Shown here: in pieces, positions 1 to 34,897 of the stretch | Layout: every line of letters starts with the position of its first letter | How positions within the stretch are numbered: the stretch's first letter is position 1 | DNA from: a virus | Lineage: Duplodnaviria; Caudoviricetes | Virus record (IMG/VR): IMGVR_UViG_3300035492_000032 | Span: 1-34,897 of that record | DNA: 34,897 nucleotides | Reading direction: 5' to 3' (one strand) | Notes under the pieces: generated by a model | The model's database searches: none | What the model was told of the DNA's origin: nothing | The model's input: the letters and a program-made list of their open reading frames with translations, nothing else | Made by a program: the position numbers and the translations under genes

Positions 1-147
1 GTCCAGCTTGTCGGAGGCGAATGCGGCGTAGGCGGCCAGCGTGTCGGCGTCGTATGCGTCGAGGGCTTCGTGCACCTGCTCTGCCTCGGAAACGCTGTCA
101 TCCGGGCACGGCTGTTCGCGGCGCCCTATGGGTCCGTAGTGGGTCAT
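1..147 (-). CDS. Phage early-left hypothetical protein, 5' part (MTHYGPIGRREQPCPDDSVSEAEQVHEALDAYDADTLAAYAAFASDKLD...), runs off the window
   Basis: Manually translated open frame from ATG at 147 to the edge with GC3-rich codons. Its apparent native RBS (GAGG-tatccacc) lies on the far side of the IscB element at 1836-1847. Confidence 0.7.
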   Translation of the reverse strand, partial: MTHYGPIGRREQPCPDDSVSEAEQVHEALDAYDADTLAAYAAFASDKLD

Positions 148-1835
148 CAGATTCTGCGCGAGAAACCCCGGCATTCATGCCGGGTAGGGATAGCGCGGCA
201 CGCTCAGCGTGCCCCTGTTCTCGCTGCCTCCTGCTGAGGTTGGGCGCTATCGAGGGTTGGGTTCTGCGCGTAGGCGTAGCCATCAGCGCGCTGGATCAGG
301 ATGCAGTGGCGGTGGGAGATTCCCTGTACCACACCTGCCGGGGTCTGGATGTTGAAGCTGCCGCTCTGGCGCACCGCGACACGGCCCCGGTGGATGCCGG
401 CCTTCTTGCCGCCCGGCACCGAGGCCTTGACCTGATCGCCGGTCTGGAAGCCGAAGTGGCGCTTCTGCCGGGTCAGGTAGCCGCGTGGGAAACCGTGCGC
501 GGTGAGGCGCGTGCGCTGGTACTCGCCACGCCCCGTGGCCTTGATCGACAGCGTGGGCCGTTGCCAGCCGGACACCGCCTCCACCTCGCCGACGCACACC
601 GCATCGAGCGCATGGGTTTTCGGGATGCCCAGCCGGCTACGGTTGTACTTGGTCTGTGCCCCGCTGCCGGTCGCTACCGGCAGGCCGGTATTCAGCAGGG
701 CGGAAAACAGCGCGTTGCGCGTGGCATTTACTGCCGCCGCATCGTGCAGCGGGGTCTTGGCCCTGGCCGTGATCCGGGCCAGCAGCTCGGGCTGGTCCTT
801 CAGGAACGCCTCAATCGGACGATTCCCTTTGCGCTGATTGCATGGCCGGCAGGCCAGGGTCAGGTTGCTCACCCGGTCACTGCCGCCGTTGCTGCGGGGG
901 ATGATGTGCTCGATCTCCAGCGGGACGTTTTCCGCCGCGCAGTAGGCGCAGCGGCGTGACCACTTCTCCAGCAGGTACTCGCGCACGGTGTAGCCGGCCA
1001 GTTCGCCCTGCTGGTACTCCAGCCCGCTGATCTCCGGGCTCTGCATCGCCTGCGGGTCAAACTTCACCCGCTCGACGGCCAGGGCGGTGATCGGTGCCCA
1101 GCGGCGAATGCGGGCGACCCAGCTCAGCGTGGTATCCAGCCGATGGCGCAGGCTGGGTGCCAGCCAGCCGGCTGGCCGGGTGCGGTTGTTGAAGCGCGGG
1201 GCGCGATGGCGCAGGTTCTGGCTGCGGCGGCGGCGGCGGAAGCCCGCTCGCTGCTCCAGCGCCTTGCGGATGGCCGCGCCCCGGTGAACCAGCTCCAGCA
1301 GCGACAGCACCGATACCCGCTTCTGGCGCTCGCGCACCAGGGCCATGCCGGTGAAGCGGCTGCCCGGATCGAGCTTGAGCGTCAGCGGCTGCACGGCACT
1401 GTCGGCCAGCCGGCGATCCACCAGACGGATTACCAGCGGCGCAAGCCGGTGGACGCGGGCACGTCCGCGCTCCAGCAGTAGCCGGGCGCGCTTCTCGCTG
1501 CACGGCATCAGCGGTTTTCCAGTCTTGTCCAGCACATAGACCGCCATGAGCGATCCTCCGGTTTGTTCGTGCCCTTACGGGCCTGGTGACGGAGGGCTTG
1601 CGCCCTCGCTCCCCTCGGGAAGGTGTGCAACCGGCTCCCGCTTGCGCGGCGACCGGAACCTTCGGCGCTTTACCTTTCGCCAGCATGATCCCGGCCTTCC
1701 AGTGCCCGGAACTGAGGAAGCATTCCGTGGTGGGTCGGTTCGACCTGTTGCACACGCAGCCGGCTGGTTACGGCTTTCCCTGGTCAACCCAGCCTGCTAT
1801 CCGCAAGCTCCGGCCTTCAGGCCGTGGTAGTTGAC
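148..1835 (-). mobile_element. Non-autonomous IS200/IS605-superfamily IscB element (omegaRNA + iscB, no tnpA)
   Basis: Starts GTCAACTACC at 1835. Subterminal hairpins with TGAA loops at both ends (CGGCC-TGAA-GGCCG at 1811-1824; CCCGGCA-TGAA-TGCCGGG at 167-184). The 3' flank begins ATGA. Confidence 0.88.
204..1547 (-). CDS. iscB: RNA-guided endonuclease IscB (OMEGA; PLMP, split RuvC, bridge helix, HNH)
   Basis: N-terminal VLDKTGKPLMPC, RuvC-I LDPGSRFTG, Arg-rich RRAGFRRRRR-type helix, RuvC-II VERVKFD, HNH CAYC...EHIIPRSNGGSDRVSNLTLACRPCN, RuvC-III HALDA. Catalytic residues look intact. Confidence 0.97.
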   Translation of the reverse strand: MAVYVLDKTGKPLMPCSEKRARLLLERGRARVHRLAPLVIRLVDRRLADSAVQPLTLKLDPGSRFTGMALVRERQKRVSVLSLLELVHRGAAIRKALEQRAGFRRRRRSQNLRHRAPRFNNRTRPAGWLAPSLRHRLDTTLSWVARIRRWAPITALAVERVKFDPQAMQSPEISGLEYQQGELAGYTVREYLLEKWSRRCAYCAAENVPLEIEHIIPRSNGGSDRVSNLTLACRPCNQRKGNRPIEAFLKDQPELLARITARAKTPLHDAAAVNATRNALFSALLNTGLPVATGSGAQTKYNRSRLGIPKTHALDAVCVGEVEAVSGWQRPTLSIKATGRGEYQRTRLTAHGFPRGYLTRQKRHFGFQTGDQVKASVPGGKKAGIHRGRVAVRQSGSFNIQTPAGVVQGISHRHCILIQRADGYAYAQNPTLDSAQPQQEAARTGAR

Positions 1836-1851
1836 GGTGGATACCTCGGTT
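1556..1851 (-). ncRNA. omegaRNA (HEARO-like): about 280-nt scaffold starting at 1835 plus a 5' guide from the flank (about 1836-1851)
   Basis: Non-coding structured region directly upstream of iscB. GTCAAC (1835-1830) pairs with GTTGAC (1788-1783), and the TGCTTCCTCAGT and CCCGAGGGGAG segments are typical of omegaRNAs. Confidence 0.88.
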
Positions 1852-2026
1852 GCCCGGATGGGCGGGGGAATGAATGCCTGCTACCGATACCCGGCAGGCT
1901 CTGGGCAGGAGTCGTCTTCCGTGACGCCGGATCGGCTCCAGCTGTTTGTTCATGGCGCTACCAGCACCGCGCGCCGTACGGTTATCGCAGACCTGGGGGT
2001 CTGGCCTGGCTGGTTCAGGAGGGGGG

Positions 2027-2218
2027 TTAGGCGCACGAGGCCGCGTCTTGCTCTGCTTGGTCAGCAAGCTGCTCAATGCGTCGTAGCGATTCGGCTCGCA
2101 GGGATGCCATGTCTGCATCGTCCAGCGCGGGCATACAGACAAAATTGATTCCTGCTCGGACAAGAACGTTTGCGGTCTGAGCAGCCTTGCGAAGCTCTGC
2201 TGGGTTGGCTCTTAACAT
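2027..2218 (-). CDS. DUF1382-family protein (lambda orf63-like)
   Basis: RANPAELRKAAQTANVLVRAGINFVCMP resembles lambda orf63 KASSVELRTSIEMAHSLAQIGIRFVPIP (recalled). RBS AAGGAG upstream. Confidence 0.7.
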   Translation of the reverse strand: MLRANPAELRKAAQTANVLVRAGINFVCMPALDDADMASLRAESLRRIEQLADQAEQDAASCA

Positions 2219-2313
2219 CACTTATCTCCTTTCCAATTCCTTCTCCACCAATCCCACATGTACAGCGCTGCGAGGAAGGCGCAGAGGATCAGGACTTCGG
2301 GGCCGGTTAGCAT
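2218..2313 (-). CDS. 31-aa single-TM peptide MLTGPEVLILCAFLAALYMWDWWRRNWKGDK
   Basis: Manually translated. Fills the gap and overlaps both neighbouring genes; hydrophobic helix followed by Trp/basic tail. Confidence 0.55.
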   Translation of the reverse strand: MLTGPEVLILCAFLAALYMWDWWRRNWKGDK

Positions 2314-2621
2314 GGCGTGCCGCGGGCCTTGGCGATGGCTTCAGTGCGTTGTCTAGGCATGCTCCCGAGGTGCAGTAGTGCCTCGTCGTAGCGTCCCGCT
2401 TCTACGCACTCATAGGCGATGCGCATCTGTGCGTTGGTAGCCTCCAGCGCTTCCAGCAGGTCAGGCGCCGCAGCGATCAGGCGGGCGTTGGCGATCGCTT
2501 CGTCATCGTCTAAGTAAATCTCCGGCACCACCAGGGTTCCGCTCTTGCCTTCCGGCTCGTGGATTACCCAACGTTCCTCTTTGTCGATGATCCAAGGCCC
2601 CGGCGTATGTCCGTTGCTCAT
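2307..2621 (-). CDS. Conserved phage hypothetical protein (HTPGPW...ANARLIAAAPDLLEAL type)
   Basis: Widespread phage motif pair; RBS GGAGG. Confidence 0.8.
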   Translation of the reverse strand: MSNGHTPGPWIIDKEERWVIHEPEGKSGTLVVPEIYLDDDEAIANARLIAAAPDLLEALEATNAQMRIAYECVEAGRYDEALLHLGSMPRQRTEAIAKARGTPC

Positions 2622-2622
2622 C

Positions 2623-2814
2623 TCATCCTCCTATGTGCTGATGGGTGCGCATATGCGCGCAGTAGTCTTGCTCTGCTTCGCCCCGGCCAGCTCGAACTGC
2701 TGCCCCTGGAACGCTTGCGACATAACCGGCTGGGCCTTCAGGGTTGAATCGCCCAATTGCCCTGGCCGCATCGCTTGGGTGTGTTGTTCCGCATGATTCG
2801 CAAACGCTGCCCAT
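2623..2814 (-). CDS. Hypothetical protein (63 aa, CxxC)
   Basis: Start re-called at ATG 2814 behind GAGG; abuts the next gene. Confidence 0.55.
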   Translation of the reverse strand: MGSVCESCGTTHPSDAARAIGRFNPEGPAGYVASVPGAAVRAGRGEAEQDYCAHMRTHQHIGG

Positions 2815-2911
2815 TCGAGCTGCCTCTAGAAAAATCGGAAATTCCGAATTTGTGCTGATTGGTGCCCGCTGCAGCCTGTCGCCAAGCTGCGGGGGTGGGG
2901 TTAGGCGGGAA

Positions 2912-3139
2912 TCAGTCGTCAACGTTGCTTAGCTTCTCGACGGTGATTCGGTAAGTCGGCTCGCCGTTGCAGGTCACGATTACCGGCTCTTTATTGCTCA
3001 ACACGTGCTTGGCAACAGCAGCGCAAGCTTCGCCAGTTACGTCTGTTTTGTTGCTCAGCCAGGTGCGGCCGTCATTCCCGACTCCACCGCAAAAGATGCG
3101 ATTGGTCAGCGGGGAGGGCGCTACGTGAAGATTTGCCAT
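2912..3139 (-). CDS. Hypothetical protein (75 aa), first gene of the PL operon
   Basis: Start re-called at ATG 3139 behind GGAG; MANLHVAPSPLTNRIFCG... Confidence 0.75.
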   Translation of the reverse strand: MANLHVAPSPLTNRIFCGGVGNDGRTWLSNKTDVTGEACAAVAKHVLSNKEPVIVTCNGEPTYRITVEKLSNVDD

Positions 3140-3419
3140 TTGCGTTCTCCGGTTTTCTTCCAGCTGGCCACTCTTGCGAATGGCCAGAAGTGAATGTTCC
3201 GTTTGAACTACCAAGGATTCCTTGACAGTTCATTCTCCGTTGCGCGCTATGCCGAGTCGTCTCAGGCCCTGGTCAGCTACTGGCGTCTTCCAGGGAGGCG
3301 GTTGCGCAACTTCGCGTGGCTGCATGTGGAGCCACGGCCAGTTCCAGAGCTGGCATGGGGCGGAAAACTTGTTACTCGCGCTGTGCCCGGTTGGGGATTC
3401 CGCCGCGAGGGTTCTGAAG

Positions 3420-3447
3420 TTTTAAAGAGCGTGGGCTTTTCAGGCCC
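3420..3447 (-). promoter_or_regulatory. nut-like antitermination site: boxB-like hairpin (3447-3433) followed by boxA CGCTCTTTAAAA (3431-3420)
   Basis: Close match to the boxA consensus (C/T)GCTCTTTAACA about 40 nt after the PL start; hairpin GGGCCT-GAAA-AGCCC. Confidence 0.75.
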
Positions 3448-3476
3448 TGACGCGGTGCTGCTGCGTCGATGGGTGT

Positions 3477-3505
3477 AATTTAGAGAACTAAACAAAAGGC
3501 GTCAA
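3477..3505 (-). promoter_or_regulatory. PL promoter (sigma70)
   Basis: TTGACG (3505-3500), 17 bp, TAAATT (3482-3477). Confidence 0.85.
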
Positions 3506-3527
3506 CCTATTTTTAAAGAAAACTTAA
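3479..3527. promoter_or_regulatory. OL operators (14-bp TTTAG-N4-CTAAA type)
   Basis: TTTAGagaaCTAAA at 3479-3492 and TAAAGaaaaCTTAA at 3514-3527; the same motif recurs three times between cI and cro. Confidence 0.8.
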
Positions 3528-3537
3528 CACCGTGCAG

Positions 3538-3562
3538 AAAAGAAGCCCGCTCAGTGGCGGGC
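3538..3562 (-). terminator. Intrinsic terminator ending the cI operon
   Basis: GCCCGC-6nt-GCGGGC hairpin followed by TTCTTTT on the minus strand. Confidence 0.7.
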
Positions 3563-3710
3563 CGCAGGTCGATCAGGAATCAGCAGGTCGTGGGAAAACG
3601 TGCAGGTCGGCAGCGCTTGCCGCTGTGCCAGGCCATGCCGGCGGCACCTTGGTTGAGTAAGTGAATCGCGTATTATCTTTCTATGCCATCACTTCTGCGG
3701 GGAAAGATGC

Positions 3711-3935
3711 ATGAATACTTCTGAACTGAAATGGGTACTTTCTTCAAGCCGAAAGCCAGATGACTACCAAGAGTGCCTGGTTTACAGCCCTTGCGAAGGG
3801 TTTCAGATTGCCACCTGGAAAGTGCTGGATGATGACGGGGAGTTCTATGCTCACGCTCAGCCTGAGCCGCTGGCGTCCGAGCAGGCCAGCGTGTGGGCGG
3901 CGCTGCCTCTGATGGACGCCATAGGCTTCGGATAA
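3711..3935 (+). CDS. Hypothetical protein, DUF551-like
   Basis: W..S.RKP...CLV...W..LP pattern typical of small phage DUF551-type proteins. Confidence 0.55.
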   Translation: MNTSELKWVLSSSRKPDDYQECLVYSPCEGFQIATWKVLDDDGEFYAHAQPEPLASEQASVWAALPLMDAIGFG

Positions 3936-3943
3936 CAGCCGCC

Positions 3944-4852
3944 TCAGCTATCGCCCCTGATATCCCTGATCATGCGCCCTAGACCTGCGGCATCACTCTC
4001 AAGCAGAGCAACAACCTCAAGGTTATCGGCAGCAAAAAAACGATCCCCGGCGTCGGCAATCAGCATCGCCTGCTCAATCTTTCCTGGAAGCTCATCGACC
4101 AACTTTGCCCAGAAGGAAAGGTCTTTCGGTCGAAGCGACACAATGCCGTCCTCGCTTAGCCCGCGAAGCTCCTCAAGCCGGGGCACGATGTGCACGTCCA
4201 AAATATCCCTTATTCGGTGGCTGAAGTAATCTAAGCCCCGAATCGTTCCGACCACCTCCTCACGTACAGCGGGCCCGCCTTTCTTGCCTGCGGTCGCGTA
4301 GAATGCTGCAGCCTCGGCTCCTCGAAGCTGCACTACGCGCGTGATGTTCGGGGCTTTTCGGCGCGCGCGATCCGTTAGCGCTTGAAGTGTTTTAGGTGAA
4401 ACGGCACCCCGGAAGCGGCTGCGCAGTTCAAGCTGAGCTTGATCTCGCTGCTGCAGATCCAATATCCCCCGCACAATGCCCGGAATTTCTCCCTGGATAC
4501 CCAGGACCCGCTTTATTCTTAGCTTGCGCTGGTACAGAGCGTCATGGCGGCGCATTTCAGCTTGGAAGTCTGCGTGGAAATGCTTTTTCCCGCAGTCCTT
4601 TCCGATATTTGTCTCAATACCTTCGCCAGTGGTTATGAGGTAGCCATGCCAGTGAGGGCTGCCGCAGTCGCCAATTCCGCACTTAATCTTCGGGCCGGTA
4701 AGGTGATAAGGCGCAACGATACTTCCGAACTGGTGCTGCCCGTTCGGGGCAAAATAAAGGCCGGCTCTATAGGATGGGCGCGCTTGAATGTCGGCGGCGC
4801 TTGCCAGGTCTGGAATGCTTTCCTGATCCGATTGTTCGTACCGCACTGTCAT
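3944..4852 (-). CDS. Unknown 302-aa accessory protein co-oriented with cI (rex-like position), putative N-terminal Zn site
   Basis: Long ORF with RBS GAGG, 47 bp after the cI stop; CGIGDCGSPHWHG...GKDCG motif; helical C-terminus. Confidence 0.8.
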   Translation of the reverse strand: MTVRYEQSDQESIPDLASAADIQARPSYRAGLYFAPNGQHQFGSIVAPYHLTGPKIKCGIGDCGSPHWHGYLITTGEGIETNIGKDCGKKHFHADFQAEMRRHDALYQRKLRIKRVLGIQGEIPGIVRGILDLQQRDQAQLELRSRFRGAVSPKTLQALTDRARRKAPNITRVVQLRGAEAAAFYATAGKKGGPAVREEVVGTIRGLDYFSHRIRDILDVHIVPRLEELRGLSEDGIVSLRPKDLSFWAKLVDELPGKIEQAMLIADAGDRFFAADNLEVVALLESDAAGLGRMIRDIRGDS

Positions 4853-4899
4853 CTGCCTCGCCCCCTAGTAATCCACCCCTCACATCGCCCGGCCATGCC

Positions 4900-5607
4900 C
4901 TAGAGCCCGGTTATCTTCGCGTCCACCACGCGCCCAATCAGCCGCCACTCGTCGTCCATCTCAACCTGGTTGAACGCTGGGTTAAGCGGCACAAGGTAGG
5001 CAGTTCCCGCGTCGCGCACGTACTGCTTGAAGGTGGTTTCGCCGTCGCGATGCTTGGCGATGTAGAACTTGCCGCTGATCACGTCGAAGCCTTCAGGGCG
5101 CACAAGGATCGGGGTGCCTGGCGGAAAGCTTGGCGGCGTCTCCGAGGTCATCGACCTACCCTTTACCCTGAGCCAATAGCCATGTTCGCCAGCGTTCTCG
5201 GTTGACTCCAGCATCTCCTCGCCGTCGCCTGGGTAGTAGTTATCCGGCGACTCTGCTCGCTCGCCAGCGGCCACCCAGCTGATAAGAGGGTAAGCACGCG
5301 GGGCGCGACGTGGCTGCAATGCGGGGGCGACGTTTGAGTGCTCGGCATTGCTTGCGTCGTCCATGTCCAGCCACGGCTTTTCCAGGCTCAGGCCTTCAGG
5401 AACTGGCTGGCCCTCTCCCGTAGCAAGCCATCTTGCAGAGCATCGAAGGGCCTTAGCGAGGGCCATCAGGTTTTCGCCGCTGAGTTTGTTAGTGCCGCTT
5501 TTCCAGAAGGTGATCGTCGTCTTGGAGACCTTGACGCGCTTGGCTAACTCGGTCTGAGTCATGCCAGTTTCCTTCAGGCGCTGAGCCAGTCTGTCTTTGA
5601 ATTCCAT
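4900..5607 (-). CDS. cI: CI-like phage repressor (XRE HTH + S24 autopeptidase)
   Basis: HTH TQTELAKRVKVSKTTITFW; AAG cleavage site; GRSM serine and TFKQ lysine motifs. Confidence 0.95.
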   Translation of the reverse strand: MEFKDRLAQRLKETGMTQTELAKRVKVSKTTITFWKSGTNKLSGENLMALAKALRCSARWLATGEGQPVPEGLSLEKPWLDMDDASNAEHSNVAPALQPRRAPRAYPLISWVAAGERAESPDNYYPGDGEEMLESTENAGEHGYWLRVKGRSMTSETPPSFPPGTPILVRPEGFDVISGKFYIAKHRDGETTFKQYVRDAGTAYLVPLNPAFNQVEMDDEWRLIGRVVDAKITGL

Positions 5608-5608
5608 A

Positions 5609-5670
5609 TTTAGGATTCTAAAGCTTTCCAGTGTTTAGATTCCTTGCCTTTCGCTGTTAAGAGTCCTAAA
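5609..5670. promoter_or_regulatory. OR operators (three 14-bp sites)
   Basis: TTTAGgattCTAAA 5609-5622, TTTAGattcCTTGC 5634-5647, TTAAGagtcCTAAA 5657-5670. Confidence 0.8.
5615..5643 (-). promoter_or_regulatory. PRM-like promoter, probably giving a leaderless cI mRNA
   Basis: -10 TAGAAT at 5620-5615 lies 7 nt before the cI ATG; weak -35; no SD. Confidence 0.6.
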
Positions 5671-5672
5671 CT
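5644..5672 (+). promoter_or_regulatory. PR promoter
   Basis: TTGCCT (5644-5649), 17 bp, TAAACT (5667-5672), overlapping operators. Confidence 0.75.
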
Positions 5673-5698
5673 GACCGCACATTTAGCGGAGAGCTGAG

Positions 5699-5902
5699 AT
5701 GACATTCGACGAAGCGTTGGCGTTCTTTGGCTCTGGTCGAGCCATCGGTGATGCGCTTGGTGTCAGCAGCGGCCGAGTTTCCCAGTGCCGCGCTGCAGGC
5801 GGGTTTTCCTACCCGATGCAGTGCGTTCTCGAGAAAGAGTCTCGCCGGAAGTTGATCGCCAAGCGTGAAGACGAGCCCGGTAATCAAGCGGCGGTTGCAT
5901 AA
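5699..5902 (+). CDS. cro: Cro-like repressor
   Basis: MTFDEALAFFGSGRAIGDALGVSSGRVSQ HTH, divergent from cI; RBS GGAG. Confidence 0.9.
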   Translation: MTFDEALAFFGSGRAIGDALGVSSGRVSQCRAAGGFSYPMQCVLEKESRRKLIAKREDEPGNQAAVA

Positions 5903-5990
5903 GCGACATCCCTGTCAGTGGTTTCCATGGTTGTAAGTGTCGCCCCAGCTTGAAAAGGGCGCCACGCGAAAAACACAAGAGGTTCGCGAG

Positions 5991-6422
5991 ATGGAAGTTT
6001 TTGAGCGTGCACTGCACGACGAAGTGATCGCAGAAGGCGGTACCGATCTGGCAAAGCGCATGGGCGTCAATCGCACCCGGCTGCTCGACTGCGCAAACCC
6101 AAATCGCGAAGAGCACCGCATGAACCTGCAGATGTTCGGCCAGATCCTGGCGCATGTTTCGGAAGAGGGTCGCCAGCGCGTTCTGCAGGCGCTTGTCGGC
6201 GAGTTCGGCTTTGAACTGGTAGCCAAGGAGCTGCCGAAGGCAGAACAGCTCACTAGCGCCGTCCTGCGCATGCACTCCGAGGTCGCTGACGTGACCCGCG
6301 CCGTCACCGCAGCCCTGGAGGACGGCCATGTATCCCAAACCGAGAAAGCCTTGATCAAGCGCGAGATTGGGGAGGCTCAGCGAAGCCTCAACGTGCTGAT
6401 CGAGTCGGTAAAGGTCGCCTGA
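5991..6422 (+). CDS. CII-family phage regulatory protein
   Basis: Position after cro; LAKRMGVNR...ANPNREEHR...DGHVSQTEK motifs; start re-called at ATG 5991 behind GAGG. Confidence 0.75.
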   Translation: MEVFERALHDEVIAEGGTDLAKRMGVNRTRLLDCANPNREEHRMNLQMFGQILAHVSEEGRQRVLQALVGEFGFELVAKELPKAEQLTSAVLRMHSEVADVTRAVTAALEDGHVSQTEKALIKREIGEAQRSLNVLIESVKVA

Positions 6423-6433
6423 TCGACAGGCAC

Positions 6434-6463
6434 AAAAAAGCCACCGGGCAAGGGTGGCTTCTT
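6434..6463. terminator. Bidirectional intrinsic terminator (tR1-like)
   Basis: AAAAAAGCCACC-loop-GGTGGCTTCTT. Confidence 0.7.
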
Positions 6464-6490
6464 CAACAACGTTCGAGAGGAACGAGGCAC

Positions 6491-7489
6491 ATGTTAGACA
6501 ACGTTATTCAGATTGGCAACACCCAACGGGGGTTCACCCGGATGGACAACAGCATCATGGAGGCTCTGGCTGCAGTTGATCTGCCGGCTCGTGAGTTCCG
6601 CGTCGTGATGGCTATCGCCCGCCAGACCATCGGCTACAACGTCGAGAGCAAGCGTCTCTCTGCTGACGAGATCGGCAAGCTGACCAACATGCGCCGCGAT
6701 GTCGTATCGAAGGCGATCAGTCACCTGCTCGAGCGCCGGATCATCTTCCGTGTCGGTGGTAGCCGTGGCGAGCTGGGTGTTTCTCCTTCTAACGAATGGT
6801 CCTTCTACGAAGAGAAGAAAGCGCGTCTCAGTGAGACCAAATCGTCTCACTCAGCCCAAATCGTCTCACTCGTTACTGATGCGAGTGAGACCAAAACGGC
6901 AACTTCCCTTCTTTATACAAAGAAAGAACCCCTAGTAACTGTTCCTTCGGAACAGATTACTGCCCCCCAAGGGGGCGAGCCCGCCCAGGTCGAGAAAGAT
7001 TCCGGGGTTTCGTTCAACGGCGAGGACTTCCAGGTCAGCTCTGACCTGATCACCAAGTGGGCGAAAGCCTACGCACCGGTTGACGTCGAGACTGAGATCG
7101 TTCGCGCCGCCGCCTGGGCTTCCGCTAATCGCCCGAAGAAGGACTGGCGCCGCTTCCTGGTCAAGTGGCTCGGCAACGCTCACCGCAAGGCAGCCGGTAC
7201 CGTCAACGAGGCCGGCGTGCCTGTAGACCAGATCATCGACCTGTACCACCGCGTTTGCCCGAACCTGCCGGCCGTCACCGTGAAGACCGACAAGGCCCTT
7301 CGCAGCATGATCGTCGAGCGCTGGAACGAGGCTGAGGCGCACAAGAGCGGCAAGGGCTTCTGGCTCCCGTTCTTCGAGAAGGCCAACAACCGCAGCCAGG
7401 TTTTCTACCGTGGCCAGAACGTCGTCCCCCGCTTGGAGGCTCTGGTAAGCCGCGCCGTCTTCCGTGAAATCTCGGAGGCGCAGCAATGA
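6491..7489 (+). CDS. Replication initiation protein (lambda O-like)
   Basis: GFTRMDNSIMEAL...REFRVVMAIARQTIGY winged-helix N-terminus; internal iterons; followed by helicase. Confidence 0.88.
   Translation: MLDNVIQIGNTQRGFTRMDNSIMEALAAVDLPAREFRVVMAIARQTIGYNVESKRLSADEIGKLTNMRRDVVSKAISHLLERRIIFRVGGSRGELGVSPSNEWSFYEEKKARLSETKSSHSAQIVSLVTDASETKTATSLLYTKKEPLVTVPSEQITAPQGGEPAQVEKDSGVSFNGEDFQVSSDLITKWAKAYAPVDVETEIVRAAAWASANRPKKDWRRFLVKWLGNAHRKAAGTVNEAGVPVDQIIDLYHRVCPNLPAVTVKTDKALRSMIVERWNEAEAHKSGKGFWLPFFEKANNRSQVFYRGQNVVPRLEALVSRAVFREISEAQQ
6824..6928. repeat. Replication origin iterons inside the initiator gene
   Basis: AGTGAGAC-caaatc-GTCTCACT palindrome 6830-6851; CCAAATCGTCTCACTC twice (6837, 6856); AGTGAGACCAAAACG at 6884; A-rich tract follows. 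Confidence 0.8.
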
Positions 7490-8826
7490 TCGAACTTCAC
7501 AGCCTCGAGGCTGAGCATGGCGTGATCGGCGCAATGCTCAAGCAGCCGCACTTGATCGACGTCCTCAGCGATGACCTGTCGCCCGAAGCGTTTGCCTACG
7601 CCGACAACGCCGACCTGTACCGCCTGATCATGGAGCTGCACAACGACGGCCAGCCGGTGGACGCCATCACTCTTGGCGACCGCATGGCTGAGCTGCCAAG
7701 CGGCACACGGACCACCGCCTATGCCGGCGAGATTCAGTTCAACACCCCGTCCGCTGCCAACGCGAAGACCTACGCGAAGATCATTCGTGACCGCGCCGTG
7801 GCTCGCCAGATCGTCGCCGCCGCCGAGCGCATCCACGAGATCGCTCACGACCAAGCGACCGTCGAGGACAAGATCGCGCAGGTGCAGTCGACCATCCTGG
7901 CCCTCGGTACTGATGGCGGCGACGCCGAATGCCAGAGCATGGCCGATATGTGGGCGGAGCACATCGAAGTGCTGCAGGTGCGCCTGGATCGTTTCGCCAA
8001 GGGCGAAGCAATGGACGGGCTTGGGACTGGTATCCCTGACCTCGACAAGTACACCCAGGGCATGAAGCCGGGCCAGATGATCGTCGTTGCTGGCCGTCCT
8101 GCCATGGGCAAAACCACCCTGGCCATGAACATCGCGGCAGACGTCGGAATCAACCAGCGCAAGCCGGTTGCCGTCATCAGCCTGGAGATGAGCAAGACCC
8201 AGCTGATGGATCGCCTGCTCGCGGCGGTCGGAGGCATCCCGCTGCCATCCCTGAAGACCGGCGAGTGCAGCAGCGACTACAGCACCGAGCTGGCGGCTGC
8301 CGGCCTGAAGCTGAGCCGGTCTCCAATCGTCGTATCTGACGTGCCGGTCATGACCATGGCGCGCATCCGCTCCATCGTCCGCCGCCAGAAGCATCGTATG
8401 GGCGGCATGGGTCTCGTGGTCATCGACTACTTGGGCCTGGTCGAGGGTGAGGGCGCTGGCCGGACTGAAGACGTAACGGTGATGTCGCGCCAGATCAAGC
8501 TGCTGGCCCGCGAGATGGAATGCCCGGTAATCGTCCTGTCCCAGCTCAATCGCGGCTGCGAGTCCCGCCCAGACAAGCGCCCGGTTCTTTCCGACCTGCG
8601 CGAATCCGGCGCCATCGAGCAGGACGCCGACATCGTGATGTTCGTTTACCGGGATGAGGTTTATCACCCGAACACCCAGGACAAGGGCATCGGCGAAATC
8701 CTGATCCGCAAGAACCGTGACGGCGAGATCGGAACTGTACCGACCGCCTTCCAGGGCGATAAGTCTCGCTTTGTCCCGCTCGCCGCGCACGCCCGCAGCG
8801 GCAATGTCATCGAGGTGAACTTCTGA
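7486..8826 (+). CDS. dnaB: Replicative DNA helicase, DnaB-like
   Basis: AGRPAMGKT Walker A, SLEM, VVIDYL, LSQLNR, SDLRESGAIEQDAD. Confidence 0.96.
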   Translation: MIELHSLEAEHGVIGAMLKQPHLIDVLSDDLSPEAFAYADNADLYRLIMELHNDGQPVDAITLGDRMAELPSGTRTTAYAGEIQFNTPSAANAKTYAKIIRDRAVARQIVAAAERIHEIAHDQATVEDKIAQVQSTILALGTDGGDAECQSMADMWAEHIEVLQVRLDRFAKGEAMDGLGTGIPDLDKYTQGMKPGQMIVVAGRPAMGKTTLAMNIAADVGINQRKPVAVISLEMSKTQLMDRLLAAVGGIPLPSLKTGECSSDYSTELAAAGLKLSRSPIVVSDVPVMTMARIRSIVRRQKHRMGGMGLVVIDYLGLVEGEGAGRTEDVTVMSRQIKLLAREMECPVIVLSQLNRGCESRPDKRPVLSDLRESGAIEQDADIVMFVYRDEVYHPNTQDKGIGEILIRKNRDGEIGTVPTAFQGDKSRFVPLAAHARSGNVIEVNF

Positions 8827-9044
8827 TGAGCCAGTACGCAGAGATTCGGCGGCTTGCCGAGCAGGAAATCGCACTTCGTGGTGGGGCTGACGAGAACGCC
8901 CGCACCGAGTGGTGCAAGGCAGTTAAGGCGCTGCGCAAGGCCGTGCCGGACTGGTCGGCTGTCGTGGTTGAGCTGGTGAACGAATTGGATCGCGTCGTCT
9001 GTGCTGACGGAAGCACCCAGCGCGGCGTAGGAGCACGGAAATGA
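8826..9044 (+). CDS. Hypothetical protein
   Basis: Overlaps both neighbours (translational coupling). Confidence 0.7.
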   Translation: MSQYAEIRRLAEQEIALRGGADENARTEWCKAVKALRKAVPDWSAVVVELVNELDRVVCADGSTQRGVGARK

Positions 9045-9820
9045 GCGAGGTACGCCTGATGCTCGGCGACTGCCTGGAGCGGATGAAGGAAATCGAGGCC
9101 GGTACCGTCGATCTGATCCTGGCCGACCTCCCGTACGGCACAACCCAATGCGCCTGGGATGAAGTGATACCGATGACTGCGCTGTGGGAGCAGTACCTGC
9201 GGGTCGCCAAGCCGGAGGCTGCAATCGTCCTGACGGCAGCACAGCCGTTCACATCCATGCTCGTGATGAGCCGGCCGGACCTGTTCCGCTACGAGTGGAT
9301 CTGGGAGAAGGGAAACGCCACCGGCTTCCTGAACGCCAAGAAGCAGCCAATGCGGGCGCACGAGTCGGCGTTGGTCTTCTACCGCAAGCAGCCAACCTAC
9401 AACCCGCAGATGACTGCCGGGCACGAGCGCAAGACTGCAAGCCGAAAGACCGTCAACTCCGAGTGCTACGGCAAGGCCATCAGCCTGACAAATTACGACT
9501 CGACAGAACGGTACCCGCGCAGCGTCCAGTTCTTCTCGAGCGACAAGCAGTCCGGCAACTACCACCCGACGCAGAAGCCTGTTGCGCTGATGGAATACCT
9601 GATCCGCACCTACGCGGTACCGGGCATGACCGTTCTGGATAACACCATGGGCAGCGGCACCACCGGAGTTGCCGCGCTGCGGTGTGGCTGCAACTTCATC
9701 GGCATCGAGCTTGACCCTTTCCATTTTGAAACTGGAACCGCGCGCATCGACGAAGAAGCAATTCGCCTAGCGACTCCGGTGCCGCAATTTGACCTGTTCG
9801 CCGAGGTGGCAAATGTCTGA
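9041..9820 (+). CDS. Orphan N4-C/N6-A DNA methyltransferase (beta class)
   Basis: DLPY catalytic motif, HPTQKP, VLDNTMGSGTTG SAM-binding motif; no REase nearby. Confidence 0.92.
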   Translation: MSEVRLMLGDCLERMKEIEAGTVDLILADLPYGTTQCAWDEVIPMTALWEQYLRVAKPEAAIVLTAAQPFTSMLVMSRPDLFRYEWIWEKGNATGFLNAKKQPMRAHESALVFYRKQPTYNPQMTAGHERKTASRKTVNSECYGKAISLTNYDSTERYPRSVQFFSSDKQSGNYHPTQKPVALMEYLIRTYAVPGMTVLDNTMGSGTTGVAALRCGCNFIGIELDPFHFETGTARIDEEAIRLATPVPQFDLFAEVANV

Positions 9821-10070
9821 CTTCATGGAAATCACCGAAGCCTTCCACCAGGCCCGCACAGCTCCCGATGTAACAGACCGGGCCTCCGGTTTAGAGGAGG
9901 CAGATCGTATAGGTGGCGTGGCGCTGGTACAGGCCAGGCTGCAGGGGCAGGGCGCTGAGGAATGCGAGGAGTGCGGCATTGAGATTCCGGCAGCTCGCCG
10001 TCGTGCTGCGCCTTGGGCGGTGTGCTGCGTGGACTGCCAGGGGCTGCGCGAGGGTCGCCGCGATGGCTGA
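9813..10070 (+). CDS. TraR/DksA-family C4 zinc-finger protein
   Basis: DVTDRA...CEECGIEIPAARRRAAPWAVCCVDCQ. Confidence 0.88.
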   Translation: MSDFMEITEAFHQARTAPDVTDRASGLEEADRIGGVALVQARLQGQGAEECEECGIEIPAARRRAAPWAVCCVDCQGLREGRRDG

Positions 10071-10521
10071 GAAGATCCGCGTCAACGGCCTGGGCGAGCT
10101 ATCCGCTGTGACAGCCGCCATTCGCGCCAAGGGCTTCCCCTGCAACGTCAGCATCACCGGGGCGGGCCGCAGCCTGCCTCAGAACTCCCTGTTCCATAAG
10201 TGGTGCGCAGAGATCGCGGCGTTCTTCGTCTCGATGGGGAAGACGACCTTTGCCACAGGCGCCGCCATGAATGAAGTGAACATGAAGCGGAACCTGAAGC
10301 AGACCTTCCTCGGCGAGGAGGAGATCGAGGATATCGACCTGCGGACGGGGGAGATCACAAAGCGCTCAGAGCTGCGCCACACCAGTGACCTCGACAAGGG
10401 CGAGATGCACGCCTTCATGACCTGCGTCGACAAGTGGGCCATGGAGCACGGCATCTACCTGTCGCACCCTGAGGACAGCGAGTACATGCGGATGCAGCGC
10501 GACTTTGGGGAGGCTGCCTGA
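10063..10521 (+). CDS. NinB/YbcN-like recombination protein
   Basis: RSLPQNSLFHKW...HTSDLDKGEMHAF motifs; start re-called at ATG 10063. Confidence 0.75.
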   Translation: MAEKIRVNGLGELSAVTAAIRAKGFPCNVSITGAGRSLPQNSLFHKWCAEIAAFFVSMGKTTFATGAAMNEVNMKRNLKQTFLGEEEIEDIDLRTGEITKRSELRHTSDLDKGEMHAFMTCVDKWAMEHGIYLSHPEDSEYMRMQRDFGEAA

Positions 10522-10829
10522 TGCTCCGCCAGCGCTCCCAGCCATTCCGCTCGAGCAAGTGGCTCTCAGCGGTACATAAGATCGAAAACTGCGTGCTCTG
10601 CGGCGCCTATGGCGTCCAGGCCGCACACATCAACGAAGGAAAGGGGATGAGCCAGAAGACAGACGACTGCCTCACCGCGGCCATCTGCCAGAGCTGCCAC
10701 CACGAACTGGACAACGGCAAGAAGTACAGCCGCGACGAGCGCCGGGAAATCCTGCGCAAGGCGGTGCTGGACACCATCGCACAACTCGCCCGCATGGGGC
10801 TGATCGACGCAAAGGGGAAGGCAGCGTGA
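10521..10829 (+). CDS. Small HNH-like Zn-binding nuclease (DUF968/DUF1364 type)
   Basis: CVLCG...AAH...GMSQKTDD...CQSCH. Confidence 0.75.
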   Translation: MLRQRSQPFRSSKWLSAVHKIENCVLCGAYGVQAAHINEGKGMSQKTDDCLTAAICQSCHHELDNGKKYSRDERREILRKAVLDTIAQLARMGLIDAKGKAA

Positions 10830-11002
10830 CCGACCTACCTCTCGGCCGCGCCTGCCCTGACTGCGGCGAGCCCATGAGCAATATGCCAAGCCTGAACGCC
10901 CGCCAATGCGCCACCGGATGCAAAGAGACATTCGCCTGGAACCTGGCGCCCGGCCAGCTCCCCCTGATCGCAAACAACAGAGCCACAAGGAAGCCGCAAT
11001 GA
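10826..11002 (+). CDS. Small Cys-rich hypothetical protein (58 aa)
   Basis: Manually translated from GTG 10826 (CPDCG...CATGC); 4-bp overlaps at both ends. Confidence 0.6.
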   Translation: MTDLPLGRACPDCGEPMSNMPSLNARQCATGCKETFAWNLAPGQLPLIANNRATRKPQ

Positions 11003-11277
11003 CTGACGCAATCAACCCAACCCATTACACCCGCGGCGCGGTTGAGTGCATCGACGCCATCGAAGCGGCCACCGTGGACAAGCGCGGCATCGAAGCGGCC
11101 TGCACCGCGAACATCATCAAGTACCTGTGGCGCTACGAGGCCAAGAACGGCATCGAGGACGTGAAGAAGGCTCGCTGGTACCTGGAGCGCCTGCTCGCGC
11201 ACCTCGACAAAGCCGAGTTCGGCCAGCAGAACACCATCGACTGCCGCACCGATGCCGAGAAGGCGGAGCTGGCATGA
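10999..11277 (+). CDS. DUF3310 protein (T7 gp1.7 nucleotide-kinase-like)
   Basis: INPTHY...ECIDAI...NIIKYLWRY..KNGIEDVKKARWYL. Confidence 0.9.
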   Translation: MTDAINPTHYTRGAVECIDAIEAATVDKRGIEAACTANIIKYLWRYEAKNGIEDVKKARWYLERLLAHLDKAEFGQQNTIDCRTDAEKAELA

Positions 11278-11313
11278 AGCTCTCTCGAATCGACGTGATA
11301 GGACAGAACGGCA

Positions 11314-11550
11314 ATGGCGGCGAGCACTACGACGGCGTTGGCCGGGAATGGCTCATTCAATCTGGCCTGCTGCCCTCCATCGGAGCGGATGAAGATCGAG
11401 GCACAGAAGCACGGCTATCTGATCCTGCACAAGCTCAAGGGCATGACCGGGCCAGCACGGCAGGCGAGGGGGCGCGAACTGATGGATCGTGTTCCCGAGA
11501 CTGTGCGACCTGCGGTTGCCGAGTGGCTGAAGGCGAGGGCAGGTAAATGA
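11314..11550 (+). CDS. Hypothetical protein, weakly DUF3283/Pol III theta-like
   Basis: FNLACCPPSERMKIEAQKHGYLILHKLK; ATGA overlap with the next gene. Confidence 0.5.
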   Translation: MAASTTTALAGNGSFNLACCPPSERMKIEAQKHGYLILHKLKGMTGPARQARGRELMDRVPETVRPAVAEWLKARAGK

Positions 11551-12020
11551 TCATCGGAATCGACCCTGGCTGCACTGGCGCCATCGTAGTGATGACCGAG
11601 AGCCGCAACTACGTGGCTCACCTCAACATGCCGACCATCAAGGTAGGCACGAAGAGTCGCGTGAACGGCGCCGCGGTGGCTGCATTCCTGCGGGAGACGA
11701 TCGGCGAGTTCACCGCTCACGCCTATCTTGAGGCGGTTGGCGCCATGCCGGGCCAGGGCGTTTCCTCGATGTTCACCTTTGGCCATGCCGCTGGCGTGGT
11801 CGAGGGAATCCTGCAAGGAGCGTGCATCCCGTACACATTGGTCACCCCGCAATCATGGAAGAAAAGAGCGGGCCTCATTGGGGCCGACAAGGATGCCGCA
11901 CGCTCCCGCGCAATCCAGCTCTACCCGGACCTCCGCATTCTCGACCTGAAAGGGAAGGGGCAAGCGGTGGCCGACGCCATTTTGATCGCCCGGTTTGGGG
12001 CTAAAGGGGAGGCAGCCTAA
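11547..12020 (+). CDS. RuvC-like Holliday junction resolvase
   Basis: IIGIDPG, YLE, PQSWKK, ADAILIA acidic motifs. Confidence 0.88.
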   Translation: MIIGIDPGCTGAIVVMTESRNYVAHLNMPTIKVGTKSRVNGAAVAAFLRETIGEFTAHAYLEAVGAMPGQGVSSMFTFGHAAGVVEGILQGACIPYTLVTPQSWKKRAGLIGADKDAARSRAIQLYPDLRILDLKGKGQAVADAILIARFGAKGEAA

Positions 12021-13156
12021 TGGCCGCACGCAAGCACGACGACGAGACAATCAAGGCCGCGCTGGCTGGCCGCACTGTGGCAGAGGCTGCGCAGATCCTT
12101 GGGCTGCACGAGCGCAACGTATACACCCACAAGGCGCGTCTGGCTCGTCAGGGGTGGAGCCCGGAGCACGACATGGTGAAGACGGTGCCGGATGGCTTCC
12201 ATCTCAAGGGCACGTCGACGCTGTACGGCAAGGACGGCGAGCAGAAGCTGCAGTGGGTCAAGTCCAACATCGACCACGAGCGTCAGGCCGAGCTGATGAA
12301 GGAGGCGGTCAAGGCTCTTGCCCTGGACATCAAGCCGGCCAAGGCGCTGCCGGCACCTCTGCACACCCTTGCGCACCTGCTCAACTGCTACGTCATCACC
12401 GACTACCACCTCGGCATGAATGCCTGGGCAGAGGAGACGGGCGCGGCATGGGACATGAAAATCGCCGAGGACACGCTGGTAGGTTGGTTCGGCGCGGCGA
12501 TCGCCCAGGCGCCGGACTCACATACCGGCGTATTCGCCCAGCTTGGGGATCTGCTGCATTGGGATGGTATCCAGGCGGTCACCCCGACATCCGGCCACGT
12601 CCTCGACGCCGACACTCGCTTCCAGAAGCTGGTCCGCGTGGCAATCAGCGTCATCCGCCGCGTAACGGCCATGCTGCTGCAGAAGCACGATCGCGTCGTT
12701 CTCCTGATGGCTGAGGGCAACCACGACCTAGCATCGAGCGCCTGGCTGCGTGAACTGTTCGCCGCCCTGTATGCGGACGAGCCGCGCATCGAGGTCATCA
12801 CCCGCCCGGACCCGTATTACTGCATCGAGCATGGCCGCACGTCGCTGTTCTTCCACCACGGCCACAAGAAGCGGATGGACTCCCTTGAGACGGTGTTCAT
12901 CGCCAAGTTCCGCGAGGTCTTCGGCCGTACCAGGCACAGCTATGCGCACACCGGCCACCTGCACCACAACGTCCTGCGCGAGACGAACACCATGCAGATC
13001 GAGCAGCACCGCACCCTGGCCGCGCCAGACAGTCACGCGAGCCGCGGCGGGTGGATGAGCGGACGTGACGCCAAGGTCATCACCTACCACGCCGAGCACG
13101 GCGAAGTGGGCCGCATCATCGTTTCAGCCGACATGCTCAAGGGGGAAGCAGCATGA
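12020..13156 (+). CDS. HTH + calcineurin-like metallophosphoesterase
   Basis: N-terminal HTH; DYH, GDLLH, GNHD, HHGH, GHLH metal-binding motifs. Confidence 0.85.
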   Translation: MAARKHDDETIKAALAGRTVAEAAQILGLHERNVYTHKARLARQGWSPEHDMVKTVPDGFHLKGTSTLYGKDGEQKLQWVKSNIDHERQAELMKEAVKALALDIKPAKALPAPLHTLAHLLNCYVITDYHLGMNAWAEETGAAWDMKIAEDTLVGWFGAAIAQAPDSHTGVFAQLGDLLHWDGIQAVTPTSGHVLDADTRFQKLVRVAISVIRRVTAMLLQKHDRVVLLMAEGNHDLASSAWLRELFAALYADEPRIEVITRPDPYYCIEHGRTSLFFHHGHKKRMDSLETVFIAKFREVFGRTRHSYAHTGHLHHNVLRETNTMQIEQHRTLAAPDSHASRGGWMSGRDAKVITYHAEHGEVGRIIVSADMLKGEAA

Positions 13157-13698
13157 CCTATCGCAACGTGGTTTCCGCAGTAGTACGCGCCCTGGCGAGC
13201 GAAGTGATCAACTCGGCTGGTGGCTGTGACTTCCAACCGAAGGTGCAGGCCGCTCGTGTGCCGGGTGCGATCTGCGGCAAGGAAGAGGCGTTCCTGACTG
13301 ACTGCTGGGTGTTCTCACGCCTGCACACGATGCTGAGCCCTGAGCACTGGCGCGCATTGGTAGCGCAGTATTCGACTCATGCAGACCGCAAGCGCATTGC
13401 CATCACTGAGCTGGTCGGCACGATCCAGTCCCCGGCGCCGGTTCGGTTCATCAACTGCTGTGTGGTGACGTGGGCCTATCCGAAGCTTCCGGGCGCAGAA
13501 GGAAAACGCTCGACCAATGTGCTGCCGGCCGGGTGGTACAACATGGACAACTGGAGCGATGACCCGGTGCCTGTGAAAACGCAAGAGCGCTGGCGTCGTG
13601 ACATCCGCAAGGCGCTGAAGCAGGCCGTTGACCAGGCGCTGATCGAGGCGCACGAGATACTGGCTGCTGAGGGGTTGGTGGCAGGCGAGGCGGCGTGA
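13153..13698 (+). CDS. Probable late antiterminator (Q-like)
   Basis: Last gene of the nin region, ahead of a promoter/terminator pair and the holin; Pseudomonas-phage-type sequence. Confidence 0.6.
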   Translation: MTYRNVVSAVVRALASEVINSAGGCDFQPKVQAARVPGAICGKEEAFLTDCWVFSRLHTMLSPEHWRALVAQYSTHADRKRIAITELVGTIQSPAPVRFINCCVVTWAYPKLPGAEGKRSTNVLPAGWYNMDNWSDDPVPVKTQERWRRDIRKALKQAVDQALIEAHEILAAEGLVAGEAA

Positions 13699-13718
13699 AA
13701 TAAATTTGCGGAAATGTG

Positions 13719-13747
13719 TTGACGAGGAACAGCGTTCCGCATAATCT
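13719..13747 (+). promoter_or_regulatory. acr-aca promoter with Aca1-type inverted-repeat operator
   Basis: TTGACG (13719-13724), 17 bp, TAATCT (13742-13747); GGAAC-N3-GTTCC in the spacer (13726-13738); strong RBS AAGGAG. Confidence 0.85.
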
Positions 13748-13794
13748 AAACCCATGCCAGCCACAACGGCGAGGCGAAGCCAAGGAGAGACACC

Positions 13795-14052
13795 ATGACC
13801 ATCACCAAAATCATCATCACCAACGGCAACCCTGAGATCGGCGCAAATGCTACCGAGCAGGATCACGCTGAGTGGCGTAATGCGGCAGAACAAGCGCTGG
13901 CAAAGGCATACCCGAACGCTGAAATTGAAATCGGCCGCACCGACAGCATGAACAGCGTGCTCCGCCTGGAAAGCGACGACGAGGATGAAGAAGTTGGGCG
14001 CGACAGCCTCGCATATCAAGAAGCCATGCAGATCCTGGAGCGTATGTGGTAA
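13795..14052 (+). CDS. Candidate anti-CRISPR protein, AcrIC7-like
   Basis: 85 aa and acidic (18 D/E vs 7 K/R), directly upstream of aca1. TITKI...G...E.D...R...Q.LA...P.AEIEI...DS..SV pattern matches my recollection of AcrIC7. Confidence 0.75.
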   Translation: MTITKIIITNGNPEIGANATEQDHAEWRNAAEQALAKAYPNAEIEIGRTDSMNSVLRLESDDEDEEVGRDSLAYQEAMQILERMW

Positions 14053-14267
14053 GGCCTGACGCCAGTAATCACAATCCAGACCCGCGCTACCTGCGCGGGC
14101 TTCTGGAGCAGGCAGGGCTCAGCCAGCGAAAAGCGGCAGACTTGATCGGCATAACAGACAGAGCCATGCGGTACTACATGAGTGACGAGTCGAGCCCTAC
14201 ATTCCGCCCGGCGCCGTACCCGGTGCAGTTTGCCCTGGAATGTCTCGCGTCATGCAAAGGTAGTTGA
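14046..14267 (+). CDS. aca1: Anti-CRISPR-associated HTH repressor Aca1
   Basis: PDASNHNPDPRYLRGLL..AGLSQRKAADLIG..DRAMRYY...RPAPYPVQFALECLA closely matches Aca1 of Pseudomonas phages; GTG start with GGAG. Confidence 0.93.
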   Translation: MVRPDASNHNPDPRYLRGLLEQAGLSQRKAADLIGITDRAMRYYMSDESSPTFRPAPYPVQFALECLASCKGS

Positions 14268-14292
14268 CACGAATGAACCAATGAGCCATCCT
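14264..14292 (+). promoter_or_regulatory. Late promoter PR'-like with a direct repeat (candidate Q-binding element)
   Basis: TTGACA (14264-14269), 17 bp, CATCCT; the spacer holds AATGAACC-AATGAGCC. Confidence 0.6.
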
Positions 14293-14460
14293 ATGCCTAT
14301 CTTGGTCATTTCACGCGTTGAGATGGCCGAGAGCCGCGAGTCGTCCCGGTCCAATGTCGTTACGGGCGCGGCATACAGCGACACCTGCTGCGAAAGCGTC
14401 TGATCAGCGCAAGTAGGAAGTGGTGTGGCCTCAAGGGGGAGAGTCCTCTTGGACAATCCA

Positions 14461-14491
14461 AGAGCCCTGACTTAGGTCGGGGCTTTTTATT
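14461..14491 (+). terminator. tR'-like intrinsic terminator
   Basis: GCCCTGAC-TTAG-GTCGGGGC then TTTTTATT. Confidence 0.8.
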
Positions 14492-14633
14492 CACATCGAA
14501 TTCGATGTGTTTGCGCGAACGGCTGATAAGGGCTCGACAACCCGGCGCCCAATTCAATACATCCGCCATGCCTCTGATCATTTTCCTGGCGTCACGCAAA
14601 TGATCATGCACAAATCGCGCGGATTTTCATTAC

Positions 14634-14662
14634 AAGCCTCGGCCATGTGTCGGGGCTTTCTT
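14634..14662 (+). terminator. Intrinsic terminator
   Basis: AAGCCTCGGC-loop-GTCGGGGCTTTCTT. Confidence 0.6.
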
Positions 14663-14678
14663 GCATCTGGAGTCAGCA

Positions 14679-14858
14679 ATGTTCGGATCACTCCTCAAGG
14701 CAGCACTCGCGCCGGTAGATATCGCGGTTGGTGTCGCCGCTGATGTGGTGACCCTGGGCGGCGCAATCACTGACCAGGACAAGCCATACACAGCGCAAGC
14801 AGCAGAACGGCTCATGGATAACGTCGAAGACGTGTTCGAGCCTGAATCCAAGCGCTAA
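14679..14858 (+). CDS. Small phage hypothetical protein (59 aa)
   Basis: RBS GGAG; MFGSLLKAALAPVDIAVGVAADVVTLGG... Confidence 0.7.
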   Translation: MFGSLLKAALAPVDIAVGVAADVVTLGGAITDQDKPYTAQAAERLMDNVEDVFEPESKR

Positions 14859-14961
14859 ACCCTTTCCGGCCCCATGCCTTTGACTGCTTCCTAGCTCCCT
14901 GGCGGATAGCGACAGGCATGTGAGGCCGGACCAATCAACTGCCCCATGCGGGATAACCGAG

Positions 14962-15282
14962 ATGCCCAAGATGCCCGAGAAAAGTCCAGAAGTATGGGCT
15001 GCGGTCCTCGCATGGCTGCACGCTATTGCGCCGAGCCTGTACGCGTTCTGTCTGTCCGTGACTATCGCCGTGCTGCGAGTCGTGTACGGGGGCGGAACTA
15101 AGCGGCAGATGGTGCTCGAGGGCGCCCTGTGTGGATTCGCCACGCTGACCCTGGTCCCGCTGCTCGAGTACTTCGGCCTCCCGCAGAGCATGGCTACGTT
15201 CGTCGGCGGTACCTGCGGATTTTTAGGAACGGAAAAGTTAAGAGATATGGCCGATAAAGTTATGGCAAAGAAGGGATATTGA
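14962..15282 (+). CDS. Holin, lambda S family, with M-P-K-M dual start
   Basis: Three hydrophobic segments; LRVVYGGG...LEGALCG...GFLG.EKLR; basic C-terminus. Confidence 0.9.
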   Translation: MPKMPEKSPEVWAAVLAWLHAIAPSLYAFCLSVTIAVLRVVYGGGTKRQMVLEGALCGFATLTLVPLLEYFGLPQSMATFVGGTCGFLGTEKLRDMADKVMAKKGY

Positions 15283-16097
15283 ATAAGCGAAGCGGTATAA
15301 TGACGAAGCCCGGAGTGCGCTAACACTGCCGGGCTTCTAATCACTACCTGATCGGTCGAGGATCACGGCAATGACTGACGCAAGTCTATCAGCGTTTTTG
15401 CACATATTCACCCGTAAGCAGGCCATTTCTAACGGCTTCAGGCACTACTTCACTGGCAAGCCGTGCAAGCGGGGGCACTATTCACTCCGAATGGTCAGCG
15501 GGAAGTGCCTCGCATGCGAGCCGGTTCATGCGCCGAGCAAGGAGCGCCGGGCTGCCCAGGGAGCGCGCTACTACCTCAAACATAAAGACCGTCTGCTTGA
15601 GCAGCAGCGAAACAAGTATAGGGCGAGCAGCGAAGCAAAAAAGGCTTCATCCAATAGGTGGCGGCTTGCTAACCATGAAAGAAAGCGCGAGGCGAACAGA
15701 GCCCATTACTTGGCGAACAAAGAGCGCTATCGGAAGCGTGGAGCCGAATGGGCTGAGAACAACCAAGAGCGCATGCGCGAAGCCGCCAAGAAGTGGCGTC
15801 AAGAAAATGCAGAGAGGGTCAGAGCGTCGAAGCGCAACAGAAAGGCCCTACTTCGCAAAGCCGAGGGCCTTCACACCGAGGAAGATATTCAGCGGCTTAT
15901 GGTGCTGCAGAGGTCCAAATGCGCACATTGCTCCCGATCTATCAAAAAAGAACGCCATGTTGATCACGTTATCCCGATTGCGCGTGGCGGCAGCAACTGG
16001 CCCGACAACCTCCAGCTTTTATGCCCTCACTGCAATATGAGCAAAGGTGCAAAGGACCCTTATGAGTGGAAGCAAGAGCGCGGAATGCTCCTTTAAA
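15229..16097 (+). mobile_element. HNH homing-endonuclease cassette inserted into the holin 3' end
   Basis: Holin tail is duplicated: TEKLRDMADKVMAKKGY* at 15229-15282 and TEKLRDLAIRWGEKKASA* at 16098-16154; the insert has lower GC. Confidence 0.75.
15371..16096 (+). CDS. HNH endonuclease (free-standing homing type)
   Basis: N-terminal YFTGKPCKRGH...CLAC, basic helical repeats, C-terminal CAHC...HVDHVIPIARGGSNWPDNLQLLCPHCNMSK. Confidence 0.92.
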   Translation: MTDASLSAFLHIFTRKQAISNGFRHYFTGKPCKRGHYSLRMVSGKCLACEPVHAPSKERRAAQGARYYLKHKDRLLEQQRNKYRASSEAKKASSNRWRLANHERKREANRAHYLANKERYRKRGAEWAENNQERMREAAKKWRQENAERVRASKRNRKALLRKAEGLHTEEDIQRLMVLQRSKCAHCSRSIKKERHVDHVIPIARGGSNWPDNLQLLCPHCNMSKGAKDPYEWKQERGMLL

Positions 16098-16154
16098 ACA
16101 GAAAAGCTCCGTGACCTGGCTATCCGCTGGGGGGAGAAGAAGGCGAGCGCATGA
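16098..16154 (+). pseudogene. Displaced original 3' end of the holin gene
   Basis: ACA GAA AAG CTC CGT GAC CTG GCT ATC CGC TGG GGG GAG AAG AAG GCG AGC GCA TGA; the stop overlaps the next ATG (ATGA). Confidence 0.75.
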
Positions 16155-16366
16155 AGCAGCAGCCTCCATGGATACACAGGTTCGATGACGGCCGCGGTGT
16201 CCGTAAGGTCTTCCTAGATGGGCAAGAGATCAAGATGGCTGTTTTCGCCGACCAGCAGCGCGGCATTGTGGATCGCTATCACCAGCCGCTCACTATCGAC
16301 AAGCGCAGCCAGTCGTTGATCACTGAGCGCCTGCATGGCTGCGTGGAGGTTGTATGGCCAGCGTGA
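16151..16366 (+). CDS. Hypothetical protein (71 aa)
   Basis: ORF with purine-rich RBS. Confidence 0.65.
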   Translation: MKQQPPWIHRFDDGRGVRKVFLDGQEIKMAVFADQQRGIVDRYHQPLTIDKRSQSLITERLHGCVEVVWPA

Positions 16367-16497
16367 ACATGGTCCTCGGTGTGGCAATGGCTATCGCCCG
16401 TGTGGTGTCGCAGCCGAAGGTTACTGGAAATGAATGACGACTACGAAGGCTTCGGCAAAGTCGGGTTCGGCGAGAGCGTGACGAAGGAGTGGACGTG

Positions 16498-16623
16498 ATG
16501 GGTCAACTACCAGATATGCAGGGCGTGTTCATCTTCCTCGGCTGCTTGTGCGCCGTCGCTGGATGGGCCGCTATTGAGACGGTGCTGTGGCTGCTCTCGC
16601 ACGTAAGCATCACCCTGGCATGA
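16498..16623 (+). CDS. Small membrane peptide (41 aa)
   Basis: RBS AAGGAG; MGQLPDMQGVFIFLGCLCAVAGWAAIETVLWLLSHVSITLA. Confidence 0.5.
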   Translation: MGQLPDMQGVFIFLGCLCAVAGWAAIETVLWLLSHVSITLA

Positions 16624-16740
16624 AACGCCTCCACGCCATCCTCATCATCACCTGGCTAGGCATCTGCATCGTCTGCCTCTGTGCAGGGGAAATGGGGAGA
16701 GCGGCTAGACGGTGGTGGAAACGCAATAGAGGTTCCTCGC

Positions 16741-17214
16741 ATGAGCTTGACCCTGAAGCAGGAGGCCTTTTGCTCGGCCTACCTGGAGACGGGGAATGCC
16801 AGCGAGGCCTATCGAAGAGCGTACAACGCCGAGAACATGAAGGCCGGCACCATTGCGGTGAAGGCCAGCGAGCTACTGGCGAACGGTAAGGTCGCGGTAA
16901 GACTGGCTGAGATGCGCCAAGCAGCTGCAGAGCGCAACCAGATCACCGTGGATGACCTGCTGCGTGAGCTGGAAGAGGCCCGCGTTAAAGCGCTGAGCTG
17001 CGAGAATCCCCAGTCATCGGCAGCGGTGAGCGCGACGCTCGGCAAGGCAAAGTTGCTCGGACTGGATCGCCCAGACATTGGGCTTGATCTGGAGGCCAAG
17101 CGCCTGAGCATCGAGAAGCTGCGCCGAGAACTGGAAGACCCGAATCAGGGCTTGCCTGAGCCGAAGCAAGTCATTATCGGGGTGGAAGATGCAAGCGACC
17201 CTGAAGCTGAATAA
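16741..17214 (+). CDS. terS: Terminase small subunit
   Basis: LTLKQEAFC..YLETGNASEAYRRAY; start re-called at ATG 16741 behind GAGG. Confidence 0.92.
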   Translation: MSLTLKQEAFCSAYLETGNASEAYRRAYNAENMKAGTIAVKASELLANGKVAVRLAEMRQAAAERNQITVDDLLRELEEARVKALSCENPQSSAAVSATLGKAKLLGLDRPDIGLDLEAKRLSIEKLRRELEDPNQGLPEPKQVIIGVEDASDPEAE

Positions 17215-18475
17215 GCCGCAGTTCGAGTTCATCAGCCACCCAAAGAAGTTCTCAGCGTTCGTCGGCGGGTATCGAAGCGGAAAGACGTTCGTAGGCTGCG
17301 TGCGGCTGTGTATCAACGCCCTGGAGCACCCCGGAATTCCCCAGGGCTACTTCGCGCCGACCTATCCGCAGATTGCGGACATCTTCTACGACACGATACC
17401 GGGTGTTGCTGAGGCCTTCGGGCTGTTCGCCGACATCGTGCCGAGCAACAAGCGGGTGCATCTTCGCGACTCGAAAGGCCGCTGCCTGTCGACGATCGTC
17501 TGCAAGAGCATGGAGCACCCTGGTCGCATCGTTGGTTTCAACATCGCGCACGCGCTGGTCGACGAGATCGACTGTATGCCGATCAAGAAGGCTGACAGTG
17601 CCTGGAAGAAGATCATCGCCCGTATGTCGACCGTCTGGCCGACCCGCGGAGAGAACACCATCGACGTGACGACCACGCCGGAGGGGTTCAACTGGGTATA
17701 TCGCAAGTTCGTCAAGGAGCTGGCCGCCAATCCGAGCCAGCGCCCGCTGTACGGCATCGTCCATGCCAGCACGCGGCAGAACGCGAAGAACCTGCCAAAG
17801 GATTACATCGCTTCGTTGCGTGAGTCGTACCCGGCCAATCTGGTCGACGCCTACATTGACGGCCAGTTCGTCAACCTGGTGAGCGGATCGGTCTATCCGA
17901 ACTTCTGCCGGCGGCTGAATCACACAGACGAGACGATTCGCCCGGGTGAGGAGCTGCATATCGGGATGGACTTCAACATCAATCGGATGGCGGCCTGCGT
18001 GTTCGTCATTCGTGACGGCGAGCCGATGATGCTCGATGAGCTGACCAGCCTATTCGATACGCCCGCGATGATTGAGGCGCTGGAGACCCGATACCAGGGT
18101 AAGCACAAGATCACCGTGTACCCGGACGCCAGCGGTAAGAACCGCAAGAGCGTCAACGGCAGCGAGTCGGATCACAGCTTGCTCAAGCAGGCCGGCTTCA
18201 CGGTTCGCGTCAACCCGGCTAACCCGATGGTTCGTGACCGGGTTCTAGCCGTCAACGCCATGTTCCTGAATGGCGATGGCGTGCGCCGGCTCAAGGTCAA
18301 CACCGACAAATGCCCGGTCACCACTCAGGTGCTCGAGCAGCAGGCATACAACGAACACGGCGAGCCCAACAAGGACGGTACGGAAGACCCGGCCGATGCC
18401 TTCGGCTACTTCGTCGTTCACCGCTTCCCGATCATAAAACCGGCCAAGCCGCAGACAAAACCTCTACGGATGTAA
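17189..18475 (+). CDS. terL: Terminase large subunit
   Basis: GGYRSGKT Walker A, LVDEID Walker B, TTTPEG, GMDFN and DPADA nuclease motifs. Confidence 0.95.
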   Translation: MQATLKLNKPQFEFISHPKKFSAFVGGYRSGKTFVGCVRLCINALEHPGIPQGYFAPTYPQIADIFYDTIPGVAEAFGLFADIVPSNKRVHLRDSKGRCLSTIVCKSMEHPGRIVGFNIAHALVDEIDCMPIKKADSAWKKIIARMSTVWPTRGENTIDVTTTPEGFNWVYRKFVKELAANPSQRPLYGIVHASTRQNAKNLPKDYIASLRESYPANLVDAYIDGQFVNLVSGSVYPNFCRRLNHTDETIRPGEELHIGMDFNINRMAACVFVIRDGEPMMLDELTSLFDTPAMIEALETRYQGKHKITVYPDASGKNRKSVNGSESDHSLLKQAGFTVRVNPANPMVRDRVLAVNAMFLNGDGVRRLKVNTDKCPVTTQVLEQQAYNEHGEPNKDGTEDPADAFGYFVVHRFPIIKPAKPQTKPLRM

Positions 18476-18480
18476 AGCCA

Positions 18481-19833
18481 ATGAGCAACGACCCAAGCAA
18501 AACGATCCCGGCCGTGGACGCCATGCGTGAGGATTGGGCCGTTGTTGCGCCGCTGATGGGTGGTACGAAGGCTATGCGGGCCGCCGGGCGTGCTCTGCTG
18601 CCTCAGTACCCGGCCGAAGAGGACGACACCTATAAGGAGCGCCTGCGCCTCTCCACGCTGCTGCCGGCCTACGCTGAGACGGTCAACAACATGACCTCTC
18701 GTGTGTTCGCTGAGCCGCTGCAGTTGGGCGACGATGTGCCTGAGCGCCTGGTTGAGCTGTGCGAGGACATCGACCTTGCCGGTAATGACCTGAATAGCTG
18801 GTCGGTTGACCTGTTCCGCCACGCGCTGAGTCATGGCCTCTGTCACGTGCTGGTTGAGTATCCGCGCGCCGAAGGTCTCCGCACTCGCGCAGACGAGATC
18901 GCTGCAGGGGTTCGCCCGTATGCCGTGCTGATTCGCCCCGAGCAGGTGCTTGGCTGGCGTGTCGACGGTGGCAAGCTTGTGCAGTTCCGCTACATGGAGT
19001 CGATCGAGGAGGCGGAGGGCGAGTTCGGCGTGAAGTCGGTCGCCCAGGTTCGAGTTCTTGAGCCTGGCGTGTGGCGCACCTATCGCAAGGCCGACAATGG
19101 CGGCGCATGGGTCCAGCACGACGAAGGCACTACCAGCCTCGGCTACGTGCCGCTTGTGTCGTTCTATACCGGCCGCACGGGCTTCCTGACGGCAAAGCCG
19201 CCGTTGCTCGAACTGGCGCACCTCAACGTCAAGCACTGGCAGTCCCAGAGCGATCAGGACAACCTTCTACACGTCGCCCGGGTGCCGCTGCTGTTCACCT
19301 TCACCGACGACGAGCAGTTCGAGCTGGTGATCAGCTCCGGCAGCGCGACTCGCATGCCTCAGGGTGGCGATGCCAAGTACGTCGAGCACACCGGGGCAGC
19401 TATCAACGCTGGCCGGGAATCGCTGCAAGACCTGATCGAAGAAATGCGGATGGCCGGCGCCAAGCTGCTGCAGAAAGAAAAGCAGCAGACCAAGACGGCG
19501 ACCCAGGCGAACGAGGAGGCAGCGCAAGAACTGTCCCCGCTGGCTCGTATGGCCAACCAGTTCGCTGATGCCCTCGCGCAGATGCTGCAGGTGATGGCCG
19601 ACTACCTCGGCCTCGGCGATGGCGGCATGGTCGAGATGCGCGGCAACTTCGATCAGGACTTCGCGCCGGAGACAACGCTGCCTCTGCTGCTCAACATGGC
19701 GGTACAAGGCAAGCTGTCCAGCGAGACCCTGTTCGCTGAGATGCAGCGCCGTGGCGTGATCAGTGATGAATACAGCTGGGCCGACGAGCTCGAGCGAATC
19801 GAGCAGCAAGGGCCAAGCCTCGGAGCTATGTGA
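18481..19833 (+). CDS. Portal protein (DUF4055-like)
   Basis: Position after terL; GGTKAMRAAG..LLP, PPLLELAHLNVKHWQSQSD. Confidence 0.88.
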   Translation: MSNDPSKTIPAVDAMREDWAVVAPLMGGTKAMRAAGRALLPQYPAEEDDTYKERLRLSTLLPAYAETVNNMTSRVFAEPLQLGDDVPERLVELCEDIDLAGNDLNSWSVDLFRHALSHGLCHVLVEYPRAEGLRTRADEIAAGVRPYAVLIRPEQVLGWRVDGGKLVQFRYMESIEEAEGEFGVKSVAQVRVLEPGVWRTYRKADNGGAWVQHDEGTTSLGYVPLVSFYTGRTGFLTAKPPLLELAHLNVKHWQSQSDQDNLLHVARVPLLFTFTDDEQFELVISSGSATRMPQGGDAKYVEHTGAAINAGRESLQDLIEEMRMAGAKLLQKEKQQTKTATQANEEAAQELSPLARMANQFADALAQMLQVMADYLGLGDGGMVEMRGNFDQDFAPETTLPLLLNMAVQGKLSSETLFAEMQRRGVISDEYSWADELERIEQQGPSLGAM

Positions 19834-20918
19834 TGGCAACGGCGAACGAGCGGCTAGCAGATCTCGCGATCGCCCACGCCATCGACCTGACGCGCTACAG
19901 CAACGGCGTTGTGCGGCGGATGATCGGGCTGTTGAATCGGGTAGACGAGGACCTGTTCGCGCAGCTGCTCGTGGCACTGGAGTCGATGACCCCGGAGTCG
20001 TTCACGGTACAGCGACTGGACTCTCTGCTCTCCAACGTGCAGCGGCTCAACGCCCAGGCCTATCGCCAGATCGGAGTGGAGCTGGACGAGGAGCTGCTGC
20101 AGCTCGCCGGTTATGAGGCCAGCTACCAGCACAGGGCGCTGCAGAGCGTGCTGCCTGCGCAGGTAGCAGAGCAATTGGCGCTGAACACCATATCGGCCAA
20201 TCAGGTCTATGCCGCGGCGATGGCCAGGCCTTTCCAGGGCAAGCTGTTGTCCGAGGCGCTGACCGGCATCGAGGCTGCACGCGCCGCTCGAATCCGCGAT
20301 GCCATCCGTATTGGGTTCGTGGAGGGCGAGACGATCAGTCAGATGGTTCGCCGGCTGCGTGGTACGCGCACCAATGGCTACGCTGACGGCCTGCTGGAGA
20401 TCGACCGGCGCGGCGCTGAGGCGCTTGTGCGTACCGCAGTCAATCACACGGCCAACTACGCCAGGCAGGCGCTGTTCGAGGCCAACGACCATCTGGTCAA
20501 GCAGTGGCAGTTCCTCGCCACCCTTGATGGCCGCACCACGATCACGTGCGCCTCGCTATCTGGCAAGACGTTCGCCATCGGGCAGGGGCCGCAGCCGCCG
20601 CGTCACTGGAACTGCCGCAGTACGTCCGTCCCTGTGCTCGAATCGGCTTGGGAATCGCTGGGGCTGAGCAAGAGCGACATCGACCCCGGCACCCAAGCGA
20701 GCATGGACGGGCAGGTCGCTGCCGACATCAGTTATGGGCAGTGGCTCAAGAGCAAGCCGGCGGCCTTCCAAGACGAGGTGCTAGGCCCGGAGCGCGGCAA
20801 GCTGTTTCGTAGCGGCGGCCTGACCGTGGATCGCTTCACCGACTCGAAGGGCAAGGTCTACACCCTGGACGAACTACGCAAACGAGACGCTGCTGCTTTC
20901 GAGAAGGCTGGGCTATGA
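19833..20918 (+). CDS. Head morphogenesis / minor capsid protein (SPP1 gp7 / Mu F-like)
   Basis: ATLDGRTT..C, PPRHWNCRS. Confidence 0.9.
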   Translation: MATANERLADLAIAHAIDLTRYSNGVVRRMIGLLNRVDEDLFAQLLVALESMTPESFTVQRLDSLLSNVQRLNAQAYRQIGVELDEELLQLAGYEASYQHRALQSVLPAQVAEQLALNTISANQVYAAAMARPFQGKLLSEALTGIEAARAARIRDAIRIGFVEGETISQMVRRLRGTRTNGYADGLLEIDRRGAEALVRTAVNHTANYARQALFEANDHLVKQWQFLATLDGRTTITCASLSGKTFAIGQGPQPPRHWNCRSTSVPVLESAWESLGLSKSDIDPGTQASMDGQVAADISYGQWLKSKPAAFQDEVLGPERGKLFRSGGLTVDRFTDSKGKVYTLDELRKRDAAAFEKAGL

Positions 20919-20925
20919 TGGCCCA

Positions 20926-21177
20926 ATGACCGGAAAGCCAACCCTCCACGTCATCGAAGGCGCCGCCAAAGACGACGAACCACGCCAGAAGGCCCGCAAG
21001 GTGATGCAGAAGCGTCCCCAGGCGGCCAACCTGCTGCGCTGCCATCGGTGCGGCGGTGGAGAGGTGTTCGAGACTAAGGTCGGCGTCATCTACAAAAATG
21101 GCAAGGCCGGCGGCGGCACGAAGCAGATCCTATGCGCGTCGTGCTTTATGAAAGGCGAGAGGGTGGTTCTGGCATGA
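20926..21177 (+). CDS. Zn-ribbon hypothetical protein
   Basis: CHRCGG...CASC. Confidence 0.7.
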   Translation: MTGKPTLHVIEGAAKDDEPRQKARKVMQKRPQAANLLRCHRCGGGEVFETKVGVIYKNGKAGGGTKQILCASCFMKGERVVLA

Positions 21178-21581
21178 GCAGCTGGCCTGACTGGGCGACA
21201 CATCAATTGGACGACGGTTCTGGCGAAACGGTCTACGTCGCGCCAGGCCCTATGTCCGGCCAATACGTAGAGCTTGACGCTGATTCTGGCGAGCCGATTC
21301 GGCTTTTCACGGCGAAAAACTATGTGGATGGCTCGCTTAAGGAAAGGCCGCAGTCGAAAGGGGCGACCCTTGCGAAGACGATCAGCGAATACCGCGGAAC
21401 CAAGCAGGCGATGCAGGCCATCATCGACCGGCACATGCAGGCTGCCTTTGCTGAGATCAAGCAAGAGTTCGGCGACACTCCGACGACCGTCTACGTGAAC
21501 ACCGTAGAGAAGCAGGATATGGGCCAGCCGTACCCGTCAGGCGTATACGTCGGCTGCGAAGTGAGGCTTGGCGGTGAGTGA
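21174..21581 (+). CDS. Hypothetical protein
   Basis: ATGA overlap with the previous gene; start re-called at 21174. Confidence 0.65.
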   Translation: MSSWPDWATHQLDDGSGETVYVAPGPMSGQYVELDADSGEPIRLFTAKNYVDGSLKERPQSKGATLAKTISEYRGTKQAMQAIIDRHMQAAFAEIKQEFGDTPTTVYVNTVEKQDMGQPYPSGVYVGCEVRLGGE

Positions 21582-21777
21582 AGTAATGCACGCAGCTATT
21601 CGCTAGGCGATTCTCGATAATCGTCCGCTGACCTTTTTAGGTACAACTCAGACTGCTAGCGCCATTTTCGAATTTCGTGTTAGCCAGCTGTTATTGTTGA
21701 TCGGTCGAAAGATTCCTGTGATCAGGCAAATGCTGCGATAACACCAGGCCCGGCCCGGCGCCGGGTTTTCCATTTCT

Positions 21778-21810
21778 AGAGCCTCGACTTCGGTCGGGGC
21801 TTTTTCGTTT
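21778..21810 (+). terminator. Intrinsic terminator
   Basis: GCCTCGAC-TTCG-GTCGGGGC then TTTTT. Confidence 0.8.
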
Positions 21811-21988
21811 CAGCCGAAAGACAACCAAACACGCAGCTAGGCCCGTACAGCCGAAAAGCGGATGTTCGCTCATCCGTCCGCCCCGCTGCGCCTTGCAAAC
21901 GACCGTAGATAGGAGGCATCCGAAAGCGCTTTCCCTGGAGCGTTTCTACGGTCGATCTATTTCCAGGGCTCATTGCAGGGCATGAACG

Positions 21989-22501
21989 ATGAACAACGTC
22001 ATTCCGTTCCACTACCAGGGCCAGCCGGTGCGCTTCAATAGCGAGGGCTGGATCAATGCCACGGATGTGGCCAAGCGTTTCGGCAAGCGGCCAAACGACT
22101 GGATCGCACTGCCGTCGACAGCGCAGTACATAGAAGCGCTAAACCGCCACCTGTTTGGCGATACCGGAGAATCTGGTAACGACAAGCTGATCGTCTCTCG
22201 GCGCGGCGGGCGTGAGCAAGGCACGTGGTTGCACCCTAAGTTGGCTGTGGCGTTCGCCCGCTGGCTCGATGTGGACTTTGCGGTCTGGTGTGACCTTCAT
22301 ATCGACGCCCTGCTGCGCGGCGAGCTGACCGAAAAGCAGCAGTTCGACCGAGCCTGCAAGGCTCTTTCCGATGCAAGCGATATCGCCAGCCTGAGTGGCA
22401 GCGAACTTGCCAAATTCCGCTGGCGCAAGCCTGGACTGATTGCTCAGGTCGAGCACTGGCGCGAGCAGCTGCAAATGACATTGGGACTTGAGGCCGCATA
22501 A
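21989..22501 (+). CDS. KilA-N domain protein (antirepressor-like moron)
   Basis: GWINATDVAKRFGKRPNDW...GTWLHPKLAVAFARWL. Confidence 0.92.
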   Translation: MNNVIPFHYQGQPVRFNSEGWINATDVAKRFGKRPNDWIALPSTAQYIEALNRHLFGDTGESGNDKLIVSRRGGREQGTWLHPKLAVAFARWLDVDFAVWCDLHIDALLRGELTEKQQFDRACKALSDASDIASLSGSELAKFRWRKPGLIAQVEHWREQLQMTLGLEAA

Positions 22502-22520
22502 GGCCTGCCCACACAAGTAC

Positions 22521-22542
22521 ACCGCCGTTTGGCGGTTTTTTT
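22521..22542 (+). terminator. Intrinsic terminator
   Basis: ACCGCC-GTTT-GGCGGT followed by a T run. Confidence 0.85.
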
Positions 22543-22623
22543 ATGCCCGCAGTTTCGGATGGGACGGGGCGCCACCGGGCCGGATGGCTCAACGCAATGG
22601 CCGGATGGCCGGAGAAAGACGAG

Positions 22624-23361
22624 ATGAAACTGAAGCTTGACGAAAACGGCAACGCAGTCCTGCAAGAAGGCAAGCCGGTCTACGTGCACGATGATGGCAA
22701 GGAGCTGGCGGTGGATGTCGCCCAACTCACTAGCCGTGCGCAGTACCTGGCAGGCGAGGCAGAGAAGGCTTTCCAGCAGCGTGACGAAGCCAAGAAGGCC
22801 CTCAAGGCTTTCGAGGGTCTTGAAGACCCGGCAGCTGCACGCAAGGCGCTGGAAACCGTCGCAAGCCTCGACCAGAAGCGGCTGATCGATGCCGGCGAAG
22901 TCGAGAAGGTCAAGTCGGAGATCAGCAAAGCCTTTCAGGCCCAGCTGGACGAAGCCAACACCAAGGCGCAAACCCTGGAACAGCAACTGTACGGCGAGAA
23001 GATCGGCGGCAGCTTTGCTCGCTCCAAGGTTATCGCCGAGAAGCTGGCTGTCCCGGCTGACATGGTGCAAGCCACCTTCGGGAATCGCTTCAAGATCGAG
23101 GACGGCAAGGTCGTCGCCTATGACGCCAACGGCAACAAGATCTTCAGCCGTGCGCGCCCGGGTGAACTGGCCGACTTCGACGAAGCGCTGGAAACCCTCG
23201 TCGAGCAGTACCCCTACAAAGACCACATCCTTAAGGGCTCCGGTGCCAATGGCGGCGGCGCTCCGAATGGAAACGGTCAGCCCCCCAAGCCCAAGGGCAA
23301 TCTCGGCGGCAGCAAAGAAGAGCGCCTGGCCGCGATCAACGCCCAAATCCAGAACGCGTAA
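22624..23361 (+). CDS. Capsid scaffolding protein (DUF6651-like)
   Basis: MKLKLDENGNAVLQEGKPVYV; coiled coil; Gly-rich tail; precedes the MCP. Confidence 0.82.
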   Translation: MKLKLDENGNAVLQEGKPVYVHDDGKELAVDVAQLTSRAQYLAGEAEKAFQQRDEAKKALKAFEGLEDPAAARKALETVASLDQKRLIDAGEVEKVKSEISKAFQAQLDEANTKAQTLEQQLYGEKIGGSFARSKVIAEKLAVPADMVQATFGNRFKIEDGKVVAYDANGNKIFSRARPGELADFDEALETLVEQYPYKDHILKGSGANGGGAPNGNGQPPKPKGNLGGSKEERLAAINAQIQNA

Positions 23362-23374
23362 GAGGAAATAGCCA

Positions 23375-24343
23375 ATGGCACTGTCCGACATGAAGGTGTT
23401 CAACGAGTACCTGAAGAACACCACCGTCGAAACCATCGCGCAGATGGTCGAGAAGTTCAACGCCGCGTCGAATGGCGCGATTCGCCTGACCCCGCAGGGT
23501 ATCGACGGCGACTTCCTGCAGGAATCCCTGTGGGCTGGCCTGCACTCCGCTCAGCGCCGTGTTGACCGCTACGCTGCCAACGGCGCGCAGTCGGCCACCG
23601 CCCTGGCGCAGGTCCAGGCCAACAGCGTCAAGGTCGCAGGCGGCTTCGGCCCGATCCTGTGGGAGCCGTCCCAACTGTCGTGGATTCAGAAGAACCCGGC
23701 CGAGGCGCTGGAGGTAATCTCCCGCAACCTGTCCGAAGCCATCATGGCCGACCAGCTGAACACTGCCATCGCCGCCCTGGTTGCCGCGATCAGCAACGTG
23801 GCCGGCGCCACCAACGACGTGTCCGCCACTGCTGGCGTGACCTACGGCGCAATCAACGGCGCGCACGCCAAGTTCGGCGACGCCTCCGGCCTGCTCGTGG
23901 CTCAGGTGATGACCGGCGAGGTCTTCCACAAGCTGGTCGGCCAGAACCTGGCCAACGCCTCGCAGCTGTTCAACAGCCAGTCGGTCAACATCGTGGACAT
24001 CCTCGGCCGCCCGGTGATCGTCACCGACGCTCCGGCACTGTACGAGACCGGCACGCCGAACAAGCAGAAGGTGCTCAGCCTGGCTGACTCCGCCGCCATC
24101 GTTCACGACGGCAGCGACGTGGTGACCAGCGTTCAGACCAGCAACGGCAAGGAGCGCATCGAAACCACGTTCCAGGCCGACTATTCGTTCGGTCTGGGCC
24201 TCAAGGGCTATGCATGGGATGTCGCCAACGGCGGCAAGTCCCCGACCAACGCAGAGCTGGCGACCGGTTCCAACTGGGACATGTTCGTCAACAGCGTGAA
24301 GTCGAGCGCTGGCGTGATCACCATCGGTGACGCAACCAAGTAA
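23375..24343 (+). CDS. Major capsid protein
   Basis: Position, size, strongly biased codons; FNAASNGAI, KGYAWD...SPT motifs. Confidence 0.9.
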   Translation: MALSDMKVFNEYLKNTTVETIAQMVEKFNAASNGAIRLTPQGIDGDFLQESLWAGLHSAQRRVDRYAANGAQSATALAQVQANSVKVAGGFGPILWEPSQLSWIQKNPAEALEVISRNLSEAIMADQLNTAIAALVAAISNVAGATNDVSATAGVTYGAINGAHAKFGDASGLLVAQVMTGEVFHKLVGQNLANASQLFNSQSVNIVDILGRPVIVTDAPALYETGTPNKQKVLSLADSAAIVHDGSDVVTSVQTSNGKERIETTFQADYSFGLGLKGYAWDVANGGKSPTNAELATGSNWDMFVNSVKSSAGVITIGDATK

Positions 24344-24349
24344 CCGATA

Positions 24350-24378
24350 GGGGCGGGCTCCGGCTCGCCCCGTTTCTC
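24350..24378 (+). terminator. Intrinsic terminator after the MCP
   Basis: GGGGCGGGC-loop-GCTCGCCCC then GTTTCTCT. Confidence 0.6.
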
Positions 24379-24389
24379 TGGAGACTGAA

Positions 24390-24650
24390 ATGCCCGAGCA
24401 GAAGATTGCATACGAAAAACACCCGGTGTCGCCGGAGCGCAAGGCAGAACTGCGCGCTCAGGGATTCAAGATTCTCGACGCTCGATTCAAGCCGGTCGAC
24501 GTGGAAGGCGAGGATGACGAACAAGGCGGCGATCGCAAGATGACCGTTGCCGAAATCCGCGCCGCGCTGACCGCGAAGGGCGTCGAGTTCGATGCCAATG
24601 CCAAGAAGCCCGAACTGCAGGCGCTGCTGGATAAAGCCGAGGCCGAGTAA
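24390..24650 (+). CDS. Head-associated protein with a HeH/LEM-like domain
   Basis: MTVAEIRAALTAKGVEFDANAKKPELQALL. Confidence 0.75.
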   Translation: MPEQKIAYEKHPVSPERKAELRAQGFKILDARFKPVDVEGEDDEQGGDRKMTVAEIRAALTAKGVEFDANAKKPELQALLDKAEAE

Positions 24651-25019
24651 ATGACCGACTTCATCACCATCGCGCAGGTCGACGGCCTGCTGGGGTCCGA
24701 CTGGACCACCGAAGACAAGAAGGCCCGCGCGGTGCTGATGGCTAACGTCTGGCTGACGGAGCGGCTTACTGCGACGTTTTCGACAACGCCTGATGCGGTC
24801 GTACAGGCCGGGGCGGAAATCGCTCAACTGGCGGCGTCTGGCGGGCTCTACGGAGCTCAGGAGCGTGAGGTCGTCAGCACGAGTGTGACTGCTGGCCCGG
24901 TCCAGTCGAGCAAGACCTTCAAGGATGGCAGCAAGGCGCTGTCCGCAGCCGAGTCGTTCGCACTGGCGCTCATTAAGCCCTGGTCGAACAAGGGCCAGGT
25001 CAGGCTGGTGAGGGGCTGA
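24651..25019 (+). CDS. Head-tail connector/adaptor
   Basis: Position and size. Confidence 0.7.
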   Translation: MTDFITIAQVDGLLGSDWTTEDKKARAVLMANVWLTERLTATFSTTPDAVVQAGAEIAQLAASGGLYGAQEREVVSTSVTAGPVQSSKTFKDGSKALSAAESFALALIKPWSNKGQVRLVRG

Positions 25020-25020
25020 T

Positions 25021-25407
25021 ATGTCACTGCGCGACGAGATTCTACAAGGCGCTGCCGAGGCGCTGGCTGTCGTCGAAGAGATCGGCGAAACGATCACGCT
25101 GACCCTCGAGCAGGTCGGCGGCTATGACCCGGTGACGGGCGAAACGACGCCAGGCCAGACACTAACGCAGACCACGAAAGCGATCCTCGACAACTACAGC
25201 CTGCAGTCATCCGGAACCCAATACTCGGACGGCTCGATGATCCTTCGTGACGACAAGAAGATCTTCTTCGGCGCCGCCGGCCTCGAATGGCCTCCAACGC
25301 TGGAGACGACGATTACCGCAGCCGGCCAGGTGTGGACAGTCGTCGCCGTCTCCACGCTCAATCCGACCGGTGATGTGCTGGCCTATGAGGTCCAGGGGAG
25401 GCGCTGA
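25021..25407 (+). CDS. Head closure / head-tail joining protein
   Basis: GGYDPVTG motif, YEVQGRR C-terminus. Confidence 0.7.
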   Translation: MSLRDEILQGAAEALAVVEEIGETITLTLEQVGGYDPVTGETTPGQTLTQTTKAILDNYSLQSSGTQYSDGSMILRDDKKIFFGAAGLEWPPTLETTITAAGQVWTVVAVSTLNPTGDVLAYEVQGRR

Positions 25408-25802
25408 TGTCGTTCTCTGATGATATTCGGCGCTTCACCACGAAGACGGTCGAGGCGCACGACAAGATCACCCGGACGGCCACGCTAGAGCTTTTCAGTG
25501 GGGTGATCAAGGCCACACCTGTGGATACAGGTCGTGCGCGGGGCAACTGGCAGACAGCGGTTGGTTCGCCAGCGCAGGCGGAGACTGATCGAGTAGACAA
25601 AAGCGGTGGCGAGGCAATTGCTGAGGTCGAATCCAAAACCCCGCAGGGTGCCGGCCAGGTCACGTACCTGTCGAACAACCTTCCCTATATCGACGAGCTC
25701 GAAAATGGCAGCTCCAAGCAGGCGCCCGAAGGGATGGTCCGCAAGAACATGGACCGCGTGCAGCGCATGGTAGAAACCGCTATCCGCAAGAACAAGGTGT
25801 GA
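25407..25802 (+). CDS. HK97 gp10-like tail completion protein
   Basis: TPVDTGRARGNW...NNLPY...LENGSSKQAPEGMVR. Confidence 0.85.
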   Translation: MSFSDDIRRFTTKTVEAHDKITRTATLELFSGVIKATPVDTGRARGNWQTAVGSPAQAETDRVDKSGGEAIAEVESKTPQGAGQVTYLSNNLPYIDELENGSSKQAPEGMVRKNMDRVQRMVETAIRKNKV

Positions 25803-25804
25803 CG

Positions 25805-26281
25805 ATGAGCGAAGCCAAAATCCACTCAGCGCTGGTGTCGGCCTACATCGCGTCAGGCGTCATGCCTGTGGAACGCACGGCATTCGAGGGCAAGACCTTC
25901 ACGCCGCCGATCGGGCAGAGCTGGGCGCGGCTAACTGGTCTGCCTACTGATCGCGCGCCTGCCGCCCAAGGCAGGAATGCCGCCCAGGAATGGACCGGCG
26001 TGCTGCAAATCGACCTGTTCCACCCAAAGGACACCGGCCATGCCGGGCTGTTGGCCGGTGCCGACGCACTGCTGAGCCATTTCAAGTCCGGCGCGCGCAT
26101 CCATTACAGGCCGGGGAATGAGCCTTCGCTCGTGATTAATTTCGTTGCAGAGCAATACAGCATCGAAACCGGCCAGCAAGTACTGATCCGGCGCGCTGAG
26201 CGCTCGCAGATTCGCCAGGAAGACGTCTGGCAGTCGGTCAGCGTCAGCGTCTACTGCACCGCCTGGAGCTTCCCGGCGTAA
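25805..26281 (+). CDS. Tail terminator-like protein (DUF4128 type)
   Basis: Position before the tail tube; GVLQIDLFHPKDTG. Confidence 0.7.
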   Translation: MSEAKIHSALVSAYIASGVMPVERTAFEGKTFTPPIGQSWARLTGLPTDRAPAAQGRNAAQEWTGVLQIDLFHPKDTGHAGLLAGADALLSHFKSGARIHYRPGNEPSLVINFVAEQYSIETGQQVLIRRAERSQIRQEDVWQSVSVSVYCTAWSFPA

Positions 26282-26301
26282 ACACAACCCGAAACACCGC
26301 G

Positions 26302-26322
26302 GCCCGCCTTGAGCGGGCTTTT
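26302..26322 (+). terminator. Intrinsic terminator
   Basis: GCCCGC-CTTGA-GCGGGC-TTTT. Confidence 0.7.
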
Positions 26323-26341
26323 GCATTTCTGGAGATAGCAA

Positions 26342-27250
26342 ATGCCCTATGCACAAGGCGTCAATCAGAACACCTACATCAAGCTGGAGGGCGTCGGCGG
26401 CACTCTCGACCCGGCCGTCGCCTGGATTCCGCTGCGCCTCATCACCAATGGCCTGAGCCAGTCGGTCGAGGAGTTGGAGTCCGACGAGATGCTGCCCGGC
26501 CGCCACATGGCCGAGTCCCGCAGCGGCGTTTCCAGCGTGGCCGGCGACCTCGAGGCTGAGCTGACCTATGGCACCTTCGACATGCTGCTCGAGGCGGCCT
26601 TTCACGGAACCTGGACCGCCAACGTCCTGAAGACCGGAAGCACTCGGCGCAAGTTCGCCATCCTCAAGCACAACGAGGACATTGGCCGGTGGTTGATCTA
26701 CCGCGGCTGCGAAGTCGGCAGCGTTGCGATCGACTGCCCGCTGCAGGGCAAGATCGGCATCACCTTCTCCATGATCGGCACCAAGGAAGAGCCTTATGTC
26801 TACGATGCTCTGACCGAGAGCATCGCTGATCCGACCGAGACCGTGATGATGACCACGTTCGAGGGTTCGCTGACCGAAGGCGGCACTGGCCTCAACCACG
26901 CGACCGCCCTGAATCTGTCGCTGGACAATGGCATGGAGGCTATCTACCGCCTGTTCAGCCGCGACGCCTACGACATCAAGCTGGGCCGCATCAACGTCTC
27001 CGGCAGCCTGTCCGCCTACATCGAGGACAACCGCCTGAAGGACAAGTACCTCGGCGAGACCAAGACCCCGCTGGTCGTGACCCTGACCGATGGCGAGAAC
27101 AGCTATCAGATCAGCATGACCCAGGCCAAGCTGACGACCTCGAGCGAGGAAGGCAGCGGCGACGATCCGATCATTCAGAACTACGATTTCCGCGCCTTCA
27201 ACGACTCGGCCGTAGACACTGAGATCACCATCACCCGCATTCCGGCGTAA
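26342..27250 (+). CDS. Major tail tube protein
   Basis: Position, 302 aa, beta-rich; RBS GGAG. Confidence 0.85.
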   Translation: MPYAQGVNQNTYIKLEGVGGTLDPAVAWIPLRLITNGLSQSVEELESDEMLPGRHMAESRSGVSSVAGDLEAELTYGTFDMLLEAAFHGTWTANVLKTGSTRRKFAILKHNEDIGRWLIYRGCEVGSVAIDCPLQGKIGITFSMIGTKEEPYVYDALTESIADPTETVMMTTFEGSLTEGGTGLNHATALNLSLDNGMEAIYRLFSRDAYDIKLGRINVSGSLSAYIEDNRLKDKYLGETKTPLVVTLTDGENSYQISMTQAKLTTSSEEGSGDDPIIQNYDFRAFNDSAVDTEITITRIPA

Positions 27251-27259
27251 GGGGTTCGC

Positions 27260-27652
27260 ATGAAACCGAGTGACTTCTTCACCCGGGCCAAGGCGAACGA
27301 GGGGGAGCGCATGCCGCTCTCCCTGCCTGACGGGACGCCAACGGATGAGTGGCTGCAGATCAGAGGTGTCGACTCCGACGAGTTCCGCGTGGCGCTGGAT
27401 GAGTTCCGGCGCGAGCTGCTGGTCCTGGCTTCGGTCAAGGACGAAAAGGAGCGAGCGGAGAAGACAGAGGCCGCACGGCTCAAGTTGAATGCCGCGCTCG
27501 TGATCGGCTGGTCATTCGATGCAGAGTTCTCCGAGGCAGCATTGCTGGAGTTCCTGCGTGAGGCGCCCTACGTCGCCGCAGAGGTTGACCGGTTTGCGAG
27601 TGATCGCCGCCGTTTTTTTGGGAAACGCTCGGCGGTCTCGCAGAACAGCTAA
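27260..27652 (+). CDS. Tail assembly chaperone (gpG-like)
   Basis: Between tail tube and TMP; slippery T-TTT-TTT at 27613-27619. Confidence 0.85.
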   Translation: MKPSDFFTRAKANEGERMPLSLPDGTPTDEWLQIRGVDSDEFRVALDEFRRELLVLASVKDEKERAEKTEAARLKLNAALVIGWSFDAEFSEAALLEFLREAPYVAAEVDRFASDRRRFFGKRSAVSQNS

Positions 27653-27972
27653 TCGCGCACGCCGAGCATCAACTTGGACTGCTGCGGCCGGCAGGGCCAA
27701 GGCCGAAGAAAGGGCCGGACAAGCGCATCACCGTCCGCGCGCAGCTGGAAGCGATCACGGAGAAGACCGGCAAACGTCCATCTCGCCTAGACGGCCCGCC
27801 GTGCCCGCCTGAGCTGGCCTACGTCTGGGAGTGGTACTGCTCAGCCAGGCCGATAGGTTCGCTCGTCGAGCTGAAGGCATGGGCCGATCTTTACGGACAC
27901 ACGCTGAAGCCGCACGAGATCATGCTGTTGCGCCGGCTGGCTTCGACTGAAGAGCGCATCGCGAGCCAGTAG
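27619..27972 (+). CDS. gpT-like -1 frameshift extension of the tail chaperone
   Basis: Open -1 frame without its own start: WETLGGLAEQLIAHAEHQLG...PPCPPELAYVWEWY...ELKAWADLYG...*. Confidence 0.8.
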   Translation, partial: WETLGGLAEQLIAHAEHQLGLLRPAGPRPKKGPDKRITVRAQLEAITEKTGKRPSRLDGPPCPPELAYVWEWYCSARPIGSLVELKAWADLYGHTLKPHEIMLLRRLASTEERIASQ

Positions 27973-28018
27973 GGCGCCGATTTGGTAAAGTCTGCGCTTT
28001 CTTAGGGAGGGTCGGCGT

Positions 28019-28414
28019 ATGAAGACGCTTGCAGCAGTGATTGGGATCTCTGTTCTTTTAGTAGGCTGCGCTCAGCCAAGGCCAGCTCCGGCGCCTAAGT
28101 CACCACCAGTGCCTACATGGAAAAACGTAGAGCTCACCAAGGAAATTGAAGAATCCGGGACTGCAGTTGTGCGAGATTCACTGAAGGACCCGGACTCAGC
28201 GAAATTCAGCGGTCTGTACGCAGTTAAGCGTATCGATGGGCAAGGACCAACAGGGCTTTGCGGTTACGTGAATGCCAAGAACAGTTACGGCGGTTACGTG
28301 GGCAAGAAACGATTCTTCGCTGGCGCGACCTTGGCCTCTATTTGGGACGACAACCCGCGCTACGGCTTTAGCTCTGACAACATGATGATCCTAGACGCAT
28401 GCGTCAATCGCTAA
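28019..28414 (+). CDS. Moron lipoprotein
   Basis: Lipobox LVGC; LKDPDSAKF...CGYVNAKNSYGGYVG; RBS AGGGAGG; extended -10 TGgTAAAGT at 27983-27991. Confidence 0.8.
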   Translation: MKTLAAVIGISVLLVGCAQPRPAPAPKSPPVPTWKNVELTKEIEESGTAVVRDSLKDPDSAKFSGLYAVKRIDGQGPTGLCGYVNAKNSYGGYVGKKRFFAGATLASIWDDNPRYGFSSDNMMILDACVNR

Positions 28415-28427
28415 GAAAGAGGCATAC

Positions 28428-28805
28428 ATGCGTAACATTATTGCAGTTTTGCTATTTGCGCTGACCCTGGCTGGCTGCGCTAACAATCGTATCGACTACA
28501 ACCAGAAGTCCATGAACCTATCGCTGGGTATGTCTAAAGCCGACGTGCAGGCTGTCATGGGGCTCCCGCGAAGAACGGATGTAAATCAGGATCGTGAACG
28601 CTGGATCTACTGGAACCCGGTCATGATGGGGTTCACGCCTGTAGACAACGAGCAGCTGGCCCAAGATCGACTCGTGGTCACGTTCGAGGATGGCAAGGTG
28701 GCGCGATGGGGTAACCAGACCCTCACCGATGACATGCTGGAGGCGAGCCAGAAGTCGATCGAATCGTCGTACAAAGTTATGCAGCAGGGCTCGCCGCCTA
28801 AGTAG
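28428..28805 (+). CDS. Moron lipoprotein, BamE/SmpA-OmlA-like
   Basis: Lipobox LAGC; LSLGMSKADVQAVMGLP...WIY...LVVTFEDGKV. Confidence 0.8.
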   Translation: MRNIIAVLLFALTLAGCANNRIDYNQKSMNLSLGMSKADVQAVMGLPRRTDVNQDRERWIYWNPVMMGFTPVDNEQLAQDRLVVTFEDGKVARWGNQTLTDDMLEASQKSIESSYKVMQQGSPPK

Positions 28806-28822
28806 CAGTAACTGATCGTAAG

Positions 28823-28846
28823 AAGCCCGCCTAGTGCGGGCTTTTT
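28823..28846 (+). terminator. Moron terminator
   Basis: AAGCCCGC-CTAGT-GCGGGC-TTTTT. Confidence 0.8.
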
Positions 28847-28862
28847 CATGCCTGGAGAAAAG

Positions 28863-29222
28863 ATGCGACCTCAAGACTTCTACACCCGGACTCGGGCCAG
28901 CGCAGGCATTCGTATTGAGCTGAAAGATCCGGCAGGTCATAAAGAATGGGTGCGCGTCAGGTCTGTGATCAGCGAGGAACACCGCAAAGCTCGTGAAGAG
29001 CTTGTTCGTCAAGCCATTGCTGATGGGCGCGCCGTCGCAGAAGACCCATCTCAGCGAAAAGCGCTGGCACGCCGCCGGCGCGCAGTGCTTGCCGCATCCC
29101 TAATAGCCGAGTGGTCGATTCCTGTGGGCCCGGTTGACCTGCTAATCAAAAATCCTCGGCTTCGGCGCCAGATTGAGCTGATCGCCGAAAACCACGCTTT
29201 GCACTTTGGAGTTGAAAAATGA
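28863..29222 (+). CDS. Second, diverged tail-assembly-chaperone paralog
   Basis: MRPQDFYTR..A..G...EW...R...S.E.R.A..E...A.L...WS...FG aligns with 27260-27652. Confidence 0.7.
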   Translation: MRPQDFYTRTRASAGIRIELKDPAGHKEWVRVRSVISEEHRKAREELVRQAIADGRAVAEDPSQRKALARRRRAVLAASLIAEWSIPVGPVDLLIKNPRLRRQIELIAENHALHFGVEK

Positions 29223-31504
29223 CCGAATACGCAAGGCTGGTTGTCGCGGTCGACAGCACTCAAGCTGCGAAAGCCCGGGCAGAGTTAGAAAAGCTGCCGG
29301 GCGCCGCCGGCCGCGCTGAATCTTCAGCAAACCGCATGGGCGCATCGTTTGCCAAGCTCGGCGGAATTCTTGCCTCTGCGATCAGTATTCGCGAGATAGC
29401 CAGCGCATCCGAGCAATACGTCAACATGACCAACCGGTTGCGCCTAGTGACCGAAGGCAGCGAGCAGCTTGCCTACGCACAAGAAGCGGTGATGCGCGCC
29501 GCGCAGCAGACTTACCAACCGCTTGAGACGACTGCAGAGGTCTATCAGCGGATCGCGCAAAACGCCAACGCGCTTGGCTTGTCGTTCGCAGAGGTCGAGG
29601 CGGTCACCAAGACCGTGAGCCGAACCATTGCGCTCAGCGGGGCCGATACCCAGGCGGCGGCCGGCGCAATGCGCCAGTTCGGGCAGGCGCTGGCCTCTGG
29701 ATCGCTACGCGGCGACGAGCTGAACTCGATTCTGGAAGGCACGCCAGCCCTGGCTCAGGCGGTTGCGCGCGGCCTTGGTGTGACTACAGGCGAGTTGCGC
29801 GCAATGGGCGCAGAGGGAGAGCTGACGGCCTCTAAGATCATCTCCGCCCTGCAGAGCCAAGAGGCTGCGGTCGAAGAGATGTCGCGCACGATGAACGTGA
29901 CGGCTGGGCAGGCCATGGTCACTTTCGGCAATGCCCTTGTTGGTATTGTCGGCAAGCTGGACGAGGCCAGCGGCGCTAGCCGATGGTTCGCCAGTGCAGT
30001 GCTCGACCTTTCCGGCGCGCTCAACCGCTTCAGTTCTGGCGAATTCATGGATTTCTTTCGTGACAGCAAGCAGACCGCCGAGGGGTTCAATAACGAGATC
30101 AGCGTGACGCTCTCGCAGATTCGCGATTTGACCGACGCGCGCGCGAAGCTGGACAAGAACGATCCCGACGACACGGTGCTGTTCCGGTTCAAGTTCTGGA
30201 ACAGGGAAGAGCTTGACGCCGAGATCGCAGGACTAAACGGCCAAGTTCAACGGTTCCAAAAGGCTCGAGATCGGCTGATCGATCTGAGCAATAAGCCCGG
30301 AGCAGAGACACCGAAGGGCGACGGCTCTGGCGCGCCAACCATTGCCCCGCCTCCAGAGAAAACGGATAAAGCCACTCAAGCCATCGACCGCCAAATTCAG
30401 GCGCTACGCCTCCAGGCTGAGACGCTTGGCATGACGGCAAGTCAGGTCGAGCTGTACAAGCTCGCGTCAGAGGGCGCTAGCGACATTCAGCTTCAGAAGG
30501 CCGCGGCTGCCCTTGAGGCTGTGAGAGCTTACGAAGAACAAGCTGAGGCTATCCAGCTAGTCAATGCCGCCGAGGAGCAGAGCAATCGTGACGCGGCGTC
30601 GATTCTTGAATCGCTACGCACAGAAGAGGAGGCAATCCGCGACTCCTATGAACGCCGCCGGCAGATCATTCTCAGTGCAACCCTGCTAACTGAACAGGAG
30701 AAGAACGAAGCTATTCTGCGGCTGAAGCAAGAACACGACGAGCAGATGATTCAGGCGAACGGCTCCTATTGGGAGCGTTACATGCTCGCGGCCCAGGAGA
30801 ACCTGCAATCTTTCGACGAGCTAGCCGGCAATATGCTGGAGAACTTCAGCAGCAGGTTCGGTGATGCATTCGAGTCGATGGTGTTTGACGCTGAATCTCT
30901 TGGTGATGCCGTATCTGGGCTTGCCGAAGGCATGGCACGTTCGGTCGTAAACGCGCTCGGTCAGATGGCTGCCCAATGGCTGGCATATCAGGCTGTCCAG
31001 CTACTGGTCGGCTCGACAACGCAGGCTAGCGCCGCATCAACAATGACGTTCAATGCACTGGCTTCGCAGCAGATGGCTGCGATTAACGCCTTCGCCTCAA
31101 CCGCCGCAATCCCAATTGTTGGGCCGGCGATGGCGCCTGCGGCTGCGACCGCAGCAATAGCTGCAACCACTCCAATGGTAACGGCAGTTTCTACGCTTGC
31201 CTTGGCAGGCATGGCCCACGATGGCATCGACTCGGTTCCCAAGGAGGGCACCTGGTTGCTCGATAAAGGCGAGCGCGTCGTTGATCGCCGCACTAACGCT
31301 GACCTGAAAGAGTTTTTGGCTGATGGGCGATCGGGTGGTGGCAAGGGTGATGTGAATATCCCTATCACCGTCACCGTAGAGGCGCAGCCTGGCATGAGTG
31401 AGGCCGAGGCGCAGCGGCAGGGATCGATGTACGCCCAGCAGATCGAGAACAAGATCGTCCAGGTCATCGCCCGCGAAAAACGCCCGGGCGGCCTGCTCTC
31501 GTAA
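29219..31504 (+). CDS. Tape measure protein
   Basis: 761 aa; QFGQALASGSLRGDELNSILE; C-terminal AHDGIDSVPKEGTWLLDKGERV. Confidence 0.95.
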   Translation: MTEYARLVVAVDSTQAAKARAELEKLPGAAGRAESSANRMGASFAKLGGILASAISIREIASASEQYVNMTNRLRLVTEGSEQLAYAQEAVMRAAQQTYQPLETTAEVYQRIAQNANALGLSFAEVEAVTKTVSRTIALSGADTQAAAGAMRQFGQALASGSLRGDELNSILEGTPALAQAVARGLGVTTGELRAMGAEGELTASKIISALQSQEAAVEEMSRTMNVTAGQAMVTFGNALVGIVGKLDEASGASRWFASAVLDLSGALNRFSSGEFMDFFRDSKQTAEGFNNEISVTLSQIRDLTDARAKLDKNDPDDTVLFRFKFWNREELDAEIAGLNGQVQRFQKARDRLIDLSNKPGAETPKGDGSGAPTIAPPPEKTDKATQAIDRQIQALRLQAETLGMTASQVELYKLASEGASDIQLQKAAAALEAVRAYEEQAEAIQLVNAAEEQSNRDAASILESLRTEEEAIRDSYERRRQIILSATLLTEQEKNEAILRLKQEHDEQMIQANGSYWERYMLAAQENLQSFDELAGNMLENFSSRFGDAFESMVFDAESLGDAVSGLAEGMARSVVNALGQMAAQWLAYQAVQLLVGSTTQASAASTMTFNALASQQMAAINAFASTAAIPIVGPAMAPAAATAAIAATTPMVTAVSTLALAGMAHDGIDSVPKEGTWLLDKGERVVDRRTNADLKEFLADGRSGGGKGDVNIPITVTVEAQPGMSEAEAQRQGSMYAQQIENKIVQVIAREKRPGGLLS

Positions 31505-31513
31505 GGAACCAAC

Positions 31514-31861
31514 ATGGAAACGCTACCCGATATCGGGGTCAATCCGAGCTACGGGTTGCGCTCCGCTGGCACCTTTGCGCGCGACGTAAACCAGTTCGGC
31601 GACGGCTACGAGCTTCGCCGGCCGGCTGGGCTCAACTCGCACCGCAGGACGTGGGACATAACGTGGAAGCTACTCACCGAGCAGCAGATGCAGGTGATCC
31701 GCGACTTCCTCAATGATCAGCTCGGCGTGCATGCCTTTATCTGGAACATGCCGGGCGGCGGATCAGTGACGGTGATCTGCGAAGAGCCGCCCGTTGACTC
31801 GCACGACAACTGGGACAACTTCACGCTGTCGGCCACCTTCAAAGAAGACCACAACCTATGA
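31514..31861 (+). CDS. Distal tail protein (lambda gpM-like)
   Basis: FGDGYE.R...GLN motif. Confidence 0.88.
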   Translation: METLPDIGVNPSYGLRSAGTFARDVNQFGDGYELRRPAGLNSHRRTWDITWKLLTEQQMQVIRDFLNDQLGVHAFIWNMPGGGSVTVICEEPPVDSHDNWDNFTLSATFKEDHNL

Positions 31862-32562
31862 GCGAGATCATTGCCCGGGACGTTCAGCTCTTGGAGCAGG
31901 ACGCCATAGTCGTGATGTTCCAGCTTGACCTGAGCCAGTTCGGCGGCGAGTTGCTGCGGTTCGCTCCGGCTCCGGTAGATGGCCAGGTCGTGCGGTTCGG
32001 CGGCGAGCAGTACCTGCCGCTGCCGATCATGGCCGAGGGCTTTGTCTGGAACGGCAAGGGCACGCTGCCGAGACCGACGCTGACCGTTACGTCGATGGAT
32101 CTGGCGTTCCTGTCGATCGTCCTGTCCGCCGATGACATGGTGGGCGCTCCTATTCGCCGGCTGCGGACGTACCGCAAGCACTTGGACGACGGCAGCGACC
32201 CAGACCCGACCGCGCTGTTCCCGGTCGATCATTACGTCATCGAGCGCAAGACCAGCCAGAACAAGCGGCAGATCCAGTTCGAGCTGTCGGTGCAGATGGA
32301 TCAGGAGGGCCGGAAGATTCCTGCTCGTCAGGTGCTGCGCGATACCTGCACGAAGCGGTACCGCTGGTGGGACGGCACGCAGTATCGGTACGAGGGCGTG
32401 ACCTGCCCCTACGCAGGCGCCGGCCAGTGGCAGCAAAACGGAGCGCCTGCAGCCACTGGTCAGGACCGGTGCGGCAAGCGCCTATCCGATTGCCGGCTGC
32501 GCTTCGGGCAGAACGGCGACCTGCCTTTCGGTGGATTTCCTGGTGTTGCGAGGTATCGCTGA
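31858..32562 (+). CDS. Minor tail protein (lambda gpL-like)
   Basis: PRPTLTV; C-terminal Cys cluster DRCGKRLSDCRLRF...FGGFPG. Confidence 0.92.
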   Translation: MSEIIARDVQLLEQDAIVVMFQLDLSQFGGELLRFAPAPVDGQVVRFGGEQYLPLPIMAEGFVWNGKGTLPRPTLTVTSMDLAFLSIVLSADDMVGAPIRRLRTYRKHLDDGSDPDPTALFPVDHYVIERKTSQNKRQIQFELSVQMDQEGRKIPARQVLRDTCTKRYRWWDGTQYRYEGVTCPYAGAGQWQQNGAPAATGQDRCGKRLSDCRLRFGQNGDLPFGGFPGVARYR

Positions 32563-33281
32563 TGTTTGACGAATACCGCGAACAGATCAGGCGCGAGGCG
32601 CTGGCGGCCTATCCGCGCGAAGCGGTCTGGCTGATCACGCCAGGAGAGTGCCGGCAGGTCGAGAACATCGCCAGCGAGCCGACCAAGACCTTCCGTGTAT
32701 CCAAGCGCGATATGGCCGCCGCTATGGCGCGCGGGCTGCTCGCTGTGGTGCATAGCCACCCTGACTATCCGGCGTGCCCAAGCGCTGCGGATATGCGCGG
32801 GCAAGAGGCCAGCGGCGCGCCTTGGGGCATCGTCGCTACTAACGGTGAGACGGCGACCGATATCGTCTGGTTTGGCGATCAGGTCGAGCGCTCGCCGTTG
32901 ATTGGCCGTGGCTTCCGGCATGGCGTAACAGACTGCTATGCGCTGATCCGCGACTACTACCGGTCTGAGCTTGGCATTGACCTGATCGAGTTTCCGCGCG
33001 ACTGGGAGTGGTGGCTCAACGGCGGCGACCTGTACCGCGACGGCATCAAGCCCGCTGGTTTCCGCGTAATCGAGCAGCACGAGGCAAAGCCAGGCGATAT
33101 GTGGATTGCCCAGCTGCGCAGCCCGGTACCGAACCATGGCGGCGTTCTGCTCGAGCACGGCCTTGGCCTGCATCACCCTAGCGCCCGCGAGCCGGTTGAT
33201 CCGTCTCGCCTTTCGGTGCGCGAACCGCTGGCCCGCTGGCTCCCGTACATCACTATCTGGCTCAGGCACGAATCACGATGA
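32562..33281 (+). CDS. Tail tip assembly protein (lambda gpK-like; JAB + NlpC/P60)
   Basis: VVHSHP...PSAAD; DCYALIRDYY; NHGG. Confidence 0.92.
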   Translation: MFDEYREQIRREALAAYPREAVWLITPGECRQVENIASEPTKTFRVSKRDMAAAMARGLLAVVHSHPDYPACPSAADMRGQEASGAPWGIVATNGETATDIVWFGDQVERSPLIGRGFRHGVTDCYALIRDYYRSELGIDLIEFPRDWEWWLNGGDLYRDGIKPAGFRVIEQHEAKPGDMWIAQLRSPVPNHGGVLLEHGLGLHHPSAREPVDPSRLSVREPLARWLPYITIWLRHESR

Positions 33282-33826
33282 AGACCATCCACCTGCACGG
33301 CCCACTGGCTCGCTTCGGCGAGCCTTTTTGTTTGGACGTAAGGGATGCCGCCGAGGCTGTGCGGGCTCTGTCGGTGCAGATCAAGGGCTTTCGTGACGCG
33401 GTAGCAGCAGGTAACTGGCATGTCTTTCGCGGTCCTGTAGAGCGTGGCGTCTCACTGGATATCGACGGCCTGACTGTAGGCCTGCGCGACGGCGAAGAGA
33501 TCCACCTGATGCCAGCGATCGAGGGGGCGAGCGGTGCGTTCAATTTCATCGCTGGTGCCGTGCTTGTTGTGGCGGGCGTGTTCACCGCCAACCCGTACCT
33601 AATCGCGGCCGGCGCCGGGATGATGATCGGCGGGATCATCCAGCTGACCACAAACGTTCCCTCTTCCGACTACGGGAATCGCGAGGAGGCCGACCAGCGC
33701 CCCTCATTCCTGTTCGACGGCGCAGTAAACACATCGACCCAAGGGCTGCCGGTGCCCGTCATATACGGCCGCGTCCGCGTCGGCTCGGTAGTTATCAGCG
33801 CAGGCCTGACCAGCGAGGAAGTGTGA
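33278..33826 (+). CDS. Tail assembly protein (lambda gpI-like)
   Basis: AAEAVRAL; NTSTQGLPVPVIYG...GSVVISAG. Confidence 0.92.
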   Translation: MKTIHLHGPLARFGEPFCLDVRDAAEAVRALSVQIKGFRDAVAAGNWHVFRGPVERGVSLDIDGLTVGLRDGEEIHLMPAIEGASGAFNFIAGAVLVVAGVFTANPYLIAAGAGMMIGGIIQLTTNVPSSDYGNREEADQRPSFLFDGAVNTSTQGLPVPVIYGRVRVGSVVISAGLTSEEV

Positions 33827-34897
33827 TGGAAGAGATTCATGGCGCCGGCGGCGGTGGCGGCAAGGGTGGCGGCGGCGGCGAGCAGAGAACTCCGCAGGAG
33901 GCGCCTAACACGCTGCAGTCTGCAGCAACCGCCCGCATCCTTGACCTGCTGGGCGAGGGGCCGATTGTTGGCTTGGTCGATGGCCTAAAGTCCGTCTACC
34001 TGGACGATACGCCGTTGCAGAACAGCAACGGCAGCTACAACTTTCAGGGTGTCACAGTCCATACCCGTCTTGGCGATGCAAACCAGTCTCGCATCCCCGG
34101 CTTTCCGGCTATCGAAAGCGAAATCGATGTTGGAGCACAGCTGAAGCACGGCATTCCGCTCGTGCGCAGCGTTTCGAATCCTGACGTTGACGCCGTGCGC
34201 ATCAAGATTCGCGTGCCGGCGCTGACAAGTCAGAACGTCAGCAACGGCGACATCAGCGGCACGTCTGTGTCTGTCGCGGTTGATGTAATGCCTGACGGCG
34301 GCAGCTGGCAGCAAGTCGCAAAGATCACGATCAATGGAAAGACGACCAGCGCGTATGACCGCGCTAAGCGTGTCGATCTGCCAGGCACTGGCCCGTGGTC
34401 CATTCGCGTGCGCCGACTGACGGCTGACGCTGAGAAGTCGAGCCTGCAAAACGCGACCTACTGGACCAGCTTCACCGAGATCATCGATGCACGGTTGACC
34501 TACCCGGACAGCGCGCTGATCGGTCTCGAGGTCGACGCCCGCCAGTTTGGGTCTACGATCCCGAAGCGCAGCTATGACGTGAAGGGCCGCGTCATCCGTG
34601 TGCCCAGCAACTACGACCCCGAAACGCGCGCTTACGCTGGCCTGTGGGATGGCAGCTTCAAACTCGCATGGTCGGATAATCCGGCCTGGGTTTATCTGGA
34701 CCTTGCTACCCATGCCCGCTACGGCGCCGGCCTTGAAATGGTAGACAAGTGGTCGCTATACGAGATCGCGCGCTACTGTGACGAGCTTGTGCCGGACGGC
34801 TACGGCGGGATGGAGCCGCGTTTTGCGATCAATACTGTGCTGGCTGAGGCGGTCGAGGCGATCGACGCTCTGAACATGCTGGCATCGGCGTTCCGCG
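33826..34897 (+). CDS. Tail tip / host specificity protein (lambda gpJ-like), 3' truncated by the window
   Basis: MEEIHGAGGGGGKGG...DLLGEGPIVG...VPSNYDP...WDGSFK.AWSDNPAW. Confidence 0.93.
   Translation, partial: MEEIHGAGGGGGKGGGGGEQRTPQEAPNTLQSAATARILDLLGEGPIVGLVDGLKSVYLDDTPLQNSNGSYNFQGVTVHTRLGDANQSRIPGFPAIESEIDVGAQLKHGIPLVRSVSNPDVDAVRIKIRVPALTSQNVSNGDISGTSVSVAVDVMPDGGSWQQVAKITINGKTTSAYDRAKRVDLPGTGPWSIRVRRLTADAEKSSLQNATYWTSFTEIIDARLTYPDSALIGLEVDARQFGSTIPKRSYDVKGRVIRVPSNYDPETRAYAGLWDGSFKLAWSDNPAWVYLDLATHARYGAGLEMVDKWSLYEIARYCDELVPDGYGGMEPRFAINTVLAEAVEAIDALNMLASAFR

What the first reader, a model, noticed from the sequence alone, without database searches (positions are those of the whole stretch)
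204..1851. Phage-borne, catalytically intact OMEGA nuclease under PL control: possible homing or inter-phage weapon
Seen: all RuvC (D, E, H/D) and HNH motifs are intact, no tnpA is present in the window, and the element is co-oriented with the early-left operon downstream of PL/OL. Inference: it would be made on induction or infection and could cut co-infecting or co-resident relatives carrying the empty allele. The carrier is immune because guide and TAM are 1.7 kb apart; I found no intact guide+ATGA target in the window. Phage recombination functions could then copy the element across (RNA-guided homing).
Basis: inference. Interest (0 to 1): 0.7.

Follow-up and report, generated by a model that had tools for sequence, protein, structure and literature searches.

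The report
IscB transposon spreading among related phages
A small jumping gene for an RNA-guided DNA cutter (IscB) sits at the same spot in at least seven otherwise different temperate phages, and most relatives that lack it carry the exact sequence it is predicted to cut, so it likely copies itself between phages; this is a known kind of element in a good setting for a test.

Summary
Observation confirmed. Window 148-1835 (minus strand) is a 1,688-bp non-autonomous ISC2 element: HEARO/omega-RNA, iscB with all RuvC/HNH residues, inserted at N|ATGA between a gene's ribosome-binding site and its ATG. It lies downstream of a PL-like promoter whose operators match those at cI/cro. No self-target. 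New: the empty allele is common (60 of 93 distinct phage alleles are perfect guide+ATGA targets, 2 are filled). Near-identical copies (about 99.5%) sit at this one site in at least seven phage backgrounds; the three whose cI could be compared differ. Against over-reading: lack of tnpA and co-orientation are family norms (Meers et al.), and so is start-codon insertion (27 of 33 related ends here). The site is a mosaic linker across which neutral modules spread as widely, and the filled allele is rare. Expression and cleavage were not shown. Best reading: a selfish element that likely homes between phages; a domesticated weapon is unsupported. TnpB gene drive is published for plasmids; I found no experimental phage case for IscB. 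This scan noted similar phage-borne IscB elements on other DNA. New member of a known kind.

The parts
144..147 (-). Target site / predicted TAM ATGA; its ATG is the start codon of the downstream phage gene
   Evidence: Empty alleles read guide|ATGA directly (join 147-1836); several BLAST hits to related elements start or end here
148..203 (-). TAM-side transposon end with a subterminal hairpin (7-bp stem), predicted TnpA-binding end
   Evidence: DNA fold; similar ends in related elements
204..1547 (-). iscB, 447 aa, RuvC and HNH motifs intact
1603..1835 (-). HEARO/omega-RNA scaffold starting GTCAAC at the element end; two changes private to this copy (1825, 1728) each break a G-C pair
1836..1851 (-). 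Flank-derived guide (about 16 nt), part of a conserved phage linker that includes a GAGG ribosome-binding-like motif
   Evidence: 22-nt exact match in 82 viral contigs, 80 of them without the element
1..147 (-). 5' part of the downstream hypothetical gene (cut by the contig end); 71 aa in two carriers, 119 aa in PS-1; no family hit
3420..3447 (-). Hairpin followed by a boxA-like 12-mer: putative antitermination (nut-like) site; the boxA label is recalled
   Evidence: Same 3' motif after varied hairpins in 17 of 80 related loci within the DNA held
3477..3527 (-). PL-like promoter (-35 at 3505, -10 ending at 3477) with two operator-like palindromes (3479-3492, 3514-3527)
4900..5607 (-). cI-like repressor (HTH plus S24 peptidase)
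5609..5670 (.). Two operator-like palindromes between cI and cro, same motif as at PL

Best explanation
This is a non-autonomous ISC2 (IscB plus omega-RNA) insertion sequence sitting at one conserved linker of a mosaic family of temperate phages, and it likely spreads by RNA-guided homing: it is predicted to be transcribed from the phage's leftward early promoter, to cut the empty allele of a co-infecting or resident relative, and to be copied into the break by recombination. Shown: boundaries, intact motifs, omega-RNA, the common empty allele, one site in at least seven backgrounds, no self-target. Inferred: one original insertion by a TnpA supplied in trans; repression by CI in the lysogen and read-through from PL in lytic growth; cleavage of guide+ATGA; repair by ERF/YqaJ or host RecA. 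Harm to rival phages would be a by-product of a selfish element, not a domesticated function.
For: Precise insertion with no duplication at N|ATGA, as described for proteobacterial ISC2 (PMC4810608 passages). 60 of 93 distinct alleles are perfect 16-nt+ATGA targets, and 12 more match the 8 TAM-proximal bases. Most read ATGAA, the TAM measured for GstIscB. The element is at this same site in 2 of 2 viral contigs found with an element-specific pattern and in 5 of 5 DNA runs laid. Copies are about 99.4-99.8% identical, while flank likeness ends 29-190 bp upstream and 50-85 bp downstream. The window's cI is 25% and 35% identical to those of the two complete carriers, so carriers likely belong to different immunity groups and can meet relatives in one cell. 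The window joins the element to a minority flank allele (ATGA-CC, also seen in 5 empty contexts) within 4 bp of the end, whereas the 7 other copies read ATGA-AG; a junction at the cut site is what break-driven recombination would give. Precedent: IscB cuts its own donor joint, and TnpB drives an IS through plasmids without TnpA.
Against: The filled allele is rare: 2 of 93 distinct alleles (the window's own record is left out of these scans). Empty alleles break at the same flank positions and show 38 upstream contexts in 66 loci. One neutral module is shared at 99% or more by 7 of those 66 loci. Ordinary mosaic recombination therefore explains the spread equally well. The ATGA-CC junction is one case, and the change also creates a short direct repeat, so it could have arisen more than once. 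20 of 82 contigs with the exact guide read ATGT and 4 have an extra base, so about a third are probably resistant. This copy carries two private stem-breaking omega-RNA changes (-123.4 vs -130.5 kcal/mol). There is no expression or activity data.
Confidence: 0.52

Rival explanations
1. Passive passenger: one old insertion, since shuffled among phages by ordinary linker recombination; the nuclease is weak, rarely meets a target, or matters only after rare excision.
For: Low frequency; flank breakpoints shared with empty alleles; neutral modules as widespread; private changes in several copies, including G221D/E177G, D251H, a 3-bp deletion and the window's stem breaks.
Against: No frameshift, stop or catalytic-site change was listed in any of the 8 copies seen (difference tables partly cut); most relatives are perfect targets; the ATGA-CC junction lies at the predicted cut site.
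Confidence: 0.3
2. Domesticated inter-phage weapon: kept because destroying relatives with the empty allele benefits the carrier phage, as the PhiPA3 intron endonuclease does against PhiKZ.
For: The target is a family-wide conserved linker with the ribosome-binding site and start codon; expression would be early; carriers differ in cI; precedent for protein-guided enzymes (PMC11620839 abstract).
Against: Both transposon ends are intact. The guide is simply the insertion flank and has not been retargeted. The allele is rare. A sister element has a different flank, and related elements sit at many sites in plasmids, genomes and other phages. The insertion separates a gene from its ribosome-binding-like motif, a possible cost.
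Confidence: 0.12
3. Repeated independent TnpA-mediated insertion into a hot spot.
For: Transposition would leave flanks unconverted, as at the ATGA-CC junction; these elements favour start codons (27 of 33 sites vs 31% background).
Against: 224 ATGA sites in the window alone, yet every near-identical DNA copy seen is at one site; no tnpA in carriers; no copy above 81% identity in 401 family genomes searched (one genome per species).
Confidence: 0.06

Closest known systems
ISC2 transposons with N|ATGA target, e.g. ISC2-1_HM and ISC2-1_MS (Kapitonov et al. 2016, PMC4810608; passages read)
   Same: Non-autonomous, iscB only, size about 1.7 kb, 5'-GTCA start, insertion 5' of ATGA without duplication, subterminal hairpins
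   Different: Here in a phage early operon, at a single site shared across many phage backgrounds rather than multi-copy in one chromosome
GstIscB / ISGst5 (Meers et al., 10.1101/2023.03.14.532601; passages read)
   Same: Guide from the flank, dependence on upstream transcription, TAM TTCAT (= ATGAA on the other strand), predicted cleavage of the empty joint
   Different: Shown there as restoration after TnpA excision in a chromosome; here no tnpA, and the likely target is an orthologous site in another phage
TnpB/IS605 gene drive in plasmids (Mears et al., 10.1101/2025.02.20.638934; abstract and passages)
   Same: RNA-guided cutting of the IS-free allele of a related replicon, independent of TnpA
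   Different: TnpB and plasmids; the words phage and IscB do not occur in its main text
Phage homing endonucleases such as PhiPA3 gp210 (PMC11620839; abstract) and T4 SegF/SegB (review PMC13565253; passages)
   Same: A nuclease that cuts a co-infecting relative, giving homing or exclusion
   Different: Protein-guided, intron-borne or free-standing; this one is RNA-guided and transposon-borne, and its activity is untested

Membership tests
IscB / OMEGA (HEARO) | RRXRR/PLMP N-terminus, split RuvC with inserted HNH, 400-500 aa | tested here: met
IscB / OMEGA (HEARO) | Structured omega-RNA upstream of the ORF, beginning at the element end | tested here: met
   RF02033 positions 1-211 of 211, 101.9 bits
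IscB / OMEGA (HEARO) | RNA-guided, TAM-dependent dsDNA cleavage | not testable with these tools
   TAM inferred from insertion sites: ATGAA 21, ATGAT 5, ATGAC 4, ATGAG 4 of 34 ends
ISC2 non-autonomous IS200/IS605 element | Precise insertion 5' of ATGA with no target duplication | tested here: met
   Empty vs filled alleles
ISC2 non-autonomous IS200/IS605 element | Subterminal hairpins at both ends; no tnpA in the element | tested here: met
ISC2 non-autonomous IS200/IS605 element | Mobilised in trans by a Y1 transposase (copies at other sites) | tested here: inconclusive
   Host genome not held. One low-depth RNA-run contig shows a sister end (about 95%) with another flank; near-identical DNA copies all share one site
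Homing element (allelic, non-restorative) | Cognate empty allele in related replicons, self protected by the insertion | tested here: met
Homing element (allelic, non-restorative) | Spread beyond neutral expectation, with short co-conversion tracts | tested here: inconclusive
   Short shared flanks, but the same breakpoints occur in empty alleles and neutral modules spread as widely
Homing element (allelic, non-restorative) | Biased inheritance in crosses that depends on the nuclease | not testable with these tools
   needs co-infection experiments
Domesticated phage RNA-guided effector | Loss of transposon ends or a guide aimed at something other than the insertion flank | tested here: not met
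   Both ends intact; guide equals the donor flank

The most novel reading that the evidence does not exclude
A natural RNA-guided gene drive between phages: IscB, programmed by chance against a linker conserved across a large mosaic phage family, is invading phages of different immunity groups by cut-and-copy homing without a transposase, excludes empty-allele rivals along the way, and is selecting escape alleles at the target (seed changes, ATGT start).
Probability: 0.3. Interest if true: 0.68.

Novelty: new member of a known kind. Interest (0 to 1): 0.36.

Why it matters
A 2026 review treats homing of OMEGA transposons into orthologous sites of co-infecting phages as theoretical and cites only the plasmid case (PMC13565253, section 6.1). 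This locus offers a concrete test: a defined element, a cultured empty-allele phage (PS-1, which carries the perfect target), natural mismatch alleles as controls, and likely CI-controlled expression. If homing is shown, RNA-guided gene drive would extend to phages and give one more force behind phage mosaicism. Without that experiment the element itself is ordinary.

Tried and rejected
Host genome search for tnpA or further copies: not possible, the held genome is the 34.9-kb virus record only. Y1 hits in three cellular genomes with distant relatives of the element were not tied to this element. Expression: three RNA runs laid hold only short contigs of related elements (about 90-99%), including pieces over the omega-RNA region and one empty-allele contig. 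Contigs cannot show strand, start or level, so this is no evidence for expression in this phage. An element-specific pattern found 0 matches in metagenome contigs. The alternative flank from run X17 found 0 matches in viral contigs, so that second site is unplaced. A first operator pattern with a 5-base spacer was wrong and was replaced. Promoter and terminator scans alone are at chance level. The idea that every ATGA-CC empty allele is an escape mutant was weakened when a perfect-target one appeared. The idea that R304S disables the enzyme was dropped, since S is common at that position in homologs. The downstream gene has no PHROG or Pfam family. No structure prediction was run; family membership was already clear.

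Full report
Setting. The window is a whole virus record, about 68% complete: a lambda-like temperate phage with cI, cro-like, cII, O/DnaB, lysis, head and tail genes. The nearest named phage is Pseudomonas phage PS-1 (27% of the query covered at 86%). Perfect-target empty alleles occur in 2 of 401 genomes of that bacterial family searched, so a Pseudomonas-type host is inferred.

The element. iscB (204-1547, minus) has RRXRR and HNH domains and aligns to solved IscB proteins. RuvC D60, E159, H312/D315 and HNH E213/H214, N228, N237 are present and unchanged in the 17 close proteins compared. A full-length HEARO RNA lies at 1603-1835. Empty alleles fix the boundaries: the element is 148-1835, inserted without duplication between the flank ending at 1836 and ATGA at 147-144. 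That ATG starts a hypothetical gene, and the guide holds its GAGG ribosome-binding-like motif. This matches ISC2 elements with N|ATGA targets (PMC4810608, passages). Landing on start codons is a family trait: 27 of 33 related ends open an ORF of 60 aa or more, against 31% of all ATGA (sites with under 400 nt downstream and one end without ATGA were dropped). There is no tnpA in the window or in two complete carriers, but only about 1.5% of iscB genes have one nearby.

Control of expression. The guide lies outside the element, so transcription must enter from the flank; Meers et al. state this and report same-strand bias for the family. Here the candidate is a -35/-10 pair at 3505/3477, alone at chance level. 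It is overlapped by a palindrome found 4 times in the window, twice here and twice between cI and cro (pattern chosen after inspection). A hairpin plus boxA-like motif (label recalled) follows at 3447-3420 and recurs in 17 of 80 related loci. CI-repressed, antiterminated read-through over 1.6 kb is therefore plausible but inferred. The RNA runs gave nothing usable.

Targets. A 22-nt flank pattern hit 82 viral contigs: 55 continue with ATGA, 20 with ATGT, 4 with an extra base, 1 with ATGC, and 2 are filled. A pattern in the downstream gene hit 87 viral and 36 metagenome stretches. After dropping duplicates, chance matches and rows with short flanks, 93 distinct alleles remain: 60 perfect 16-nt+ATGA, 12 with distal mismatches only, 17 with seed mismatches, 2 without ATGA, 2 filled. 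The site is a conserved linker in hypervariable DNA: 38 upstream contexts among 66 loci. Carriers have no second target. A lysogen that also holds an empty-allele prophage would not be immune.

Spread. Always the same site; copies are about 99.4-99.8% identical; flanks diverge 29-190 bp upstream and 50-85 bp downstream. Run X3 looks the same as L012, leaving at least seven backgrounds. The window's cI is 25% and 35% identical to those of the two complete carriers. ERF and YqaJ genes lie 1.7-3.2 kb downstream in one carrier. The window alone reads ATGA-CC, a flank allele also present in five empty contexts, so its junction with that allele lies within 4 bp of the element end unless the change recurred. 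All this fits homing. It does not prove it: empty alleles break at the same places, a neutral module is shared at 99% or more by 7 of 66 loci, and the filled allele is rare. One unexplained point: 4 of 5 ATGA-CC empty alleles carry seed mismatches against 13 of 84 ATGAA alleles (Fisher p = 0.004), but the test is post hoc and two of the four share one change.

Still an IS family. One RNA-run contig (depth 3) shows a sister end, about 95% identical, with a different flank. Proteins named from P. aeruginosa form a sister lineage about 97% identical whose sites I could not examine. Elements about 80% identical lie in plasmids and genomes at many other sites. A different IscB element occupies at least three sites in cultured Ralstonia phages, with an exact empty allele in Cimandef.

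What is known. IscB cuts its donor joint and promotes retention (Meers preprint, passages). TnpB drives an IS through plasmids without TnpA (Mears preprint, abstract and passages). HEARO nucleases in viral genomes are noted (PMC9755519, passages and one section). Protein-guided phage endonucleases exclude competitors (PMC11620839, abstract). A review calls phage homing by these transposons theoretical (PMC13565253, passages and section 6.1). Searches (listings and abstract starts only) showed no experimental phage case for IscB. I read no supplements, bioRxiv supplements are closed, and Altae-Tran 2021 was not read; any of these may list phage-borne cases. This scan has unchecked notes of similar elements in other phages.

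Verdict. Real, intact-looking, ordinary in kind. Most likely a selfish element that homes between related phages (0.52); passenger 0.30; weapon 0.12; repeated insertion 0.06. Interest 0.36, resting on how directly it can be tested.

Noticed in passing
L003:2501-4233, L311, L313, L312 (Ralstonia phages Heva, Adzire, Claudette, Cimandef): One 1,728-bp IscB element (99-99.9% identical copies), annotated as HNH endonuclease or hypothetical protein, occupies at least three different sites across phage genera; Cimandef carries the exact empty allele of the Heva site followed by ATGA.
   Followed up: partly
L094, L095, L098, L101 and plasmid locus L146: A related element (about 80%) shares one site in four Pseudomonas-family genomes, and L101 has a different 5' end there; a plasmid copy lies between traU and a nuclease-domain gene, starting at that gene's ATG. 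A possible plasmid parallel of allelic spread.
   Followed up: no
window 142-147 and loci L088-L090, L254, L258: The ATGA-CC flank allele is enriched for seed mismatches among empty alleles (4 of 5 vs 13 of 84; post hoc); possibly escape alleles.
   Followed up: partly
window 638, 729, 1728, 1825: Four of the six changes that separate this copy from L012 are G>T on the plus strand; two break omega-RNA stem pairs.
   Followed up: partly
window 3420-3447: Hairpin-then-boxA-like order, with several interchangeable hairpin types in relatives, suggests an antitermination specificity module; no N-like gene was identified.
   Followed up: partly
window 3711-4852: Two genes between PL and cI: a 74-aa ORF and a 302-aa ORF (phrog_7003, unknown function) in the slot where lysogen-expressed accessory genes usually lie; one carrier has DUF3800 there.
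   Followed up: no
L002:3001-3088 (phage phita81A): A similar TAM-side end plus ATGA flanks a different, unannotated gene, probably an IS605-type element sharing this end.
   Followed up: no
window 1836-1870 and 87-147: The linker and the first roughly 17 codons of the downstream gene are conserved while the rest of that gene and the upstream gene are swapped freely (17 downstream contexts in 44 loci): a mosaic exchange point inside a coding sequence.
   Followed up: partly

Follow-up and report, generated by a model that had tools for sequence, protein, structure and literature searches.

The closest described systems to the locus treated here are the AcrIC7 anti-CRISPRs and the acr-aca1 operons of phages JBD30, D3112 and BUCT566. 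According to Leon et al., who give WP_003294373.1 as the accession of AcrIC7, the protein AcrIC7Pst relieves CRISPRi in both type I-C and type I-E systems, and an aca1-adjacent homologue from Pseudomonas aeruginosa, AcrIC7Pae, is 37% identical to AcrIC7Pst and inhibits type I-E but not type I-C (PMC7913775). The AcrIC7 proteins of Stutzerimonas stutzeri (WP_003294373.1) and P. citronellolis (WP_074980466.1), which inhibit both subtypes, are found with acrIC6 and with aca4 or aca10, and the operator described for Aca10 is a different one (PMC9410881).

The repressor Aca1 is best described from phage JBD30, where it reads GGCAC half-sites through R44, V45, R47, Y48 and R59, the cytosines contributing less. 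A V45A mutant of this protein still repressed, an S42A mutant nearly lost binding, and unchecked acr transcription was reported to harm phage survival (PMC8633003). Moreover, an Aca1-bound hairpin in the 5′ UTR has been described ahead of 207 acr-aca1 operons, and JBD30 Aca1 binds it at ~61 nM (PMC13551039).

A cassette of this kind is present in a viral record of 34,897 nucleotides (IMG/VR IMGVR_UViG_3300035492_000032), the whole of which is called the window below. It encodes an acidic protein of 85 amino acids, ORF85, which is probably a type I-E anti-CRISPR of the short AcrIC7 clade in an Aca1-controlled operon. The cassette shares with the operons of JBD30, D3112 and BUCT566 the −10 box, the RNA hairpin leader, an operator in the promoter spacer and the four base-reading Aca1 residues. 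It differs from them in having GGAAC instead of GGCAC, in an operator placed 3 nt further upstream and in a second site that is only degenerate; it also sits in a lambdoid phage, with a Q-like gene on one side and the lysis region on the other, whereas operons of their type lie among Mu-like head genes. The cassette had already been flagged computationally, as the supplement of Shehreen et al. (2022) labels a sequence, SEQ_3354_2, as “AcrIC7|Aca1” (PMC9410906), and the 400-nt upstream region of that sequence is nearly identical to the window and has the same operator arms; the label itself is computational only. Knowledge of acr-aca1 operons is unchanged by the cassette, which is mostly a further example of a described system.

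Phage setting and boundaries of the insert

The record is that of a lambdoid temperate phage of 34.9 kb and 61% G+C, in which the repressor, cro, cII and replication genes precede those for holin, terminase, head and tail. Pseudomonas phages make up 146 of the 147 records that match the DNA around the cassette. The features of the cassette and its flanks are as follows.

13153–13698 (+): flanking gene of 181 amino acids, PHROG 3412 (unknown function), Q-antiterminator-like by position only
13699–14273 (+): accessory insert, the acr-aca1 cassette, between the Q-like gene and a late-promoter-like region
13710–13722 (+): GGAAA-TGT-GTTGA, a degenerate, operator-like second site of doubtful function that overlaps the −35 box
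13719–13724 (+): predicted −35 box, TTGACG, in the 17-nt register of related acr promoters
13726–13738 (no strand assigned): predicted Aca1 operator, GGAAC-AGC-GTTCC, a perfect 5-bp inverted repeat in the promoter spacer
13742–13747 (+): predicted −10 box, TAATCT, with a putative transcription start at ~13753–13754
13756–13775 (+): two-tier RNA hairpin from folding, GCC-A-GCC-ACAAC-GGC-GA-GGC, matching the published Aca1-bound 5′ UTR motif
13782–13789 (+): ribosome-binding site of ORF85, from sequence
13795–14052 (+): ORF85, the acidic protein of 85 amino acids, assigned to the short AcrIC7 clade and a likely type I-E anti-CRISPR
14046–14267 (+): aca1 homologue, a 73-aa HTH repressor with a GTG start, overlapping the end of ORF85 by 7 nt, with GGAG at 14037–14040
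14264–14334 (+): late-promoter-like element and hairpin common to the empty-site phages, with a putative promoter role
14460–14491 (+): predicted intrinsic terminator, the first one 3′ of the cassette (fold of −18.5 kcal/mol, then a T run)

The limits of the insert are set by phages in which the slot is empty. In the sister phage L067, whose upstream gene is 94% identical, 57 unrelated nt stand in its place, and from 14274 onwards the sequence again follows the window, 60 of 61 bases being identical (14274–14334). The slot is likewise empty in L081, L082 and L085, where the stop codon of the upstream gene runs almost straight into the 14274–14334 element, and these four phages together place the insert from 13699 to about 14273. 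The insert is swapped among sister phages, and its location, bounded by the Q-like gene and the lysis region, forms a hotspot of cassette exchange. Relatives of the 181-aa gene occur in 49 viral loci, two of which have no downstream DNA; an aca1-like gene lies downstream in nine, and four of these nine have ORF85. Judging from lambdoid gene order, the 181-aa protein may act as a Q antiterminator.

At the 3′ edge of the insert, a TTGACA overlaps the aca1 stop codon and likely serves the phage’s downstream promoter. No terminator follows aca1 within the insert, and the hairpin at 14460–14491, predicted from its fold only, was not called by the terminator scan. The cassette had been called self-contained by the sequence-only reading; the description holds for the promoter, which the insert carries, and fails for the terminator, which it lacks.

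Further accessory genes occur in the window. A 65-aa gene (PHROG 33676) at 14661–14858, between the terminator and the holin gene, is missing from related contigs, and the tail region contains a gene for a BamE-like lipoprotein (28428–28805). There are also genes for a DNA methyltransferase (9041–9820), an HNH endonuclease (15371–16096) and a KilA-N protein (21989–22501); as roughly 9045–9818 is missing from contigs of runs X1 and X2, the methyltransferase gene may be variably present.

Promoter, operator and leader

The promoter TTGACG-17-TAATCT, the operator GGAAC-N3-GTTCC, the leader, the acidic 85-aa ORF and the HTH gene all lie where the sequence-only reading had placed them. A consensus promoter scan called none here, TAATCT matching three of the six consensus bases. 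The same TAATCT, in the same register 6 nt before the leader, occurs in 15 of 33 distinct upstream regions with the common leader, D3112 included, and a TTG-type box stands 17 nt upstream of it in these 15 regions. Between the −10 box and the start codon, the sequence has matches in 129 phage records, 127 of them from Pseudomonas, and many of the matches lie immediately ahead of annotated anti-CRISPR genes.

The operator pattern GG[A/C]AC-N3-GT[T/G]CC has a single match in the window, against an expectation of 3e-5 in the promoter spacer and 0.21 in the whole window. The degenerate site at 13710–13722 resembles, in its position, the upstream repeat of D3112-type promoters.

The leader would begin at 13753, with the 3+3 bp hairpin just past the start site and ending 19 nt before the ATG. 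Judged by sequence and fold, it is the published Aca1-bound RNA hairpin motif, and in related loci the stems are kept as the loops vary. A leaderless upstream peptide was also considered, as the leader starts with an ATG that opens a 14-codon frame overlapping the acr start in many loci; this was rejected because frame and length vary elsewhere, and the conservation of the leader is attributed to the RNA hairpin instead of a peptide. Four RNA libraries yielded contigs over relatives of the cassette, a coverage that cannot show transcription, strand or start.

The Aca1 repressor and its predicted operator

The HTH protein had been named as Aca1, and comparison with the solved Aca1 structure confirms this (PDB 7c0g, E 4.5e-30, residues 3–69); it is identical to a JBD30-type copy at 46 of 66 positions. 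The base-reading residues R44, R47, Y48 and R59 are all kept, with Thr for Ser42 and Ala for Val45. The change at Ser42 counts against the proposed regulation, since S42A nearly abolished binding by JBD30 Aca1. The operator departs from GGCAC at the position credited with the smaller contribution. It is likely that the cassette’s Aca1 binds both operator and hairpin and represses its own operon.

Perfect GGAAC arms occur in 15, and perfect GGCAC arms in nine, of 36 distinct promoter-plus-helix rows. As GGAAC is this frequent and also accompanies Val45, it is a common variant of the operator and not a new specificity. A specificity switch linking Ala45 to GGAAC was tried and rejected, since Val45 also occurs with GGAAC (in L018, L038, L044 and, imperfectly, L035) and the operator of L052 is mixed. 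The corresponding table, which takes in 21 of the 36 rows with the other-helix rows left out and the mixed row not counted, reads 8/4 versus 0/9 and gives a raw p of 0.005, which becomes 0.47 after near-copies are collapsed by hand.

A different helix, SWPGFRNY, is found in the Aca1 of phage BUCT566 (L001, 1450–2055) and of L016, L027, L029, L043 and L048, where the RNA leader is kept and the GG[A/C]AC operator is absent. This is probably a true DNA-specificity variant of Aca1.

Other cargo in the slot

In L066, L072, L105 and L056 the same promoter and aca1 are combined with a gene of 52 aa, which is identical to D3112 orf31 at 40 of 52 positions, and by-eye comparison equates the sequence of orf31 with AcrIE4 in a published table (PMC10799925). 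The slot of L109 holds an AcrIE5-like gene, also compared by eye, and further cargo at this site is unrecognised. Small slot genes of ~73, 97, 70 and 76 aa are present in L063 (3094–3902), L068 (3143–3355) and L109 (221–875), together with Aca1 variants that have a different recognition helix, and several of these genes are candidates for new inhibitors. The slot of L061 (1895–3203) and L062 (3102–4410) is occupied by a different three-gene cassette, which has a palindrome of its own separating the promoter boxes and whose genes match no family. Its last gene shares the end residues of the cassette’s Aca1, suggesting a shared 3′ recombination point.

ORF85 and the two clades of AcrIC7

ORF85 is strongly acidic, with a pI of 4.23, 18 D/E against 7 K/R and a net charge of −11, and eight of the acidic residues fall within residues 56–71. 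It has no match in Pfam, PHROG, NCBIfam or the PDB sequences, and tblastn of annotated phages found neither ORF85 nor AcrIC7; nor were AcrIC7 and the P. aeruginosa protein P0057 found by tblastn of plasmids. Fourteen relatives are among the matches listed, at 51–94% identity. A blind profile built from nine relatives returned five matches from 1.84 billion representatives, and the fourth (E 1.4e-5) was in the cluster of WP_003294373.1, the AcrIC7 accession. Direct comparison with that protein gives 26 of 63 identities (41%, residues 2–63) by BLASTP and an hhalign figure of 97.4%, and the alignment score was reached by none of 5000 shuffles. For the C-terminal parts by themselves, similarity does not exceed chance (1621 of 5000 shuffles). 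The sequence-only reading had aligned ORF85 with AcrIC7 over its N-terminal two-thirds, with a diverged C-terminus, and had seen an acr-aca1 layout with ORF85 directly before aca1. Both observations are upheld, the former by the profile, BLASTP and hhalign comparisons.

AlphaFold2 predicts the same strand-helix-strand-strand-helix (beta-alpha-beta-beta-alpha) order for ORF85 and AcrIC7, at mean pLDDT of 77 and 89, respectively, the two models being not fully independent as the alignment used for AcrIC7 contained short-clade rows. The last helix spans residues 72–84 in ORF85 versus 67–87 in AcrIC7.

Trees divide the AcrIC7 family into a long clade of 93–95 aa with a CPWxW tail and a short clade of 81–85 aa ending in ERxW, and the branch between them has support of 98/95 and 96/92. 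The longer C-terminal helix and CPWxW tail are present in all 23 long-clade sequences. With 85 residues and the short ERxW end, ORF85 groups in the short clade; membership of the long clade would call for 93–95 residues, the long last helix, the tail and at least 65% identity, as against no tail and 41% local identity in ORF85. The S. stutzeri and P. citronellolis proteins, which are acidic and have the same predicted fold order as ORF85, are thus set apart from it by their 94 residues, longer last helix and CPWxW tail.

A further member of the short clade is P0057, which shows 72% identity with ORF85 across the full 85 residues and is the only P. aeruginosa-named short-clade protein among the cluster members listed; for the cluster of ORF85 itself, 15 of 29 members are listed and none of the 29 is named. 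P0057 is 23/62 (37%) identical to AcrIC7Pst, its gene sits directly before aca1 in L009, and the 88% figure of Leon et al. for the P. citronellolis protein was also reproduced. On the grounds of species, identity and aca1 adjacency, P0057 is probably AcrIC7Pae (NCBI, e.g., HBP0833465.1), although several other short-clade proteins are also 35–38% identical to AcrIC7. It shares with ORF85 the short clade, aca1 adjacency and the leader, and the near-identical P0006 has the same net charge of −11. The two differ at 28% of residues, and the Aca1 helix and operator in L009 are SARMMRYY and GGCAG, versus TDRAMRYY and GGAAC in the cassette. The diverged C-terminus had been taken as a possible sign of a new variant with a different spectrum. 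That proposal is not supported, as this C-terminus defines the whole short clade, including the probable AcrIC7Pae, an inhibitor of type I-E only.

The division into two clades matches the published difference in spectrum, which makes the question of specificity directly testable by tail swaps. In ORF85, environmental Pseudomonas-type phages also supply a naturally occurring relative, at 72% identity, of a likely I-E-only inhibitor.

Proposed function

From clade membership and operon context, ORF85 is very likely an anti-CRISPR against a type I system, and it is probably active on type I-E. Activity on type I-E has indirect support in the AcrIE4- and AcrIE5-like cargo of sister phages and in a type I-E-type spacer that matches the holin gene. 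The following sequence of events may be envisaged. Host sigma-70 polymerase would fire the cassette promoter upon DNA entry, and ORF85, acting as an acidic competitor of DNA, would bind Cascade, most likely at the PAM-reading site of Cas8e, and stop it from binding phage DNA. Aca1, translationally coupled to ORF85, would accumulate and then bind GGAAC-N3-GTTCC and the 5′ hairpin, shutting the operon off. Because no terminator lies within the insert, this repression would also limit read-through towards the late promoter and the lysis genes, and the harm done by unchecked acr transcription in JBD30 may explain why the repressor is carried along with the acr gene.

DNA-competitive binding to type I-E Cascade is proposed from three lines: the CRISPRi relief by AcrIC7Pst, which implies a block of DNA binding by Cascade; the acidity of ORF85, by which it may mimic DNA; and the precedent of AcrIE4, which binds the PAM site of Cas8e through acidic residues (PMC8887544). 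The CRISPRi result belongs, however, to AcrIC7Pst and not to the short clade, and orthologues can differ, as the long and short clades themselves do in spectrum. No structure or target subunit of AcrIC7 was found, and AcrIE9 reportedly binds Cas7e instead of Cas8e. Given activity on type I-E, the chances that Cas8e is the contact of ORF85 appear evenly balanced.

It is unlikely that ORF85 is instead a dual inhibitor of type I-C and type I-E like AcrIC7Pst, or has an otherwise widened spectrum, and additional activity on type I-C is correspondingly improbable. The N-terminal part of ORF85 is as close to AcrIC7Pst as that of any short-clade member (41%), but the C-terminal similarity is at chance, and the longer helix and CPWxW tail of the long clade are missing. 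Acidic Acrs often cross subtypes, according to Leon et al. (PMC7913775), and the positions that differ from P0057 are notably in the loop after strand 1 and in a more acidic loop, ESDDEDEE; yet P0057 is itself the probable tested clade-mate and would be I-E-only, and where other cargo of the slot could be recognised, it was of type I-E.

Resemblance to DinI and remaining alternatives

The best structural match of the predicted folds of both AcrIC7 clades is DinI (PDB 7ywa_A), at 8–15% identity. Like ORF85, DinI is a small acidic alpha/beta protein, and it has been treated as a DNA mimic (PMC13192584); its target is RecA. In contrast to DinI, ORF85 has its acidic residues clustered in the loop before the last helix. 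Foldseek against the PDB and BFVD gave nothing under E 0.001, none of 13 family members matched Pfam PF06183 (DinI) at E up to 10, and no DinI sequences occurred in the 201 genomes searched. An AcrIC7–DinI resemblance was not found in the literature. It is tempting, though speculative, to suggest that AcrIC7 proteins mimic DNA by means of a DinI fold, a scaffold of RecA modulators that was turned against Cascade, and that the long last helix with its CPWxW tail adds activity on type I-C. If this were true, ORF85 and AcrIC7Pst would be a natural pair for mapping subtype specificity, and a DinI-like fold, if confirmed, would be the first structural family and origin for AcrIC7.

Another reading makes ORF85 a counter-defence or host-modulating protein under Aca1 control with some other target, for example, a DinI-like modulator of RecA; this reading is considered quite improbable. 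Finally, the suggestion that ORF85 restrains the phage’s own IscB is extremely improbable: the window does hold an IscB gene (204–1547, minus strand; NCBIfam 446 bits, cut-off 175) and, upstream of it, a HEARO RNA (1603–1835, minus strand), but these lie 12 kb from ORF85, an IscB match over the cut-off is found in none of five sister records, three of which (98–100% complete) carry an ORF85-clade gene, and AcrIC7 acts on Cascade, an unrelated effector. As full-length IscB is missing from all five sister records, the IscB gene of the window and its HEARO/omega RNA are probably a recent insertion, and the link to IscB raised in the sequence-only reading finds no support.

CRISPR pressure and related loci

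A type I-E anti-CRISPR remains the preferred reading of ORF85, and one spacer bears on the systems that this phage lineage encounters.

15100–15134 (+): AAG PAM and protospacer in the holin gene, a type I-E-type spacer match

An 88-nt contig from soil run X16 consists of a repeat, 33 nt that match 15102–15134 with one mismatch, and a second repeat. The window has AAG at 15100–15102, and AAG is the type I-E PAM. The spacer is known from this single contig at a depth of 2.6, in a sample that contains a close relative of the cassette and not the exact phage. Within one mismatch, the protospacer is also present in L056, L067, L109 and L110. Of 151 genomes from the family of P. paralcaligenes, 15 contain the X16 repeat with no more than one mismatch, and 12 of these 15 have a Cas8e match, versus 25 of the 151 overall; arrays with the X16-type repeat lie within ~6 kb of cas8e. 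No match to the phage within five mismatches was found among 116 spacers from ten partly covered I-E array loci, nor was there a further repeat-flanked contig end among the 24 of 141 loose ends listed in four runs. As a sequence match, the X16 spacer shows CRISPR pressure on the phage lineage, not on this exact phage.

Genes of the ORF85 clade also occur away from aca1, in the filamentous phages L003 (1057–1397), L005 and L010, where similarity begins within the leader hairpin and stops near window position 14099. Lastly, short-clade AcrIC7 genes are found in the tailed prophages L012 (5870–6723) and L013 (5845–7205), those of L013 at a prophage position of the type that AcrIC7Pst takes in L060. 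These loci have another perfect operator, GGTGCACC-ATT-GGTGCACC, and keep the Aca1-type hairpin through paired changes, and the downstream gene of 131–134 aa, which has no Pfam family, is possibly an unnamed Aca regulator.
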